Positions 1 through 64,000 of a stretch of 64,000 nucleotides of DNA are shown in pieces (within the stretch, counting starts at the first letter, position 1; every line of letters begins with the position of its first letter). The translations under genes and the position numbers were made by a program. The notes under the pieces were generated by a model that saw only the letters and a list, made by a program, of their open reading frames with translations, searched no databases and was not told the origin of the DNA. Source of the DNA: a virus. Location of the stretch: positions 64,001 through 128,000 of the IMG/VR virus record IMGVR_UViG_3300026488_000011, one strand, 5' to 3'.

Positions 1-1415
1 TCATCCATCCAGTATGGAGTATAAAGACCTTTTCTCATTTTTAATAAATCCACTGTACTTAGAAACGGTGGTACGTCGGGACTATATTGTTTAATTGTCC
101 ACCAGCCTCTAGTCTTAAGCAACATATTCCAATCATATCCAAGTTTTTCCAAATCTTCTCTCAGTTCTTTAGGACTACATAATAACCCTTGAGTTTTCAT
201 AACAGGTTGAAATGTGTGTAATTGTAATAATTCAGAAGTAATATTTACAGCTCTTCTTAATTTTTCATCTTGTTCTAACTTATTTCTCACAGTAGTCCTA
301 CTCAACTTCACATCTGGATAGAGTTCTAACCAATAGCTTCTTACTGATCCATCTAGTCCAAACTTATTAGTTTTAATATAATGGAATTCTGTTAAGCTAG
401 GTAGTACGCCTTCTGTCTGGCTAACTACTATTGGAAGAGTATATCCCGATGGACCGGACTTGCTCCTTACTTGTAATAAGTTTACTACATTCAGATCAGT
501 CTCAATATCGTCTTCACCCCTAGGATATTCTGGTTGTTTTGTAGACTGATTAATTAAGGCAGACGGACTAAATGTTTTCCAGTAATGAGTAGTTAAGAAC
601 ATTACTTTATCAGTAGCACCTTTAATCTTTTCGTCTTGCTTCATAAACTGTAGATCTTTTGTAGGTTTAGCAAATGGATTACCAGACATATCTATCTTTT
701 TACCTAAATGTGTACTGAAAAGAAAATAGATATTTGCTCTGTTAGATAATCCTGGCATGTCCTTCAACACCTTTGTTTTATATAATCCCTGTTTCATAAA
801 TAAGGTGTTTGTTTTATCTTCTTCAAGATTTTCTAACATGTCTATTGTAGTTTCTGATTCAAACTCTGTTAGAGAATCTATTTCTACAAACGATGGATAC
901 GGTAACTTTAAAGGTTCCTTTTTAAGGTTATCTAGAAAAGCTTCATATACTACCTCAACATCCTTATCTTCTTCTTTTTCCTTTACCATAGGATAAAGCT
1001 CTTCTTTTAACCATTTATTGGCCGGTAATTCTGATTTAGTCCTGATCACCCACTGACCTGTCATAATTGGATCCCTATCCAAATATTTTGTATGTTTATT
1101 CACTAAGTTATTATAACGGTCAGGATTTAATAACATATTGTCTTCTGTATCGTAAGTCTCCATCATAATTAATTCTGGATAACTAGCAGCCATTCTATCA
1201 GCTGCTGTGTACATCATATGGTGCATTAAGGTAGATTTAAACGTATTACCTAACCCAGCAAATCCTTCAATACTACTTAGTCCTCCATTTATAATAGATT
1301 CACCTTTAGCTCCTGTTACTATTGCTCCTGTAGGTATATCCAGTAAAGCACCTACATTTATTAACGGTCTTAATCTTAAGTTATTCGGTTTTCTTATTAA
1401 TTTTTTCTTAGCCAT
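1..1415 (-). CDS. uvsX: UvsX/RecA-like recombinase (phiKZ-type), C-terminus runs off the left edge
   Basis: Not in the ORF track. ATG at 1415 follows the SD AAGGAG. Reads MAKKKLIRKPNNLRLRPLINVGALLDIPTG...IINGGLSSIEGFAGLGNTFKST (variant Walker A), matching phiKZ-like UvsX. The same frame reads ...TPYWMD at the window edge. Confidence 0.85.
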   Translation of the reverse strand, partial: MAKKKLIRKPNNLRLRPLINVGALLDIPTGAIVTGAKGESIINGGLSSIEGFAGLGNTFKSTLMHHMMYTAADRMAASYPELIMMETYDTEDNMLLNPDRYNNLVNKHTKYLDRDPIMTGQWVIRTKSELPANKWLKEELYPMVKEKEEDKDVEVVYEAFLDNLKKEPLKLPYPSFVEIDSLTEFESETTIDMLENLEEDKTNTLFMKQGLYKTKVLKDMPGLSNRANIYFLFSTHLGKKIDMSGNPFAKPTKDLQFMKQDEKIKGATDKVMFLTTHYWKTFSPSALINQSTKQPEYPRGEDDIETDLNVVNLLQVRSKSGPSGYTLPIVVSQTEGVLPSLTEFHYIKTNKFGLDGSVRSYWLELYPDVKLSRTTVRNKLEQDEKLRRAVNITSELLQLHTFQPVMKTQGLLCSPKELREDLEKLGYDWNMLLKTRGWWTIKQYSPDVPPFLSTVDLLKMRKGLYTPYWMD

Positions 1416-1524
1416 AGTTTCTCCTTTATCTTTTTCATTCAGGAAATCATGTTGTAATAAAAAAGATTACATAGAGTAAACAAGTTACTTTGAAATAAAC
1501 GATAACATACAAAAAGGATAAAGC

Positions 1525-3339
1525 ATGGGTTTAAAAATAATCAGTATTAGTAAGTGGGATGATGAGAATACAGGCTTAACACATTACGCCACTACATGGC
1601 AAGTATCTGATTCTCCTGATTTTCAAAATGTATTGTTAGAAGAACCGGAATCTGAAACTTTCCTAGATACATGGGAAGTTAATTTAGCTATCCCTACTGG
1701 AGAAGTATACTATGTGAGAGCTAAAAGACATTTTAAAGATAGCGAAGGTAACGTCGTAGAAAATGATATTTGGCTAGGACCAGAGCCATTAATAGAGGCA
1801 TCGGAAATTAAAATAGAACCGCTTAAACCTAGTGTTTATGTAGAAGACCCATACGTGGAATTTGTATCTCTAGATGCTGAGAATGGTTTAAAATTAAGAG
1901 CCTTAGAACCTAAAGACGGTATAGGCGTAGTATCAGTAGACTGGACAATAAAGGCAGACGGTAAGACCGTTTATAGTATAATGGATAAAACTGAGGATCC
2001 GTTTGTACTTATTGTTTCTAACGATGTTTATAACTTTACTGCAGCAGAAGAGATTGAAGTATTAGTTAGATATAATGGTAAACTAGGCGTTTCTAGTAGA
2101 CTTTATAAAGACAAAATAGAGTTAACTAAAAGATTATTTCATTTAGACGTAGATTTAAGTAATTTCCCTCTAAACGAGAATACATTAGTAAATATAATTA
2201 GTGATAGCGATATAGGTGTGACTGTGTATAGTCCAGTTCTGATTACTACACTCGATAATAAAGTAATAGCTGAGGCACAAGTATTAGACGGCAATAAATT
2301 GGATATCCCAGCTTCGTATTTAAAACCTAACACTAGTTACAAGATAAGCATACCTGTAAGTTATGTAGACCCAGTTGAGAATGTAAAAAGATCTACAGAA
2401 GTGGTGTTTTATATCAAAACAGCCAAAGCTAGTGAAGCATTTACTATTAATCCTGATTATGAGTACAAGAATAGATTTGTGAGAGTAGGTTTAGTAGACC
2501 CTAAAGATTTTGACATAAAACCAATACCACAACACACAGAACAACCTATTACTGGAACAATACCTATGCTGGATTACAATGGTAGAATCGATCTTAAACT
2601 ACTGACTGGGTTAGAGAATGGATTTGGATTATCTAGTATCAAGAAACTATTCGATTATGATTCTGAAGCCATAAAATTCGAATTCCTTCCTTACAATAGA
2701 TTATTGGTATTCAGAAAACCAATAGATAAAGATCCTGTAATGGAATTATACGAATTCGATCCTTATAAAGATGAGCTAAAAGCCATTAAAACAAATGTCA
2801 TCTTTCCACAAGCAATGTCTATTATAGAAAGAAATCCAACGTTTATACTAGATGATAAGTTTGGATTCGGTATAGTTAATGAAGGTTCTTTAGAATTAAA
2901 TGTTATTGATAAAGATGGTAACATAGAGACAGTTAAAACTCTTACATTGCCAGGAGTAGAAGGTCTTAGAAATGTAACATTATCACAATTTGATTACGAT
3001 ACCCTAATGATAGTACCTGAGGGAGGCACCGTACCTACAAGATCTATTGTATATGATTTTAATAAAGACGATTTATTCCTAGGACCTGTAATTCCTGAAG
3101 ATTTTAGAAATAAACCATTAACTAATAATAGACTAATTAATGGTAACATCATTTACTTTAAATTAGACACTCCTGATGATTTCATGGTTTACAATAGAAA
3201 AACACATAGTTTCGACATTACTCTAAACGACTTAACAACAGAAAATAACTGGATCGGTAGTATCAAACTTAAATCAGGTAGACTATTAAAATACCTAATT
3301 GATAGTGACGGCAAAATCAACTTTTATCTATATGAGTAG
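1525..3339 (+). CDS. Putative virion structural protein (FN3/Ig-like N-terminus, beta-propeller-like C-terminus)
   Basis: 604 aa, beta-rich. Contains a THYATTWQVSDSPDF motif and repeated YD/FN beta-turn motifs at the C-terminus. Lies directly upstream of the tail sheath gene. Confidence 0.5.
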   Translation: MGLKIISISKWDDENTGLTHYATTWQVSDSPDFQNVLLEEPESETFLDTWEVNLAIPTGEVYYVRAKRHFKDSEGNVVENDIWLGPEPLIEASEIKIEPLKPSVYVEDPYVEFVSLDAENGLKLRALEPKDGIGVVSVDWTIKADGKTVYSIMDKTEDPFVLIVSNDVYNFTAAEEIEVLVRYNGKLGVSSRLYKDKIELTKRLFHLDVDLSNFPLNENTLVNIISDSDIGVTVYSPVLITTLDNKVIAEAQVLDGNKLDIPASYLKPNTSYKISIPVSYVDPVENVKRSTEVVFYIKTAKASEAFTINPDYEYKNRFVRVGLVDPKDFDIKPIPQHTEQPITGTIPMLDYNGRIDLKLLTGLENGFGLSSIKKLFDYDSEAIKFEFLPYNRLLVFRKPIDKDPVMELYEFDPYKDELKAIKTNVIFPQAMSIIERNPTFILDDKFGFGIVNEGSLELNVIDKDGNIETVKTLTLPGVEGLRNVTLSQFDYDTLMIVPEGGTVPTRSIVYDFNKDDLFLGPVIPEDFRNKPLTNNRLINGNIIYFKLDTPDDFMVYNRKTHSFDITLNDLTTENNWIGSIKLKSGRLLKYLIDSDGKINFYLYE

Positions 3340-3365
3340 AGTCAATACTCTACTCATATTTTTTT
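3330..3365 (+). terminator. Intrinsic terminator
   Basis: 13-bp stem ATATGAGTAGAGT/ACTCTACTCATAT with a 4-nt loop, followed by a T-run. Confidence 0.85.
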
Positions 3366-3435
3366 ATCTTTGGTCCATTATGATATTACTTTAGCATGAT
3401 TACTATTTTAGAATATTGAAATTAAAGGATTAAAC

Positions 3436-5622
3436 ATGGCAACAACACCAGTTAATGCAGCTCCTATGTTTATACCATTAGGAACTGACGATAAATCAAC
3501 TAGACCTATCACACCAGCACCAATTCCAATTCCATCACATCTACCTCTAGTATTCCTTAAAACAGCTAGAGGACCAGTAGTAGATGAAATGGGATTAGCA
3601 GTAAGAGAATTAGTAGACGGTAGTAAATTACTAAAGTTATACGGAGATAGAACTCTCGATGTAAATGATGTGTTTTACAATCATGCTACTAAATTAGCAA
3701 ATACTGTATTAGGGAAAGGTAATAGTATATTAGTTCAAAGACTAGTATCTGAGGATGCTAGAAATGTTAAAGCTAATATCACTGTGTACTTAGATGTATT
3801 ACCTACAAAAGTACCGAACTACAAAAGACACAGAGATGGTTCAATCGCATATGACGAAAACGGTGAACCTATCGAAGATGAAAATAGTCCAATTGACGGA
3901 TTTAAGGTAAAATTAGTAGGAATTTCTGAGAGATCTACAGATGATGTAAATCCTGCTACAAGCCCTATCGGTACAAAAACTACTTTACCTGGTACAATGG
4001 TAGATGACAGCGGTGAAAGTACTGTACGCTCACAAATGTACCCTATCTTAGAATTCCAAGCAATGTACCCAGGTAGTGATTATAACAACATTGGATTTGC
4101 CATTAATCTAATATCTAACGATATGATAAATCCTGATGTTATAGAACTTATTAAAGCACTGCCTTTCGAACTTTATGTTTACGAAAAGAAAGATGGTGTG
4201 CCTACTATTAAAAGAACGTTATTCGGATCACAGTACAAAGATTTCGTATTTAAACCAAATACAACTGATCCAATTACAAATAAACCATATACATTACCGG
4301 AAGTACTGTATAGAGAATGGTATAATACAGATAATATGGAATTACCTCTAGAATATCCTGATGTTCAGAAACCATACATTTACTACGATAATCTAGAATT
4401 CTTGTTAGCTGAATTTATTCAAACTGAGAAACCATATATCAATGCTGATATTGAAACAGTGGACGGCGTAATCGTAAATACGTCAGAATGGTTTGATTTC
4501 TTACCAGATGCTACTGATAATGAAAATAAATGGTTATTAAACCCATTTAACGCATTCTCTAGTAAGAGAGTAAAATACTTTTCAATAGTGTATGACGATT
4601 CTGCCGTAGATGATAAGATATACAAAAACGTATACTTTAATGCTAACTTGCCATTCTATTTAGCTAATGGTATAGACGGTGATCTAACAGAAGAGAAGTT
4701 TGAAGAACTAGTATCTGTAGAAATGGATAAGTATATTGATCCTAACAGTGAATTCATGGATCTAGCTAAAAACGTAGAATCAGTATTTTACGACAGTGGA
4801 TTCAGTATAGACGTTAAGAAAAAACTGGCTAACTTCATAGGCTTAAGAAAAGATACATTTTTAGTATTAAGTACTAGAGAAGATAAACTAGGTGATAAGT
4901 TCGTAGATTTATCTACAGAAAGAGCTATTGCTATTAACCTAAAAGCTAGATTACAATTATTCCCAGAATCTACATTCTTCGGAACTCCAGTGGCTAGAGC
5001 TATGATTGTAGCAGGCAATGGTATTGATAAAAACGATAACACTAACCACAGATGGCCGTTAACTTTACACGTAGCTGCTAAAGCTGCTAGAATGATGGGT
5101 GCTGGTAACGGTAAATGGAATCCTAACTATCTATTCTTCAAAGGTGAAGATAACGTAATTGAACAGTTTATAGACGTGCAGCCGGCATTCGTGCCTCAAG
5201 GTGTTAAACCAGCACTATGGTCAGCAGGATTGGTATGGCCAGAGAAATATGATTTTAGAAGATACTACTTCCCAGCAATGCAAACAGTATATGACGATGA
5301 TACTAGTATCCTGAATAACTTTGCTGTAGGTATGGCTATTACTAAGATAACAAAAGTAGCGGCAGCTGCGCATAGAAAATTCTCAGGAGTAGTAGAATAT
5401 ACTCCAGACAGATTAATAGAAGAAGTTGAAAACTATATGATGTCTGAACTTAAAGATAGATTTGCTGGGGTTGTAAAACCTGTAGTAAAAGTAATGATTA
5501 CTGATTATGATAAAGAAAGAGGCTATAGCTGGACAACTGTTGTTAAAATGTATGCTAACAACATGAGAACTGTTAACACATTCTCTATCGAAGCTTGGAG
5601 ATTAGAGGACTATACAGGGTAA
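3436..5622 (+). CDS. Contractile tail sheath protein (phiKZ gp29-like)
   Basis: 728 aa. N-terminal NAAP..G.DDKS...HLPL...ARGP and C-terminal GYSWTTVVKMYANNMRTV are characteristic of phiKZ-like sheaths. Confidence 0.9.
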   Translation: MATTPVNAAPMFIPLGTDDKSTRPITPAPIPIPSHLPLVFLKTARGPVVDEMGLAVRELVDGSKLLKLYGDRTLDVNDVFYNHATKLANTVLGKGNSILVQRLVSEDARNVKANITVYLDVLPTKVPNYKRHRDGSIAYDENGEPIEDENSPIDGFKVKLVGISERSTDDVNPATSPIGTKTTLPGTMVDDSGESTVRSQMYPILEFQAMYPGSDYNNIGFAINLISNDMINPDVIELIKALPFELYVYEKKDGVPTIKRTLFGSQYKDFVFKPNTTDPITNKPYTLPEVLYREWYNTDNMELPLEYPDVQKPYIYYDNLEFLLAEFIQTEKPYINADIETVDGVIVNTSEWFDFLPDATDNENKWLLNPFNAFSSKRVKYFSIVYDDSAVDDKIYKNVYFNANLPFYLANGIDGDLTEEKFEELVSVEMDKYIDPNSEFMDLAKNVESVFYDSGFSIDVKKKLANFIGLRKDTFLVLSTREDKLGDKFVDLSTERAIAINLKARLQLFPESTFFGTPVARAMIVAGNGIDKNDNTNHRWPLTLHVAAKAARMMGAGNGKWNPNYLFFKGEDNVIEQFIDVQPAFVPQGVKPALWSAGLVWPEKYDFRRYYFPAMQTVYDDDTSILNNFAVGMAITKITKVAAAAHRKFSGVVEYTPDRLIEEVENYMMSELKDRFAGVVKPVVKVMITDYDKERGYSWTTVVKMYANNMRTVNTFSIEAWRLEDYTG

Positions 5623-5669
5623 TCCTGTAATCCTCTTCTCTTATTACAAAAAATATAAAGGAAGTTAAA

Positions 5670-6593
5670 ATGGCTATTAATGTAAATTCTAACAACGTAA
5701 CAGTAAGTGCATTTGAAGCAGTTACTAAAGATGGAGCTACTGAAACATGGGCTAGTAAACTACCTAGCGTTGACCTAAGACATGGTGGACAATGGGGATA
5801 TTTACCTTCTATAGGTGGAGTAAGAGACGGTAAAGCTATCCATTCATGGATGTACAATCAAAGATACATCAGAAGAGATATTATACCTGTAGTCTTACAA
5901 TCTCCTAGAGTATTTGACTTACTACCTAACAGTGAGTATTGGCATGCCGCGTATAAAGCACTATGGGAAAGACATGCTAGAATTATCGAGGGATTAAATT
6001 CTTCATTATCTGTAGAAGTAGGAGAAACTGATTTAGGCTTGGAAGGTGCTAGTCTTGAAGAACCTACTAACGTAACAAGAGAGAAAACAAATGTATCTAC
6101 TACATTAGACGAGAAGTATGGTAACCCTATCGAAGTACTAATCGACATCAACATTAGATTCGGGTTTATGGATCCTGACACTAAAGCACCGTTATTAACT
6201 ACTCTAGAGGGTGCTGAAAACATTGGCGTACATAGTCCTGAATGGTGGACAGGTACAGTATTATTTATAGAACCAGACGTGTTACAAAGAAATGTAGTGC
6301 ATTCATGGTTAGTGTCTAACTTATTCCCTAGAATGAATCCAGACATCATTGGTAAAAAAGAAAAGAAAGCTGCTAAGGAAATGAAAGAGATGACTATCGA
6401 CTGGGGTGGTCTGGCATTACCTCCGACTAACATCCATGTAAGAAACTTAGCACAAGAAATTCTTGACAATATGAAATTATACACATTAACACCAGATCAA
6501 ATCCTATTACCTGCTGATAAAGTTTCAGCAACATTATCTGGATTTAAAGATATGGATGTTTATTACCAAATGAATAACACTAATGAATCTTAA
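5670..6593 (+). CDS. Tail tube protein (phiKZ gp30-like)
   Basis: 307 aa following the sheath gene. Motifs HGGQWGY, HARIIEGLNSSL, EKYGNPI and MDPDTK. Confidence 0.8.
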   Translation: MAINVNSNNVTVSAFEAVTKDGATETWASKLPSVDLRHGGQWGYLPSIGGVRDGKAIHSWMYNQRYIRRDIIPVVLQSPRVFDLLPNSEYWHAAYKALWERHARIIEGLNSSLSVEVGETDLGLEGASLEEPTNVTREKTNVSTTLDEKYGNPIEVLIDINIRFGFMDPDTKAPLLTTLEGAENIGVHSPEWWTGTVLFIEPDVLQRNVVHSWLVSNLFPRMNPDIIGKKEKKAAKEMKEMTIDWGGLALPPTNIHVRNLAQEILDNMKLYTLTPDQILLPADKVSATLSGFKDMDVYYQMNNTNES

Positions 6594-6681
6594 TATCACA
6601 TAGGACTTATGTCCTATGTGATATAATTTTGTTTTTAATTAAAGAAAAAAAAAGAGTCACTAGAGGTTTAACCTCTAGTGA
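6594..6681. terminator. Two hairpin terminators between convergent genes
   Basis: TATCACATAGGAC-ttat-GTCCTATGTGATA (6594-6623) and TCACTAGAGGT-tta-ACCTCTAGTGA (6657-6681), flanked by T/A runs. Confidence 0.8.
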
Positions 6682-7114
6682 TTGCTTCTTCCAATTCGTC
6701 TCTAAGCTCTCTAATGTGTGATTTAGACACATGTGCCATTTGGGTAGACACTTTAACTTTAATAGAAGGCTTCTTAACAACTTTGTCTGTACCAGGAATT
6801 CTTACTTCCTTTTCTCTTTCTATAAAAACTTCAATTTTGTCACTTTTAACTAAGCCGTATGGCATTGCTGTCTCAATTCTCTTCACGTTTTTATCGCTAA
6901 AGATGCCTTTAGCTTCTTCTACTGTAGTATCCACCGCAGCCCTCACATATGACTGCATAACTTTTGTTACTTTCTTAAACTCTTTCTCAGTAACGTCATG
7001 CTCGTTCAAATAGTTTTTAAATACGTTTTCGTCTTTAGGCTTCACAACAGCCACGCCGTCATTTACCTCTACATCAAATTCTACACCGTTTAAAATCATT
7101 TTTTCTTTTGCCAT
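6668..7114 (-). CDS. Early hypothetical protein, possibly HU/IHF-like DNA-binding
   Basis: Start moved to ATG 7114 (SD AAGGAG), giving 148 aa. Basic C-terminal arm EREKEVRIPGTDKVVKKPSIKVKV. Early-promoter motif upstream. Confidence 0.55.
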   Translation of the reverse strand: MAKEKMILNGVEFDVEVNDGVAVVKPKDENVFKNYLNEHDVTEKEFKKVTKVMQSYVRAAVDTTVEEAKGIFSDKNVKRIETAMPYGLVKSDKIEVFIEREKEVRIPGTDKVVKKPSIKVKVSTQMAHVSKSHIRELRDELEEAITRG

Positions 7115-7142
7115 TATAGCTCCTTTTCTTGTTTTGTTTTCG

Positions 7143-7156
7143 ACTAAATAATATAC
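7143..7156 (-). promoter_or_regulatory. phiKZ-type early promoter motif
   Basis: GTATATTATTTAGT followed by an A-rich leader and SD. Confidence 0.55.
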
Positions 7157-7224
7157 CAACAAAAAATCATGAATTCAATACCTCTTCTACACTGATCTCA
7201 TGAATATTAAATAAGGAGAAAAAT

Positions 7225-8283
7225 ATGGGAATCACTACGAACGACTTAAGCTTTGTTAAAGATATAAACAGTTCGTTTACAGATTTGATAAAAGCTACAG
7301 AAAATAAAAGCAATAAGACACCTAGTATAAATAAATTACCTAGTTATAAAATAAACAGTCTAGGTGGTTTAAAAGAGGTAGACAATAAAACGCTAGAGGC
7401 AGATCTTAAAACATCTGATATGATATCGATAGATGATATACGAGAAAACGTAAATGATTTACTAAAGAACGAAGAAGTTAGATTAATTTTAAAAGATGTG
7501 GTAAAAAACACTAGCATTGAATTAGACGCTACGACATTAGCTAAGATAAGATCCAGTCTAGTAGAAGAGGTAAGTAAGAAACTAGACGGCAATGAACTAA
7601 CGCTGAAAGCTAAGAATGACCTAAAAAGTCTAATTAAAAAATTATGTAATGGCTCCGGTAAGAACAGATTTAATCTAAATAAAAACTTAAAAGATATGTT
7701 AAAAGGTCTGGGTTTAGCCGAGTTATTAAAGCTTATAAGATGTATAGGCGATCCAGCTACTTATCTTACTAATATAGTAAATGGTTTAAAATCAGCTCCA
7801 AGTAAAGCTGGAAACATTGCGTTTAAATCAATACTCAAAACCGGTAAAATAGATTTTGCTAAAATCGGTAAGGTCGTATCCGATTCTACTATTAACGGAA
7901 TCGCCAAAACTAATCCTGGTGTAGGTAAACTTATATTAGAATCCAAAGTAATGAAGAACAAAGAAACCAGTAATCTCGATAGTGAAAGTAAAAAGATAAT
8001 ACTCAACAACAGCCTTTATGCTGCTAATGACGAAGTTTATAATTCAGATAAGACATGGTCGAGTTTTGCTAGTGATGTCGCTAAATATAAAACTAAAAAG
8101 ACAGCCAGCGGATTAAGCACAGATACATTAATTTCTGTATATAGCGGAATGAGTGTAAATGATTTTGATGATCCTACTTTTCATAAAACGAAAAGTAATG
8201 ATAAAAAACCTCAAGCTGTTAAAAATGAAACAGACTTTGTAAGTCAATTAGGTATTAAATTCAAAGAACAACAATTCGTATAA
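7225..8283 (+). CDS. Hypothetical protein, probable virion protein
   Basis: 352 aa with a good SD, in the tail gene neighbourhood; no motif recognised. Confidence 0.55.
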   Translation: MGITTNDLSFVKDINSSFTDLIKATENKSNKTPSINKLPSYKINSLGGLKEVDNKTLEADLKTSDMISIDDIRENVNDLLKNEEVRLILKDVVKNTSIELDATTLAKIRSSLVEEVSKKLDGNELTLKAKNDLKSLIKKLCNGSGKNRFNLNKNLKDMLKGLGLAELLKLIRCIGDPATYLTNIVNGLKSAPSKAGNIAFKSILKTGKIDFAKIGKVVSDSTINGIAKTNPGVGKLILESKVMKNKETSNLDSESKKIILNNSLYAANDEVYNSDKTWSSFASDVAKYKTKKTASGLSTDTLISVYSGMSVNDFDDPTFHKTKSNDKKPQAVKNETDFVSQLGIKFKEQQFV

Positions 8284-8294
8284 AAGGAAGTATT

Positions 8295-8717
8295 ATGAAG
8301 ATATGGGAAAAAGTTGATATAGAAGGATTATCATTAGCGGACAATTTGTCTGATAAAATGCTGGCGTTAATAGTAGCTAGCGATGCCGATAATTCAATAC
8401 TGAATTCAGTAGATACTACTGGAAATATAGAGTTTCTAAAAACTATAAACGAAAATGAAAATCTAGGACTGAACAATTCTATGTTAATGCTAGCTCACTT
8501 ATTAGGTGGCGGATATAAAGATATCTCATTAGGTTACTTAATATTATTCAAACAGATAGTCGATAGTTTAAAGAACAAGAATCAATTGCAAGTCTTAAAG
8601 ACACCTATTCCTCTAAGAAAGGAATTTAAGACAAAAGTACTGCCTCTATTGGAGAATGATGACATTGATTATTCACATATTTTTAAAAAATATAAAACTG
8701 GAGAGATAGGAGATTAA
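8295..8717 (+). CDS. Hypothetical protein
   Basis: 140 aa, SD present, same strand as and immediately after the previous ORF. Confidence 0.6.
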   Translation: MKIWEKVDIEGLSLADNLSDKMLALIVASDADNSILNSVDTTGNIEFLKTINENENLGLNNSMLMLAHLLGGGYKDISLGYLILFKQIVDSLKNKNQLQVLKTPIPLRKEFKTKVLPLLENDDIDYSHIFKKYKTGEIGD

Positions 8718-8730
8718 TCTCCTATCTCTC
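8701..8730. terminator. Bidirectional terminator
   Basis: Perfect 30-bp palindrome GAGAGATAGGAGATTAATCTCCTATCTCTC between convergent genes. Confidence 0.85.
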
Positions 8731-10818
8731 TTATTGATTTTCTATATAGTTTACAGATTTATTCTCAAGAATATCTTTTACAAAGTCTGGCGTAATATCG
8801 TATAATTTTGCAGCAGTATAACTATTGCTAAATACTTTATCTACATTAGCTTTCATTCTAGCTAAGTTTAATTTAGCTTGTGGTACGAAAAACGTACTAT
8901 CGTTTAGATTTCTAGCTGCCAGAGTAGATATAAATCTATTAATAGCTGAATCTTGATTAAAGCTAGTAAATGCTTCCATACCTATATCTGTCACAATTGG
9001 TACTGTCATTATCTTGCTAAAGTCAGTAACTGTGAAGGTAACATCAATTGCTAGCGGTCTGCGCTGTTTATTAAACGGAAGATTAGATACTCCTCTTTCT
9101 ATTGTTAATGAAGTAATCATACCCAACTTAATATTATCATAACCTCTTAAAAACATACTGCATAAGAATGGAGACGTATAACTAGATGGTCCTGTAGCTC
9201 TAGGTAATGCTCCCGCCATCAATGCCGCTAAAGGTATATAAATATTTCTTAGCTGACTAATAGGATTTCCGTAAGGAGATATTAACCTAATTTTAAATGT
9301 ATGTTCTGGGAAGCTAGCACTGCTGTCTATCCATCTTTTAGGTATGTCTAAATTAGCATTACCTAAAAGAGCTGTCAGTACATTCGATAATCCAAACGTA
9401 ATTTGATCCAGCGCACCCATAGCAAAGTCTTTTAGTCCTTTTATTAAATCATCTACACCGGGCAATACACCTCCGGCTAAATCATATTTTAAAGATTTAG
9501 ATTTACTACCAATTGATTTTAACATACCTTCTAATTCAATATCTCCTACTTCGTTATTAAAAGATACTGATACTGGTCCAGGATTTTCTACTCTGAAAAC
9601 TGCATACGTAGCACCTCCTTCTAACATGGCTTTATAATGGTCAAATACACTATTTAATTTTTCAGGATCATCCATAGGAGTATTACCTCTATCAATTCTA
9701 CCCTCTTTGTCGTAAACTTCGACTTCGCCTGGTAGTTTATCTTTAATAGTAACAGAATTAGATTTAGGTTCTTCTTTACCATATTGCCACGATTTAGATA
9801 ATGTTTCTCTCACGTACTTAAAGTAATCAGATTTTTTCTCTCTAACATGTATAGGAGCTTCTAATAACTCTCTTGCTAGTCTTTTTACATCAGGAGCTTT
9901 TTGACTAGCTTCGTATAGCTCCATTTCTTTCTTATGCATATACGCTGCTAATCTCTGAGTCTTAGTGATCATAGAGAATACGTCTATGTAATTGTCTCCT
10001 GTTATTATATCAGGCATGTATTGTCTAATAAACCTCAAGTCTTCGTCGTCTAGTTTAATAGGTAATCCGAGTTTATTCTTATCAGCCTTACCAAACATAG
10101 GGCTGATTAAACCTAACTCAGTAGCAAACATAGTTACTAATGAATTCACGCTAGACCAGTATTCAAACATAGCAGGCTTCATATGGTAATAACTAAATCT
10201 ACCAGGCCCTGCCACTACATCGTAAATAGTGGATAATGTCTTTCTTAATACTACTGCTGCTAGGCCTACCACACCAAATCCCATAGTAATAGCGACTATC
10301 CCATATATCTGACCTAGATTATACATAAATGGGCTTCTGCCTTCATTAGCTATTACCGATTGTTTATAATCGGCTGCATTAAGAATAAATGTAAACAAGT
10401 TATTAAACTCAGGCACTCCAAATGTCATAAAGACATCAAAACTATTATCATCTATAACTTCTCCGTAGTATCTACCCATACCTATATTACCGCTAATATT
10501 ATTGACAGTTACTTCATTTCTACTACTCAATCTTCCCTTTAATCTAATATCTGAATATCTAGTAAATTGCGGATAAACATTTATAGGTATATTACCTCCT
10601 AAACTAGTATCCGTAAATTTGGTTTCAGTAATGGACCAGTATCTATTAAATTTATCCTCTTCTGTTAGTTCAGTAGACTTTACCATAAATGAATCAAATA
10701 CCCACTCATCGTCATTAGGTTCTACTTCGTCACCGATATATGAGGAAGTATTTCTATATTTTCTTATTACGTAATCGTCTTCTAAAAGACTATCGACATC
10801 GTTTAAAAAGTCATTCAT
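8731..10818 (-). CDS. Conserved phiKZ-like virion structural protein (putative baseplate/tail)
   Basis: 695 aa. KFTDTSLGGNIPINVYPQFTRYSDIR, GMGRYYGEVID and SPFLC...G.ITSLTIERG motifs resemble a conserved phiKZ-like virion family. Confidence 0.65.
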   Translation of the reverse strand: MNDFLNDVDSLLEDDYVIRKYRNTSSYIGDEVEPNDDEWVFDSFMVKSTELTEEDKFNRYWSITETKFTDTSLGGNIPINVYPQFTRYSDIRLKGRLSSRNEVTVNNISGNIGMGRYYGEVIDDNSFDVFMTFGVPEFNNLFTFILNAADYKQSVIANEGRSPFMYNLGQIYGIVAITMGFGVVGLAAVVLRKTLSTIYDVVAGPGRFSYYHMKPAMFEYWSSVNSLVTMFATELGLISPMFGKADKNKLGLPIKLDDEDLRFIRQYMPDIITGDNYIDVFSMITKTQRLAAYMHKKEMELYEASQKAPDVKRLARELLEAPIHVREKKSDYFKYVRETLSKSWQYGKEEPKSNSVTIKDKLPGEVEVYDKEGRIDRGNTPMDDPEKLNSVFDHYKAMLEGGATYAVFRVENPGPVSVSFNNEVGDIELEGMLKSIGSKSKSLKYDLAGGVLPGVDDLIKGLKDFAMGALDQITFGLSNVLTALLGNANLDIPKRWIDSSASFPEHTFKIRLISPYGNPISQLRNIYIPLAALMAGALPRATGPSSYTSPFLCSMFLRGYDNIKLGMITSLTIERGVSNLPFNKQRRPLAIDVTFTVTDFSKIMTVPIVTDIGMEAFTSFNQDSAINRFISTLAARNLNDSTFFVPQAKLNLARMKANVDKVFSNSYTAAKLYDITPDFVKDILENKSVNYIENQ

Positions 10819-10879
10819 TCCTTACTCCTTAAGTTCTATATTCACAAAAAAGCAAACCACAGTGACGTAGATATCTACA

Positions 10880-11284
10880 TCACTGAGTTAGTGTTGATTT
10901 TAATTCTACATCCACCTTATAACCTAATGCCGCTATCATATTCTTTATATTAATAGCATCTTCATTAGTGATATTTCTGATTGTGAAAATAGCATCTACC
11001 TGATCTATCGCGATAATACTACTAGGAACAATCCAGTCATTTGCTAACACAACTGTCTTGCCATCCATTGTCTCAAACATCGTATATAGTACATCACGAG
11101 GATTTAATAGTTCTGCGGATGTCTCTTGTATAATAGCCTCCCTAATACTTATCACATCTGAAAACTTAATAGCTATATTAAAATCTACATTTGCTATAGC
11201 TTTTACGTTATTATATGTTTGACCTAGAGTAACAGGTGCTATGGTCGTAAAATTATATCTTTTACCTACTTCGAATAAAGCCAT
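10880..11284 (-). CDS. Conserved phiKZ-like small beta-barrel (SH3-like) protein
   Basis: 134 aa. The pattern FEVGKRYNFTTIAPVTLGQTYNNVK...VVLANDWIVPSSI resembles a small gene near phuZ in phiKZ-like phages. Confidence 0.5.
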   Translation of the reverse strand: MALFEVGKRYNFTTIAPVTLGQTYNNVKAIANVDFNIAIKFSDVISIREAIIQETSAELLNPRDVLYTMFETMDGKTVVLANDWIVPSSIIAIDQVDAIFTIRNITNEDAINIKNMIAALGYKVDVELKSTLTQ

Positions 11285-11333
11285 TTTATCTCCTTACTAT
11301 TTTACCTTTTATCAGAAAAAAGAAAATAACAGT

Positions 11334-11705
11334 CTAGGAACTGTGGTCCCAGACATAAGTTATCTTAGCTATCTTACCATTTACCTCTACAGAAGTAATT
11401 ACAGGATTTTTAAGATGCTGTGTTAATTGTTTAAACTTTGTAATTATATTCCTCCATACAGTATCGGCTATCCTATAACATAATATTGTTTCATTGGCTG
11501 TATCTATCTCTAATCCCAACGATTCAATAGCTTTACATACTACGTCGTCAAAGTCTACCTCTTTTTCAGGAATGTTATCCAATAGCTGGAATATAAAGAA
11601 CGACTTATCGTATGTAGAAGTTAAGCCAAGAGTCCTTAACACATTGACTAGTACTGTAGGTATGTTTATTACCAATATACCTTTATCTCTATTTACTCTC
11701 CTCAT
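11334..11705 (-). CDS. Hypothetical protein, member of the phuZ-downstream array
   Basis: 123 aa; overlaps the upstream gene by 4 nt. Confidence 0.6.
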   Translation of the reverse strand: MRRVNRDKGILVINIPTVLVNVLRTLGLTSTYDKSFFIFQLLDNIPEKEVDFDDVVCKAIESLGLEIDTANETILCYRIADTVWRNIITKFKQLTQHLKNPVITSVEVNGKIAKITYVWDHSS

Positions 11706-12178
11706 TTCTTATGTCCTCCTTTTATTACAAGTATTACTAGTCTAGCATCATCCAACCATTTGTACGGTAATATAGCCTTGACCACTGTTTGCGCCCTAGA
11801 CATTACATCTATTATTATACGATGTAATAATGTTTTATCAGTAAGGACATTTTTTATTTTTAATTGTTCGTCCTCATTGCTTAAAGTAAAATCATTATCG
11901 AACCTAATTTCTTCTATTATGTCACTTATCACGCCTTGATAGTGGATATAGTCATAATTTAGGTTGTATGGATTGTCATACGACAATAATACAAGATGTT
12001 CGATTACGTGCCGTATTAGTCTCTCATCAAGACCATAATGCGTAGTGAGTCTTTTATAAATAGGATTTACATCCAAAACTATTAACTCACTATCGTATTC
12101 ATCGTTGTCTTCTACATATTCTAGCAGATTCTCTTCTAATAAGCTAGATATAGATTCGGAATGTATGCTAGGTCTCAT
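11702..12178 (-). CDS. Hypothetical protein, member of the phuZ-downstream array
   Basis: 158 aa; overlaps both neighbours. Confidence 0.6.
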   Translation of the reverse strand: MRPSIHSESISSLLEENLLEYVEDNDEYDSELIVLDVNPIYKRLTTHYGLDERLIRHVIEHLVLLSYDNPYNLNYDYIHYQGVISDIIEEIRFDNDFTLSNEDEQLKIKNVLTDKTLLHRIIIDVMSRAQTVVKAILPYKWLDDARLVILVIKGGHKK

Positions 12179-12701
12179 TTACTTCTCCGAACAACAGATA
12201 ATCATAGACCCACATCACTGGTATGAACATACTGGTATCTATTTCTTTGGTTATTCCTGCGATTAAATCAAATCTATATCTTTCGTTTGTACGTAACACG
12301 TGGTTATTTATAAATCGATTTATGGCTACCTCTAACCTATTCATAAGTTTATTGGCGGAAGAATAAGGCAACTCAACTAACCCAGGATCCAACATCAATC
12401 TTAGCTCTCCTAAAAGAGCTTTCTTCCAATCTTCGAGTTGTCCGGGATGAGTCAATTCGTAATACTCGATTGCTAACATGTATTCCAACATCACTCTGCC
12501 TCTAAATAAGTCAAACTCCGTCCTGTATTTATCAGATAGTGTTAATTGGTTATCACATACATTTGTTTCTAATCTAATACCATCACAAACTTTACTTAAA
12601 TTTAATGTCTTTAGACTCACAAAGTTATTAGCTCTGTGTTCTATCAGTTCAGCTAGAGTAAGAGTGTATAGTCTTAACCTACCTTTTAAACCTCTTAACA
12701 T
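12168..12701 (-). CDS. Hypothetical protein, member of the phuZ-downstream array
   Basis: 177 aa; SD GGAGG. Confidence 0.65.
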   Translation of the reverse strand: MLRGLKGRLRLYTLTLAELIEHRANNFVSLKTLNLSKVCDGIRLETNVCDNQLTLSDKYRTEFDLFRGRVMLEYMLAIEYYELTHPGQLEDWKKALLGELRLMLDPGLVELPYSSANKLMNRLEVAINRFINNHVLRTNERYRFDLIAGITKEIDTSMFIPVMWVYDYLLFGEVNET

Positions 12702-12713
12702 GTTCCACCTCCT

Positions 12714-13214
12714 TTATTCAATTCCTAGCACAAGATAATTCTCTACCCAACCCAATGGTAATAAATTTTTATGTGGTACAAAAGACAGTTGGTTCTTAAG
12801 CCTAAATGCTAACGGATAAAAGACCTCATCTATTAACCTAAGTATAAATCTGAGAAGTTCCGGTCTATAATCTTCAGACGTCAGATAGACTTGTATAGAC
12901 GGAGAGTAAAACTCTGTTAAAGAAATGGCATCATTTATTTCGTTTAAGAAATCATGCATATAAGATTTCTTTAAATTATCCAGATATCCTGGTTCAAAAT
13001 CATGCAGAGCTAATTCCTCTATTACTGCCTTAGCGATAAAAATTATCATTTGGTAAACTTCTATATTAGCGTCAAATTCTCTAGACGTTAACTCACCTAT
13101 TTTCTCTAGAGGTGAGTTTAAGTTTAATACTCTGTACTCTCTAATGTTTAACGGCTGTAATGCTTCGTAAATATATTCTGTAGCTATCTTTGAATTTAGT
13201 CTTAGATTATGCAT
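12714..13214 (-). CDS. Hypothetical protein, member of the phuZ-downstream array
   Basis: 166 aa; SD AAGGAG. Confidence 0.65.
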   Translation of the reverse strand: MHNLRLNSKIATEYIYEALQPLNIREYRVLNLNSPLEKIGELTSREFDANIEVYQMIIFIAKAVIEELALHDFEPGYLDNLKKSYMHDFLNEINDAISLTEFYSPSIQVYLTSEDYRPELLRFILRLIDEVFYPLAFRLKNQLSFVPHKNLLPLGWVENYLVLGIE

Positions 13215-13230
13215 TTCCCCTCCTTATATT

Positions 13231-13557
13231 TCATTCGTAATAGACTCCTAATTCCACGGCTAATCTTCCTTCATCCTCTATATAATTTAGAACTCTAATA
13301 TCTTTGAACTCATACCTTACCTTACCTACGTTAGACTGTATATATTTATCGAGCGATGTCGTGAATAATGATAATACATCGTATTTAGGCGTAGTTTTTA
13401 ATTTATTCTTAACACTATCGATGTATTTCTCGATGGTTTCTGCGTAGTCTGGATATTGATAATGTTGAATCAATACGTGTTCTGTCTTAACATTATCTAC
13501 TATTGTAAAAAAATAAGACCTAAAGTGAGTTAGGTCTAAATAGACCTTTTCTACCAT
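13231..13557 (-). CDS. Hypothetical protein, member of the phuZ-downstream array
   Basis: 108 aa; SD GGAG. Confidence 0.6.
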   Translation of the reverse strand: MVEKVYLDLTHFRSYFFTIVDNVKTEHVLIQHYQYPDYAETIEKYIDSVKNKLKTTPKYDVLSLFTTSLDKYIQSNVGKVRYEFKDIRVLNYIEDEGRLAVELGVYYE

Positions 13558-14042
13558 TTTAGGTCTCCTATTATTAACACCTTAAATATAGTATCAGCCA
13601 CGTCATAGACGATGGCTGCGTTAGTAGGTATCTCGTCTTCTATGATTTTAAATCTACCATATACATAATCCGATTTTGTCACGGTAGATATTTTGTAATA
13701 AAACCTCGCTCTGATATCTAAAATTTCTGAAGCTATTTTTTCTTCATCCTTTATCTCTACCGTTAAGAAACGAGATCTAGCTTCTTCTGCTAGCGTGTAT
13801 TTAAAAGACAGTACAAATTCTCTAGCTTCAAAATCCTGACCAATGTATAGTAACTTTAGTATTATCGATTCTCTAACAGAATCAATAATGTCTTTTTCAA
13901 ACTCTTTCTTGTAATCTAAGGCAGGTAAAAATCTTTCCGCCTGTATTGGAAAGTTTATAGCTACCACGCCCTTTAACAGATCCTTTGGTATTTTGCTTAC
14001 ATAATTTTCCAGTAAGTCAGTACTGAAAATATAGTTAAACAT
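13551..14042 (-). CDS. Hypothetical protein, member of the phuZ-downstream array
   Basis: 163 aa; SD AAGGAG. Confidence 0.65.
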   Translation of the reverse strand: MFNYIFSTDLLENYVSKIPKDLLKGVVAINFPIQAERFLPALDYKKEFEKDIIDSVRESIILKLLYIGQDFEAREFVLSFKYTLAEEARSRFLTVEIKDEEKIASEILDIRARFYYKISTVTKSDYVYGRFKIIEDEIPTNAAIVYDVADTIFKVLIIGDLKW

Positions 14043-14052
14043 GCTTTCTCCT

Positions 14053-14781
14053 TTAAGTCTCTTTATTCAACAACTTTAATACACTGTTTAGAAGATATCT
14101 TCTGCTACTAGGAGAAGGTAAAATATCTATCTTAAACATTTCTTCACTAGTATAAATCCTAAACGTATTGTGTTCATGTCCTCTTAAAACATTATAGACG
14201 GATTCTCTTATATTGGAAATACAACTAGGCATATGATCTATAAATTCTGGGTTAAAGCCCAACGATAGGATGTATTGTTCAATGGTCTCTATGTCCCTTA
14301 TATCGGAATGCAAGAATACGTCATTACTTATACCCATTATATCTTCATAAATCAAGTCTACTTCCGGATTATTCATTTCCATAAACTTTATTACGAAGTA
14401 TTCAGATATTAGCTGGATCATATGTCTAGCTGATATATACGGTCTTATCGAACCCACATCCTCGTATGTTAAAGGTTCTTTTCTGGTAAAAATGGTATTA
14501 CCAGATAATAGAAACTTCTTTACTTCTTCTATATCTTTAAATATCATAGATCCGGTATTTGTATAAACTGGTGTGTTGAATAGGAATACCAATTCCTCTC
14601 CGGTAAATATTCCCTCGTTCATCATGAATTTATTTGGATTAGAAGATACTACAAAATGTTGTAACCTCTTTTGACACATAGGAATGGGTACCACGAGACT
14701 TTTGGTGTTATCATATGCTGAGTTATCAATAGCAGGACTAGTAGGTGTTAGTCTCAAGGTTATGGGCAATTTTCTCCACAT
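14053..14781 (-). CDS. Hypothetical protein, largest member of the phuZ-downstream array
   Basis: 242 aa; SD GGAG. Confidence 0.65.
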   Translation of the reverse strand: MWRKLPITLRLTPTSPAIDNSAYDNTKSLVVPIPMCQKRLQHFVVSSNPNKFMMNEGIFTGEELVFLFNTPVYTNTGSMIFKDIEEVKKFLLSGNTIFTRKEPLTYEDVGSIRPYISARHMIQLISEYFVIKFMEMNNPEVDLIYEDIMGISNDVFLHSDIRDIETIEQYILSLGFNPEFIDHMPSCISNIRESVYNVLRGHEHNTFRIYTSEEMFKIDILPSPSSRRYLLNSVLKLLNKET

Positions 14782-14783
14782 GA

Positions 14784-15068
14784 TTACTCCTTTACATCAA
14801 AAACTAGTACTAGAAAAGTATCCCTGAAAAACTTATCCGTGACAACTATATCGGAGTACTTACTCAATACTGACAAAATATTCCAGATTTTAGTACTTAG
14901 TTTAGTATAAGTTTTTTCTTCTAATTTTACAGGGCCTTTTTCATAGACACTAATCTGTGGAAACATTTCTCCCAACAGTTTACTGACTATAAAGACTACT
15001 TCCTCCCTACTATGTCCAGCGTTAAAAGCACACTCCATATCTATAGCTATTATAATCTTCATACTCAT
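14784..15068 (-). CDS. Hypothetical protein, member of the phuZ-downstream array
   Basis: 94 aa; SD AAGGA. Confidence 0.6.
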   Translation of the reverse strand: MSMKIIIAIDMECAFNAGHSREEVVFIVSKLLGEMFPQISVYEKGPVKLEEKTYTKLSTKIWNILSVLSKYSDIVVTDKFFRDTFLVLVFDVKE

Positions 15069-15125
15069 CCTTTAACAAAAAATAATATCGCTATACAGAC
15101 TCAAGAGAGTCTGCTAGCGTTATTT

Positions 15126-16151
15126 TTATAACACCAACCCATCGTCTTCTAAGCTATCTTCCAGCTGATCAAAAGTAGAAGACTGGGTGACTTTTAATTT
15201 CTCTAACTCTTTATGTCTATAACTAAGATTTTCTAAATCTGTATTTAATTCGTTCTTTTTAAAAGTCAGATAGAGCGGAAATACCTTATCTCCAAAGATT
15301 TCCTTATGCTCCTCTGTAATAACGCCTACCTTGTTATGTAGAAGAGGTACTTCTATCTTGTAGTCTTTAATAGACGGCAATAGAGCTGTCCGAGCTAAGA
15401 TAGCGTTATAGTCGTCTAATATTCCTATTTTAGTTCCTAATTTATAAATACCGGGTTCTACTGTGAAACTCTTATATCTAGTGGGAATAAAGAAGTTATT
15501 CATGTCTTGGTGATCTATATCCTGCATAGTACCTGATATAAACATAGAAACCAGCGAAAGATATCTCAGGATGTTTCTATTTACTTCCTTTTCAGATTTA
15601 GGACTAGTTGAACCTTGTATGCTATTGCTAAAGTAAACTATACCTTGCGCAGTATTTGTCAACTTAGCCAATTTATTAAGACCTACTAAAGTGTTGATTG
15701 TATTTGTTACCGCTAATAAATTTGATTCATCTCCGACCACCACTGGGATAGTGGTCAAATCTTTTGCTCTCATGTATTTGAACAATAGCGATCCAATAAT
15801 ACTACCAGAACCGCCACTAGCACTATTAATGATTACATGGTATTCGTTTTTATTAGGTTTGATAGAATCTACGTAAGGTTTAATATTCTCTTCGATATCT
15901 TTAACTAAACCTACGTCTTTTCTTTCACCAGACATACCATCCAGAGCTTCTTTAGAGAATCTTTTAGATGTTACTTTTAAGAAACTCTCTGTTAAACTAC
16001 TGTATTTAGACACAGTTTTATCAGTCGTATCTAAAGAATTTACCTCCACTTCCGAAAATGAGCTTCCTAACGTTCTTAACTCCTCTATTATATCAGCAGT
16101 AATATTAATACCGGCTCCTCCGCATGCATGGATAATCATTTTACCTCTCAT
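15126..16151 (-). CDS. phuZ: Phage tubulin PhuZ
   Basis: 341 aa. Tubulin/FtsZ motifs HACGGAGINI, LDT and SASGGSGSIIG, plus the acidic C-terminal tail EDDGLVL typical of PhuZ. Confidence 0.93.
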   Translation of the reverse strand: MRGKMIIHACGGAGINITADIIEELRTLGSSFSEVEVNSLDTTDKTVSKYSSLTESFLKVTSKRFSKEALDGMSGERKDVGLVKDIEENIKPYVDSIKPNKNEYHVIINSASGGSGSIIGSLLFKYMRAKDLTTIPVVVGDESNLLAVTNTINTLVGLNKLAKLTNTAQGIVYFSNSIQGSTSPKSEKEVNRNILRYLSLVSMFISGTMQDIDHQDMNNFFIPTRYKSFTVEPGIYKLGTKIGILDDYNAILARTALLPSIKDYKIEVPLLHNKVGVITEEHKEIFGDKVFPLYLTFKKNELNTDLENLSYRHKELEKLKVTQSSTFDQLEDSLEDDGLVL

Positions 16152-16213
16152 TGTTTCTCCTTTTTTTCGATTTTACTTTGTTTTAACAAAGTGTAAATAA
16201 TTTTGTTTAAATT

Positions 16214-16414
16214 CTAACTCTGTGCAAATGATTTATTTTTTTCTAGATCTTTTTTAGTGTATTTAACGATGCCTACATCATCGTATCCTTTTTCCAGCCA
16301 AAGTAACGCGATCTTATTAGCTTCTTTTAGAGTTACTAAATAATCATTGACTTCTACACCACCTACAAACACAGAATATCTTTTTTCTTTCATAAGTTTA
16401 CTATTTTTAGACAT
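16214..16414 (-). CDS. Hypothetical protein
   Basis: 66 aa in the phuZ operon. Confidence 0.5.
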   Translation of the reverse strand: MSKNSKLMKEKRYSVFVGGVEVNDYLVTLKEANKIALLWLEKGYDDVGIVKYTKKDLEKNKSFAQS

Positions 16415-16415
16415 A

Positions 16416-16667
16416 TTAGACTCCTTGTCTTAGTTTATTGGTTATATGATAATCCTTGATCTTCTTCTTCATAACTAGATTTAGCAAAGTTTTCTCTAGT
16501 TCTTCAGTATTTACTGTCTTTAACTCACCTTTCCTAACATAAAGACTGGTAAAACCTTCAATATTTTTACCAGTCTTTAATGGCCCAGCTTTACTAACAA
16601 AATTTTCGTCAATACCGATGTTCTTTTCCAACACCAGCATTGCTACGTATTCGTTTCTATCTTTCAT
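16416..16667 (-). CDS. Hypothetical protein
   Basis: 83 aa; SD AAGGAG. Confidence 0.6.
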   Translation of the reverse strand: MKDRNEYVAMLVLEKNIGIDENFVSKAGPLKTGKNIEGFTSLYVRKGELKTVNTEELEKTLLNLVMKKKIKDYHITNKLRQGV

Positions 16668-16687
16668 ATTTGCTCCTTCTATAATAT

Positions 16688-16768
16688 TTATTCTGGCGAC
16701 CTAAGCAGTAAAAAGATACTAGCTAAAAATACAACTCCAGACATAATTGCACCCATAAACATATCCAT
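16688..16768 (-). CDS. Unannotated 26-aa hydrophobic micro-protein MDMFMGAIMSGVVFLASIFLLLRSPE
   Basis: SD AAAGGAGG 6 nt upstream; first ORF after an early promoter; one TM-like segment. Confidence 0.6.
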   Translation of the reverse strand: MDMFMGAIMSGVVFLASIFLLLRSPE

Positions 16769-16788
16769 TTTAACCTCCTTTGTTAAGC

Positions 16789-16807
16789 TTGTCTAGTTAA
16801 TAATATA
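16789..16807 (-). promoter_or_regulatory. Early promoter motif at the head of the phuZ operon
   Basis: TATATTATTAACTAGACAA; near-identical copies at 25051 and 31553. Confidence 0.7.
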
Positions 16808-16824
16808 AGGGTGTAAAAATATAG

Positions 16825-16852
16825 ACCTACAGAGGATTATTCCTCTGTAGGT
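16825..16852 (-). terminator. Terminator with the stop codon in its loop
   Basis: ACCTACAGAGGA-ttat-TCCTCTGTAGGT. Confidence 0.8.
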
Positions 16853-18846
16853 AATTTATAACCTCTATTTCTTTTGTCGTAGATAGGATCACTAATTATT
16901 AGACTCCCATCTGAATTAATCCCTACGTTACCGTAATGTATATCTAACACCAATGGACTCGTATCTTTAAACCCTCTAACGAAATCATATAGCGCTTCTA
17001 CCTGATCTCTTAAATCCGGATGAATAGACTCATCATCGGATATTTCATCCAGAATCATTTCTAGTTCTTTTTTAATGCTCACATAACCGTATAAATTACT
17101 TATTCTATCATCCACTCTATTACATGTCTCTATAAAATATCTGATATGTTTATTATTTCTACCAGGGAATTCCAGTTTATCCACTTCTATAACATAAAAT
17201 GGTTTCAGACCAGGAATAGTGAATGTTTCTGTATTTAATACGTTAAATCTATCCCTTATTCTATTCAACCACATAAATTTAATAATATCAGATGTCAACA
17301 ATATGACTGTGTCATCCAACGTAATAGCAGTTGTAGCTACACCGTTATTAATATCGTAATCCTTATCAGAGATCAGTCTGATATTTTTCTCTCCAAGTTT
17401 TAACTCTAAATTGTATTTGGATTTAATATATTTATTAACTTCATCCAGTAATGCAGGAGATGCTTTAAATAGTTTTACAGGTGGCCAGTATTCCAGTTTA
17501 GTCACATATTCCTCATTACCGAGAGTCAGTTCCTCTGCTCCGAGTTCAATTTTCTTACCTAGATAATGAAAGTCGTTATCTATTAGTTCTTCTATCAGTT
17601 TCTCAATCTCTTTACTAGGCTTAAGTGTTGCACCGAAATTAAAACCTGTTCCTTGGTAATGGATTAAAAATGAAAACACTGATTCCTCTTCTAGTTTCTT
17701 CATAATTTCTTCCAGTGCATCAATTTGTTTAATTGTTTCTTGCAAATCTTTTTTGTTTAGTTTATAAGATCTAAGTATTCTTATTAGATCTAATTTTATT
17801 TTCTTTATTCTATCAGGAAACTTATCATACCTACCTGCATCCATCATAAACATGCGAATTAAAATGTTTATTAGAAGATAAGATCCAATCAAAAATAGCG
17901 TAGCCCAGAATGTAAATAAAACGTTTGAGCTAAATGACCATAAATAAAATAGAATCATGAGTGTCAAATTTATAAGACCTAATAAACCGGACATAAATAT
18001 TTTCTTATACTCAGGATTGAAGTATTTAATAAGTCCAGTTGCTAAGTACTCTCCGTAACCAAACCTGACTGCAAAATCGTCAGCATTCAACTCTACCTGA
18101 TTATTATTCTTATAATCTGTACCTAGCTTCCTTAATAAGTTATCTAACGGTTCTACCAATCTGTTTACAGTATTGATTGCTAAAAGTGCTTGGTCTTTTT
18201 TATTTAACTTATCTATTTTCTCTCCAGTAACTATTTCTAATTCCTTAATAACCTTGTCTAAATTTCCAGATTTAGCAGCTAACCATGCCTCTATCAAGTG
18301 TATATTATTCTGTACTGAGTATGCCATAAATTCGAAACTAGTAAAACAATGTCCTATCTCATGCATAATTACAGCTGCTATTTCCTTTTTACTTAAGTGA
18401 TTTCCCTCGATTTCGTTAGAGTCTATGAATAACCAACCTTTAACATTCTTAGGAACACCTAATACTTTTGCTTTCTCGTAGTCAATTTTTATTTTTACAG
18501 ACTTTAATATTTTATAGTTCTCTAGTAATGTTTTTTCAATACCACTTGTTGGTTTTACTTCATGTATGTCTCCCACTGGAACATTTACCTCGGTAAGTAC
18601 TGCAGGTGGTATACATGCAAATCCATCATCACTGCTTTTAACTAATAATCTAAATCCAAATCTGTCGTATATCATGTCTGACAGTTTATTAAAATGTTCT
18701 AACCTTACTCCTGTATCTTGCATCTCTTCTATTAGTGTCTCTAACTGTAAATTAAACGGATCATCGTACATAGGATGTACTAGTGTTTCAAAACCTTCTT
18801 TAACATTTTCCGATTTTGTTTTTTCCGGAATAAATTTATCAAACAT
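16837..18846 (-). CDS. Zn metallopeptidase (HEXXH, M48-like) with TM segments, fused to a C-terminal protein-kinase-like domain
   Basis: AVIMHEIGH and ELNADDFAVRFGYGEYLATGL; two hydrophobic helices; C-terminal LDIHYGNV...IISDP. Confidence 0.7.
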   Translation of the reverse strand: MFDKFIPEKTKSENVKEGFETLVHPMYDDPFNLQLETLIEEMQDTGVRLEHFNKLSDMIYDRFGFRLLVKSSDDGFACIPPAVLTEVNVPVGDIHEVKPTSGIEKTLLENYKILKSVKIKIDYEKAKVLGVPKNVKGWLFIDSNEIEGNHLSKKEIAAVIMHEIGHCFTSFEFMAYSVQNNIHLIEAWLAAKSGNLDKVIKELEIVTGEKIDKLNKKDQALLAINTVNRLVEPLDNLLRKLGTDYKNNNQVELNADDFAVRFGYGEYLATGLIKYFNPEYKKIFMSGLLGLINLTLMILFYLWSFSSNVLFTFWATLFLIGSYLLINILIRMFMMDAGRYDKFPDRIKKIKLDLIRILRSYKLNKKDLQETIKQIDALEEIMKKLEEESVFSFLIHYQGTGFNFGATLKPSKEIEKLIEELIDNDFHYLGKKIELGAEELTLGNEEYVTKLEYWPPVKLFKASPALLDEVNKYIKSKYNLELKLGEKNIRLISDKDYDINNGVATTAITLDDTVILLTSDIIKFMWLNRIRDRFNVLNTETFTIPGLKPFYVIEVDKLEFPGRNNKHIRYFIETCNRVDDRISNLYGYVSIKKELEMILDEISDDESIHPDLRDQVEALYDFVRGFKDTSPLVLDIHYGNVGINSDGSLIISDPIYDKRNRGYKLPTEE

Positions 18847-18924
18847 TCTTTTCTCCTTAATATCGTTAAGATTTCAATTAAACCACGCATTCATTGAAGA
18901 TAAATCTAACATAAAGGAGAAAAT

Positions 18925-20304
18925 ATGGACAATTATGTATCCATAGATACAGTGGACATAATGGAGAATATAATAGCTTTAGAAAGCTATTTAGAATTTG
19001 AAGATACTATAGAGAAGATGAACGAAAAAGAACAAGAATTGGTACTGAGACCAATTACTGCTGGTAATGAAAGTGTTAAGGAAACTGTAAACAAAATGAT
19101 TAAAACAGTGGTAGAGAATGTAAAAAAGCTTTGGAAAGCTATAAAACAACTTATCAAAAAGATTATAGACTGGGTTAGAGGGTTGTTTGGTAAAAATAAA
19201 AAGAAGAACATAGATATAGCTAAAGAAGTTGAAAAACAAATGGAAGAAGAAACTGCAAAATACCTAGAAAATAAAAAAGAAATAGTAGTTAAGTTAGATA
19301 AAGTAAAAGAAGAACAAAAAGAAAATGATGAAGAATTAAAAGCCATAGAATTTAACTTAGCTAAAAGTTTTCTAATCATGTACACGGATAAAGCTATTGA
19401 TTTAATAAACTCTGGTAAATTAAAACTTAAAAAAGATATAGAGATGAAAATCAAAAAAGAGTTGTTCTCAATAGCCTTTACCGATAAGGAAATTTCTCCT
19501 AAAAGATTTCTAGAATTTACAGCAGCACAAGGTATTTTTATTAAACAATTAGACGTTGTCCTAGAGTACGAAGGTATTAGAATAATTGATAAAAGCAAAG
19601 GAACTGGACTGGACTTAGTTTTAGCTGCTTCTCCGGTAAGATTGAAGAAAACTAGTCTTGATGATGCTATTATTAAAGTAATACAAAGACATTATAAATC
19701 TGCGTTTGTGGTAGATACCGATAGCTTTACTAGACATAGATTAAAATTCAGAATAGCTGATATGAAGAGCGCTGGACATGTTTCTTTCGCCATAGACAAA
19801 GCTAAGAAGTATAACAAAGTAAAAATATCAGATATAGAAAAGAATCCTGAAAAGTATAAAGCTATTGAAGACTTAATTAATAAAGCTAAAAAATGTAAAA
19901 CAGAGTTCCTCACACTAGACGGTGATAGCAAGATACCTGGATTTAATTTAAGTAAGACTAAGTTGATCTTACCTAAATTATCAGATATGACTGAAATTGC
20001 TACGACCATGGATAAAGTTAAAGCCTTGGCTAAAGACATGACTGATAAATTGGATAAGTTACTGAAAGAAACTGATAAGGCTATTGAGGATTATACTAAA
20101 AGCAATCAAAATCCTATCCTGCTAAATGCTTTAAAAGTATTTATTAAAAAATACAGATTTATTAATCAAGGTTATCTATCTACCTTAGCCGATAGTAATA
20201 AAACAATTGAAGACTACTTATACTTCAGAACTGTACTACATTTATCCCCTAACTATTTCGAAAATGAACCTTTAGAAATAGCTGAAATGTTAAAACCAGA
20301 ATAA
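18925..20304 (+). CDS. Putative internal head (ejection/inner-body-like) protein
   Basis: 459 aa. Acidic N-terminus, then AGNES, then the amphipathic helix VKKLWKAIKQLIKKIIDWVRGLF, a layout typical of phiKZ head proteins with propeptides. Confidence 0.55.
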   Translation: MDNYVSIDTVDIMENIIALESYLEFEDTIEKMNEKEQELVLRPITAGNESVKETVNKMIKTVVENVKKLWKAIKQLIKKIIDWVRGLFGKNKKKNIDIAKEVEKQMEEETAKYLENKKEIVVKLDKVKEEQKENDEELKAIEFNLAKSFLIMYTDKAIDLINSGKLKLKKDIEMKIKKELFSIAFTDKEISPKRFLEFTAAQGIFIKQLDVVLEYEGIRIIDKSKGTGLDLVLAASPVRLKKTSLDDAIIKVIQRHYKSAFVVDTDSFTRHRLKFRIADMKSAGHVSFAIDKAKKYNKVKISDIEKNPEKYKAIEDLINKAKKCKTEFLTLDGDSKIPGFNLSKTKLILPKLSDMTEIATTMDKVKALAKDMTDKLDKLLKETDKAIEDYTKSNQNPILLNALKVFIKKYRFINQGYLSTLADSNKTIEDYLYFRTVLHLSPNYFENEPLEIAEMLKPE

Positions 20305-20310
20305 AAATAT

Positions 20311-20342
20311 ATGTTACCACTGGATTAATCCAGTGGTAACAT
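20311..20342. terminator. Bidirectional terminator
   Basis: Perfect 32-bp palindrome ATGTTACCACTGGATTAATCCAGTGGTAACAT. Confidence 0.85.
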
Positions 20343-22193
20343 TTTCTCTACATTTAATAAAATAGAGTTAGAAGACATATACGTACTAACTGAAATGGCA
20401 TATACTATTCTGATTTTCTTAATAGATCTTATCTCTACGTCTAGCTTATTATCCAAGTCTTCCTTCGTAAACGTGTAAAACATACTTACTTTAAAATCTG
20501 ACAACTGGGAAAACTTCAATTTGGCTTTTAGATATTTCTTTCCGTTCTTAGTAAATACTCTAAAGCTATGGATATAAACATCTGATGCGAACAATGGTCT
20601 TGGAAAACCTTGACCATATGGACCAGCAGCCCTTACGTCGAATAGATTTGTAAACAATCTTTTATTGCTGTAAATTATATCGTCTACGTAGATTGTTTCT
20701 TCTCTACTTAAATCTTCTTTACTGACTTCTTCCACGAGTAGATTAAAGAAATTTTCTAGATCAGGTTTTATTTTTACACCTACTGCTTGCTTATGTCCTC
20801 CATGTTTAATGATCACATCTGATCTACTGTATATTTTATCTAATATCTCTTTAAGATTAGCCTTATTTCCAGATAACCTACCTGAACCTATCAATACCTT
20901 TTCTCCATCCCTATCATGTTCTGTAAAACATATTACTACATTATAACCTTCCGAAAATAGAATGTTGTTAGCAATAATGCCTTGCAAGCCTTCTGTGTTT
21001 TTTATAAGAGCTACTAAGACATTATCAGTTTTGTATACTACTTTATCTTCTCTTTTTAAAGCTTCTATTTGTAGTTCTTTCCTTTTATCGTTTAGGTCTT
21101 CTATCTCGTTAAGGTAGACCTCGGAATCATCTAAGTCTTCTGCTATCATTAATTCCAAAGCAAGACTAGGGTTATCTATTCTGCCTGCTGCATTTAGTTT
21201 AGGAACTACTTCAAAGCCTAATACCACTTCATCTATGAAATAACTAGTAGTTAGATTTTCTCGCACTCTCGTCCAAAACACATCATGTTGGATAACATTG
21301 CTGTTTATATCCTTTAGAGCCTTTATTAGTATCTTTCTGTTTATATAGTCTTTTAAGCTCACCACATCGCTTACTATCGTCATACCTACATAGGTGAGTA
21401 AGTAATAATAATAGTCTACTTTGTTATCAAATTGCGTCGGATATTTTATTTCTTCTAACTCTGGATACTTTTTAACTAAATTTAAGTATGCGTATAGTAG
21501 AGAAAAATATATTACATTAGCACCAGTTATATGTTTAGACATCTTGCTATCTAGTCTCTGTGGATTGATGAAAGCATCAGCTACGGTAGATACAGTGTTA
21601 GAAATATCATAGAGATGATGGTCGGTTACTACTATTTTTATACCTAGTTTTTCCTTTAAGTATTCAAATCTCTCTCTGTCATGACTACCATGATCAGATG
21701 TTACTAATACGTCAAATGGTTTTATCTCATACATCCTAACCAACATCTCTACTATTTTATCATTAATACCGTTACCATATTCTCTTCTATTCGGAATAAC
21801 TTCAAAGTTATCCATATTAAACAGATGTTTATACATCTTATACGCTATAGCTCCAGACGTCACTCCGTCCACATCATAATCGCATACATGTATCACTCTC
21901 AAGTTTTTAGTAATTACTTCTTCCATAATGTTTGTAAACTTATCTACATCAGGTAGATTTCGTATAAAATCAGTTGTTAAGATTTTATTTAATCTAGTTT
22001 TATAATAGGGTTCTAGTTCTTCGAATTTCTCATACCTACCAGCATATATAGCTTTTACTAAATCCCTAGTTTCGTATTCACTTAACTTTAGAAACACTTC
22101 TGGATTTAACTTCCTCAATTTTATGCCTGTTTTCTCCATATCCTTAATTAGATCTTCTTTCATCATTTCCTTATCCTTTCTTTTATCTTTCAC
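20325..22193 (-). CDS. recJ: RecJ-like DHH/DHHA1 ssDNA exonuclease
   Basis: DHH-family motifs DYDVDGVTS, TSDHG, VTDHH, PKLNAAGR, GSGR and GGHKQAVG. The true start may be a slightly downstream ATG. Confidence 0.9.
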   Translation of the reverse strand: MKDKRKDKEMMKEDLIKDMEKTGIKLRKLNPEVFLKLSEYETRDLVKAIYAGRYEKFEELEPYYKTRLNKILTTDFIRNLPDVDKFTNIMEEVITKNLRVIHVCDYDVDGVTSGAIAYKMYKHLFNMDNFEVIPNRREYGNGINDKIVEMLVRMYEIKPFDVLVTSDHGSHDRERFEYLKEKLGIKIVVTDHHLYDISNTVSTVADAFINPQRLDSKMSKHITGANVIYFSLLYAYLNLVKKYPELEEIKYPTQFDNKVDYYYYLLTYVGMTIVSDVVSLKDYINRKILIKALKDINSNVIQHDVFWTRVRENLTTSYFIDEVVLGFEVVPKLNAAGRIDNPSLALELMIAEDLDDSEVYLNEIEDLNDKRKELQIEALKREDKVVYKTDNVLVALIKNTEGLQGIIANNILFSEGYNVVICFTEHDRDGEKVLIGSGRLSGNKANLKEILDKIYSRSDVIIKHGGHKQAVGVKIKPDLENFFNLLVEEVSKEDLSREETIYVDDIIYSNKRLFTNLFDVRAAGPYGQGFPRPLFASDVYIHSFRVFTKNGKKYLKAKLKFSQLSDFKVSMFYTFTKEDLDNKLDVEIRSIKKIRIVYAISVSTYMSSNSILLNVEKMLPLD

Positions 22194-22263
22194 AAAATCC
22201 TAATTTGTTATTTAATACTGGTAATCGGTCGATTTGTTGAATAAAGATTAGTAAGGAGAAGTA

Positions 22264-23481
22264 ATGAACAGATATAAAGATGTTAAATCTTTTTTTAGTT
22301 ACTGGTTAAGAGATATTAAATTTGACGAGAAACTTTTTAAAGAACTACAAAATTTTAGACTTTCATGGGCGACTAAGACTGACGAATATGTGGAGTTTTT
22401 AGGGAGTAACTTGCTAGGAGTGCATAACATTGTATTTTCTAGTCTAGACGATGATGCTCTGTTGTCTATATTTAAAATCAGTGACCTGAAAGAGTTACAA
22501 GAAGATTTTTACAAGGTAGAAGGTATTAATAAGAAATTCAAGATAGCTAGTAATGTCATTTATCATATGCTAATATATACCGCGCATAGGTTTATCACAA
22601 ATAGTAAACTTAAAAAGAACGTTCAGTATGGAGGAGCTAGAGAAGCTTGTCTAATTATGCAATATAGAATGTTTTCTAGTTTCTATTACCATTATTTTAA
22701 ATATCTAGTAGACCCAAACATAGCACAGACAGTGTATGAAAAGTTATCTCACAAATACTTGATTAAACAACTAGGAAGCTGGCAAGAAGTATTCGATTAT
22801 AGAGTAAAGAAATGTCTAGAAAAATCATCTCCATTTTACAAAAGATTAGTTAGACTAACTACTGAAGACGCTGTAAGGATAATAATCGATATACAAACTA
22901 AGCTGAGATCAAATGTCATAAGCATTTATAAAATACTAGTAGAAGTAGTTAATAATAAAGAAGCCATGAATACGGTAGATGCTACATTTACAGGGGGAGA
23001 GAATAACGAGAAACAAGTTAGAGATGTGGATAGTCTAAACAAATACGTTAACATTATGAAGCAGATAACATATTCTCCAAATGACTTTATAGATCATGAC
23101 TTAGTTACAGTAGTAGTTAGTTTGTTTCCTAATATAAAAGAAGATCTTATAACTAAGTTTCTAGTCTGCATGACCGAGGAGAGAATAAATAAACCTAAAA
23201 ATTACTATCCATTATTAGAGAAGATGATTTATATAAATCTGGAATATCTACAAAGATGGAATGTAAATATCTCAGATAGATCTACCATACCTAAAGCCTT
23301 AGTGATGGTCAGAAACTACTGGTCTAGTAGTAAGGTTAAAAATAAAGACATGGATGAAATAAAAAATTATTTAAGACGTATGGCTAAAGTATGTACAGGT
23401 AAAAGAACTAGTTGGTTAGTAAATAGTCTATCTATAGCATTTGTAACTTATGTATTTCTACGAATGCTAAAAAACGATTAA
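22264..23481 (+). CDS. Conserved phiKZ-like virion structural protein
   Basis: 405 aa. FLGSNLLGVH and LSHKYLIKQLGSW resemble a conserved phiKZ-like virion family. Confidence 0.6.
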   Translation: MNRYKDVKSFFSYWLRDIKFDEKLFKELQNFRLSWATKTDEYVEFLGSNLLGVHNIVFSSLDDDALLSIFKISDLKELQEDFYKVEGINKKFKIASNVIYHMLIYTAHRFITNSKLKKNVQYGGAREACLIMQYRMFSSFYYHYFKYLVDPNIAQTVYEKLSHKYLIKQLGSWQEVFDYRVKKCLEKSSPFYKRLVRLTTEDAVRIIIDIQTKLRSNVISIYKILVEVVNNKEAMNTVDATFTGGENNEKQVRDVDSLNKYVNIMKQITYSPNDFIDHDLVTVVVSLFPNIKEDLITKFLVCMTEERINKPKNYYPLLEKMIYINLEYLQRWNVNISDRSTIPKALVMVRNYWSSSKVKNKDMDEIKNYLRRMAKVCTGKRTSWLVNSLSIAFVTYVFLRMLKND

Positions 23482-23518
23482 TTAACTGAATTAAATAAAA
23501 AACAATTAAGGAGTTCAC

Positions 23519-23971
23519 ATGGATATGGAGAAATTTTTCCCAGAAGTTTATGATACTACAACTGAAGAAACAACTAATAAAGATGCCGATAAAGACACAA
23601 GTACAACAAACACGGATGATGCAAGCAATGAAGAAAAAGATCCGTATATTGGATTCGAAGTTAATGACGTAGATGAAGAAACAAAGAAAGAGTTTGAAGA
23701 TGCTGAAGTAGAAGAGACTAAGGATAAAAAGGGCAAGAAGAAAATTAAGATTAAAATTAAACATCCTGGAGCAATGACTGAGTATTGTAAGAAGAAAGGG
23801 TATGACGGCGTAACATGTGGTTGTTTGTGCGAAGCTATGAACGACCCTGATCCAGTATGGCATAAACGTGCAAACTTTGCTTATGTATTCGGTTTTCGTA
23901 AAAACGGTAAACAATGTGCCTGTATGGAAGAAATCTATAAAAAGAGAAAGAAAGAGAAAAATAAAAAATAG
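23519..23971 (+). CDS. Small protein with an acidic N-terminus and a basic Cys-rich C-terminus
   Basis: 150 aa; KIKHPGAMTEYC...TCGCLCEAM...WHKRANFA; SD present. Confidence 0.65.
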   Translation: MDMEKFFPEVYDTTTEETTNKDADKDTSTTNTDDASNEEKDPYIGFEVNDVDEETKKEFEDAEVEETKDKKGKKKIKIKIKHPGAMTEYCKKKGYDGVTCGCLCEAMNDPDPVWHKRANFAYVFGFRKNGKQCACMEEIYKKRKKEKNKK

Positions 23972-23983
23972 ATCAACGAGGGA

Positions 23984-25027
23984 CTATTTATCCCCGTTGA
24001 TCAAAATTCTTCTCGCGATCACTTTTAACAGGAATTCAGCTATAGTTTTCTCCTGTAATGGCGCGGATATATTCAACTCGTCATCCAGTATGTAGTAGTT
24101 TCCATCGGTCAGAGACCAAATATATTTTATGTCATCTATCTCGTGATTTCCTATCACGACACTTCCTTCCACTGCGAAAGCTTTATGCTCTTTGCCGTTT
24201 ATAACTACTACGTTTATACTTCTGCTATCGTATTCTATATCTGCTCTGTCAAAGACATACATAGAGACGCATGCGTTTAGTCCTGAGGATATGTTCTCGA
24301 CTTCTGATTCGATATTTGAAAAGATCGGAGCAGCTAATAGTTTATCGCCCAACATCCAAGCAACCATCTCGTAATTGCATTCTGATTCTATTACGTAATA
24401 CTCGCCTAAGCTTAACAATTTCGAATGACCATTTTCTACTAAATATTTCCCTAGCTCTCTAGCTAGCTTCTTATTGCTGTATGCTTCAGAAAAGTCTATA
24501 TCAGCGTCATCATCCATAAGATAAATCTTTTTAATAGATATAGCAAACTCATCAACATGTTTTATTATGTTATTTTTATTCGCCTTAACTCCGCTTACTT
24601 TAAGTATCTCTACTTCCATATCAGCGAATGTACCATAAATGGTAAAAGTTTTGCTTAACTTGGCATTTAGCGTTAAGGTTGTTTCTATTGTTTTTAGTTC
24701 GCTACTGTTTTCTGATTGGTTGTCAGATTGGGTATTCATAGGCATTCTTGACGAAGTTAGCCCGTCGCCAGCCATACGCACGTTAAACGTATCGTATGGG
24801 TAGAAAGGTTGTGGTGCTGCGTAACATGGCCCCGCTGCCGGGTTATGATGGTTTGTAAACATTGGTCCATTATAGCTCATTTGTCCACTAAATGCGTTCG
24901 GATAAAGAAATTGTGGTACTGTGTGGTAGCATCCTGACCCCAATACGAGATTACTGTAAGGCCCTGGATTCGTCGGCCCGTTATAATTCATATGTTCGAT
25001 ACCAGGTCTAAAGTTTTCTCTTTTCAT
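23984..25027 (-). CDS. Early hypothetical protein with an N-terminal P/Y/N/G-rich tandem repeat
   Basis: Start moved to ATG 25027 (SD GGAG), giving 347 aa; two copies of a repeat with a 37-aa period. Confidence 0.7.
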   Translation of the reverse strand: MKRENFRPGIEHMNYNGPTNPGPYSNLVLGSGCYHTVPQFLYPNAFSGQMSYNGPMFTNHHNPAAGPCYAAPQPFYPYDTFNVRMAGDGLTSSRMPMNTQSDNQSENSSELKTIETTLTLNAKLSKTFTIYGTFADMEVEILKVSGVKANKNNIIKHVDEFAISIKKIYLMDDDADIDFSEAYSNKKLARELGKYLVENGHSKLLSLGEYYVIESECNYEMVAWMLGDKLLAAPIFSNIESEVENISSGLNACVSMYVFDRADIEYDSRSINVVVINGKEHKAFAVEGSVVIGNHEIDDIKYIWSLTDGNYYILDDELNISAPLQEKTIAEFLLKVIARRILINGDK

Positions 25028-25050
25028 ATTCACTCCTTTTTTGGTTTAGT

Positions 25051-25069
25051 TTGTCTAGTTAGTAATATG
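25051..25069 (-). promoter_or_regulatory. Early promoter motif
   Basis: CATATTACTAACTAGACAA. Confidence 0.7.
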
Positions 25070-25188
25070 TAAGTAAAACTAAATGAATTAATCATACAGA
25101 TTGGAATAACTCCAATCTGTATGCATGCTGAATAAAATGGCAAAAGAAAAAATATTCAAATTAAAAAATAAAAAAGTAGGCGAGGAAA

Positions 25189-25326
25189 TCAAATATCAAC
25201 ATCCTCGCCTAAAATATCATCAAACCAGTCGGTCGCGATATCCGCGACATACTCGCCTGTCTTCCAGGCGATCGCAGCCGCGAAAACTGTTAGTGCGGCT
25301 AGACCGACTGTTTTAACAGCCTCCAT
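25189..25326 (-). CDS. Unannotated 45-aa membrane micro-protein MEAVKTVGLAALTVFAAAIAWKTGEYVADIATDWFDDILGEDVDI
   Basis: Open frame overlapping the upstream ORF by 14 nt. One TM helix and an acidic tail; its 3' end lies within a hairpin (TAGGCGAGGA...TCCTCGCCTA). The SD is weak. Confidence 0.55.
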   Translation of the reverse strand: MEAVKTVGLAALTVFAAAIAWKTGEYVADIATDWFDDILGEDVDI

Positions 25327-25456
25327 TTTCTTCTTTCTCTTCAACTTTTTTAGGGGATTCGTTCTTTCCCCCTTTTATTACGGCACAACCTATTGCCGTT
25401 ACTACTACTCCTACTGCAGCGCCTATTGCTGCAGATACTAAATCTAAATCTTTCAT
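25313..25456 (-). CDS. 47-aa single-TM early protein MKDLDLVSAAIGAAVGVVVTAIGCAVIKGG...
   Basis: Start moved to ATG 25456 (SD AAGGAG); exact TATATTAC upstream. Confidence 0.65.
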   Translation of the reverse strand: MKDLDLVSAAIGAAVGVVVTAIGCAVIKGGKNESPKKVEEKEENGGC

Positions 25457-25490
25457 TTTTGCTCCTTTTGTTAGTTTAGTTTTATTACAT

Positions 25491-25504
25491 CTGAGTAATA
25501 TATA
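25491..25504 (-). promoter_or_regulatory. Early promoter with exact TATATTAC
   Basis: TATATATTACTCAG matches the phiKZ early consensus TATATTAC. Confidence 0.7.
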
Positions 25505-25566
25505 AACATAATGTCTTGGAATCCAGTAATAAAACACTGTATGATAGGGTAGGAAATCCTACCCTA

Positions 25567-25794
25567 TCACATACCGAATAAGTTTTTAATAATCATACTG
25601 TCTTTAACGAAAACTAAGTAAGTTAGCAATGCCAGTACCACTAGATTTATTCCTAATGCTACCAAATCATAGAGAAGAGTTTGTCTCATATCCAAGTCAA
25701 GAATTATCTTTAGTTTATCTAACTTTGCTTTAATAGATCTTATTTCCGTAACTATCGCCAATATAGTCAAAGCCCAAATCAAGAAATATATCAT
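25567..25794 (-). CDS. Small two-TM membrane protein
   Basis: 75 aa; two hydrophobic segments; SD AAGGAG. Confidence 0.6.
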   Translation of the reverse strand: MIYFLIWALTILAIVTEIRSIKAKLDKLKIILDLDMRQTLLYDLVALGINLVVLALLTYLVFVKDSMIIKNLFGM

Positions 25795-26272
25795 AACTTT
25801 CTCCTTTTATTTCCGCGATTCTAAAATATATCTCTCTCTCAGAAATCTATTCACTTTCTAATCTTCAAGAAGCTTTATATCATCACTGGATTATACATCA
25901 AAATACTTGTCATAGTCTATTCCACTAGTCTACTTCTGTGTGATTATTTAACGATCATCTAGACGAATTATTCACTCTCTTGCGCATGCATGATAACTCT
26001 CATCTATTTCCTCTCAAGCAATATAGCCCATCGGTAAAAAACAATGACCGTTTAAACAATCTAATCACTCACTAGCACTTGCTCTAAGTTATTTCTCAAA
26101 TAATCACTAGATCAATTTCTTTTTCTTTCAACGGAAAGAAAACTTTTTCTGAAAGAAAAAGAAATTGATCTAAACAAACTCAACTGAGAGAATTCTCTCA
26201 AAAGAATTCTCTCTAACCGATAGGACATGCTAGGATCTCTACCCGATCTAGATGAAATTTACTTTCTTTTTG

Positions 26273-26314
26273 GAGTATATTATATATTCTCTTAAGAGAA
26301 TATATAATATACTC
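26273..26314. repeat. Perfect 42-bp palindrome
   Basis: GAGTATATTATATATTCTCTT|AAGAGAATATATAATATACTC. Confidence 0.95.
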
Positions 26315-26357
26315 TTTTTCTTTGTTAATTAAATAGTAACACAGATTAGTAATAGAT

Positions 26358-26411
26358 GCTATAGATACGAGTATAATATAACTAAAGTTATATTATACTC
26401 GTATCTATAGC
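26358..26411. repeat. Inverted repeat with perfect 26-bp arms and a 2-nt spacer
   Basis: GCTATAGATACGAGTATAATATAACT-aa-AGTTATATTATACTCGTATCTATAGC. Confidence 0.95.
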
Positions 26412-27010
26412 CCTATAATAATTTAACAGATTTATTTTTTCTTTTTCTTTTTTTGCTTCTTTTTTTCTTTTTCTTTTTTGCGAAATCTATTCCTTGAGAG
26501 AAATCAAGAAGACGAAAGCATATCTATCCCAGGCAAAGAAGAGGAGAAGCATAAGGCAAGGTAGTGATTAGAGTCTGGAGAAACAGTTACTTACAAGACG
26601 GAATTGAAGAAGTTCACTTTTTTTACCTTGTTCATGTTTTACTATGACGGTGGATAGAGAAGAAGCAAAAGAGTCTTATAGATCTTAAATTTCGCATGGT
26701 TTAGTTTAGCCCGCACCGCTTAGCTGCTAAGGATTTAATTATAGACATTTGCGTACCTCCTTTTGTTTGGTTTTTATTAATACTTTTTGATTTTTGATTT
26801 TGTCGGTTATTCGGATTATTCAGAGTTTAATGTAGTGCCCGATAGGAAAAGCAACATAGATTTTACTCTATCCATCGTCAATCAAGTTTCACCTCCTTTG
26901 TTTGGTTTGCATAGCGACTCTTGGTAAATGAATAGACACTAGGTATCTACCTAGTGTCTATCCGTATTTTTTGGCTTACCATGAAAAGATAAAATTTAAG
27001 GGAAATAGCG

Positions 27011-29146
27011 ATGATTTTGTTTTATGAAGATTGGGAAAAGTACCCAAATGCTATAGTGCACCTTAATACCAAGAACGAGTCGTTTATAAGGATAGCTAAA
27101 CTATTAAAACATATGGGAATAAAAAACCATGCTTTTATGTTAGCGCTACATAATCCATTATTAAAAGATATTGATCCTCATGATCCTAATCTTACTCTAG
27201 AAGAGAAATTAATGATTGGTGAGGAATGTAAAGTTAACTTTTGGTATTATATTAGAGAAGTAGCTAGAGTATCTCCTCCTGCAGGTAGCCAACCAATTCA
27301 ATTCAGAGCCAATAGAGCTAATATAGCTCTTTTCTGGCTGTTCTTTAACCATATCACATCTTATCTGATACAGCCAAGACAGACTGGTAAATCTATCTCA
27401 GTTGCTGAATTATTAGGTTGGGTAGCTGATTTAGGTACTACTAATACAGATACATCTATTCTTACTAAAGACGACAAGCTAAGAGCTAAGACATCTCTCA
27501 CTATCAGAGAGATAATCGAGATCTTACCAACGTATTTAGTATTCCTTACTAAGAAGGATGTAAAAAACTCCGAGAAGATTACAGTTAAATTCTGGAATAA
27601 TATTATAAACTTGTATGTAGGTAGAACAGATCCTAAAGCTGCTGATAACGTAGGTAGGGGTATGACAACTCCTATTGTAAACATTGATGAGTTTGCTTAT
27701 ATTCCAAATATTGATATCACATTACCAGTTATCCTGGCAGCTACTACAGCGGCTAGGGAAGTTGCTGAGCAACAAGGTGTACCGTATGGTACAATCTTTA
27801 CCACAACAGCAGGTAAGTTGAATACTAAGGAAGGTAGATTTGCCTACGATGTTTATAAGTCTGCTATGAGATGGACAGAACATCTATATGATTGTAAAAA
27901 TAGAAAAGAGTTAGAAGATGTTGTTTCCAAAAATACGAGTAAATTAGGTAAGAGAAGTTCTAGAGTAGTATTGTTAGAGTTTAACCATAGACAACTCGGG
28001 TATACGGATGCTTGGTTAAGAGAGAGAATGTCTGCAGCCTTAGCAGAAGGTGAAGATGCTGAATGTGATTACTTAAATAAGTGGTTAGCTGGTAATATGA
28101 GCTCTCCTCTTAGTAAAGAACTGTTAGAGATTATTAGAAACAGTATGGTTAAAAATCCTAATACTAAAATTACAGAATATGGGTACGTGGTAAGATGGTT
28201 TATTAGTGATAACAGAATAGGAGAATATAAAGCTGGTAAACCTATGGTGATTGCGTTAGATACATCAGATGCTGTAGGTAATGACGACATAGCTATGGTA
28301 ATCAGAGATGTGGAAACAGGTGAAGTCTTAGCAGCAGGCAATTATAACGAAACCAACTTAATCACCTTCGCTGATTTTATAGCTAACTTATTGGAAGAGT
28401 TTCCTAATTCTGTTTTGATACCAGAGAGAAGATCTTCTGCTGTAGTAATAATAGATTATCTATTAAGATTATTATTTAACAAGGGTATAAATCCATTTAA
28501 GAAAATTTTTAACTGGGTATACGACGAACCTGAAAAGTATAAAGACAAATACCCAGATGTATTTAGTAAAAAGGTACATGATTTTGAAACTATTACTGCA
28601 TTAAAGAAATATTTTGGATTCGCTACCAGCGGGACAGGTAAGACATCTAGATCGTTACTATATGGAAACGTACTAGCAGCTTCCGCTAAATATACAGGAG
28701 ATAAGACTAGAGATCCTGTCCTGATAGAACAGATTTCATCACTTACTGTTAGAAATGGTAGAATAGATCATACCGCTACTGGTAAAGACGATATGGTAAT
28801 AGCTTGGCTGTTAGGTTATTGGTTTCTTACTAATTCTAACAATAAACAACTCTACGGAATCAACCCTGATACTGTATTAAAATCATTGGTGGATATAGAG
28901 ATTATGAAAGAGGCAAATGTAGATAAAAACTACATAATTGAACAGAACAAACTAAGAAAAGAGATAGAAAACCTATTCAATATTCTTAAGAAAACAAATA
29001 ACGAATTTGTAGCTATTAAGACTCTAAACAAAATTAAACAATTAGAATCTAAATTGGATGTTAAGGTAGTCAAAAACTTTAATATAGATGCTATGTTAAG
29101 TGAGTTAAAAATTATGAAAAAAATAAGTAAGTATAGAAAGGGGTAG
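27011..29146 (+). CDS. terL: Terminase large subunit (phiKZ gp25-like)
   Basis: 711 aa. Walker A QPRQTGKS, Walker B NIDEFAY, nuclease motifs ALDTSDAVGND and DDMVIAWLL. Confidence 0.92.
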   Translation: MILFYEDWEKYPNAIVHLNTKNESFIRIAKLLKHMGIKNHAFMLALHNPLLKDIDPHDPNLTLEEKLMIGEECKVNFWYYIREVARVSPPAGSQPIQFRANRANIALFWLFFNHITSYLIQPRQTGKSISVAELLGWVADLGTTNTDTSILTKDDKLRAKTSLTIREIIEILPTYLVFLTKKDVKNSEKITVKFWNNIINLYVGRTDPKAADNVGRGMTTPIVNIDEFAYIPNIDITLPVILAATTAAREVAEQQGVPYGTIFTTTAGKLNTKEGRFAYDVYKSAMRWTEHLYDCKNRKELEDVVSKNTSKLGKRSSRVVLLEFNHRQLGYTDAWLRERMSAALAEGEDAECDYLNKWLAGNMSSPLSKELLEIIRNSMVKNPNTKITEYGYVVRWFISDNRIGEYKAGKPMVIALDTSDAVGNDDIAMVIRDVETGEVLAAGNYNETNLITFADFIANLLEEFPNSVLIPERRSSAVVIIDYLLRLLFNKGINPFKKIFNWVYDEPEKYKDKYPDVFSKKVHDFETITALKKYFGFATSGTGKTSRSLLYGNVLAASAKYTGDKTRDPVLIEQISSLTVRNGRIDHTATGKDDMVIAWLLGYWFLTNSNNKQLYGINPDTVLKSLVDIEIMKEANVDKNYIIEQNKLRKEIENLFNILKKTNNEFVAIKTLNKIKQLESKLDVKVVKNFNIDAMLSELKIMKKISKYRKG

Positions 29147-29160
29147 TAGGTCTATGCCTA

Positions 29161-29316
29161 CTACCCTCTCTTTATCTTACGTTCAGACCATACCATGTAT
29201 GCATGGAGCAGCAGGAAGGCTACTAGCCATGCTATCATAGCAACCATGTCTGAATTAGATTCTACTCCTATCAGAGTAGCTAATAAGCCTAAAACTATTA
29301 AAACTAAAATGTCCAT
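29161..29316 (-). CDS. Unannotated 51-aa two-TM protein (holin-like topology)
   Basis: SD GAGGAGG; MDILVLIVLGLLATLIGVESNSDMVAMIAWLVAFLLLHAYMVWSERKIKRG; directly downstream of the SLT gene. Confidence 0.6.
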   Translation of the reverse strand: MDILVLIVLGLLATLIGVESNSDMVAMIAWLVAFLLLHAYMVWSERKIKRG

Positions 29317-29326
29317 TTCGTCCTCC

Positions 29327-29902
29327 TCAATATCCCAGAAATTCTATACTTTTTTTCCATTTTCTAAATGCTAGTATTCTATTATATATTCTTTTAGCAT
29401 ACCAAAAATTAGGCATAGTGCCTCCATTATAACACCCCCAAATCTTTTTCCAATTCTTTCCATGTAGTTCTCTTAAATCTCTCAATTTCTTAATCGCATA
29501 AGCTAAATTGAAATCATTGTCTCTTATCAACTTCGTACGGACTTCAATCCGTCTGTATTTGTTCTTGTAGTTTAATTCATTATCTTTCATAAACCAAAAT
29601 AAGTTTATCCCCATTAAGCCGTAGTCTCCGGCCTCGTTATCTCCCCATCTGTTAAACTTACTTTCCTCCCATGCTATTGCCACACAAGTGTTCTGTAAGT
29701 CGAATTGACTACAAACTTTGTAAACCTTAGATAACCAGTAAAGTTGATCCTGAGAAAGATTCAATAATTCTTTATAATAATTCTTGAACAACACCCTATC
29801 GAATTTCACCACGCTAGGTGTGCCGATAGGTTTGTTTCTCTTGCTATAAGCATTGCTTGCTAGTAATCCTATTATGGATAAAACTAATATAATGTTTTTC
29901 AT
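29327..29902 (-). CDS. Lytic transglycosylase (SLT/GH23-like) with a Sec signal peptide
   Basis: AIAWEESKF (catalytic Glu), GLMGIN and YNGG motifs; N-terminal MKNIILVLSIIGLLASNAYS. Confidence 0.8.
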   Translation of the reverse strand: MKNIILVLSIIGLLASNAYSKRNKPIGTPSVVKFDRVLFKNYYKELLNLSQDQLYWLSKVYKVCSQFDLQNTCVAIAWEESKFNRWGDNEAGDYGLMGINLFWFMKDNELNYKNKYRRIEVRTKLIRDNDFNLAYAIKKLRDLRELHGKNWKKIWGCYNGGTMPNFWYAKRIYNRILAFRKWKKSIEFLGY

Positions 29903-30291
29903 TTTTCCTCCTTGATAGCTTTATATCCTGTTATTATGTGTTCTTTAACCATTTCTTCAAGTGCTTCTTCTACTAGGTCTCGTATTTTGTCTATATCTTC
30001 AGTGTTTCTAAATTTTTCTATCCAAATGATTATGTCATTATTCTCTTCACAATAGATACCTAGTACTCCTTTCCAAGTATCTTTCTGTCCGAATAGATGA
30101 CATCCTAGATTTTTAGCATTAGAACTTACAGGTTGAAAATATTTTTTGTTCCATTCTAGTTTTCCATCTTCACCTTTTCTCTGTTTACAGAAATTTCTCA
30201 AATCTAATCTGAAGCTACATGGACTAGCTTTTACTCCATTGTCCAGTACCGCTGGTTTATAGCCGTTTACTTTGTATAGTATTGTTCTCAT
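29899..30291 (-). CDS. Early hypothetical protein
   Basis: 130 aa; SD present; GGTATTAC motif upstream. Confidence 0.6.
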   Translation of the reverse strand: MRTILYKVNGYKPAVLDNGVKASPCSFRLDLRNFCKQRKGEDGKLEWNKKYFQPVSSNAKNLGCHLFGQKDTWKGVLGIYCEENNDIIIWIEKFRNTEDIDKIRDLVEEALEEMVKEHIITGYKAIKEEK

Positions 30292-30360
30292 TATTGCTCC
30301 TTTTTTATTTGGTTGTTTTGATCAAATGAGTAATACCTAAATGAAAAATAAAGGACGCTA

Positions 30361-30597
30361 ATGAAACGTGTTATTCTTGCAGTATTTATAACGGTTACAG
30401 GTTTATTTGGTAATATAGTCAATGTGAATAATATTTATCCTAGCGATAATGTTTGTATATTATCAAAATCTAGTGTTACTGACGATAAAGTAATTTGTTT
30501 AAATGGTATAATGTACAGAAGTATTAATGCTAAAGAATTCAAGGAACTGAAGTATCTAGATAAAACACCTATGAAATGTAATTGCATAGATAGGTAG
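30361..30597 (+). CDS. Small secreted Cys-containing protein
   Basis: 78 aa; signal-peptide-like N-terminus and 4 Cys. Confidence 0.5.
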   Translation: MKRVILAVFITVTGLFGNIVNVNNIYPSDNVCILSKSSVTDDKVICLNGIMYRSINAKEFKELKYLDKTPMKCNCIDR

Positions 30598-30603
30598 CAA
30601 TTA

Positions 30604-31215
30604 CTACCTATCTATGTCTATATTTTCTACCAAGATACTGTTTCTCTTTTTCTCTTTGAAGTCTATCTTTCCGTCTAACCAAAGATTGAAATAGTGATCC
30701 ATGTCTACTAATACAGGATTATTATTCAGTAATAATTTTATAGATTTGTTATTATCTGTATCAGATCTATAGTAGTCTTCAGGTATTACCATCTCTAGTT
30801 TCTTTTCATTCATGAGTTCTATTAAAAGTCTAGAAGAGTTATCTAAACGTCCTAAGAAATCCAAATATTTCTCCATCTTATCTTTATCGACATATTTTGT
30901 AAACCATGTTATTAGTTCATTAGTTATCTCTAATAAATCTTTCAGATTTATATAGACGGTTTCTCCAGATATTATTATACTTTCCTCTGGGAACTTATTA
31001 TGTTCTAAACTAGATAGGATATCTAAGAAAGTAAGTATAACTGAAGTAAACCTATGACGCTTTTCTATCATCGAGATTTTTATCTCAACATTACCATTCG
31101 GTAAAAGATTAATATAATCTAATTCAATAGTTTTGTTTAGCTTACTGTTTAATGTATCGGACAACTTCTTTAATTCTTTTCCTTTTAGGAATAATGACAA
31201 ACCTTTATTATCCAT
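30604..31215 (-). CDS. Hypothetical protein
   Basis: 203 aa; SD AAGGAG. Confidence 0.6.
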   Translation of the reverse strand: MDNKGLSLFLKGKELKKLSDTLNSKLNKTIELDYINLLPNGNVEIKISMIEKRHRFTSVILTFLDILSSLEHNKFPEESIIISGETVYINLKDLLEITNELITWFTKYVDKDKMEKYLDFLGRLDNSSRLLIELMNEKKLEMVIPEDYYRSDTDNNKSIKLLLNNNPVLVDMDHYFNLWLDGKIDFKEKKRNSILVENIDIDR

Positions 31216-31275
31216 TAACGCTCCTTTATTATACGTTTTTTATTCAAAATAGTAGACAAAAAAATAAAAAAGAGC

Positions 31276-31536
31276 CTACGGATGTCTAGGCTCAAGATAG
31301 CAGTTATGTGAAAACCCGCCATCCCAAGCCCAAACATCCTCTTCTCCTATGTAAACAGGATTTTTGCTGGCATTTATTTCATGCCAGCCTGTGTTGGTTT
31401 CGCATACCAACACAGTTCTTCCTGTAGAAATACTGTGTTCTGGAGAGGTACTATTTAACACACCCAGAACAACTATTATAGTGCCCAGTAAAGCCAGATA
31501 TTTGTAACCTGGCTTTTCTTTTATTCTTTTAATCAT
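31276..31536 (-). CDS. Early membrane-anchored hypothetical protein
   Basis: 86 aa; N-terminal TM segment; early promoter upstream. Confidence 0.6.
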   Translation of the reverse strand: MIKRIKEKPGYKYLALLGTIIVVLGVLNSTSPEHSISTGRTVLVCETNTGWHEINASKNPVYIGEEDVWAWDGGFSHNCYLEPRHP

Positions 31537-31552
31537 TTTTACTCCTTTTGCT

Positions 31553-31571
31553 TTGTCTAGTTAATGATGTA
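31553..31571 (-). promoter_or_regulatory. Early promoter motif
   Basis: TACATCATTAACTAGACAA. Confidence 0.6.
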
Positions 31572-31623
31572 TAAATGAAACAGAATCCGCACTAGTAAAG
31601 AAAAAAAAGACATAGTTTAACGA

Positions 31624-32247
31624 CTATGTCTTTCTAACAAACTTATATCTTTTACCCTTATCTATATTTTTGGATTTGGGACAGAACAATCGATTAATAC
31701 CGCCAGTGATATTAGTAGACTCTTTTTCTTCTATTTCTACCAGCATTAAATTCCATTCCAAATCTTTTAACGTTTTCTCCAGAACAGTTTTCGTAATATC
31801 ATTCATTACGTAAACATTGTTTTCTAAACTAGTGTCTAGGGATAATACTGAGTCTAATAAATCCATATCCACTGTTCTCTTATCTATCTCTTCTATATCC
31901 TTCATAGTTAGTATATGATAGAGATTTAGAATTCTGCCTAATAGAAGATTAAGCATTATAGCTTTTTTAGCTTCAATTAGATATCCATCAGATCCTAGTG
32001 CTGTTTTTACAATAATCTCTAACATGTCTAATGCTTCGATAGGTTCTATAGTCTTGTTAAGCAGATTTTTATCATATTCAAATATAGCATAGTTTATACC
32101 GACTATCTTCTTCTCAACATCATCATTCGGCATGTCGGTTACAGTTACTAAGTCACTATACTCGTCCTTGAAAACATTTAATACAGTATCTAATACCTTT
32201 TCTAAGGCTATTCTTCTTCTTGCTCTTAGCGCTGTCTGTTCTAACAT
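31624..32247 (-). CDS. Hypothetical protein
   Basis: 207 aa in the operon downstream of the nvRNAP gene. Confidence 0.6.
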   Translation of the reverse strand: MLEQTALRARRRIALEKVLDTVLNVFKDEYSDLVTVTDMPNDDVEKKIVGINYAIFEYDKNLLNKTIEPIEALDMLEIIVKTALGSDGYLIEAKKAIMLNLLLGRILNLYHILTMKDIEEIDKRTVDMDLLDSVLSLDTSLENNVYVMNDITKTVLEKTLKDLEWNLMLVEIEEKESTNITGGINRLFCPKSKNIDKGKRYKFVRKT

Positions 32248-32261
32248 TTGACACCTTTCAT

Positions 32262-32639
32262 TTACTTAGTTTCAGAATTAGTATCTAATTTGTTTTTTAA
32301 ATAAGACTTAGATAGAAACAGTATCGTAGCGGCCTCCAGCATAGAGGCTACACTATCATACTCTTCTTTCTTCTTAGTAGACACAACGTCCTTTATGTAG
32401 GTGAGTATCTCGGATAAAAACGGACAGTTTTCTAATAACAACTCAGAACCATCCACAATGATATTCTTATTATCATCGTCTTCTAAATCTTGAAATAACG
32501 TAAACGCGTCTTCCATGGCGGCTAAAACTGATGCGATATTCCATGCTTTTTTCTCACCGTTTAGTTCCTTTTTATTTAAGATAATGCCCATGCCTCTTTC
32601 TATCATGTTTTCATACATAATTTCTGGATTCACTTTCAT
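32262..32639 (-). CDS. Hypothetical protein
   Basis: 125 aa; SD GGAGG. Confidence 0.6.
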   Translation of the reverse strand: MKVNPEIMYENMIERGMGIILNKKELNGEKKAWNIASVLAAMEDAFTLFQDLEDDDNKNIIVDGSELLLENCPFLSEILTYIKDVVSTKKKEEYDSVASMLEAATILFLSKSYLKNKLDTNSETK

Positions 32640-32655
32640 TCTTTCCTCCTTTTGT

Positions 32656-33273
32656 TTATATATTTCCTTTGTGTGGATCAGTAGGATCCTTTCCTTCTGC
32701 TATTAAATCTTCAGCTATATCCCAAGCATCTTGGATTATCATCCTTTCTGATAAAGTAAATGGATTAGGACTTTCCAAGCTACAATGTGTTATTACACCA
32801 TTTCCTTCTTCGTCAAATCTAAGGAACCCGTCAATTACATGGAGATAATCATCTCTCCATTCTGCAGGCACGTCTTTCTCCGGTAAATGAACTTCATCAT
32901 CCCAGCCTTGCAACCTGTTATTCATATACATGTTAAACAGAGCAGGATCAGCTAGTATATACTGTCGCATCATCCAACCAGAGTTATAAATGTTATCATA
33001 ATTCACAGCGTATATCCTATCGTTGAATACAGCTGCACTATGTCTAGCAATTAATTCTTTAGCTTTGTCAATAATGGTATTATTCGTCACAGTCTGGAAA
33101 GTCTGAGTCACCCTCGCTGCAAAATCTTGTCCGTATTGTTGTACCGTTTGGATAAACTGTTGATAATTTCTTTGGAAATAATCCATAGCCCTTTGATCAG
33201 GCATAGCGTTTACCAACATCTTGCTAACAGTATTTAGCATATTTACATCATCCGCTATAATTACATTAGCCAT
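32656..33273 (-). CDS. Conserved phiKZ-like hypothetical protein found downstream of the nvRNAP beta' gene
   Basis: 205 aa; MRQYILADP...L.GW and FTLSER..I.DAWD...GKDPT patterns. Confidence 0.5.
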   Translation of the reverse strand: MANVIIADDVNMLNTVSKMLVNAMPDQRAMDYFQRNYQQFIQTVQQYGQDFAARVTQTFQTVTNNTIIDKAKELIARHSAAVFNDRIYAVNYDNIYNSGWMMRQYILADPALFNMYMNNRLQGWDDEVHLPEKDVPAEWRDDYLHVIDGFLRFDEEGNGVITHCSLESPNPFTLSERMIIQDAWDIAEDLIAEGKDPTDPHKGNI

Positions 33274-33283
33274 TTTCTTCTCC

Positions 33284-34303
33284 TTATTTTTGCGAGATAA
33301 ACGCCTTATAGACGCGATTGGCTACCGTATCCAGAGATTCAAAAATATCTCTTAGGTAGTCGGGGACCAATAAATCTTTAAACGTTATCTCGTCTTCATT
33401 TTTTAACTTTGGTTTATTCAGAGTCATAGCTCTAATTAAATAATATATAGTTAAATAACTATTCAGTATGCTTTTCCCGTGTAAGTCTTTCATATAGTTA
33501 AGCACATACTTCGGCGTACCTTTATTTAACAGGAATTTATTTAGTAAAAGCATCCAGAACGCTAACATAACGTAATTATCCCTAATGACCGGATCTACCT
33601 CTGACTTCGATAATAATTCATCGTCTATCGTAGTACCCGATATTCCTGTAATTACTTTGTTTACTCTGTTCATTACTAGTTTCACAAATTCTACATCTCT
33701 GAGTACTATGTTAGAATTCATCTTGTTGTAAGTATCTGTAAAAGGTTTGATTTGCGGATGATTCGTCTTTAGCTTAAATAATCTCACTGATGAAATTTTC
33801 TTACCTTTTCTTTCTTCCAGAATTACTAATTTATATTCGTACTCAGAATCTATTTCTTCTATAAGGCTATAATCTATTCTCTGTGCCGTGTGCACAATAT
33901 AATAGAGAATAGAAAGAGGTTTTAATAGTTTTAAATCTTCTCTTGTAAAGCTCCTAATCTTTCTCAGAGTTTTATTGTATTCTAACACATTTTTAAGACT
34001 ATGTCCAGAAATTAGTTTACTTTTAAAATCTTTTACACAATCTCCTGAAGTCGGCTTAAAATTCCTGCATACTTCAGGCACTAGGTCTTCTGGTAATTTG
34101 CAATTTTCTCCATCTAAGAAAATACAATCTTTACTACATATATCAAACGTACCATTGTCCCATTCCTTTCTTATTACTACCAATTTTTCTCTATCAAACA
34201 GCACGGAAAAGCTCCCATTAGCTAATAAATCCGTTTCGTAATATATTTTAGCTAATTCTTGTGGTGTTAATAATGGTTGGCATTTACCGCATACACATTT
34301 CAT
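33284..34303 (-). CDS. Cys-rich YkgJ/CxxCxxCC-like metal-binding domain protein
   Basis: MKCVCGKC...CSKDCIFLDGENCKLPEDLVPEVCRNF. Confidence 0.55.
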   Translation of the reverse strand: MKCVCGKCQPLLTPQELAKIYYETDLLANGSFSVLFDREKLVVIRKEWDNGTFDICSKDCIFLDGENCKLPEDLVPEVCRNFKPTSGDCVKDFKSKLISGHSLKNVLEYNKTLRKIRSFTREDLKLLKPLSILYYIVHTAQRIDYSLIEEIDSEYEYKLVILEERKGKKISSVRLFKLKTNHPQIKPFTDTYNKMNSNIVLRDVEFVKLVMNRVNKVITGISGTTIDDELLSKSEVDPVIRDNYVMLAFWMLLLNKFLLNKGTPKYVLNYMKDLHGKSILNSYLTIYYLIRAMTLNKPKLKNEDEITFKDLLVPDYLRDIFESLDTVANRVYKAFISQK

Positions 34304-34609
34304 TTATTCCTCCTCTTCTATTTCTTCTAAACGTTTTGCTATACTTGTAAGTAAGTTAGTTATTGAGAGTATGTATTCAGACGCCATACGTTTATCTCTC
34401 CATGTGTTTTCATTATCTAATTGTTGCAGCATTGATGTTAACATATTTTGGACAATAGAAAATGCTTTTGCTAATTCTTCTTTGTTTAGTTTATCTAAGA
34501 CATGTTTTAGATTACCAGTAGCTTGTTCGAAATATAACCCTGAGACTATCTTAGATTTTACTTCATCAGTTATCTCGCCATTCAACTGTTTTTTATATGC
34601 TTCATTCAT
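34304..34609 (-). CDS. Hypothetical helical protein
   Basis: 101 aa; coupled to both neighbours. Confidence 0.55.
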   Translation of the reverse strand: MNEAYKKQLNGEITDEVKSKIVSGLYFEQATGNLKHVLDKLNKEELAKAFSIVQNMLTSMLQQLDNENTWRDKRMASEYILSITNLLTSIAKRLEEIEEEE

Positions 34610-35235
34610 CTCTTCTCCTTCTCTATGGTTTTTACTAATAGTTCTAACAGCCTATCTACTTTAGATTTATCACCCCAGATCGCGATCATAAATTCTCCAG
34701 TTATCATAGCGTCATTATGTCTCAACACTATTTTTTCATCATGACCTATATTGTTACTAAGAATTGTGATTGTTTTCTTATATAGGGATTCTAATTTGTC
34801 TGCTCCAGTTTGTCCATATCGATCCGCAAACTCTTTTATGTTTTCGATATAGATGAAGTAAAGACCTAGCGTCATGACTTCCTCACCGTACTTTGCCATA
34901 GTGGAATTCATGATACCTGCTTTTAGTATATGCTCGCTATCTTCATTATCTTTATCAAACAGTGCTTCCGCTGACACCATAATAGGACATTCGCTCTTTA
35001 TTGCTTCGTATTCTCTATCTGATTCCAAAATTTCATCTTCGGTCCTATCTAGGATATCGAAAACGCTATCTAGTTCTTCTAGTAAATTTGTTAATTTACC
35101 ATTTGTCACAAATGTTAAACGCTCGATATTTAGCCCTGTAATGGTGCTGTAAAACGTAGCAGACGGAGTATTATCGCCAGATAATAATAAGTTGTCTACC
35201 AACCTGTTCATATTACCAAATCTCACATATCTCAT
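34606..35235 (-). CDS. Early protein with a degenerate GGDEF-like domain
   Basis: LYFIYIENIKEFADRYGQTGADKL...LRHNDAMITGEFMIAIW; first gene after a TATATTAC promoter. Confidence 0.55.
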   Translation of the reverse strand: MRYVRFGNMNRLVDNLLLSGDNTPSATFYSTITGLNIERLTFVTNGKLTNLLEELDSVFDILDRTEDEILESDREYEAIKSECPIMVSAEALFDKDNEDSEHILKAGIMNSTMAKYGEEVMTLGLYFIYIENIKEFADRYGQTGADKLESLYKKTITILSNNIGHDEKIVLRHNDAMITGEFMIAIWGDKSKVDRLLELLVKTIEKEKR

Positions 35236-35261
35236 TTCTACCTCCTTTTATTTAGTTCTTA

Positions 35262-35280
35262 TTCTCTACTTAGTAATATA
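35262..35280 (-). promoter_or_regulatory. Early promoter with exact TATATTAC
   Basis: TATATTACTAAGTAGAGAA, an A-rich leader and SD AAGGAGG. Confidence 0.75.
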
Positions 35281-35312
35281 TAGATTTATTATTCTAGAAA
35301 CGAAGAAAAAAA

Positions 35313-35337
35313 AGGTGCAGGGAGTTACCCTGCACCT
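35313..35337 (-). terminator. Terminator after nvRNAP exon 3
   Basis: AGGTGCAGGG...CCCTGCACCT hairpin with a U-run on the minus strand; the stop codon is in the loop. Confidence 0.8.
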
Positions 35338-35546
35338 AACAGCTTTCTAGCTACTGGATCGTCTTCAGGACTACGGCTATCTTCTCTCATGTGTGTAAAG
35401 TTAGATAGCGTAGCCACTGTGGTAGACGGTATATATAAGTTTTTATTAACCTTACCGTCTATGTCTATGATGTTGTAATGTGGAGAAAACTTCTTAGCTA
35501 TCTCCGCCATCTTATTATCTAGTAATATAGTAGCATTCATTTCGTC
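35325..35546 (-). CDS. rpoC: Non-virion RNAP beta' subunit (gp55-like), exon 3
   Basis: Begins GAC GAA ATG (DEMNATILLD...) immediately after the terminal G of intron 2 (35547) and completes the DFDGD motif. Confidence 0.88.
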   Translation of the reverse strand, partial: DEMNATILLDNKMAEIAKKFSPHYNIIDIDGKVNKNLYIPSTTVATLSNFTHMREDSRSPEDDPVARKLLGAG

Positions 35547-35962
35547 CGTGATGTTCAGACAGGGTCGTTACTCCTGTCCCGCGGCATTACCCGCAGCTCT
35601 AGCTTTCACTAGAGACCAGACTATACCATCACCCTTTACCATAGGATCAATTATCCCTTAGGCAGTCGGGTGCCCTCCGTTTCGAACTCACTTGAGTCCT
35701 ACTCTACTCGGTTTTCACTATTCCGTTTCCAGAATAGCTATCCTTTCGACAGTCGTTGAACACACACCATATCCATTTGGACGTAGGTGCTTCGCTGCGG
35801 ATCGTCCTATACTAACGAGCTTTTTACTATACCATGGAGCACTCGCCTCCCCATGCCCTTATCCGGTTTCCCGGATAAGTTAGTACTCATTAGCTTCAGG
35901 ATGTCTCCGCAATTAGGAGGGTTTTTAACTAGAGTATTTCTACTCTAGGACAGCCAGTATTA
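35547..35962 (-). ncRNA. Group I intron 2 (416 nt, no ORF)
   Basis: P AATTGCGGAGAC (35903-35914), Q GATCCGCAGC (35794-35803), R GTTCAACGACTG (35750-35761), S TGGTATAGTCTG (35617-35628). The IGS GCTGTC pairs with exon GACGGT with a U.G pair at the splice site; terminal G present. Confidence 0.9.
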
Positions 35963-35971
35963 ACCGTCGAA
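35963..35971 (-). CDS. rpoC: Non-virion RNAP beta' subunit, 9-nt micro-exon 2 (Phe-Asp-Gly)
   Basis: TTC GAC GGT lies between the terminal G of intron 1 and the start of intron 2 and restores NGD-FDG-DEM in frame. Confidence 0.88.
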
Positions 35972-36383
35972 CGAGTACAATGTACTCGGACCATATCTTC
36001 ATCCCTTACCATAGGATAGATCATCCCTTAGGTAGTCGGATGCTCCCCGTTTCCCATCCAATTAGATGGTACCCTACTCGCTTTACCAGTAGTTACACTA
36101 CCAGCGGGCAGTCTTACCTTACCCTCACTATTACTATACCTTTCGGTATAGTCGCAGCTTTCGGTGGCCTCTGAACACATCCCATATCTATAAAAGACGT
36201 AGGGACTTCGCTGCGTCGATTCCGCAACACTATGACGTTTTTACCATACTCGTCGCTTCCATTACTGGGACGAGTATCATACTCGGTTTCCCGGTATGAG
36301 TGGTAGTCATAGCTTTTACACGGTTCCCGCAGTTAGGGGAGTATTTTGCTAGAGTATTACTACTCTAGGGTGACCTCGACCCG

Positions 36384-37673
36384 TTAAACTTTAACAACTC
36401 TTTTAATACCCAGAGAATCTATTATAGGTACATTTTTATCTTTTATGCAGTTAATGATGGTCTTTTGACTTACGTTAAAATGTCGAGCTGTCTCTCGTAT
36501 GCCCTTGAATTCCTTCTTTGTCCCGTCTTTAAATTCTACTAATATAGAAGTACTCCTAGAATAGTTGACTAAATTATCCATACACCACTTACCATTTTTC
36601 CATAACACCCAATCATTTATACGGTAACATTTGTCATCGTTTAGAAATTTTGCTAACTTAGCTCCGCTAATCTTTAAAAACTTTTTAGCTGGCTTTATAC
36701 CATTAAATTCTTTTACTTCACCTGTAACTAAATTTTTAACTTTCACCGGTTCTTTAGATTGTTTTTTATGTAGTTTAAATAATTCATATCTTTCATGGTC
36801 CTTTAAAACATCCAATAACATAGAATCCTTGTATAGGTAACCTTTTTCACCAGTCAATTTCCTCCACAATTTAGTCTTGTTATTATAGAACTCCAATTCG
36901 CCAGATTCTTTATTTCTAACGATTATACCCCATGGTAAATCTATTAAACTAGGATCCATAAGATACTGCCTATAACTATTGTCGTCTGCTAAATAATATA
37001 ATTCATCAGGTTCTGTCTCTGAATCAGAGGTCTTGCTAAACCAAGACGGGGTCTTCTTGTCAGATATAGTAGATTTACTTAACCCTAATATTTTACTCAC
37101 CCTGTTTAAATTACTACAAAACCAGATCCTTTTATCTAATACATTTGTTAACACATACATACCTAGCTTTAAGTTTGTTCTTGTATGTACGTTAGCAGAA
37201 TTTTGTTCCATGGTAGTCCAATGAATATTTTCTAAACGATTGTCCTTTTTATTGTTATTTTTATGGTCTACGATATAATCTGTAACAAAATCATTATTCG
37301 GCAACCATGCATATGCCATAAGGCGGTGTACTGTCGTTCTGTAGTGAGAATGTGTTTGTGTTGTGATTATGACACAATTATAACCGCTGCAATCAGATGT
37401 TTTTAATTTGGTGTTTGTTATTAAGTCATAAACATTTCCTACCTTATCTACAGCATACCTAGGCGCTATTGGGACAACAGCATATTCTTTCTTTGTTCTC
37501 ACACTGCAAAATACAACAGGCCTATCAAACATTGGTATATGTACTACTTCATACGGACCATTGCCTTGTCTTATCCTGGCAGGAACGTACTTTATGATGT
37601 TCTTTAACCACTCTAAACCTTTTGGGTATTTGTAATTCTCTGGGTATCTTATAAATTGTTTTTTGATCTTCAT
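36384..37673 (-). CDS. Intron-encoded HNH homing endonuclease (NUMOD4-HNH plus NUMOD1/IENR1-like repeats)
   Basis: YAVDKVGNV, VHRLMAYAWL, VDHKNNNKKDNRLENIHW, and three C-terminal F.SI..A...LG-type modules. Confidence 0.9.
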   Translation of the reverse strand: MKIKKQFIRYPENYKYPKGLEWLKNIIKYVPARIRQGNGPYEVVHIPMFDRPVVFCSVRTKKEYAVVPIAPRYAVDKVGNVYDLITNTKLKTSDCSGYNCVIITTQTHSHYRTTVHRLMAYAWLPNNDFVTDYIVDHKNNNKKDNRLENIHWTTMEQNSANVHTRTNLKLGMYVLTNVLDKRIWFCSNLNRVSKILGLSKSTISDKKTPSWFSKTSDSETEPDELYYLADDNSYRQYLMDPSLIDLPWGIIVRNKESGELEFYNNKTKLWRKLTGEKGYLYKDSMLLDVLKDHERYELFKLHKKQSKEPVKVKNLVTGEVKEFNGIKPAKKFLKISGAKLAKFLNDDKCYRINDWVLWKNGKWCMDNLVNYSRSTSILVEFKDGTKKEFKGIRETARHFNVSQKTIINCIKDKNVPIIDSLGIKRVVKV

Positions 37674-37676
37674 TCT

Positions 37677-37710
37677 TAACTCCTTTTTAAGTACTCAGTA
37701 TAAGGAGTTA
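37677..37710 (-). promoter_or_regulatory. Hairpin sequestering the endonuclease SD sequence
   Basis: TAACTCCTT...AAGGAGTTA stem; the SD AAGGAG is in the 3' arm just upstream of ATG 37673. Confidence 0.7.
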
Positions 37711-37749
37711 TTGTTTTAAAAAATGCTGTGTTTAACGGGTCTATAACGC

Positions 37750-38964
37750 ATCACCGTTTGGCGCTTTGATAGTCATCATGTTTACACCGATGGTCTTATC
37801 TTCGATATTAGTTTTGAATTTAGTTATATAATAGAGTTGACTAGACCCCATTAACAAGCTAGGATTCCTGTTAAATATTACAGGGATTCCTTTATAAGGA
37901 GATTCTTCTATCAACTCGTTCAGAATTTCTTCTATTACTGGATAATGCTTGTTGACGGCTTCAAAAACTAGGTTAGAAGCTTCTTTATACGTGTATCCTC
38001 TTTTTAAGAGCTTATTTATAATATGCGGTCTAAATGCAGTAGGACCTATTATCCATGGTACATGCAACACATCATAATCTTCGCTGGTAGGGAGTGAGGT
38101 GATTACCGCTCTGAAGGTAAAATGACTACGAGTACCATAGATATGTTTTCTCACCATTCCTTTTTTACCGGATAGCTTTTCTTTACTATATTTGATAAAG
38201 AGCTTAGCTATCCCGGAGATTATTTTACCTACACCATTCTCTACCTTTTTACTGTAAGGATCCATGTTTGCTAACTTTACTGCTAATAGCGATATATCGA
38301 TAACGTCTCCTAACATAGTAGTGGTATAAGCATCCTTCCCTGTTACTTCCATTACAAATAGTCTCTTATTCACTAACGGTAAATAATCTACTAGGAGTTT
38401 ATCCCTATTCCTTTTCCATTCCTCTAGCAATCTCTTGGCTTTCTTATCCTTTTTATTGGATTTAAACACAGAATTATTAGCTATATAGAGCAATATTTTC
38501 TCTATGTTATTTATAACGTTTAGATACCCCCTACCTCCTATTATATTTTTGATAGAATGGAGATATGTAGGTATCTTAGGAGGATTATAAGAAGTATCTG
38601 CTAACCAGCGTAGCCCGTCTATTCTTTTACCTAATATAGATGTGAGTTGATTCCAGAAATGCGGATTTAGGAATTTTAAATCATCCCTGAACTTCTCTAT
38701 CCATAGTAGCGGCTTTATTATGTCAAAAGCTTTCACTACAGAAGTACCGCATTTAGGACATGTCTGACCGAGTCTCCATGCACCTTTGAAATACCCGCAC
38801 TCGCATTGTGGTATGATGGAAATTTCGTCCTCGTATTGAGTAAACAACAGCTTTTTCATTTTCTCAGGTTCGACGTCGGTTATTTTAAAGTTGTTGAGAA
38901 TTAACTTACGATCTGTTTCGTGGAAATATTGATTTAGATCATTATAGTCTTGTACTATTGGCAT
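37750..38964 (-). CDS. rpoC: Non-virion RNAP beta' subunit (phiKZ gp55-like), exon 1; predicted spliced product 481 aa
   Basis: Zn-binding motif CECG...CPKC, SGKKGMVRKHIYGTR, FRAVITS and FNRNPSL. Ends at APNGD, immediately before the expected FDGD. Confidence 0.9.
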
Positions 38965-38982
38965 TCTTCCTCCTTTTGTTTG

Positions 38983-39243
38983 TTACGTGTTATAATGGTC
39001 AATTTGTTCAAATGCGTCGATTAGGCCTAAATCGAGCATTTCGTTTATGATAAGTAATAATTCATCTGCGTATTGATTAATTACTAGACGATCCTTAATA
39101 AGACGTTCGTCTAAAGTAACTACTACGCAGACATCCCTTTTACAAGGTTTTACGAAAACGCATCTAGATAAGTTTTCGGTACGTTCCATGATAAATTCAT
39201 GGATTGTTTCTGGTTCTTCAATTGTGAACAATAGGTACCGCAT
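38983..39243 (-). CDS. Early hypothetical protein
   Basis: 86 aa; SD present; TATATTAT motif at 39290-39305. Confidence 0.55.
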   Translation of the reverse strand: MRYLLFTIEEPETIHEFIMERTENLSRCVFVKPCKRDVCVVVTLDERLIKDRLVINQYADELLLIINEMLDLGLIDAFEQIDHYNT

Positions 39244-39342
39244 GCAACTCCTTCAGTGTTTTAAAATTTTAAGTTATTCAGGTCGATGACCAAATTAATA
39301 ATATAAAAATAAAAAAATGTGTGATACGACATAGAGGTGTAA

Positions 39343-39801
39343 CTACACCTCTATGTGATTTAATCTAATTGAGACCTTTGCTCTTAGCTTAGATATCTTG
39401 CCTTGATATACTCTTACAATTTCTTCGTCCTCGAAGATGATGTACTCATCGACAACTTCGCATTCGTCTTGATCCAATATAGATAAGACTGCGTCTCTCT
39501 CGCTACCAAGACGCACACCATATACATCTACTTCGATAGCAATGGAGTAGCTGTATAGTGCGTTGTGTAGTTTATCTATTATTCTATCAGGATGCATGCA
39601 TCCTGGCTGGTAATTAACGTAAACTGTGATTTCAACCGCTAATAAATTATTATTTTCATCAACGACCTCTACTTCTTCTATCTTAACCTCCATAGGACTA
39701 ATCTCATTTTCTAGATATTCTTTTAATCCATCTATATCTAGGTTTTTATTGGTTTTGAATTCTAAAGCTCTGAACCAAAGTTGTGGATTATGCGTATTCA
39801 T
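39343..39801 (-). CDS. Acidic hypothetical protein
   Basis: 152 aa; SD AAGGAG. Confidence 0.6.
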   Translation of the reverse strand: MNTHNPQLWFRALEFKTNKNLDIDGLKEYLENEISPMEVKIEEVEVVDENNNLLAVEITVYVNYQPGCMHPDRIIDKLHNALYSYSIAIEVDVYGVRLGSERDAVLSILDQDECEVVDEYIIFEDEEIVRVYQGKISKLRAKVSIRLNHIEV

Positions 39802-40312
39802 TTATTCTCCTTTTGTTATTTGGGTTACTGGATACTTCTTCCTTATAGTCTTCATTAAACTGATCCTTGGTTTCTTTACCTTCATCTGTGTCTACAACTT
39901 TGTCTTGTTTCATTAGGACATCAACATACTCACTTCTTAAGTCTGATAATTCCTGACTATCTTGACCGTTGTTATCTTCCAGCATTTTCCTCATCTGACT
40001 TAGCATTGTTAGTTTATGATCTAGTTCTGAGGAATCCTCATCCAGTTTAAATAATGCTGCTTTTGTTGCCGCGATGTCTAGGACCTCATTTATTAAATCT
40101 AGAGCTAGTTTATTTTTCACTTCTAGCTCTTTGATTTTGATTTTCAGCTCGCGATTCTCTTTTATGTTATTTTCAATTTCATTCGTCATATTCCAGAAGT
40201 CATCTATCAATTTACTTCTGTCTCGCTTGCAGGTATCTAATTCTTGTTCTAACCTTTCTATTAACGCATTAGCTTTGTCTACTAATGATTCTAACCACGC
40301 TACTCTATCCAT
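39788..40312 (-). CDS. Early coiled-coil protein
   Basis: 174 aa with a heptad pattern; TATATAAC motif at about 40341-40358. Confidence 0.6.
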   Translation of the reverse strand: MDRVAWLESLVDKANALIERLEQELDTCKRDRSKLIDDFWNMTNEIENNIKENRELKIKIKELEVKNKLALDLINEVLDIAATKAALFKLDEDSSELDHKLTMLSQMRKMLEDNNGQDSQELSDLRSEYVDVLMKQDKVVDTDEGKETKDQFNEDYKEEVSSNPNNKRRINEYA

Positions 40313-40372
40313 TTTACTCTCCTTTTTATTTAATGTTCGCTCCTATTAGTTATATATAAGTAAAAAAAATAG

Positions 40373-40402
40373 ATACTATCAGGATCTAGATCCTGATAGT
40401 AT
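40373..40402. terminator. Palindromic terminator
   Basis: Perfect 30-bp palindrome ATACTATCAGGATCTAGATCCTGATAGTAT. Confidence 0.8.
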
Positions 40403-41910
40403 TATAAAACTTCTATTTGTGTCATCAAAAAGTCTCCTAGGAGTTCCACTGTGGCGTAAAACGCAGCTTCACTTGGTGTAATGTTTTCACCCAGCATTTT
40501 TGTAGCATCATAACTAACAAATTTAGGATACATTGTGTTGGCTGTAAGTGTTAACATAATCTCTTTAGATGTATTTACTACATCCATCAAATCAGCTATT
40601 TGTTTATTTTCTACAATTTCAGTCACTACTTCTTTCACTATTTTTTCTCTAATATCTTCGTTCGGATAAATCTCTGACATTGCTTTACTATTCGCTAATA
40701 CACTTCTGCTTAGTATATAAATGCTCATCAGTGAGTTTCTTTCTCTCTCTTTATTTTTAACAATTAATAGTCTACCGTATTTGTTAAATATTGCTTTAAA
40801 CTCATCCTTCTTGCTTAATAAATCTTCAGCTTTTAACAATACAGATAATCGTTTTGTATCAATAGGACTTTGAGATAATTCAGATAGAGCTATTCCGTAC
40901 AATACACTATTATCGACCTTAGTTCCGTCTTCGTTTACTTTAGATAATACTGGCAATACTACAGCCACTGCGTAACCGTCCTCGCTTCTATATACATACG
41001 GTACCAGAATATTATTATTAATCATTGTTAGTAAATGTCCGTAGAGACGATTGAATCTTTTAATAGCTGCATTCATAATAGCTTCAGCCGCAGCTGCTTG
41101 TTCGGGTAAGTTAGATTTTCTTGCGTTAATGTAGATATTTCTAAGTGCAAGAATTAATAAAGCTAACATATCTAAATCAGATGCATCGGCATTATTAATC
41201 TCTTTCAATATCTCTTTAGCATCACTAGTAGATAATAAAGAATAAATGTGGTTTACCAACTCATAACTTTTAGGTATTTCGTTTAATCTATTTTTTAAAG
41301 CATTTTCTATCTCTAACTCATCCTGTTTCTCTATGCTATCGCTAAGAGACATTACGCTGTCAAACGCAAGAGGTATTCCTAATGCATCCTCTATCCTAGC
41401 ATTTGTCTCAGTGAGATAACCTCTTTCTTTTAACAACTGATATAAATAACTGTCGTCTAAGTAGAATATTTCAAAATCACTTTCAGGATCAGATGCTTCT
41501 AAGTTGCTAATACCAGCATTTACTCTCTCTACATATCTACTTAGGTCACTGTTTAATCTTCTAAAGAAGATTAGCTCTTTATAAGTTTTGTCACTAAGTC
41601 TTTTTATAATTTCATCATCTGTTAAATCAGATATTCTAGGGGTAAAGTTATTTTCGTCTATAGTATTAAAGTTTACATAATTAAGTAAACCACCTAATAC
41701 AGGTACCAATCTACCCTTACAACCAGGTTTACCACATGCTTCTTGTAACAACTGTTTCACTTTGTTTTCAACTACTACGTCTATTAGATCTTTTATGGTC
41801 TCATCAGGTAACTTAGACATGTTTTCAAATATGTCTTTTTTAAGTAAATCTTTTAACGTAAACCACTCTATCTCTTTAAGAGCAGTCTTAATTTTTCTGT
41901 TATCATACAT
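40402..41910 (-). CDS. Putative virion structural protein in the vRNAP cluster
   Basis: 502 aa, helical; follows the gp178-like gene on the same strand. Confidence 0.5.
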   Translation of the reverse strand: MYDNRKIKTALKEIEWFTLKDLLKKDIFENMSKLPDETIKDLIDVVVENKVKQLLQEACGKPGCKGRLVPVLGGLLNYVNFNTIDENNFTPRISDLTDDEIIKRLSDKTYKELIFFRRLNSDLSRYVERVNAGISNLEASDPESDFEIFYLDDSYLYQLLKERGYLTETNARIEDALGIPLAFDSVMSLSDSIEKQDELEIENALKNRLNEIPKSYELVNHIYSLLSTSDAKEILKEINNADASDLDMLALLILALRNIYINARKSNLPEQAAAAEAIMNAAIKRFNRLYGHLLTMINNNILVPYVYRSEDGYAVAVVLPVLSKVNEDGTKVDNSVLYGIALSELSQSPIDTKRLSVLLKAEDLLSKKDEFKAIFNKYGRLLIVKNKERERNSLMSIYILSRSVLANSKAMSEIYPNEDIREKIVKEVVTEIVENKQIADLMDVVNTSKEIMLTLTANTMYPKFVSYDATKMLGENITPSEAAFYATVELLGDFLMTQIEVL

Positions 41911-41984
41911 CTTATTTCTCCTTAATATCTGTTGTTATTTAATCAAACAAAAGAAATCTATGACGGAATATATTCCGTCATAGA

Positions 41985-44900
41985 TCATTTACTAAAATAC
42001 ATCTCAGCAACTTTTTTACTTAGATGCTCCAGTAGGCCAGCAGTGGTACCCATTAGACTAGGACTGTTTACTATCCTAGCATATATAGCTCTAGCACTAA
42101 ACAATACCTCTATCTCTTCACCGTTTTCTCCTACAATAGGATAACTGAATATATCTCCTACTGTGGTTTTTAACTGGTTAGCTATAATTGCTTTATCACC
42201 AGTACCCATATTCGATTCCACTAAGATATAGAACTTAATTTCTACCTTACCTTCATCCAGTGGCTTACCTTCTATAGAATAACTGCTATCTACTCTACCT
42301 GTGAATTTCCTATTAGTCTTAGGATCTATTAAATTCTTCTCTGTTTCTTCTACTAATTTTCTAATAGATTCAGACAGTTGTTCTTTTTCACAATTATAGA
42401 ACACCTGTATCTTAATTATCTTACCTTTTATCTTAGCTTTAGGTGTAGTCTTAACAAAACCTTGTAAAATGTCCAGAGCCTCTTCTGTAAGTTTACCATC
42501 GTCCATTATTCCAGTATTAATCATTAATAACGCTGTAGATGGCTCTACGCTATCTCCTACATTTAATACGTTTACTATTTCTTCAGTAGCATCCAGGACT
42601 ATGCTTCTGGATTTCACATATTGTATTTTAGCCTTATTTGCTAACTTGCTGCTTATAGCACAACTATCCTCATACGTTTCATTAAGCTCCATTAAAGCTG
42701 TTCTCACTGTTAAGTATGGCTTATAAGTTACCTTAGTAGGATCGAAGATATCTGGTTCGAAGAAACTACTATCGTAATAAATTACATCTCCTTCTTTTAC
42801 CTTTTGATCTTTAACCACATTAGGTTTTAAAACATGTAAGTAACTAGTATTGGATTCTTCTTTACTAGTCCAATTCGAATAAACAAAAGTTTCTTTTTTA
42901 CCGCTTTTGTATTCTACCACTATTTTATTCCTACTTACTTGTTTTACTATACCATCTTTTTTAGCGAATCCTATAAACTTTTTATCTAACCTGTAAGGAA
43001 GTACTGAATCATACCCTGTTCTAACTGGATATACAGATCCGTTTATTAATGGAAGTACATGTGAATTTTGTACGTTAATAAAGTTAAGTCTCTTTGAATC
43101 ATCGGTAGTGCTAAACGGTGCTAGAAGAGCACTGGTACTTAATACATTAGCAAAATCTATTTCCTTTAACTCACCTTTCATTCCTCTTAGGTTTTTAATC
43201 ACAGGATTCGCTGATAGATACGCTGAAATACCTACGTCACCTGAGTCCTTATGTCCTTCAGATATCACTCCTATATCATCAGGATGTAATTCTCTAGTAC
43301 CCTTACTCATGGATTCTTTTTTTCTACCTTGGAATCCTATATAGGTAACGTCTTCTCTCTCTTTTAAGTAGATTAGAGGATTTGTATCGTCTAATAAAAT
43401 ACTAGCACTATCTTCGTTTAAGAGTCTCCAGACAATATATGGATCTAAGTTCAATCTACTCCTACCAAAGAACTCTTCATTCTTTTTCTGTCTTATCGCT
43501 TCTACCATTTTGGAATACACCATCTGAGGTACTTTCTCATAGCCTCTAATCACATACCCCTTCATGCTTTGTGGATGTAGATAGAAATCATTTACTAACA
43601 TCTCATTAGCCCTCAGTAAGAGTCCTGTAAACGTAGTAGGTTCTTTCATTTGTTTCAATACGTTGGCAGTTACTGGATCGACATAGAGATCATCTAACAA
43701 TTGTATCTCTGTAATACTGTTTAAAGGTAAGCCTATGTCTTTAAAAAACGCTAACATCATTTCGCGACTGTTAAAAGTGTCTAGCGGTAGATCTTTTGTT
43801 ATCTTAGGAAAGTGATTCAAACCTTCAAACAACATGATGTGTTCTGGTTTATCCCAATACACTACCAATGTCTCAAACTTAGTTTTAAATACGGTAGCAT
43901 TCTCCGGTTTTAGATTTTTTCTACCCTCCAGAATATCATATTTTACTCCTAGCATCTTTAGTAAGTTTTCTAAGCCTAGATAATAAGACAACATAAACAC
44001 TGTCGGAATATAGTTTTTATAAATTTTAACTAAACTATACTCATTCACGAGTTTAGTTTTGTCTATCGGGACTATGTTGTAGAAGTTATCTAACTTCTTC
44101 ATAGTCTTATCATAGACATATAAGTCATTACTCTGATTTATGAATAGAGGTTTATCATTTCTACTACCACATAAAACATACTTACCGTTTTCTTCTAATT
44201 TTTCTAATTCGATACCTAATTTGTCTGCGAATAAGTCCCTATTAGGATAATCAAAATCAAACAACATATCCTTATACACGTATGATTTAATAAATCTCAT
44301 ATGCAGAGAATAGACTTCTGGTAGTATGACATCAGGTACGTGTACTTCTCCTAACACTAAGTTTTTTATCTTACCAGATTCTTGTAACTTTAATAATTGC
44401 TTTTTTAGACTATATCCTGCGTTTAATTTCATGTATGGGGCTTTATCTATAAACAGTTTGCCATATGCACTACTTAATGCTACTCTATTATAAGCGATCT
44501 TTTTTATTGGCAAGTCGGATCTTTGTTTTCTAAGCACATAACCGTTACCGGACATTTTATACTGTCCGTCTTCATCTATCTTAGGAATTTTAAACTTTAC
44601 CTTATGAGTACCTTTGTTTATATCCGTGAATACAATCTCATATTCTTCATAATCTCCTAAGATGTTTCCGTTTTCTACTCTATTAAGTTCTTTTATTACC
44701 ATCCCTCCTCTCTGAAGAGAGAATATTGTACGAGCTATATCTTTCTTAAGTACCTCTCTTATGTACTTTCTGTCGAAAGCTCCTATTGTATCCTCCAATG
44801 CTTTTTTATCAGGCATTATCTTTACATCAGGTAGTTTTTTATCTTTTTCAGTTATTTCTACTTCTTTATCAGATATAGTTAAGTAATCTTTTAACGGTTT

Positions 44901-46199
44901 TCCATCTCCGAATACATCTGATTCCAACACTTCCTCGATACTTCTCAATAACTTAGTTTTCTTTTTCTCTACTCCGTTGATTTCGGTCAAATGCTCAATT
45001 GTTCTTATTGTATCTTTTACTACATCATCATCAGACTTTATTATTTCCTCAATGTCGTTATATTTTGGTTTAGTCTTACTTAATCCGGTTATCTCATCTT
45101 CTTCTGGTTCCATTTTTATAATGTCTTCTATGTCTATTGTATCATCTTCTGTTTCTACTACTTGCTCATCTATTTCGTCTACTACTATGCTGGTGTTTGA
45201 ATCTATTACACCTTTCTTCTTTGTTTTACTAATAGGTAAAATATCTTCAACTGTTTCTTTGTATGTACCTTTTTCTATTTCGTTTTCCTTAAATCCAGGA
45301 AGTAAGTATTCACTATGCAATGTAAAATGTAATAACTTAAAAAGTTTATCGGGATCGTATTTAGTACTATTCTCTAATGTATCATAATCTTTATCGAACT
45401 TTAATAGCTCTGCTAGGTTAACCACTAATCCTTTCTCGTCTAGAACAAAAACAAAGTTTATCTTAGATAGATCCTTCAGCTTTTCTACTTTCTGTAAAGG
45501 TGTCTTTTCTTTTAATTCTTTATATAGGACTCTGAATGTATCCAATAAAGACAATCTTTTAAAATCGAAAAACGTCTTTATAAGCTGTAGATCATACTCA
45601 GTTTTATCTAAATATTTTTTTATCAGTTGTCTACCATAGAAGACTTCTGGTAACTCTAAGATAACGAAATGATGTGGTCCTAATCCTGTACCAAAATCAA
45701 TTCTATTAAGTTTTAGAATTCTGTCTATAATAGTCCTGCTAGTCACTCTGTATTTTTCATACTCATGTTTAGGATGGTTTTTCCATCTGTATATGGTGTC
45801 CAAAACTGAGTAGTTTATTATTAAATCCCTATCTTTTAATATCTTAGGATTCTTCTCTAAAGCATTATAGACTTTCTTACTTAACTCAGTCTTAAAGTCT
45901 GGATAGTCCTTATTGAACTTACTGGCGAAACTAGATTCGTTAATTACTGACTTAGTCACCTTTTCAGGTTTATCGGAATATTCCAATACATTAACCACGA
46001 TACCCTTACTTATGTTTCTGAAATAAGGTAAAGTCCTGTTAGGATACAAAGTGTTGTTTTCTTTATAGAAATGAAGTATTGTTCCCTGAGGAAATACTAT
46101 ATCGCTTAAATTCAAAACTTTAGGATATATAAAATCATTAGCCTTTCTCAATCCTAGTTTTTTGTACCATAATCTATATTTTTTTTTCCTAGTACTCAT
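41985..46199 (-). CDS. rpoB: Virion RNA polymerase beta subunit (phiKZ gp178-like)
   Basis: 1404 aa. C-terminal beta motifs HPDDIGVISE, DSGDVG, YEDSCAIS and GDKAIIANQLKT; long phiKZ-type N-terminal region. Confidence 0.9.
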   Translation of the reverse strand: MSTRKKKYRLWYKKLGLRKANDFIYPKVLNLSDIVFPQGTILHFYKENNTLYPNRTLPYFRNISKGIVVNVLEYSDKPEKVTKSVINESSFASKFNKDYPDFKTELSKKVYNALEKNPKILKDRDLIINYSVLDTIYRWKNHPKHEYEKYRVTSRTIIDRILKLNRIDFGTGLGPHHFVILELPEVFYGRQLIKKYLDKTEYDLQLIKTFFDFKRLSLLDTFRVLYKELKEKTPLQKVEKLKDLSKINFVFVLDEKGLVVNLAELLKFDKDYDTLENSTKYDPDKLFKLLHFTLHSEYLLPGFKENEIEKGTYKETVEDILPISKTKKKGVIDSNTSIVVDEIDEQVVETEDDTIDIEDIIKMEPEEDEITGLSKTKPKYNDIEEIIKSDDDVVKDTIRTIEHLTEINGVEKKKTKLLRSIEEVLESDVFGDGKPLKDYLTISDKEVEITEKDKKLPDVKIMPDKKALEDTIGAFDRKYIREVLKKDIARTIFSLQRGGMVIKELNRVENGNILGDYEEYEIVFTDINKGTHKVKFKIPKIDEDGQYKMSGNGYVLRKQRSDLPIKKIAYNRVALSSAYGKLFIDKAPYMKLNAGYSLKKQLLKLQESGKIKNLVLGEVHVPDVILPEVYSLHMRFIKSYVYKDMLFDFDYPNRDLFADKLGIELEKLEENGKYVLCGSRNDKPLFINQSNDLYVYDKTMKKLDNFYNIVPIDKTKLVNEYSLVKIYKNYIPTVFMLSYYLGLENLLKMLGVKYDILEGRKNLKPENATVFKTKFETLVVYWDKPEHIMLFEGLNHFPKITKDLPLDTFNSREMMLAFFKDIGLPLNSITEIQLLDDLYVDPVTANVLKQMKEPTTFTGLLLRANEMLVNDFYLHPQSMKGYVIRGYEKVPQMVYSKMVEAIRQKKNEEFFGRSRLNLDPYIVWRLLNEDSASILLDDTNPLIYLKEREDVTYIGFQGRKKESMSKGTRELHPDDIGVISEGHKDSGDVGISAYLSANPVIKNLRGMKGELKEIDFANVLSTSALLAPFSTTDDSKRLNFINVQNSHVLPLINGSVYPVRTGYDSVLPYRLDKKFIGFAKKDGIVKQVSRNKIVVEYKSGKKETFVYSNWTSKEESNTSYLHVLKPNVVKDQKVKEGDVIYYDSSFFEPDIFDPTKVTYKPYLTVRTALMELNETYEDSCAISSKLANKAKIQYVKSRSIVLDATEEIVNVLNVGDSVEPSTALLMINTGIMDDGKLTEEALDILQGFVKTTPKAKIKGKIIKIQVFYNCEKEQLSESIRKLVEETEKNLIDPKTNRKFTGRVDSSYSIEGKPLDEGKVEIKFYILVESNMGTGDKAIIANQLKTTVGDIFSYPIVGENGEEIEVLFSARAIYARIVNSPSLMGTTAGLLEHLSKKVAEMYFSK

Positions 46200-46277
46200 G
46201 CTTTACTCCTTAATACGTTAATTTCAATTCAACGACCTATTAAAAAAGAAAACTAATCACAGAGTAGATAACTACAT

Positions 46278-47903
46278 CTACTCTGTAAACATCTTTAATG
46301 CTAAATCGGAAATATCGTTACTATTGGAATAAACTAATTTTCCAGTTGGGTCTAGGTAAAATTTAGTACTATTAAGAAACTCCATTAACTCTTTCCTGGA
46401 TTCATCTTCATATACGATTGTAGCCGACATTTTATCACCATCAAAGTCAGCTCCTAGTCTCCCTAGGAAAGCTACGTTAGGGGAAAGAGACAAGAAAGGT
46501 TTACTATCAAATCTAGGATACTCGTAAAGTTTAATAGGTTGTGGTTGATGCAATCCTTTATAGAGGACTTCTCTACCTTCTATAGTAGTTTTTAGATAAA
46601 ACTTGGTAGGATATACCGAACCCAATCCTGTAATAGGATATCTTGTTACGAAACCTGGGTAATTATCAGCAATATCAAAAATGCTAAGATATACTAACTC
46701 CATATATGTCATAGGTCTAATATACTTCTTATCATAACCTACAGGCATTAATCTAACATCGTCAATTATCTCTACTACATTTCCATCGTCATAAACCAGG
46801 AACATATACTTACCGTCTACTACAATAGGAGCCTTTTGTATATCTTCCTGTATTAATTTGTTAATGGATTTCTCTAACCCATCGTCTGTTACCCATTGGG
46901 ATCTAGTCTTGTTACTGACCTCCACTAATTCTTTTTCAAACGTCTTAGGATTATAGAGATATGCGTTATTGCTCTCTGGATCAAATACGTTGTTCAGAAA
47001 TTTAGTTCTTATGTGGTAAATAGCTATAGGAGTAATACCTTTAGTAAACTGATATAACCCTATTACTGTTTGATCAAATCTGGGTCTATTAGGCTGGTGA
47101 TTGACTTTAATCTTTATAGGTATAGCTGTAATTACGTTTCTGGTACCGTACATTACTGTACGCTTTACCCACTTGCCTTGTATAAATCCTTCTTTACCGG
47201 ATAGTATATTTTCTATATACTCGTAAATCTCTGTTACTTTCTTTTCTAGTCTGGCTTTAATAGGATCTATGAATTTAGAACCTAATGCTTCCGAACCAAA
47301 TTTCTTCGCTGTGTTGGAGATAGTTAATAAATCTCTATATAGATTATTTATTTCATCTTCCAATACCTTTCCATTAGGGAGGACTTGTCTGTCCCTCATA
47401 CCTGCTGGTAATACTAACCATTTATCTACTAATACATCTTTTGCTTTATACTTCTTGATAAATTCAATTCTTTTCTTTCTTATTTCTGAATTAGTTTCTC
47501 TAAATTTTATCTCGTCAAAATGTTTTATAAAAAAAGAAAAACCTGTTTCTCCATCTGCCTTTGTAGCTGGTTTAAAATTCTTCTCTTCATCATCCCAGAT
47601 AGCATATTTAGTACCCTCTATAATTCCCTTATACAAGCTCTCTAATTTACATAAATGTCTGTAAACCAATGGATGTATTATATCCGTACCTAAAGAGATA
47701 TATCCAAATCTTTCTAGTCTTTCTTTGGATCCTACTGGTCCAAATATCTCAGTAGAGAATAAACCATCCTTATGGAAGACAGTAGAGTTTTGCTCATATA
47801 CGTCTTTAGTTTTTACTTCTCCTAACCTTTTTACTATATCGGTAGTCAGGATTAAAATTTCTATATTAAATGGTATTTTTGGTCTAAATACGTTTTCAGA
47901 CAT
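46278..47903 (-). CDS. rpoC: Virion RNA polymerase beta' N-terminal subunit (phiKZ gp180-like)
   Basis: 541 aa; DGLFSTEIFG, VTRYP and the intact catalytic motif LGADFDGDKM. Confidence 0.92.
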   Translation of the reverse strand: MSENVFRPKIPFNIEILILTTDIVKRLGEVKTKDVYEQNSTVFHKDGLFSTEIFGPVGSKERLERFGYISLGTDIIHPLVYRHLCKLESLYKGIIEGTKYAIWDDEEKNFKPATKADGETGFSFFIKHFDEIKFRETNSEIRKKRIEFIKKYKAKDVLVDKWLVLPAGMRDRQVLPNGKVLEDEINNLYRDLLTISNTAKKFGSEALGSKFIDPIKARLEKKVTEIYEYIENILSGKEGFIQGKWVKRTVMYGTRNVITAIPIKIKVNHQPNRPRFDQTVIGLYQFTKGITPIAIYHIRTKFLNNVFDPESNNAYLYNPKTFEKELVEVSNKTRSQWVTDDGLEKSINKLIQEDIQKAPIVVDGKYMFLVYDDGNVVEIIDDVRLMPVGYDKKYIRPMTYMELVYLSIFDIADNYPGFVTRYPITGLGSVYPTKFYLKTTIEGREVLYKGLHQPQPIKLYEYPRFDSKPFLSLSPNVAFLGRLGADFDGDKMSATIVYEDESRKELMEFLNSTKFYLDPTGKLVYSNSNDISDLALKMFTE

Positions 47904-47972
47904 TGTTTCTCCTTTATGTCATTTGCTCACTAGAACATAATGGAATCTAGATAAAAAAAGAAATAATTCTGT

Positions 47973-48179
47973 CTAGGAATTGTTTCCTAGACATACAGTT
48001 TTAATTTCTTTGCATACAGATTTAAGCTCATCTAGGTCTACGTTTAATTCCTCAGATGCTCTTCTAATATTACCAAATACAACACCTTGTGCTTTTACAG
48101 CGCAGTTGTCTGTTACTGGATTATAGACCAGTAATAATTTTATCCCTGATAGTTCTGTATATCTCATACATCTAGACAT
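47973..48179 (-). CDS. Small protein with a NUMOD1/IENR1-like HTH module
   Basis: 68 aa; GVVFGNIRRASEELNVD; SD AAGGAG. Confidence 0.45.
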   Translation of the reverse strand: MSRCMRYTELSGIKLLLVYNPVTDNCAVKAQGVVFGNIRRASEELNVDLDELKSVCKEIKTVCLGNNS

Positions 48180-48583
48180 GATTACTCCTTTACACTAATT
48201 GTTATTGTTCGTCTACTAAATAATATACTCATAAACTTTTTTAGAATAGGAATATAATGATACCCCTCTGAGGGAGAGGGGTAGGAATCGCGAAACGAAT
48301 GAACGAAGTGAATGAGTGAGATGATTCCTGGGGAGAGGGAGCATACCATATAGTACTGCTGTGTGAGTATGTGAGCTAATACCCTGAGGAAATGAGTGAG
48401 GTAGGATAAGACCAAGCGAACATACGAACGCTACCGGCTAAGCAGACCCTATAAGCAATAGCTATAGGGGAGAGGGCTACGCCCTCTCCTTATATATAAA
48501 TATAAAAATACTTATCAAGATATAAAATAAAAAAATAATTAATGAGAATAGCTATGTGTTAAACTACTCCTATAGCAATAAAG

Positions 48584-49096
48584 CTATAGGGTAGCTAAAT
48601 CATTTACTATCTTAGATGCTGTTGAGTATACGTCTAAAGTATTGAAATGTTTGATTAAGTCATTGACAGTAGTTATTGTACAGTTTTTTAATTTATCGTA
48701 TGTAGTAGGGGCAATGATGTTTTTAGAAAAGTATTCATCTGCTCTACGTTTAGCTTCTGGAGTAATTAGAGTATTAGGAGAGCCTAGGAGATGTTTTTTA
48801 ATTATCTGTATTACTGGATTTTTTAGTTTATTATCTACGGTAAAATGGTTTCTGTCTAGAGTGACATAAGTAAGCATAGTAGATGGTGTTAAATCAAATG
48901 TAGTTATTAACTCTCTGAGTTTATTAATGGGTAGAGAATCGTCGTAATAGAGGATGTTTATGTTAGTAATGATTTCTGCCCTTGTATAGGGTGTGAGTTC
49001 ATCTTGGTTTGTGATACGGAGTTCACAACTTACCGATTGAGGGAATTTGTGATTGTTGGTCTTGTCAAAGTGTAATTTACTTAATAGGATTCTCAT
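48584..49096 (-). CDS. Early hypothetical protein with atypical base composition
   Basis: Start moved to ATG 49096 (SD AAAGGAGG; TACATTAC motif upstream), giving 170 aa. Confidence 0.6.
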   Translation of the reverse strand: MRILLSKLHFDKTNNHKFPQSVSCELRITNQDELTPYTRAEIITNINILYYDDSLPINKLRELITTFDLTPSTMLTYVTLDRNHFTVDNKLKNPVIQIIKKHLLGSPNTLITPEAKRRADEYFSKNIIAPTTYDKLKNCTITTVNDLIKHFNTLDVYSTASKIVNDLATL

Positions 49097-49192
49097 TTTT
49101 ACCTCCTTTGATTTTTTATCCAAGTAAGTAATGTATAGTTAGAAGTTGTTAGATGATTGGGTGAGCGAGTAGATATAATATATAAGGAGAAC

Positions 49193-52100
49193 ATGATGGC
49201 AAATGATAAAGATTTGGACAAAATGTTAAACGATGATGGTCTGGATGAATTAGATAAATTATTCGAAGATGAGAGTATAGATATAGACAGTGGTTTAGAG
49301 GGTGATAGCAGAGATCCTGTAGACAAGGTCCTAAAGAGTACTAAGTCGGCTATGAAGGATTATGACTTAAAAAGTAAATTATTAGAAAGAGTAAAGGATG
49401 ATGTAATAGATACACTGCCGAATGATTTACGTAATGTAGTAACTGGTATAGATAATGAAATATATGGATTAAAAAGAGAAATAGAGGATAAGCTACCAGA
49501 TGTCAAAAAGACCTTAAAGAGTATGTTAGGAGATGCTGAAGAGTTAGCTCCTAATAAAGTATTAGGTATTAATATTAAAGACAAGATAAGAAGATTAAAA
49601 GACAAAATACACGTAGAGGAAGAAACTTTCATTCCTGAGGAAACACTAGACGAAAAAGCTAAGAGGTTTAGTGATGAAATCTTAGGAGGGGATATACAGA
49701 AGAGCATTTTATCGGATATAGATGTTAAAACTAATGTTAATTTAAATCTAGAGCTCTTAAAAGAGGCAAAGACCACGAATAACTTTTTGTTAAAACTAAG
49801 TAGTAAATATTACAAAAACAGCTTGGAATTAATGTTTAAACAACTCCATGCGTTGGTAAGCATAGATGAAAAGACTAAATTACTAGTCGAGACATTACCT
49901 AAACAGTTAGAAGGTATATTGAGAAACACGTCAATACCTGACGTAATGAAGTATAGGGGTAATGAACTACTAAAAGAGAATTTACGTAGAGATATGATGG
50001 AAAGTGGTATAGAGCTGATAAAAAATAGTCAAAGTGTAAGGACTATTACGAGCAAGTTAAAGAAGGCTGCGCTGAGTGGTTTTAATAAAGGTTTAGAAGG
50101 TCTAAGAACAGGGCAAGAATTTATTTCCACTCAGAGAGAGATGAAGGAATTAATGAGTGACGTGGGTATGGACCCTACGCAAATGGCTATACAATCAGGT
50201 TTTGATTTTGCACTAGGTACGGTAATGACTGGCTTAAAAAAAGGTGTGAGAAAAGTAGCCAGCAAGTCTAGAGTAGCTAATAAATTGCACTACAAACTGG
50301 ATAAAACCATATCTAACCCTGAAAAAGTACTAGAGAAATGGGAGAATAAGCTAAACGATAAAAACAATCCTTTAGCAGAATCCATGGCAGAGTTTATCTC
50401 TAGTTTAAGAAAGGAGATGGGTAGTAGTAAAACTGATATCGACTTAAGTCGGGATGTGAACCAACCAACAGTGTTCGATATAAAAACTAAACTAGCTATC
50501 ACTAACATAATACCTACTTATCTAAGTAAGATACTGGCAGAGGTAACAGGTATTAGATTAAAGTTAAAAGCTCCTAAAGTAGACGAGATAGTATTTGACT
50601 ATAAAAGAAACAGGTTCTTTACCGCTAAACAGCTGAAAAATAAATTTATAAGAGACAGTAAAAAAGCTAGTAAGTATGTATTAAAAACAATAGAGGAAGA
50701 ATCTCCTAAGATTATTAGTATACTAGAGAAAGATACCAAGTTAAACGAAGAAGAGAAGAAACAGGTAACATCAGCTTTATTAAAGCATGTAAACGAAGGC
50801 GGTAGCAAGGATATTAGATTCTTAAAAGACGAAGGATTCTTGGATAAACTAGATGAAGGTCTAAAAAATAAACTAACTCCAGTATTAGATAAAATATCTA
50901 AAGATTACACATCTGTAGATCTTAAAGAAGTTGAAGAAGCCAAAGAAGCCTTGAATAGAATAGAACGCAGTCTAGCTAACGAAGCTAAAGAATTTGGAGA
51001 AAGAGCTAAAGAGTTGGCAGATATTGGTAGAACAGATATATTAGAAACTCTAAAGATAATAAATGACGACCATACCAAAATCAGCGGAGAAAGAGTATTT
51101 GATATAGTCACTGATCTTACTAATAGGGATATTAGTAAAAACAAAATAAAATATGCTGATTATATACGTACAAGGAATGAGGATGCGGAAGATTCCGATA
51201 AAGAGTACATAGAAGACAAGATAAATAAAAAATTTAACGAATTCAAGAACATAGCTTTACCTAAGATAGATGACATTAAGAAGGAAACAAAAGAGATTAT
51301 CAAACACCCTGATAAGAAACTCAATATCGTTAAAAACGAACTAACTAAAACTGTGGAGAAAATAAAAAACACAAATAGACCAAAGATAGAGAATATCACT
51401 AAGCCAGTAGGTACAGCTTTAAATAAAGCACAGACCAAAGCTGAAGAAGTAGTTAAACCTCTAGTAATCAAGATTGAAAGTTTTGAGAAACCTAACTTAA
51501 TGAAAGAGAAATTAATAAGTAAGATAAACGATGTTAAGAAACTGGAATATAAAGAACTAAAATCAGGAGCAGTTAAAACATACAATAATATCTCCAGTAA
51601 GTTAGTGAAATCTATCGAAAAATTTGAAAGTAAATTACCTTCTAATCCTGATCAGGAACTAAAGCAAAACGTTAATAAGTTAGAACACATAATACAGAAT
51701 GATCAGTTAGACAATCTTTTAGAGGTACAATTAGCTCAAAAGCCATTACCTAAAGATATACACGAAGCCAAAATCATCTATGAGGAAACTGTACATAGTT
51801 TAGACCCTACTGGTAGATTAAAAGAAGAATTAAGTAAGAAGGGAAATTGGATAGAGAGATTATATAATATCCATAAAGGTGTTATGGCTAAGATTCAAGC
51901 AGGTGTATTTAATCTTAAAGAGAAAATGAGTGAACTGTTTAGTGGAGATACATTTTCTAACTTAAAAGATAGATTGGGTCTAGCTGGAAAATTAGGATCT
52001 AGAGGGTTAAAAATACTAGGAGCCGGAAAAGACTGGTTAGTTAAACATGGACAGTTATTAAAAGACAATACTTCTGAACTACTATATGATCCAGAGACAG

Positions 52101-54256
52101 GTAAGTTTAAAAGACCTACTATAAAAGGCTTAGCTAAATTTGGATATAAAACTTTTATGGGTAGTGCTAAAATAACCGGAGAGACAACAAAAGAAACATA
52201 TGGTCAAATGTTCGGAGTCTTAAAAGATATCAAAGATTCTTTAGTAAAAAATACAGAAAAGAATGAAAAGATAGTAAAGGTATTAAATAAGACCGTTACT
52301 TTAGATAAAAATAAAACCAATACTAATACGGCTTCTAAGTTTGCTAGTATGTTAAAATCTACTGTAAAGAAACAGTCATCCATACTGAAAGGTATCAAAG
52401 ACAAAGTAACATCTAACAAAAAAGAAACACAAGTGAATCCGTTTGATAAAGATGGTGACGGTGATAGGGATGGAAACTGGAAAGATAGATTAGCCTTGTT
52501 TAAGAAGAAGAATAAAAATGTCAATCCTTTGGAAAAGAGATTAATGCCTGCAGTAGATAAGAAGGAGGATCTGTTATCCACATTACTTAAATGGGGACCA
52601 TTCTTAATAGGCGGTCTAATAACAGGATTTAAGAAGATATTAGGCGGAGTTACAGATAGCTTAATAACTGGATTCAAACATGTGTTATGGGAACCTATCA
52701 AGTGGTTAGGTAATACTATTATGTCCGGTATAGGAAAGGCATTAGGTTCAATAACAGGATTAATTAGTAAGATACCAGGGTTAGGTACAGTAATTGAAAA
52801 AGGTAAAGATCTATTCAAATCTGCTAAGGACAAGGTAAAAGACCTATTTACCAAAGGTAAGACTCCTGATATAAAAGATAAAATAAAACCTAAAACTGCA
52901 TTACCTAAAAAACCAGTAAAAGTGAAACCATCCAGTATTAAATCAGTATTGAGCAGGATGAAGAATTTAGTGGTGAAGAAGTTAGGTAAGAAGGCAGGAG
53001 CTAAATTATTAGCTAAAATAGCTACTAGATTTGTACCGTTTGTAGGTACCGCAATGTTGGCATACGACGCTGTAAAAGTAGGTTACTATATGATGCATGA
53101 TGGTCTATCACTACCTGCGGCAGTATCCAAACAGCTATTAGGATTTAGTATATTTGACGATAACGAACCTGCGATTGATCCAGAAACAGGTGAACCTATT
53201 AAACCGGATGTAGAGAATAAAGATTCTGAGAAAACCAAAACTACAGAAGCAAATATAGAAACGAAACAAGAACATCCATCTACAGTATCTAATTGGAAAA
53301 AAGAAACATTCCACCAAGTACCTAATCAGAAATCCAAACCTCCTAAGATCAAAAACTATCACATTGGTGACACTTTAAAAGAGATTAAAATACCTATTGG
53401 CAATAAGGAAGAATTAGTTGCTAAGTTGGTGAAACATGAAGGGCTTAAATTAAGAAAGTATAGGGATAGTCTAGGGTACGAAACTATAGGTGTAGGACAT
53501 CTATTAGATACTAGAAAAGGCGGTGTTCCTCTAAGAGATATAATAGACAGAGATACTGACCAAATAACTGAGCCAGAAGCATTTAAGATTTTAGCTTATG
53601 ATACTAATAAAACAGGTAAGAAGTTGTATAGTTTGCTTCCATGGCTAAGAAATCAGCCAGAGATAGTGCAAGAAGATTTGATAGATATGGGATTTAATTT
53701 AGGTGTAGGCGGATTACTTAAATTTAAGGATACCTTAAATGCCATTAAAGAAGGTGATTATTCTAAAGCTGCTAATAACCTAATGAGATCTAAATGGTAT
53801 AAGCAAGTAGGTGATAGAGCGAAAGAAATAGTAAATGACTTTATGTCATTATCGCAATCAGCAATATCTACCAGTAGCACAATGGCAACTACAGTAAGAA
53901 ATACTAGATCACAAGCTGAAACATATGTAAATACTATAAATAAACAACAGAATGAAATAGTAAAAGAGACTGCTAAACAGGCTAAAGCTCCTATAGCTAA
54001 TGTAGATTATACTCCACATTTTGAAAACAGCACGCAACAACAATCTATTACTAATAACCTACTGAAAGAATCCTTGAATATACAAAAACAAATGTTGAAT
54101 ACGTTACAAGGTATTTACGAAATTAGTAAAGCTACATTAATGTTACAGCATCCTGACAAAAAAACTGTAAAAGCAATTACTAAAAAAGAAAAGGAGAGAA
54201 GGTATATAGAACCTCCTACTAATCCAGCATTATCTGTAAATGTAAATGAATTTTAA
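49193..54256 (+). CDS. Tape-measure/tail-associated lysozyme protein (phiKZ gp181-like)
   Basis: About 1690 aa, helical. Contains DKDGDGDRDG and a T4-lysozyme (GH24) domain HEGLKLRKYRDSLGYETIGVGH...SKWYKQVGDRA. The start is likely ATG 49193 or 49196. Confidence 0.85.
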   Translation: MMANDKDLDKMLNDDGLDELDKLFEDESIDIDSGLEGDSRDPVDKVLKSTKSAMKDYDLKSKLLERVKDDVIDTLPNDLRNVVTGIDNEIYGLKREIEDKLPDVKKTLKSMLGDAEELAPNKVLGINIKDKIRRLKDKIHVEEETFIPEETLDEKAKRFSDEILGGDIQKSILSDIDVKTNVNLNLELLKEAKTTNNFLLKLSSKYYKNSLELMFKQLHALVSIDEKTKLLVETLPKQLEGILRNTSIPDVMKYRGNELLKENLRRDMMESGIELIKNSQSVRTITSKLKKAALSGFNKGLEGLRTGQEFISTQREMKELMSDVGMDPTQMAIQSGFDFALGTVMTGLKKGVRKVASKSRVANKLHYKLDKTISNPEKVLEKWENKLNDKNNPLAESMAEFISSLRKEMGSSKTDIDLSRDVNQPTVFDIKTKLAITNIIPTYLSKILAEVTGIRLKLKAPKVDEIVFDYKRNRFFTAKQLKNKFIRDSKKASKYVLKTIEEESPKIISILEKDTKLNEEEKKQVTSALLKHVNEGGSKDIRFLKDEGFLDKLDEGLKNKLTPVLDKISKDYTSVDLKEVEEAKEALNRIERSLANEAKEFGERAKELADIGRTDILETLKIINDDHTKISGERVFDIVTDLTNRDISKNKIKYADYIRTRNEDAEDSDKEYIEDKINKKFNEFKNIALPKIDDIKKETKEIIKHPDKKLNIVKNELTKTVEKIKNTNRPKIENITKPVGTALNKAQTKAEEVVKPLVIKIESFEKPNLMKEKLISKINDVKKLEYKELKSGAVKTYNNISSKLVKSIEKFESKLPSNPDQELKQNVNKLEHIIQNDQLDNLLEVQLAQKPLPKDIHEAKIIYEETVHSLDPTGRLKEELSKKGNWIERLYNIHKGVMAKIQAGVFNLKEKMSELFSGDTFSNLKDRLGLAGKLGSRGLKILGAGKDWLVKHGQLLKDNTSELLYDPETGKFKRPTIKGLAKFGYKTFMGSAKITGETTKETYGQMFGVLKDIKDSLVKNTEKNEKIVKVLNKTVTLDKNKTNTNTASKFASMLKSTVKKQSSILKGIKDKVTSNKKETQVNPFDKDGDGDRDGNWKDRLALFKKKNKNVNPLEKRLMPAVDKKEDLLSTLLKWGPFLIGGLITGFKKILGGVTDSLITGFKHVLWEPIKWLGNTIMSGIGKALGSITGLISKIPGLGTVIEKGKDLFKSAKDKVKDLFTKGKTPDIKDKIKPKTALPKKPVKVKPSSIKSVLSRMKNLVVKKLGKKAGAKLLAKIATRFVPFVGTAMLAYDAVKVGYYMMHDGLSLPAAVSKQLLGFSIFDDNEPAIDPETGEPIKPDVENKDSEKTKTTEANIETKQEHPSTVSNWKKETFHQVPNQKSKPPKIKNYHIGDTLKEIKIPIGNKEELVAKLVKHEGLKLRKYRDSLGYETIGVGHLLDTRKGGVPLRDIIDRDTDQITEPEAFKILAYDTNKTGKKLYSLLPWLRNQPEIVQEDLIDMGFNLGVGGLLKFKDTLNAIKEGDYSKAANNLMRSKWYKQVGDRAKEIVNDFMSLSQSAISTSSTMATTVRNTRSQAETYVNTINKQQNEIVKETAKQAKAPIANVDYTPHFENSTQQQSITNNLLKESLNIQKQMLNTLQGIYEISKATLMLQHPDKKTVKAITKKEKERRYIEPPTNPALSVNVNEF

Positions 54257-54286
54257 CTATGCTAGGAGATTATTCTCCTAGCATAG
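54257..54286. terminator. Bidirectional terminator
   Basis: CTATGCTAGGAGA-ttat-TCTCCTAGCATAG. Confidence 0.85.
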
Positions 54287-54899
54287 CTTTTTTCATATCT
54301 TCTGTAGATATTATGTCTAGAAATTCTGTCTTTAACCTTTTTTCGATGTCTTTTACTACCTCTTCTGTTACTCTCTTTTTAAAGATTTTGTAATCATCAT
54401 CATTATTAATCTCAGTTATTCCTAGTTCATCTCTAACATCTGCGATTATGTTAAGGATTGCTTTTAATCCTTTTGCGTATTTTATATACTTACTATCTAC
54501 CTCATTTATTTCTATAGCTCCTCTTTTTATTTTGCTATAGATCTCAATTCTTTTCTCTTTCAGATTCTTCATTTTTAATATTTCGTTTAGTAGCTCTTTA
54601 TCGCTTAAGATCTTATCCAGAACTACTAACTCTATAGCATACCAATAGTTTGGTACATGGTGTGTTTTGTAACCATCTAATCTCTCCCTATCCTTATCCG
54701 TTAGTACTTTATCCAGGATAGATATACCAGCTTTTCTCTTATTTAGATAATACATCACGTTTTCGATAGACATCACATCACCTAGTAATCTGCTCTTGAA
54801 CTTAGAGACATGCTTCGGGTGTAATCTATCTGTCTTCCTTTTTCCTTCAGGAAGTATTTTGATTATTTTGTTATCTCTTGTGTTATCAACTAACGCCAT
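54270..54899 (-). CDS. Hypothetical protein (resembles a conserved phiKZ-like family)
   Basis: 209 aa; VPNYWYAI...KILSD motif. Confidence 0.5.
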   Translation of the reverse strand: MALVDNTRDNKIIKILPEGKRKTDRLHPKHVSKFKSRLLGDVMSIENVMYYLNKRKAGISILDKVLTDKDRERLDGYKTHHVPNYWYAIELVVLDKILSDKELLNEILKMKNLKEKRIEIYSKIKRGAIEINEVDSKYIKYAKGLKAILNIIADVRDELGITEINNDDDYKIFKKRVTEEVVKDIEKRLKTEFLDIISTEDMKKAMLGE

Positions 54900-54917
54900 T
54901 CTTCTCTCCTTCTTCTA

Positions 54918-55334
54918 TTAGTGTTTTAATATTTTGTTCTTAAGATCTTCGTTCAATAGGATGTACGAAAGATATAATTTTTCAGCTGTGAAGTTTTCTA
55001 CATCAGCATATGTAAAAGGTTTAACAGTTTCACCATAGTCATCTATTATGGTTCTGAGATACTCAGACAGATAACCTTTCATGGTCTCTCTAGCATCATA
55101 GTCGTTATCTACATAGTCCAATGCTGTTAGTTTATGACATAAAGATTTTAATCTATGGTATCTACTGTCGTGTAGATCCATCCATGTGTCTAACTCATCT
55201 TCAATAACAGCTAACAAACTAAATCTAGTTCTGATATCAAAATCTTTTATAACGGATTTGAAAGTTTCTATTTCATTTTCGTTTCCTGTTTCTAATCCCT
55301 GTAAGATAAAGTTGTCTAGATCTTTCTTAGTCAT
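54918..55334 (-). CDS. Hypothetical protein, possible head protein
   Basis: 138 aa; N-terminal GLETGNE. Confidence 0.5.
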   Translation of the reverse strand: MTKKDLDNFILQGLETGNENEIETFKSVIKDFDIRTRFSLLAVIEDELDTWMDLHDSRYHRLKSLCHKLTALDYVDNDYDARETMKGYLSEYLRTIIDDYGETVKPFTYADVENFTAEKLYLSYILLNEDLKNKILKH

Positions 55335-56005
55335 AGTTTAATTCCTTTTATACCGTGGATAGTTTCTTCGTCATTTAGCCATTTTACCTTGGCATATATT
55401 TCCATATTATCTACTTGCATAAATTCTAATACCAGGAAGACAAATGTCTTCCAAGTGAGTTTCTTTTTAGACATTGCATTATAGATGCTATTCTCAGATT
55501 TACTGCCTTTATAACTCTTAAGTAGTTCGGCAGTTTTGCCTTTGTAACCTAAGGCTTCTATGATTTGATCTCTCAAATCCGCTAAGAATTTACCATACTC
55601 CTGGTAGTTATCGGGAGTAATTTCTACCATAGCTTTAACAGTCTTCTCGCCTTTATGCACCACGACAGTAAAGATCAATTTCTTTACTCCTAATACATCG
55701 AATAATAATAGGAGGAATCTTTTCCATGTTAATTCGGAACCTTTTATTAACTTGTTTAGGGTACCCGTGTTTAAGGCTCCTTTTTTATTCCTGTTTTTCC
55801 TCCAATAACGCTTGACAGAGAAAACTAAACTACTCTGGAGATTGTTCTCCAGGATTATTTTTCTCCACATTTTAGCTAGCAAACCGTTCTCCGTAGTTGC
55901 TACGGGGGTTCTTTCTAAGTCTTCCATAGTACGCTCCTTCTGTAGTAAGTAAATGTCGTAGTAAGAGTAACTACTTTGCAAGATGTTTAAAGATATTGTC
56001 GACAA
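55331..56005 (-). CDS. Hypothetical protein with an internal duplication
   Basis: 224 aa; two LTWKxF-helix-beta modules. Confidence 0.55.
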   Translation of the reverse strand: MSTISLNILQSSYSYYDIYLLQKERTMEDLERTPVATTENGLLAKMWRKIILENNLQSSLVFSVKRYWRKNRNKKGALNTGTLNKLIKGSELTWKRFLLLLFDVLGVKKLIFTVVVHKGEKTVKAMVEITPDNYQEYGKFLADLRDQIIEALGYKGKTAELLKSYKGSKSENSIYNAMSKKKLTWKTFVFLVLEFMQVDNMEIYAKVKWLNDEETIHGIKGIKL

Positions 56006-56393
56006 TATCTTGCATATTAATAATATATTTTTTAATAACCATTGAATTAAATGTTTGATCAGTGTCTGTGTCTAGACTCTCTATCCAGTCTTTAAGGTCT
56101 TTTAGTTTGGGTATAGATCTGTGTAGAAACAAGATTTTATTCTCTGCCTCATCGTCTAACCCGTCTTTACCGCTTAACCATTCTAACATCGGAATATCTC
56201 TAATCACAGACATTTTAATTTTTCCTACTTCTAGCTTATCTGTATAATCATGCGTTAATAAATATTCGACAGCTTCTACATAATCTTCTAGATAGCGGTG
56301 TAATGAGTTTAACTTTACCTTTCTTACCTTGGGTGAATAGATATCTAATTTTATATCAGTATTCCTGTCTTTATTTTTCCACCAGTTCCACAT
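55971..56393 (-). CDS. Hypothetical protein
   Basis: 140 aa; SD AAGGAG. Confidence 0.6.
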   Translation of the reverse strand: MWNWWKNKDRNTDIKLDIYSPKVRKVKLNSLHRYLEDYVEAVEYLLTHDYTDKLEVGKIKMSVIRDIPMLEWLSGKDGLDDEAENKILFLHRSIPKLKDLKDWIESLDTDTDQTFNSMVIKKYIINMQDIVDNIFKHLAK

Positions 56394-56459
56394 TGATACT
56401 CCTTTATAGTACTCAACAATATGTTTTACCGTGAATAATTATGTTAATAAGGAGAAAGA

Positions 56460-56873
56460 ATGAGTAACTCAATTAGAGACATTGATAAGGCTAATGTATT
56501 TATGCCTGAAGAAATGAGGGTATTAGATAAAACCCTCGAAATAAGAGAGAAGATAGTAGACAAAATGATAGAGGACGGTATACCTTATAAGACTTCAGAA
56601 ATTAGAGTACTTAACGAGGTCTTAAATGCCATGGATTCTAACGTCATGGGTAGAACAGATAGAAGATTGAAGATGAAAGAAAATGATAATAACGAAAATA
56701 TCTTAGAGATGATGAGAGAAGTTTTAATAAACGTGGAAAAGAAAAAATCCACAGTAACTGTTGAACAAAGACAAATAGAATTAACAGAAGGTTTAAGACC
56801 AGATGAAATTGTATTAGGAGAAGATCAAATAGAGTTTCAGGAAATTTCCCTAGAAGATTTAGAAGGAGAATAA
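56460..56873 (+). CDS. Helical hypothetical protein (weak small-terminase candidate)
   Basis: 137 aa; helical hairpin and acidic tail; SD present. Confidence 0.5.
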   Translation: MSNSIRDIDKANVFMPEEMRVLDKTLEIREKIVDKMIEDGIPYKTSEIRVLNEVLNAMDSNVMGRTDRRLKMKENDNNENILEMMREVLINVEKKKSTVTVEQRQIELTEGLRPDEIVLGEDQIEFQEISLEDLEGE

Positions 56874-56874
56874 G

Positions 56875-57696
56875 ATGGTATTTAACACAACAAGGACTAT
56901 TTATAGTCTAAAATTACAAACGGCATTGTTAACAGGAGCCGAGTATGAGACTTTGCCCAATACTACGTTAAATGAAAAGTTTAGTATTCTGCCCAATTAT
57001 GTAATTACGGGAACATATCCTAGATTAAATTGTTATGTACTGGGTGTAGGTGGTAATCCTATAATTGAGAATACAGCTATTGACCTTAAAAGAGGTAAAC
57101 ATAGAGCTACCGATGGAGCCCTGTTTAAACATTTACCGTTTATAATTAGAAGAACTGACGATGATATCAGTGATGAATTAAAACAAAAGTACAGACTAAG
57201 AAAAGTAGAGAATATAAATGGAATAGATTATATAGTTTACTACGCCAAGGTACTAGATAAAATAGATTTTACTAACACCATATTCCAGGTAAATAGTGAC
57301 TTTGGTAATAACTTCATAGGTCCATATGATACTACTAATGATCCTACAATACTCAATCCTACTCCTCTACTGGATTTAGACATAACCAAGATAAAAGGTA
57401 GTTACGTGTTAAATATGTGTAAGGTGTTATTCGTATTGGAAGATTGGGAAATCGAAGAGTTAAAAAACTCTATGTCGATCATGTATCCAGGTGAGACACT
57501 TACTTCTATTAGTGAAATAGGTCTATGTTCAGGTATAGACATAGACTATAACGGCTATAAGGAATCTGTAAAGACCCAAATAAACTTCTTTACTGACATG
57601 AATTTGGACTTACAATTATTGGATAATCTAAAAGTAAATAACAGAGTAGAATTTTATTTGGAACTGGGGGGAATGGAACCTCTCTATAAAGGATGA
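56875..57696 (+). CDS. Conserved phiKZ-like virion structural protein
   Basis: 273 aa; LPNTTLNEKF, HRATDGALFKHLPF and YRLRK...YYAK patterns. Confidence 0.65.
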   Translation: MVFNTTRTIYSLKLQTALLTGAEYETLPNTTLNEKFSILPNYVITGTYPRLNCYVLGVGGNPIIENTAIDLKRGKHRATDGALFKHLPFIIRRTDDDISDELKQKYRLRKVENINGIDYIVYYAKVLDKIDFTNTIFQVNSDFGNNFIGPYDTTNDPTILNPTPLLDLDITKIKGSYVLNMCKVLFVLEDWEIEELKNSMSIMYPGETLTSISEIGLCSGIDIDYNGYKESVKTQINFFTDMNLDLQLLDNLKVNNRVEFYLELGGMEPLYKG

Positions 57697-58247
57697 TTAT
57701 GTTTAAGTTACTAGGCATCGACCCAGGTACTAATTTCTGCGGTGTATCTATTTTTACTATAGAGAGTCTAGATAAAATAGTCGATGTAAGGACAGAGTTA
57801 ATAGATATCTCTAATCCAATCTACACAGATTTATCAAACGACCTGTTTTATAGATTACACCGACTAGAAGAAGCTATTAAGAAATTATGTTTAACAGAAT
57901 ATCCGTTTATGCCTATAGCCTTAGGAATCGAAGCTGGATTTATAAATAGATTTAGACCGGCAGCATATGGCCCTTTAGCTAAATCAAGTTTTATAATAGA
58001 ACATGCTTTTAAAGACATAACGGGATCTAATCTAATCGTAGAATATCCTCCTAGTATAATTAAGAAGAGAGTGAGTAGACAGGGGTTAGCTACTAAATCA
58101 GATATGTTAACCGCTGTATTAAACAATGATGAACTTTCGCCATGGTTAATAGGAATGGAAACTGAACATGAAATTGATGCGATAGCTATAGGATATTGCT
58201 TACTAGAAGATATTAGAGAAAGACCTGAAATATTGTACAAAGTATAA
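57693..58247 (+). CDS. ruvC: RuvC-like Holliday junction resolvase
   Basis: Catalytic acidic residues in LLGIDPGT, LGIE and EHEIDAIAIG. Confidence 0.88.
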   Translation: MIMFKLLGIDPGTNFCGVSIFTIESLDKIVDVRTELIDISNPIYTDLSNDLFYRLHRLEEAIKKLCLTEYPFMPIALGIEAGFINRFRPAAYGPLAKSSFIIEHAFKDITGSNLIVEYPPSIIKKRVSRQGLATKSDMLTAVLNNDELSPWLIGMETEHEIDAIAIGYCLLEDIRERPEILYKV

Positions 58248-58255
58248 AAAAATAA

Positions 58256-58284
58256 AGTTAGTGGAGATTATTTCTCCACTAACT
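58256..58284. terminator. Bidirectional terminator
   Basis: AGTTAGTGGAGA-ttatt-TCTCCACTAACT. Confidence 0.8.
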
Positions 58285-59245
58285 CATATTCTATTCTTAA
58301 AGGCTTAGATTCCAATATTAACTTTTTCCCATCGTATTCTAATATGTCTTGGGAAGTAAAGAAAGTTTGATCGTTATAGTAACCGGACTCTTCCTTGTTA
58401 TAGAACAAGTCTATGTAGACGTCTCCGGCTTCTATAGCTCCTACGCTAAGAGTAGTAGGTACTACCTTATAGGATTTTTTGTCTAATTCTTTACCGTCTT
58501 TTAATACCCTTTTAATCGCTAGTATCTTTGTAGGTTTCATAAAGTCTACATTTAGAACACTTATAAGAGTATCGAATGGAATTGATGGATCTTCAAGGTG
58601 TTCTTCTACTATTGCTTTTAGGTGGTCAAATGTAAAATCTTTAGTGGATAAGTAAGATTTCAATAATTCGTCTAGGAAACTCTTGTTCACACCTTTTTCT
58701 TCGCAATATTCTATAATAGTGTTTTTATCTAGCTTATTGAACGTAACAGAGTATTTTAACCTACCTGGTCTGTTCCTGATCAGCTTAGATATTTTATAGG
58801 GTTCATTCTCTGTTACTAATACTAATCTTCTTCTACCTAATGTGTTGGATAGTAGTGTTAACATTTTCTCTTGTTCTTCAATACTGAATGTCTTACCGAA
58901 TTCATCGAAGAATAACACTGCATTGTCTAATGTCTCTAGAAATGAAATTAGATCAGGACTAAACTCTACATTAGTGATTAGATATACACTCATGCCGTGA
59001 TCTATAGCTCTATTAGCTATAGATTTAGCTATCTCTGTCTTACCTGCTCCTTTTAATCCTAATAACATCACACCGCCTATTAAGTTTTTTCTTTCCAGAC
59101 CTTTCCATATTACATCCCTGTACCTTCTAGCATCTCCGTACAGCTTTTCCGGTTCTTTAAATTTATGTGTTAAGGTGGTAACATAATAAGATTTGGAAAA
59201 TGGATCTTGCTTTACCTCATAAACCATAGGTATATTCATCCACAT
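58268..59245 (-). CDS. AAA+ ATPase
   Basis: Walker A GLKGAGKT, Walker B LFFDEFGK and second region of homology NRPGR; TATATTAT motif at 59271-59284. Confidence 0.88.
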   Translation of the reverse strand: MWMNIPMVYEVKQDPFSKSYYVTTLTHKFKEPEKLYGDARRYRDVIWKGLERKNLIGGVMLLGLKGAGKTEIAKSIANRAIDHGMSVYLITNVEFSPDLISFLETLDNAVLFFDEFGKTFSIEEQEKMLTLLSNTLGRRRLVLVTENEPYKISKLIRNRPGRLKYSVTFNKLDKNTIIEYCEEKGVNKSFLDELLKSYLSTKDFTFDHLKAIVEEHLEDPSIPFDTLISVLNVDFMKPTKILAIKRVLKDGKELDKKSYKVVPTTLSVGAIEAGDVYIDLFYNKEESGYYNDQTFFTSQDILEYDGKKLILESKPLRIEYELVEK

Positions 59246-59325
59246 GTTTTACTCCTTTATGATTATTACACTTAAATAATATATGGTTTACTTTCTCTGA
59301 ATATAACATTAAGAAAGGAGACGGT

Positions 59326-59811
59326 ATGTTAAGATTTTGGAGTTTTATAAAGACTAAAGAAGGATTACTTTCTATAATAATTTTAACTTTTGTAGGTGTG
59401 CCGTTAGTTCTCTCAATATTTAATGGCATTAAGTCTACCTTTATGGATACTTTTGGTATTAAGACAGATAGCGAAATTAAGGCTGAGCAAAAAGTGGTGA
59501 TTGATAAAATAACAGAGGAGAACAGGAACTTAAAGAAAATAAACGAGATTAAAGCTAAGATAGTGAAGATAAACGAAAAGAAAGTGATCGACGAAATAAA
59601 AGAAGAGAAAAAGATCGATGAGTTTAAAATTAATCTGATTAAAGAAGTAGACAAAGAACCAGACGTTAAGGTTAAAGAACAAGTGAAAGTAATAACTAAA
59701 AACAAATCTCCGCAAACGGTAATAATAGATAAGAAGAAGTATGAAGAAGAAGGATTGAAAAATATCAATCTTATCTATCAAGCCTATGAATTAGTAAAGG
59801 ATGTAAAATGA
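59326..59811 (+). CDS. Putative inner-membrane spanin (Rz-like)
   Basis: One N-terminal TM segment followed by a coiled coil; overlaps the lipoprotein gene by 4 nt. Confidence 0.65.
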   Translation: MLRFWSFIKTKEGLLSIIILTFVGVPLVLSIFNGIKSTFMDTFGIKTDSEIKAEQKVVIDKITEENRNLKKINEIKAKIVKINEKKVIDEIKEEKKIDEFKINLIKEVDKEPDVKVKEQVKVITKNKSPQTVIIDKKKYEEEGLKNINLIYQAYELVKDVK

Positions 59812-60128
59812 TTAGGTGTACGTTGTTATTCGCTTTGTTAGCATTTTTTATAACCGGATGTAGTAAACAACCAGAATATAAAATTATCTATAAAGAAAAG
59901 ATTGTTAGAGTATATCCTCCCGAGTATTTAACCAAGGATAATATTAAACTACCTCCACCGCCTAGCAAATATCGATACATTACAGGAGATCCTTTTCAAA
60001 GAGAGAGGTTACTGACTAAATATGTGATAGAATTATTAATCACTATTAAAAAGTATAAAGTAAAGCTTAAAAATATTAACGACTGGAACAAGAAGACAAA
60101 TAAGATATTATCTACTACTGACAAATAG
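59808..60128 (+). CDS. Putative outer-membrane lipoprotein spanin (Rz1-like)
   Basis: Lipobox ITG-C and Pro-rich KLPPPP. Confidence 0.7.
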   Translation: MIRCTLLFALLAFFITGCSKQPEYKIIYKEKIVRVYPPEYLTKDNIKLPPPPSKYRYITGDPFQRERLLTKYVIELLITIKKYKVKLKNINDWNKKTNKILSTTDK

Positions 60129-60323
60129 TCAGTAGTAGTTTTTTAATTTAGTTTTATTTCCATATTTATCAACAATTATGATGTCATTGGGATCGTAATA
60201 ATTTTTTAATATACTCAATACTATGTCCATCCTATTTTTATATTTGAAAAAATGTTTTTTAACAATAATGTTGTTTGCCTTTATCTCTACAGTGTATTCA
60301 AATTGTGAAAGATTAATACTCAT
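60129..60323 (-). CDS. Hypothetical protein
   Basis: 64 aa; SD AAGGAG. Confidence 0.5.
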   Translation of the reverse strand: MSINLSQFEYTVEIKANNIIVKKHFFKYKNRMDIVLSILKNYYDPNDIIIVDKYGNKTKLKNYY

Positions 60324-60332
60324 AGGTCTCCT

Positions 60333-60845
60333 TTATAATACTTTAGTTTCGATAGTCTCGCTACAACCCCCGCCGTCTGATTCTTTAACTGTCCATATAA
60401 TCTCTCTCACATGTTTAAAAATTATATGGAAGAAATCATAAAAGGGAGGGTAATGTAGTTCTCTATCAATAGCATTTACTAAATCAGTCGCTATTGGTTC
60501 TATTATTTTAATAGCATCATTCTCTACACTGTCTATAGAATCACAGGAAACTGGTTCTCCTGTAGGTTCTATCGTAGTAGACCAATATCTGGCTATCTCT
60601 CTGGCTAATATCCAAGGTACCTCTGATTTAGGCTCTACAGACCTAAGGTCTCCAAAATTTAATGTACCAGCTGGCGTGGTTATATCTATATTTGGATTAG
60701 TAGGTTCTGCTGATTGAAATTCTTGGTCTAGAATCCTTTCTAACGCTCTAACTGAATCTAGTCCTCCGTCGTAAGGATGTTGAGATAAAAAGCTATCTAA
60801 CGCGGTCTTGTAATTCTCAGCTGCTCTGTTTTCATCCATAGCCAT
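60333..60845 (-). CDS. Putative virion/baseplate protein
   Basis: 170 aa, directly downstream of the spike gene. Confidence 0.5.
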   Translation of the reverse strand: MAMDENRAAENYKTALDSFLSQHPYDGGLDSVRALERILDQEFQSAEPTNPNIDITTPAGTLNFGDLRSVEPKSEVPWILAREIARYWSTTIEPTGEPVSCDSIDSVENDAIKIIEPIATDLVNAIDRELHYPPFYDFFHIIFKHVREIIWTVKESDGGGCSETIETKVL

Positions 60846-60846
60846 T

Positions 60847-61809
60847 TTACTGTCCTCTGATTGTATTTATTTTATCAATTATTTCCTGGAACATAGATAT
60901 GGATGTGTCGGTCCATCTGGTTTCATAACCTAGATTACCTATATGTTGTGCTGATATTAATTTGTTTAAAAAGTCTACCAGTGTATCCATTAACTCAACT
61001 CCTCCTCCTGTTATAGTAACGCTACCAGCAGTTAATCCATAGTGATTATCGACATTCTTAGTCTCAGTGCTTGTATGTGTGTCTATGGTCTCGCTAGCTT
61101 CAGTTTTGTGGTGTTTAGTATTAATGGATATTAGGTTTGTTGTCTTAACAGTCATTGCGTTGTTGGTTGAGATGTTTAATGTATCAGTAGGACTATCTAG
61201 TTCTATATAATTTCCTTTACCATCCAATACTTTTAAATTCCCGTCTTTAGTGTTTAAGATAAAATCGTATGATGTATATTCATTCCACTTATCACCCGTA
61301 TGGAACTTTATTATCTTGTCTCTGGTATTTATTTCTAGATAATATGTATCTTCTAAAAGCTCATCAGGATCTAACTTAGGTTTGTCGGAAAATACAAATC
61401 TTACTACTTCTTCTTTTCTTAAACTTAAATCATTAAACATTGTTGTCCAGAAGAATAAGTCACTGTTACTATATCTCCATAATAACACCTGCTCGCCCTT
61501 TCTTACATCAGGAGGTGTTAATCTATTATACTGTCCAAAAGAAAACCATTTAGCTCTGATTGTTTTACTTCTGTCTATTTGTAATTTTAAAGTTTTTATG
61601 TCATCATTTTCATGGTCTACTATTTTTACATCAGCTTCTATTTCTTCATCATTCATGTCAGGTCCTACCGTAGGTAATTTCTCTACAGGGTAAATCTCTA
61701 CTATATCACTATCCCAGTCTTTATCTCTTACTACAAAACCTACTGAATAAAATATTAAGTTAGAAGGATCTACTTTATGTAGATATAGATCTTTCTCTAA
61801 ATTATCCAT
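60847..61809 (-). CDS. Baseplate central spike (gpV/gp5 OB-fold plus beta-helix-like)
   Basis: IRAKW...NRLTPPDVRKGEQVLLWRYS, LEINTRDK and DGKGNYIELDS, followed by beta-repeats. Confidence 0.7.
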   Translation of the reverse strand: MDNLEKDLYLHKVDPSNLIFYSVGFVVRDKDWDSDIVEIYPVEKLPTVGPDMNDEEIEADVKIVDHENDDIKTLKLQIDRSKTIRAKWFSFGQYNRLTPPDVRKGEQVLLWRYSNSDLFFWTTMFNDLSLRKEEVVRFVFSDKPKLDPDELLEDTYYLEINTRDKIIKFHTGDKWNEYTSYDFILNTKDGNLKVLDGKGNYIELDSPTDTLNISTNNAMTVKTTNLISINTKHHKTEASETIDTHTSTETKNVDNHYGLTAGSVTITGGGVELMDTLVDFLNKLISAQHIGNLGYETRWTDTSISMFQEIIDKINTIRGQ

Positions 61810-61871
61810 AAGTACTCCTTTATCTCACTTCTTTTTCAATTAAGCTTCTAATATGAATTTAAGGAGGAGTA

Positions 61872-64000
61872 ATGAAGTTAGTAAAGTTACACTTGAAAGA
61901 TTATAATAGATTATCAGTGTCTGGAATAAGAGAGTTGATTTATAAACCAGAGAAAAAAATACAAGTCATACTCGGTACAAATGGATCAGGTAAGTCGTCC
62001 TTACTAAAAGAGATTCTTCCTAACGTGGATGGATTAAAAGAGGACTATGGAGAAAATGGTTTAAAGAAAGTGACGATAGAGCATAGAGATAACATCATAA
62101 ACATTTCCTATAACAGGAAAACTAATAAACACTCATTTGTTAAGAATGGAGAGGAATTAAATCCGTCCGGATTAATGAAAATACAGAAACAATTAATAGA
62201 TGATGAATTTGGTATCACTAAGGAGATAATGGAAATCTTATTATCTACTAATAGTTTTATACAAATGTCAGTAGGTGAGAGAAAAAAATGGTTTACAAAA
62301 ATATTATCGCATGTAGATTATGATTACGCGCTTAGTGTCTATAATAGAGCAAAAGATAGGGTAAAAGAATTACAATCCTTTATAAAATTAACACGTAGCA
62401 AACTTATCAAAGAGGAAAATGTCTTAAAAGAAGCCAGCAATGGTTATGAAGACAGTCTAAAGGAAAGACTTCAAATCCTAAATTCGTATTTAGAAAAACT
62501 GTTAGAAGCTAAAGAGCCTTACAATCAGTTTGATTTAGATTCCCTTTTATCAGAAATAAATCGATTAACACTAGATACAGAGGTTAAGCTTAACAAGTTG
62601 TTAGAAGCAGCTAGTACATATGGATTAGAATTAAGGAACGTAGATATCAAACTTACGTCTTTAAAGACTAAAAAAGATATGCTAGAGAAGAATAAAGAAG
62701 ATCTAACTTCTAAAATGGAAAAAGCAGAATCTCTAAAAATTGATAAAGGTGACAACCTTGAGCAGATTAAGAGCAGGATTAAAGATCTGGAAGAGAAGAA
62801 AAAGGAAATAGAGAACTTAATTCCTGTACGTGTAGATGATTATGGTTATTTGCTTAGAATATTTAACCAAATCTATATGGAGATAGTTGAAACAATAAAC
62901 CTCTTAGAAGACTATAATTCAGTAGACATTAAAGAAGAGAAGGAACTATTAGAGAAATCTAATAAAATAAAGACCGAATTAGAATTATTAGGAAAAAAGA
63001 TTAATAAACTAGAAGCCGAAATAAATCATTTAGAGGAACTTTCTAATCGAGGTAGTACTAAATGTCCTAAATGTGGTTATGAATGGATAGAGGGCTTCTC
63101 AGAGGCTAAATTAAAACTATTAAAAGAATCCTTGAATAAACTAAACGTTAAGAAGCAGATGTTAGAAGAAGAGTATGGTAAGATAGAAGATCTGCTGACG
63201 AAAATTAAAGAGAAGAAAGATCTTCTTATACGGCTTAAGTCTTATCTTAGTCAATTTGATAAGCCCGTATACGACTACCTACTCCATGATGGGTTAAAAG
63301 GACTGAGAGAAAAACTTACGTCTATGACAATACTAGTAGATAAGATACCTCTACTAAAACAGATAGAAGATGAACTACTGGATTTAACGTATAAAAAATC
63401 CATTTTAGAAAAAATGGACAATGAGAAACTTAATAAAATTTTAGACAGAGTAGAAGAGATAAAAAACGAATACAGCAAGGTTATTAAAGAGCTGAATACC
63501 GTAACTGAAGAAATAGATAGACTAAAGAAATTCTCTGCAGCGTTAGACACAGTAAACAAGCAAGTAGAAACACTGAAAAGTTTACTTAGGGAATATAGAA
63601 AGAATAGTAAAGAGATAGTAAAACAGTATAAAAATGAATTCATAAGCAAAGTTATTTATGAGCTAAAAAAACTGATAAGCGAAGCTGAATCAGAGTTAAT
63701 AGAATTTAAGAATGCTAAGAAAAGATTTATGGCTTTGACAGATGAACTTAAAGAATATGAAGAGCGTCTTAAAATAATGAAAGAAGTAACTGAACTCCTA
63801 TCACCTACTAAAGGAATAATTGGTAAGTCAGTAGTGAAGATAATAAACACGGTATTAGAAGAAATGAACGATATTATTAACCGTGTATGGAGTTATGAAA
63901 TAAGGATACTTCCTTGTAATATAGAAGAGAATGATCTTAATTTCAGATTCCCTGTCTTAATAAACGGAAACAGAGAGATACCTGATGTTAGTAAAGGTAG
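61872..64000 (+). CDS. sbcC: SbcC/Rad50/SMC-like ATPase, runs off the right edge
   Basis: Not in the ORF track. ATG 61872 follows AAGGAGGAG. Walker A LGTNGSGKSS, long coiled coils and a Zn-hook CPKCG. Confidence 0.88.
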   Translation, partial: MKLVKLHLKDYNRLSVSGIRELIYKPEKKIQVILGTNGSGKSSLLKEILPNVDGLKEDYGENGLKKVTIEHRDNIINISYNRKTNKHSFVKNGEELNPSGLMKIQKQLIDDEFGITKEIMEILLSTNSFIQMSVGERKKWFTKILSHVDYDYALSVYNRAKDRVKELQSFIKLTRSKLIKEENVLKEASNGYEDSLKERLQILNSYLEKLLEAKEPYNQFDLDSLLSEINRLTLDTEVKLNKLLEAASTYGLELRNVDIKLTSLKTKKDMLEKNKEDLTSKMEKAESLKIDKGDNLEQIKSRIKDLEEKKKEIENLIPVRVDDYGYLLRIFNQIYMEIVETINLLEDYNSVDIKEEKELLEKSNKIKTELELLGKKINKLEAEINHLEELSNRGSTKCPKCGYEWIEGFSEAKLKLLKESLNKLNVKKQMLEEEYGKIEDLLTKIKEKKDLLIRLKSYLSQFDKPVYDYLLHDGLKGLREKLTSMTILVDKIPLLKQIEDELLDLTYKKSILEKMDNEKLNKILDRVEEIKNEYSKVIKELNTVTEEIDRLKKFSAALDTVNKQVETLKSLLREYRKNSKEIVKQYKNEFISKVIYELKKLISEAESELIEFKNAKKRFMALTDELKEYEERLKIMKEVTELLSPTKGIIGKSVVKIINTVLEEMNDIINRVWSYEIRILPCNIEENDLNFRFPVLINGNREIPDVSKG

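Follow-up and report, generated by a model that had tools for sequence, protein, structure and literature searches.

The window analysed here, a stretch of 64,000 nucleotides from a virus (positions 64,001 to 128,000 of IMG/VR record IMGVR_UViG_3300026488_000011), carries on its minus strand a gene whose coding sequence lies in three pieces, the middle one only 9 nt long, separated by two predicted group I introns. The features of the locus are as follows:

37750..38964, minus strand: exon 1 of a gp55-like non-virion RNA polymerase (nvRNAP) beta'-N gene, 405 codons, last residues N-G-D
35972..37749, minus strand: intron 1, predicted group I, 1,778 nt, with an endonuclease ORF in its P1 loop
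37730..37741, minus strand: 5' strand (GACCCGUUAAAC) of a putative 12-bp helix closing the ORF-containing P1 loop, partner 36378-36389
37671..37725, minus strand: hairpin pairing the endonuclease Shine-Dalgarno (AAGGAGUU) and start codon (ViennaRNA minimum free energy structure)
36384..37673, minus strand: predicted HNH/NUMOD1 homing-endonuclease ORF, 429 aa, inside intron 1
36369..36380, minus strand: internal guide of intron 1, GUCGAG/GUCACC, read from the sequence
35963..35971, minus strand: 9-nt micro-exon TTCGACGGT (F-D-G)
35547..35962, minus strand: intron 2, group I, 416 nt, without an ORF
35325..35546, minus strand: exon 3 (D-E-M-N...), 73 codons and stop
35313..35337, minus strand: intrinsic-terminator-like hairpin and T run, 10-bp stem with 7 G-C pairs

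When every coordinate was read on the minus strand, all exon and intron boundaries of the original prediction matched. Exon 1 ends ...GCG CCA AAC GGT GAT at 37750; reading on in the same frame gives gcg tta tag, with the stop of the unspliced ORF lying two codons beyond that position. Intron 1 is preceded by U (37750) and ends in G (35972), and intron 2 also ends in G (35547), after which GAC GAA ATG follows. The proposed split of the motif as NGD/FDG/DEM over three exons is thus borne out at all coordinates, with in-silico joining giving a product of 481 aa, and each exon does contribute one Asp codon of DFDGD (exon 1 GAT, the micro-exon GAC and exon 3 GAC). The mature RNA junction would be AACGGTGAT-TTCGACGGT-GACGAAATG, and the fully spliced protein would read APNGDFDGDEMN. 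The terminator-like hairpin extends into exon 3, covering its final codons and its stop.

Homology identifies the gene product as a non-virion RNAP beta'-N subunit of the phiKZ gp55 type. Exon 1 matches phrog_2987 (E 2.1e-96) over profile positions 1-418 of 478 and exon 3 matches positions 422-475, while the three missing positions (419-421) are filled by the micro-exon; the phiKZ gp55 chain in the PDB (7OGP_A) is matched with E 1.9e-54, and exon 3 matches the C-termini of full-length homologues by tblastn (E 1.6e-13). The joined 481-aa product aligns gap-free with 38 full-length homologues. Scored against an HMM of these 38 sequences, the fully spliced form reaches 647.0 bits and is gap-free over the motif, compared with 626.5 bits and a 3-residue gap for a form skipping the micro-exon and 567.4 bits for the unspliced form. 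A full-length colinear match of the phrog_2987 type with an intact N-x-DFDGD was obtained only once the three exons were joined in silico.

In the 2,203 nt separating exons 1 and 3, TTCGACGGT is the sole 9-mer coding for F/Y-D-G, where 0.24 would be expected from the window's own frequency, and it lies exactly between the two ribozyme matches, with a G before it and T as its last base. Since it is the only such 9-mer, since exactly three profile positions are absent, and since the same two-intron layout with a 9-nt exon is kept in contig L010, whose exons are 67% identical to those of the window, the arrangement is beyond chance. The original prediction had named an intact gp55-like copy elsewhere in the genome as evidence that would count against it; a genome search found no second phrog_2987 gene. 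The only other beta'-like gene in the genome is intact and of a different family (phrog_2986), and it probably belongs to the other polymerase.

A covariance search for group I introns, which had been proposed as a check, recovered both introns with RF00028, and these are the only group I matches in the genome. Intron 2 is matched at 35972-35597 over the full model (1-253) with 79.3 bits (E 1.1e-19), above the gathering score of 50 bits. By contrast, the intron-1 core (36405-35967) scores 41.8 bits (E 2e-9) when its 461 nt are searched alone, which is below the gathering score and so short of formal family membership; a search of the genome gave it 28.2 bits, and a single scan of 4.2 kb did not detect it. 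We attribute the low score to the 1.37-kb ORF, which lies between the core and the 5' exon half of P1. Searches of long stretches are moreover prone to a filter effect, the L010 locus giving no match as a 10-kb stretch but 74.7 bits in a 1-kb search, and negative Rfam results on long stretches were therefore not trusted. Weak Rfam matches to CRISPR-DR44 and mcrA did not reach the threshold and were disregarded.

A group I identity for intron 1 is nevertheless supported by its homology to intron 2 and by compensated P2-P8 pairing. The two cores are 75% identical over 343 aligned nt and have the compensated P2-P8 helices in common. Of the 96 pairs in an RNAalifold consensus of five introns of the clade, 41 show compensatory changes, P3 included, and the alignment places P7 at GGCCA/UGGUC in intron 1 and GACUG/UAGUC in intron 2. 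In both introns the core helices P3-P8 and the guanosine site in P7 are kept by compensatory change, the last exon base is a U paired with G, and the last intron base is G. The two introns of the window may be siblings, a relationship on which the intron tree gives no resolution.

The P1 helices with a U.G pair at the splice site, part of the original prediction, were found in both introns. P1 of intron 1 (GGUGAU/GUCACC, 6 bp, terminal U.G) must form over 1.37 kb: positions 36369-36374 of the guide complement GGUGAU of exon 1, while positions 36375-36380 complement UUCGAC of the micro-exon as P10. P1 and P10 have duplex energies of -8.3 and -7.8 kcal/mol, with exon 3 as a control at -3.8 kcal/mol, and P10 co-varies with the 3' exon in the relative L011 (UAUAUG/GUCACC with UAUGAC). 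For intron 2, the P1 hairpin GACGGU/GCUGUC (guide 35949-35954; -10.4 kcal/mol) also ends in U.G, and no P10 is evident in the sequence. Guide duplexes lie near -8 kcal/mol, compared with about -3 to -5 kcal/mol for mismatched partners, although for any one helix considered by itself 4-11% of composition-preserving shuffles of the guide reach the observed energy. The putative helix closing the P1 loop of intron 1 shows perfect complementarity over its 12 bp, and L010 preserves 11 of these pairs.

The ORF inside intron 1 is a predicted HNH homing endonuclease of the I-HmuI-like type (HNH_3 plus NUMOD): it matches HNH_3 with 33.3 bits (Pfam cut-off 24.8), NUMOD1 with 38.6 bits (cut-off 22.8) and phrog_59 with E 2.7e-23. 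It differs from the L010 copy by 105 synonymous and 59 non-synonymous codons, and is by this comparison under purifying selection. The hairpin over its Shine-Dalgarno and start codon has z-scores of -1.0 in the window and -3.3 in L010 and, as modelled, may have a regulatory role.

The same locus could be followed through a number of relatives. Besides its exons, L010 resembles the window in intron 1 (93.9% identity), intron 2 (95.7%) and the endonuclease gene (85%), and in an exact search of viral contigs the junction of intron 1, micro-exon and intron 2 was found in the L010 contig only. In a distant phiKZ-like contig (L051), an identical 9-nt exon lies between unrelated introns; P1 of its intron A could not be defined by eye. 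The D/FDG/D layout of the window thus recurs identically in two other contigs, and the claim that two ribozymes separated by three codons of the catalytic motif are unique does not hold. Versions with exons of 11, 12 and 13 nt occur in three more lineages, the cultured phage Goslar among them. L011 has the first intron only, followed by contiguous TATGACGGCGACGAAATG, L073 has an intron at GGT/GAT only, with contiguous GCAGATTTTGATGGT upstream, and intron-less relatives read NGDFDGDE, so that alleles with no intron, with either intron alone and with both are all found. Of the 120 closest homologues, about 59% break off at the motif or close to it, and gene callers report truncated ORFs only, at the window locus and in relatives. 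In L030, a 3.1-kb gap after DFDG gave no RF00028 match, and the L013 and L014 sequences stop short of the downstream exon. A megablast search with the locus as query gave no match among 50,697 phage records, and hence no cultured close relative is available. An exact search of metagenome contigs found no spliced or intron-less junction, a result that neither supports nor refutes splicing.

Taken together, we consider it very probable that two group I introns, 9 bp apart in the N-x-DFDGD codons, are both removed to yield a 481-aa gp55-type subunit. The product would be the N-terminal beta' piece of the phage's non-virion multisubunit RNA polymerase, and the introns would have invaded the codons of its Mg-binding loop, intron 1 after GAU and intron 2 after GGU, each 5' splice site being set by a 6-bp P1. 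Intron 1 would position its 3' exon through the 6-bp P10 on bases 1-6 of the micro-exon, whereas P1 of intron 2 would take bases 4-9, and excision of both introns would restore the complete catalytic motif. By analogy with phiKZ biology, middle and late transcription would need both splicing events.

The overlap of the intron 1 P10 and the intron 2 P1 on three bases raises the question of whether the ribozymes are in competition for the GAC that both use in the micro-exon, so that exon skipping or partial splicing, possibly regulated, is substantial. In such a case the 5' site of intron 1 would be joined to the 3' site of intron 2, giving NGD-DEM without two of the catalytic Asp, a product that is in frame and still scores 626.5 bits. 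We regard this as unlikely, since L010 retains the micro-exon and both guides and an identical exon is present in L051, which argues for selection on micro-exon inclusion. In addition, FDG of the NADFDGD motif is required for binding of the catalytic Mg, and a polymerase without it would be unable to do so.

It is conceivable that the introns no longer splice, and that the locus is a decaying pseudogene or a gene split into a 407-aa protein and a 71-aa ORF starting at ATG 35540, given that this ATG lies three codons into exon 3 and that gene callers return only truncated ORFs. This appears highly improbable, because compensated helices are kept in both ribozyme cores, exon 3 still fits the family profile, the gene is the sole one of its family in the genome, no DFDGD loop would exist without splicing, and no Shine-Dalgarno could be read upstream of ATG 35540; the phiKZ homologue, also interrupted, is one polypeptide (7OGP chain A is named PHIKZ055 + PHIKZ056.1). 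The likeness of the two cores also makes an internal duplication imaginable, in which the whole 2.2 kb would be a composite intron, either a twintron or one ribozyme carrying a large insert, and TTCGACGGT no exon at all. However, two complete, separately scored RF00028 matches abut the 9-mer, removal in one piece would delete three invariant residues, and single-intron alleles exist at each site (L011, L073), leaving this explanation with hardly any credibility.

Within the preferred reading of two separately excised introns, both introns and the 9-nt exon would most likely form one travelling unit, which the single endonuclease would mobilise through co-conversion. Only tentatively, and with considerable doubt about the combination, we suggest that the 9-nt exon is near the functional minimum, given that it must serve as P10 partner for the upstream intron (bases 1-6) and as P1 partner for the downstream one (bases 4-9), that splicing is sequential, that the introns make up a composite mobile element, and that such arrangements arose independently in at least two jumbo-phage clades. 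If true, the dual role of the exon would force sequential splicing and tie polymerase output to two coupled ribozymes, an endonuclease-bearing intron and its ORF-less neighbour would act as one composite mobile element, and the DFDGD codons would be a hot spot in which introns can accumulate to saturation. The gene family offers a natural series, with no, either or both introns and exons of 9, 11, 12, 13 and 126 nt, that could show the packing limit for two ribozymes and whether bases common to P10 and P1 dictate the order of splicing. It could also reveal whether, in phage co-infection, an intron lacking an ORF is carried along by the endonuclease of its neighbour or protects against it. Further, well over half of the closest relatives have the catalytic polymerase subunit annotated as a truncated ORF, and therefore pipelines without models for group I introns and mini-exons under-report an essential gene.

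While the structural reading of the original prediction stood in every sequence test run, its uniqueness is contradicted by other contigs and lineages, and published precedents exist in the phiKZ gp55 intron, the polr2a introns of Bodo saltans virus and mitochondrial mini-exons. In phiKZ, introns occur in gp55 and gp180 and endonucleases are encoded by gp56, gp72 and gp179 (PMC11512511). The gp55/gp56/gp56.1 locus belongs to the same gene family (7OGP_A) and the same catalytic motif is targeted, but phiKZ has one group I intron at N/A, 6 nt upstream of the window's intron 1 site, whereas the window phage has two (D/F and G/D) and a 9-nt exon. A phiKZ-like record, L003 (OP310983), has its intron at AAT/GCG GAT TTT GAC GGC GAT, and introns of the phiKZ clade form a branch separate from those of the window (97/97 support).

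In Goslar (NC_048170; gp247, HNH gp186, gp185), the homologous gene, which adjoins the nuclear-shell gene, has an HNH ORF, and a single Intron_gpI is annotated. By our own reading, its exon 1 ends GAC TT and a 13-nt CGACGGTGACGCT, with a G before it and T at its end, completes DFDGDA; the splice points and exon length thus differ from those of the window, and the record has separate CDSs rather than a spliced gene.

Tandem introns in a viral RNAP gene also have a precedent in Bodo saltans virus, where polr2a carries endonuclease-bearing 'parental' and ORF-less 'offspring' group I introns, the latter proposed to use the parent's endonuclease (Deeg, Chow & Suttle 2018), and where splicing was confirmed by RT-PCR (PMC5871332). 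This giant virus infects a eukaryote and has another polymerase lineage and other intron families. Mini-exons between group I introns are likewise routine in mitochondria (MFannot, PMC10352661; PMC5436844), down to the 1-nt exon of placozoan cox1 (PMC5436844). As in the window, such exons have fewer than four codons and two flanking group I introns, and they are recognised because conserved residues are absent from the alignment; they lie in organelle rather than phage genes, with no shared endonuclease or mobility context described. PhiPA3 differs in having a different RNAP gene, a single intron and no micro-exon, but it is a jumbo phage in which an HNH endonuclease, gp210, lies within a putative group I intron of an RNAP subunit gene and cleaves a co-infecting phage's allele that lacks the intron (Birkholz et al. 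2024, PMC11620839).

The interrupted RNA polymerase gene lies in a 185,491-bp IMG/VR virus record with direct terminal repeats, of which the window is bases 64001-128000, and its pieces are distributed over the window as follows.

Pieces of the RNA polymerase gene and the elements that interrupt it
38964-37750, minus strand: exon 1 frame, 405 codons, ending GCG CCA AAC GGT GAT, with a stop two codons on
37749-35972, minus strand: intron 1
37673-36384, minus strand: endonuclease ORF inside intron 1, 429 aa, with HNH_3 and NUMOD1 above Pfam cut-offs
35971-35963, minus strand: micro-exon, 9 nt
35962-35547, minus strand: intron 2, without an ORF
35546-35325, minus strand: exon 3 frame, 73 codons, matching PHROG 2987 profile positions 422-475
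35337-35313: terminator-like hairpin, overlapping the reading-frame end of exon 3

Exon 1 matches positions 1-418 of the 478-position PHROG 2987 profile ('RNA polymerase beta subunit'; E 2.1e-96), and exactly three profile positions are absent between the matches of exons 1 and 3. The nearest solved structure for the exon 1 product is the phiKZ non-virion RNAP chain 7OGP_A (E 1.9e-54), the name of which, 'PHIKZ055 ... PHIKZ056.1', denotes two ORFs joined in phiKZ too. The two exons are separated by 2,203 nt, in which the Rfam group I model matches 35972-35597 (intron 2) with 79.3 bits and, when 36420-35960 was searched alone, the intron-1 core at 36405-35967 with 41.8 bits (E 2e-9), under the gathering score of 50; these are the only group I matches in the whole genome. 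Between them sits TTCGACGGT (35971-35963), the sole F/Y-D-G-coding 9-mer of the interval (0.24 expected), with a G just before it and T as its final base. The coordinates and layout in the original prediction, two group I introns around a 9-nt exon, were correctly observed.

The same prediction read the joined motif as NGD/FDG/DEM. Against an HMM built from 38 full-length homologues, the 481-aa product of exon 1, micro-exon and exon 3 scores 647.0 bits and runs without a gap through kapNaDfDGDelN, compared with 626.5 bits and a 3-residue gap for the exon-skipped form and 567.4 bits for the unspliced ORF. The ungapped product speaks for this reading, while the sub-threshold score of the intron-1 core speaks against it. 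However, in an RNAalifold consensus of five introns (both introns of the window, their counterparts in L010, a relative with the same layout, and the intron of another relative, L011), 41 of the 96 pairs carry compensatory double changes, for example in P3 (ACUCCCC/GGGGAG vs. CCCUCC/GGAGGG), and the aligned P7 strands are GGCCA/UGGUC (intron 1) and GACUG/UAGUC (intron 2). Therefore, intron 1 retains a group I core despite its Rfam score. The reading with three exons is very likely correct. A search of metagenome contigs found no spliced or intron-less junction of this gene.

The genome holds no second gene of the gp55 family. The sole other beta'-like gene (46278-47903, minus strand, 541 aa) has an intact GADFDGD but is a member of another family (phrog_2986, E 6.8e-180), and it adjoins a 1,404-aa beta-like gene (phrog_3148), the pair occupying 41985-47903 on the minus strand with neither interrupted. 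Given its family and this neighbor, it is presumably part of a second polymerase, and it does not make the interrupted gene redundant.

The splice-site pairings can be read directly from the sequence. In intron 1, the exon-1 end GGUGAU (37755-37750) pairs as P1 with GUCACC (36374-36369), closing on a terminal U.G, and the six bases immediately 5' of this guide, GUCGAG (36380-36375), are complementary to micro-exon UUCGAC, a pairing that would sit where P10 is expected. P1 of intron 2 joins micro-exon GACGGU to GCUGUC (35954-35949) in a short hairpin (predicted −10.4 kcal/mol), so that the bases GAC are common to intron-1 P10 and intron-2 P1. The proposed partners have duplex energies between −7.5 and −8.3 kcal/mol, mismatched ones between −3.2 and −4.7; since shuffled guides match the observed energies in 4-11% of trials per helix, each helix singly is weak evidence, and it is their position-specific combination that counts. 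Perfect complementarity over 12 bp (37741-37730 with 36389-36378) would close off the 1.3-kb P1 loop that carries the ORF of intron 1; the final three of these pairs include P10 guide bases, so the helix should open on P10 formation. In both phages, a hairpin is predicted (AACUCCUU with AAGGAGUU; 37671-37725, minus strand, and L010 5367-5420) whose stem includes the endonuclease Shine-Dalgarno and ATG, and it may restrain translation of the endonuclease from unspliced RNA. That the introns splice themselves, in what order they do so, that the endonuclease is active and that the pair moves jointly are inferences from this anatomy and from the comparisons below.

All four allele states are present in the window's clade, since L010 (= L015; IMGVR_UViG_3300026382_000006) shares the layout and an identical 9-nt exon, L011 has the first intron only (at GAT/TAT, with an HNH ORF, followed by unbroken TATGACGGCGACGAAATG), L073 has a single intron at GGT/GAT, and intron-less relatives read NGDFDGDE. 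The L011 guide, UAUAUG/GUCACC, co-varies with its altered 3' exon. The exons of the window and L010 are 67.2% (exon 1) and 66.2% (exon 3) identical in nucleotide sequence, the intron-1 core 93.9% and intron 2 95.7%; therefore, the intron pair is either much younger or much more constrained than the host genes. The endonuclease ORF (84.7% identity; codon differences 105 synonymous vs. 59 non-synonymous) is also less divergent than the exons, which favors the possibility that the pair moved recently as a block by lateral transfer. The contig of L010 carries an extra group I intron elsewhere (847-1115, 100.2 bits), which the window's genome lacks.

The suggestion that such a layout is unprecedented does not hold, as D/FDG/D occurs also in L010 and L051, and exons of 11, 12 and 13 nt occur in other lineages. 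L051, on a 269-kb phiKZ-like contig (29% protein identity), reads NAD / TTCGACGGT / DALNG between two ORF-less introns (7204-7948; 76.8 and 80.9 bits, both over the gathering score). A maximum-likelihood tree of 17 introns separates the four from the phiKZ clade, both L051 introns among them, from the 13 of the window clade with support 97/97, and the layout therefore arose at least twice. Branching within the window clade lacks resolution; the closest intron to intron 1 is that of L011, inserted at the same site, and the nearest non-orthologue of intron 2 is intron 1. In L012 (6217-7536; = L016, L017), two group I matches (45.7 and 41.6 bits) flank an 11-nt exon, TTGATGGTGAT; L019 (7098-10850) has three introns, one at RN/P and two around a 12-nt exon, TTTGATGGAGAT (FDGD), and L024 has two with a 126-nt exon in between. 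The splice points of L012 lie 1 and 3 nt off the window's, and a 63-aa ORF with a weak DUF723 match, possibly a remnant endonuclease gene, is all that its upstream intron encodes. A 3.1-kb interruption follows DFDG in L030 (7245-10345), with no RF00028 match inside it. Among the best 120 homologue clusters, 49 are full length and the other 71 end early, at or near the catalytic motif or else some 40 residues before it, at the NRNP motif, with no fewer than eight distinct end points.

The window's gene is one of several cases in which group I introns crowd the catalytic-loop codons of this gene, a recurrent pattern that is little described in phages. Introns are known in phiKZ gp55 and gp180, with endonucleases gp56, gp72 and gp179 (PMC11512511), and an HNH intron endonuclease in a PhiPA3 RNAP gene is active in phage competition (PMC11620839). 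A 2025 review of nucleus-forming phages treats intron endonucleases and, in the passages searched, mentions neither tandem introns nor micro-exons. For the cultured phage Goslar (L071; NC_048170 167400-171100), the record splits the homologous gene into a truncated CDS and a small CDS and also annotates one Intron_gpI and an HNH gene; the 13-nt stretch CGACGGTGACGCT would complete DFDGDA there, an apparent micro-exon absent from the annotation. Outside these phages, polr2a of Bodo saltans virus combines an endonuclease-bearing parental intron with ORF-less offspring introns, their splicing proven by RT-PCR (PMC5871332). In mitochondria, mini-exons of less than four codons 'occur regularly' between introns (PMC10352661), and placozoan cox1 has a 1-nt exon flanked by two group IB introns (PMC5436844).

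Follow-up and report, generated by a model that had tools for sequence, protein, structure and literature searches.

The catalytic motif of the phiKZ gp55 / gp56 (HNH) / gp56.1 gene is interrupted by a predicted group I intron. The HNH reading frame lies between its 5' splice site and its guide, and the core that comes next has about 370 nt; a long-read transcriptome gave no evidence of splicing at the gp55 locus (PMC10914365). In Escherichia phage Goslar, the same motif (gp247 / Intron_gpI / gp186 / gp185) contains twin group I introns, only one of which is annotated in the record. In the upstream Goslar intron, P1 and the P10 on the micro-exon both pair 6/6. The PhiPA3 gp210 gene, a chimallivirus RNA polymerase gene, contains a group I intron at conserved Asp codons, and the HNH endonuclease of this intron nicks the intron-less allele of a competitor (Birkholz 2024, PMC11620839).

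Tandem group I introns with exon skipping have been described in phages for Twort orf142 and SIOphi TerL (as cited in Ueda 2023, PMC10136302). According to the same source, the Twort introns are a pair of similar IA2-type introns around a short exon, its skipping was observed by RT-PCR, and the exons of Twort (23 nt) and Coxiella (34 nt) have room for separate P10 and P1 helices. In engineered tandem Tetrahymena introns, skipping proceeds via a joint large ribozyme or by use of the distal 5' site by the downstream intron, and distinct P1, P10 and P9 elements enforce exon inclusion (Ueda 2023, PMC10136302). Disruption of P10 in model introns reduces splicing without abolishing it, making this helix helpful and dispensable (PMC10136302). 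In fungal and plant mitochondria, exons of less than about four codons between self-splicing introns are regular, and stepwise 'ratchet' splicing has been described for organellar complex introns. In the literature on organellar mini-exons, we found no analysis of a P10/P1 overlap on a single exon.

We analysed a locus in a window of 64,000 nt (positions 64,001 to 128,000 of IMG/VR virus record IMGVR_UViG_3300026488_000011), where two group I cores flank a 9-nt exon, as in tandem introns of the Twort orf142 type. The locus shares with phiKZ the gene, the motif and the layout of intron 1, and the 3' domain of the phiKZ intron (…CTGAACAnnACG) is homologous to that of intron 2. In contrast to this locus, phiKZ lacks a micro-exon and has only one intron, which follows AAT (N|ADFDGD) and lies six bases upstream of the intron 1 site. 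The Goslar downstream intron also has a 3' domain homologous to intron 2, but the inferred Goslar micro-exon has 13 nt (sites +2 and +15), its helices need not overlap, and its upstream intron carries the endonuclease in the 3' part. PhiPA3 gp210 differs in being a virion RNAP beta subunit gene with a single intron at another site. Organellar mini-exons differ in that they are protein-assisted and lie outside any phage polymerase active site. The Ueda constructs have an artificial 24-nt exon, identical parent introns and guide footprints without overlap, and the Twort-type systems differ from this locus in that their skipping is an observed result.

In the literature searched, nine nucleotides is the shortest exon between phage group I introns (Twort 23, Coxiella 34, engineered 24 nt). 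It is shorter than the combined P10 and P1 footprint, which raises the question of how a single exon can serve two ribozymes and still be included. We consider it fairly probable that two selfish group I introns crowd a hot spot in the catalytic loop, and that the overlap on the micro-exon is a by-product and not an evolved device.

Structure of the interrupted gene and its introns

The host gene, on the minus strand, encodes a phiKZ-gp55-like RNA polymerase beta'-N subunit. A tblastn search with this subunit gave matches in 290 phiKZ-like jumbo phages (identity about 30%), and homologues contain PF00623. Homology, the N-x-D-F-D-G-D loop and a split soon after it place the gene among the Chimalliviridae nvRNAP beta'-N genes (phiKZ gp55 type). 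Synteny does not agree with this placement, as the chimallin gene is not directly upstream of beta'-N here; the best chimallin-like match in the genome lies elsewhere and scores 22.8 bits, below the cut-off. Chimallin is directly upstream of beta'-N in relatives L046, L048, L049 and L053, in Goslar and in phiKZ. The twin-intron locus had no megablast match among cultured phages.

The catalytic motif reads NGD | FDG | DEM across the two introns. Exon 1 (37750..38964, minus strand; 405 codons in the list of open reading frames) ends in AAC GGT GAT, encoding N-G-D. The micro-exon TTCGACGGT (35963..35971, minus strand) encodes F-D-G. Exon 3 (35325..35546, minus strand; 73 codons and a stop) was identified by tblastn using C-termini of intact homologues, and begins with GACGAAATG at 35546, where GAC GAA ATG encodes D-E-M. 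The predicted joining of the exons restores the frame and yields a protein of 481 amino acids that contains NGDFDGDEMN and stops 73 residues past the motif. Each of the three exons carries one of the three catalytic Asp codons, so that catalysis should be lost with a splicing error of any kind. By computation, a stop codon is met at most three codons into the retained intron in any partly spliced RNA.

Intron 2 (35547..35962, minus strand; 416 nt, terminal G at 35547) is ORF-less and has an extended P9 domain of three hairpins. It matches the full Rfam model RF00028 (positions 1-253) with 79.3 bits and E 1.7e-18, above the cut-off of 50. Intron 1 (35972..37749, minus strand; 1778 nt, terminal G at 35972) was delimited by motif continuity, U at position -1 and the terminal G. 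Its core scores 28.2 bits (E 2.3e-6) against the same model, below the curated cut-off of 50, and one further Rfam search of intron 1 gave no match. Its membership in group I is assigned by about 75% identity between the two cores and by their common fold, in which 23 pairs are compensatory. Such changes distinguish the two introns in P3 and in other helices. The P9 of intron 1 is a minimal hairpin of 7 bp with a 3-nt loop in the local fold (35972..35988, minus strand) that runs into the terminal G.

The loop L1 of intron 1 contains a homing endonuclease gene (36384..37673, minus strand) with AGGAG upstream of its ATG. The product is classified as I-HmuI-like by its HNH_3 domain (PF13392; 3.8e-8, 33.3 bits, cut-off 24.8) and NUMOD1 module (PF07453; 1.2e-9, 38.5 bits, cut-off 22.8), predicted for a protein encoded within the intron; the match to the I-HmuI NUMOD-like module is below its cut-off. 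The loop is closed by a 12-bp clamp, the 5' strand of which (GACCCGTTAAAC; 37730..37741, minus strand) is the exact complement of 36389-36378. The 3' strand (GTTTAACGGGTC; 36378..36389, minus strand) includes the stop codon of the endonuclease gene, and its final GTC doubles as bases 1-3 of the P10 guide.

Guide pairings on the micro-exon

The internal guide of intron 1, GTCACC (36369..36374, minus strand), pairs 6/6 with the exon 1 end GGTGAT, including a U-G wobble (-6.8 kcal/mol). Directly 5' of it lies the P10 guide GTCGAG (36375..36380, minus strand), which pairs with micro-exon bases 1-6 (TTCGAC) by five Watson-Crick pairs and one G-U pair (6/6; -5.8 kcal/mol). Together they form a 12-nt guide that is paired over its whole length (12/12) to the ligated junction GGTGAT|TTCGAC. 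At a fixed position, a 12/12 match has a chance probability of about 1e-5 and a 6/6 match one of 0.003. The guide of intron 2, GCTGTC (35949..35954, minus strand), pairs 6/6 with micro-exon bases 4-9 (GACGGT), with a U-G wobble at the splice site, and the Rfam alignment puts P1 at this guide. The P1 of intron 2 is a local hairpin of 8 bp (-7.3 kcal/mol) stacked on P2, and no P10 was found in register for this intron (2/6 pairs).

Both pairings proposed in the first-pass annotation are confirmed, and GAC at 35968-35966 is claimed by both guides. This overlap is a matter of length: a 6-bp P10 and a 6-bp P1 together need more than the nine nucleotides of the exon. Mutual exclusion of the two helices, also proposed there, holds for their full lengths; the three junction-proximal P10 pairs UUC/GAG (micro-exon bases 1-3) are compatible with the intron 2 P1 on bases 4-9, and the L1 clamp also engages the GUC of the P10 guide. 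The further step to an enforced splicing order is not supported, since P10 disruption in published systems lowers splicing without abolishing it. P10 is pseudoknotted with the intron 1 P1, and pseudoknots lie beyond the folding model; a partition-function comparison of P10 with P1 was rejected for this reason.

Skipping of the micro-exon would stay in frame (NGD|DEM), as had been predicted, and give a product without one catalytic Asp. The P10 guide of intron 1 is mismatched to the exon 3 start GACGAA (3/6 pairs, both junction-proximal positions unpaired). The claim that this difference disfavours skipping agrees, by analogy, with the suppression of skipping by distinct splice-site guides in tandem group I introns (Ueda 2023, PMC10136302). 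The first-pass annotation overlooked two near-cognate decoys, which result from the quasi-repeat GGTGAT..GACGGTGAC. The first, AACGGT in exon 1 (37753..37758, minus strand), would pair 5/6 with the guide of intron 2 after removal of intron 1 (-3.8 against -6.0 kcal/mol for the cognate duplex), and its use would yield in-frame NG|DEM. The second, GGUGAC, is formed at the junction of the micro-exon and exon 3 by removal of intron 2, and pairs with the intron 1 guide at -8.1 kcal/mol against -6.8 for the true 5' exon.

Relatives and the intron hot spot

Among 120 clusters of homologues, about 58 have a break in N-x-D-x-D-G-D, its exact point differing between clusters, and about 14 have one at an upstream NRN motif; about 47 are intact. 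Related introns, single or paired, occupy about eight positions among the relatives, all within the 21 bases that encode NADFDGD. Roughly half of the sampled alleles are interrupted, which marks these codons as an intron hot spot. Twin alleles have micro-exons of 9 nt (L047), 11 nt (L044), 12 nt (L048) and 13 nt (Goslar), all with inferred boundaries. Single-intron alleles have sites 0 (L043), +1 (L046), +9 (L053 and L054) and -6 (phiKZ gp55/56/56.1), numbered from the intron 1 site. Introns at +9 occur alone, some with their own endonuclease and some without. Since single-intron alleles exist at either site, each intron type would splice without the other.

P10 strength varies across the relatives (6/6, 5/6, 4/6 or none), with a separate 6/6 P10 in Goslar intron A. 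Where relatives have a Tyr codon (TATGAC), compensating changes are seen in the P10 guide: ATCATG in L047 (5/6) and TATATG in L043 (4/6). Given these changes, the intron 1 P10 pairing exceeds chance at the sequence level, and covariation of the guide with the exon in two or three relatives argues that P10 is under selection. P10 may matter more than 'dispensable' implies, particularly with the minimal P9 of intron 1.

Rfam missed the introns of L043 and L046 and L047 B, and their cores were assigned by eye from conserved blocks. A simple guide search at the inferred boundaries found no convincing P1 in Goslar B, L047 B, L044 A and B, L048 A and B, L046 and L054, so that parts of the comparative picture are provisional. 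In L048 A, the 5' splice site apparently follows G and not U.

A protein-guided scan of IMG/VR found only one close relative. The 15-nt junction pattern occurred at 32 loci, of which the sole genuine one is that relative, and the 17-nt core motif gave three more loci without wider similarity. Comparison of L007 with this phage shows 70.6% and 68.5% identity in the exons, 83.6% in the endonuclease region, 94.0% in the intron 1 core and 95.7% in intron 2; the micro-exon is identical (9/9). The Rfam search of L007 gave no match, although its intron is 96% identical to the 79-bit intron; this was treated as a quirk of the tool or filter and not as absence.

Explanations for the overlap

Varied micro-exon lengths, and motif breaks in roughly half of the clusters, suggest that the overlap is a consequence of exon length where introns crowd a hot spot. 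In the mechanism that we favour, two selfish introns of one ribozyme family lie 9 bp apart within the NADFDGD codons of a phiKZ-gp55-type beta' subunit, each ribozyme defining its splice sites separately. Intron 1 would rely on its 12-nt guide (P1 and P10); intron 2, for which no P10 is evident, would rely on its extended P9 domain and on a P1 hairpin of 8 bp that forms locally. At the micro-exon, the reactions would follow one another in either order, both giving the correct mRNA. A bias to intron 2 first is possible because its P1 is local and would form on transcription, and the differing guides would favour inclusion of the micro-exon. Splicing of both introns, its order and its fidelity are predictions from the DNA. 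The cultured phages Goslar and phiKZ could serve as test systems.

A tentative alternative is that the introns move as a cassette: ORF-less intron 2 would be carried in the co-conversion tract of the nicking endonuclease of intron 1, or would first have destroyed its target, and the micro-exon would be what lies between. The ribozymes and the micro-exon are far more conserved against L007 than the exons, which could reflect selection on the intron pair as a unit. Intron 1 encodes an HNH_3 and NUMOD1 enzyme, and both introns occur together on contigs from other metagenomes; DNA contigs from three other sequencing runs span the micro-exon. However, the high ribozyme identity may equally result from structural constraint without recent transfer, the comparison concerns one close relative, and +9 introns occur singly, with or without their own endonuclease. 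Intron-less or single-intron joints of this phage were not seen in the reads or DNA contigs, where cover in the other runs is thin. A maximum-likelihood tree of 17 intron cores is poorly resolved between local duplication and independent invasion, and pairwise identities are equally indecisive.

We think it unlikely that intron 2 must splice first, its local P1 capturing GAC co-transcriptionally and intron 1, with a minimal P9, ligating inefficiently until the full P10 can form. The local hairpin of intron 2 (-7.3 kcal/mol) would compete with a long-range P10 (-5.8), the P1 of intron 1 must form across a 1.37-kb ORF loop, and intron 1 has a strong covarying P10 with a minimal P9, intron 2 a large P9 domain without P10. 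Against this, the loss of intron 2 carries its own cost in the GGUGAC decoy, intron 1 is transcribed about 400 nt earlier, and the site-0 intron of L043 would splice without a neighbour and with only a 4/6 P10.

The reading in the first-pass annotation was that the shared GAC orders splicing, that the mismatch of P10 to exon 3 disfavours a catalytically dead skipped subunit, and that the arrangement could time late transcription; in our form of this model, the skipped subunit would be dominant-negative and the late transcription nvRNAP-dependent. Its sequence observation is confirmed and the ordered-splicing interpretation is partly supported: the full-length helices exclude each other, one catalytic Asp would be missing from the in-frame skipped product, skipping by engineered introns is suppressed where their guides are distinct (PMC10136302), and P10 covaries with the exon. 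As a whole it appears improbable. A 3-bp P10 could coexist with the intron 2 P1, and P10 is dispensable in model introns (PMC10136302). The overlap tracks exon length and does not behave as a selected device, given micro-exons of 9 to 13 nt and common single-intron alleles at either site. Skipping of 11- or 13-nt exons shifts the frame, so that no 'in-frame dead subunit' logic is common to these alleles, and we found nothing in support of a kinetic timer for late transcription.

We speculate, with much doubt, that GAC could be a strand-exchange toggle for which four partners compete, namely the guides of P10 and of intron 2, the clamp of L1 and the Asp codon of exon 3. It would impose an obligatory order and delay the nvRNAP switch. 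If so, the active subunit would appear only after both reactions, inside a phage nucleus that uncouples splicing from translation, as a checkpoint or delay before nvRNAP-driven transcription. Regulated skipping, or cooperative folding of both introns into one large ribozyme that deliberately yields a dead beta' subunit, is very improbable: skipping is documented for Twort orf142 and SIOphi TerL and the two cores here are about 75% identical, but compensatory differences in P3 and other helices would leave chimeric helices mismatched, the guides are distinct, and the polymerase is presumed essential.

For annotation, the favoured reading implies that beta'-N genes interrupted at the catalytic motif in this way are neither broken nor naturally split there.

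Twin introns in the polymerase gene

Three exons on the minus strand encode a phiKZ gp55-type protein, the N-terminal part of the β' subunit of a multisubunit RNA polymerase. Exon 1 (38964-37750) ends in the codons AAC GGT GAT (N-G-D), with a stop three codons past them, and is followed by intron 1 (37749-35972, 1778 nt), the nine-base micro-exon TTCGACGGT (35971-35963), intron 2 (35962-35547, 416 nt) and, directly 3' of it, exon 3, which starts with GAC GAA ATG. The joined exons encode a 481-aa protein with the catalytic magnesium-binding loop NGDFDGDEMN; each exon contributes one of the catalytic Asp codons. With tblastn, the β' ORF had matches in 290 records of jumbo phages, with identities of about 30%, and PF00623 is present in its homologues from a large protein collection. 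In the source genome, an IMG/VR record of 185 kb that has terminal repeats, intron 2 and the intron 1 core are the only group I matches. In phiKZ and Goslar, and in several relatives from metagenomes, a chimallin gene stands directly upstream of the polymerase gene, but not here; a 650-aa ORF outside the window (G000:C1:50215-50823) matches chimallin weakly, at 22.8 bits, which is under the cut-off.

On RF00028, intron 2 reaches 79.3 bits and is clearly a group I intron, whereas the core of intron 1 reaches only 28.2 bits; even so, the two are about 75% identical. When both introns of this phage are aligned with those of a relative, they take one common fold, in which 23 base pairs, including two in P3, are kept via two-sided changes. 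Both ribozyme modules are complete in sequence, with a P1 and a terminal G of their own. Intron 2 has a three-hairpin P9 domain and no P10 in register, and the P9 of intron 1 is minimal and abuts the terminal G. Between its 5' splice site and guide, intron 1 contains an HNH_3 and NUMOD1 endonuclease gene, looped out (1.3 kb) by a perfect 12-bp clamp of 37741-37730 with 36389-36378. The endonuclease stop codon lies inside the clamp, which would thus be opened by any ribosome that reads the ORF to its end.

An identical cassette layout occurs in the only close relative, the 186-kb IMG/VR contig L007. Identity between the two is 70.6% in exon 1, 68.5% in exon 3, 83.6% in the endonuclease region, 94.0% in the intron 1 core, 95.7% in intron 2 and 9/9 in the micro-exon. 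The twin-intron cassette is much better conserved than its host gene (window 35325-38964 versus L007:4127-7773), suggesting either that the two introns have spread laterally as one unit or that constraint on them is very strong. In three other sequencing runs, from two further studies, DNA contigs also span the micro-exon together with both introns. An Rfam E-value search of the 11-kb L007 locus gave no match, despite an intron 96% identical to the 79-bit one; this is probably a filter effect. In one metagenome (run X3), the match of contigs with a depth of about 24 is confined to the 3' end of intron 2 (35548-35671), with unrelated sequence on both sides; the intron 2 P9 domain seems to be present also in a more abundant organism, in a different intron or host gene.

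Guide pairings on the micro-exon

The pairings noted in the first-pass annotation were all recovered. The P10 guide GTCGAG of intron 1 (36380-36375) pairs with micro-exon bases 1-6 (6/6), the intron 2 guide GCTGTC (35954-35949) pairs with bases 4-9 (6/6, with a U-G wobble at the splice site), and GAC (35968-35966) is common to both helices, an overlap that would arise because the exon is too short to hold both footprints. The intron 1 guide GTCACC follows GTCGAG immediately on its 3' side; together they make a 12-nt guide, all of which (12/12) pairs with the junction formed by ligation of exon 1 to the micro-exon. The chance of 6/6 pairing at a fixed position is about 0.003. Relatives with TATGAC (Tyr) in place of TTCGAC (Phe) have the P10 guides ATCATG (metagenomic locus L047, 5/6) and TATATG (L043, 4/6), which compensate both altered exon positions, and the upstream intron of Goslar (NC_048170) has its own 6/6 P10. 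Since the guide covaries with the exon, these comparisons argue that the P10 of intron 1 is real and under selection.

Although the full helices cannot coexist, as had been proposed, their exclusivity is only partial: the intron 2 P1 leaves micro-exon bases 1-3 free, and three junction-proximal P10 pairs (UUC/GAG) could form beside it when complete. The GUC of the P10 guide, which is the partner of the contested GAC, also forms the last 3 bp of the clamp, so the distal half of P10 is contested on both strands. The intron 2 P1 is a local 8-bp hairpin stacking on P2 (-7.3 kcal/mol), and the 6 bp of P10 form over long range (-5.8 kcal/mol).

The coding quasi-repeat GGTGAT TTC GAC GGTGAC (GGTGAT..GACGGTGAC) produces one near-cognate decoy per guide. 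One is AACGGT (37758-37753) in exon 1, with a 5/6 fit to the intron 2 guide; removal of intron 1 leaves it 12 nt 5' of the true site, and its use would give an in-frame NG/DEM junction. The other, GGUGAC, arises only after intron 2 removal, at the 35963/35546 junction; its duplex with the intron 1 guide is stronger than that of the true exon 1 end (-8.1 versus -6.8).

Splicing order and exon skipping

Since one full helix precludes the other, the reactions at either end of the micro-exon would be sequential in practice. To this extent the suggestion of sequential splicing is supported, but neither order appears to be forced, since each intron type apparently splices alone in relatives, P1 leaves room for a 3-bp P10, and P10 aids splicing in model introns yet is dispensable there (PMC10136302). 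The local P1 of intron 2 makes a bias towards its earlier removal plausible, but that order would create the GGUGAC decoy.

Skipping of the micro-exon keeps the frame in the joined-exon translation, and the exon 3 start GACGAA fits the P10 guide at three internal positions only, with a mismatch at the junction, both as first annotated. According to a published rule, differentiated P1, P10 and P9 elements enforce exon inclusion (PMC10136302). The distinct guides fit this rule, so protection against skipping is reasonable as a consequence, but not established as an adaptation. The idea that in-frame skipping yields a dead subunit is not common to the relatives, since skipping shifts the frame where the micro-exon has 11 or 13 nt, and the proposed kinetic timer found no support. 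Translation of partly spliced RNAs is predicted to stop almost immediately, with NGDAL-stop if intron 1 is retained and NGDFDG-stop if intron 2 is retained.

Intron insertion sites among homologues

A search of 5.8 billion proteins yielded 120 homologue clusters with bimodal lengths: about 47 are intact, about 58 end at varying points inside N-x-D-x-D-G-D, and about 14 end at an upstream NRN motif. DNA fetched for some of the clusters contains further twin alleles, with micro-exons of 9 nt (L047, both sites as here, without endonuclease), 11 nt (L044, cores of 45.7 and 41.6 bits), 12 nt (L048, 59.8 and 88.2 bits) and 13 nt (the cultured Goslar, CGACGGTGACGCT). Single introns, counted in bases from the intron 1 site (0; intron 2 is at +9), occupy sites 0 (L043, with endonuclease), +1 (L046), +9 (L053 with endonuclease, L054 without) and -6 (phiKZ gp55/gp56/gp56.1). 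About eight insertion positions within 21 bases of the NADFDGD codons are occupied by related ribozymes, whose cores do not group by site in a poorly resolved tree. These alleles indicate, provisionally in part, that the NADFDGD codons of the β'-N gene family are an intron hot spot, at which about half of the 120 clusters are interrupted. Some relatives' splice sites were placed solely by motif continuity, U at -1 and a terminal G, and for several of their downstream introns no convincing P1 was found at these boundaries, where the comparison is provisional. In the upstream intron of L048 (L048:4186-4560), G and not U apparently precedes the 5' splice site (AATGCG/AGT…ACAACG/GAC), and no other boundary preserves both the motif and the terminal G.

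Group I introns with HNH endonucleases are already known in jumbo-phage polymerase genes, having been predicted in phiKZ; AR9 carries another. In PhiPA3 the intron endonuclease of the polymerase gene, gp210, was shown to nick a competitor (PMC11620839). Exon skipping by tandem group I introns around a short exon is likewise known, from Twort (23 nt) and Coxiella (34 nt), both described in PMC10136302, and from phiNIT1 and SIOphi; organellar mini-exons are common. We found no description in the literature of twin introns in the NADFDGD codons or of a P10/P1 overlap on a single exon. The Goslar record annotates a single Intron_gpI and lists gp247, gp186 and gp185 as separate genes, whereas the sequence fits two introns (167862-168234 and 169269-169645) around the 13-nt micro-exon, so its β'-N gene appears under-annotated. 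The second Goslar core lies 3' of the endonuclease gene, and its 3' domain is homologous to intron 2.

Homologues of the NRN(P)SL class (P0024-P0031, P0058, P0064, P0078, P0079, P0084, P0091, P0103 and P0113) end about 30 residues upstream, at lengths of 276-396 aa; an intron or other insertion probably interrupts the same gene at this conserved motif too.
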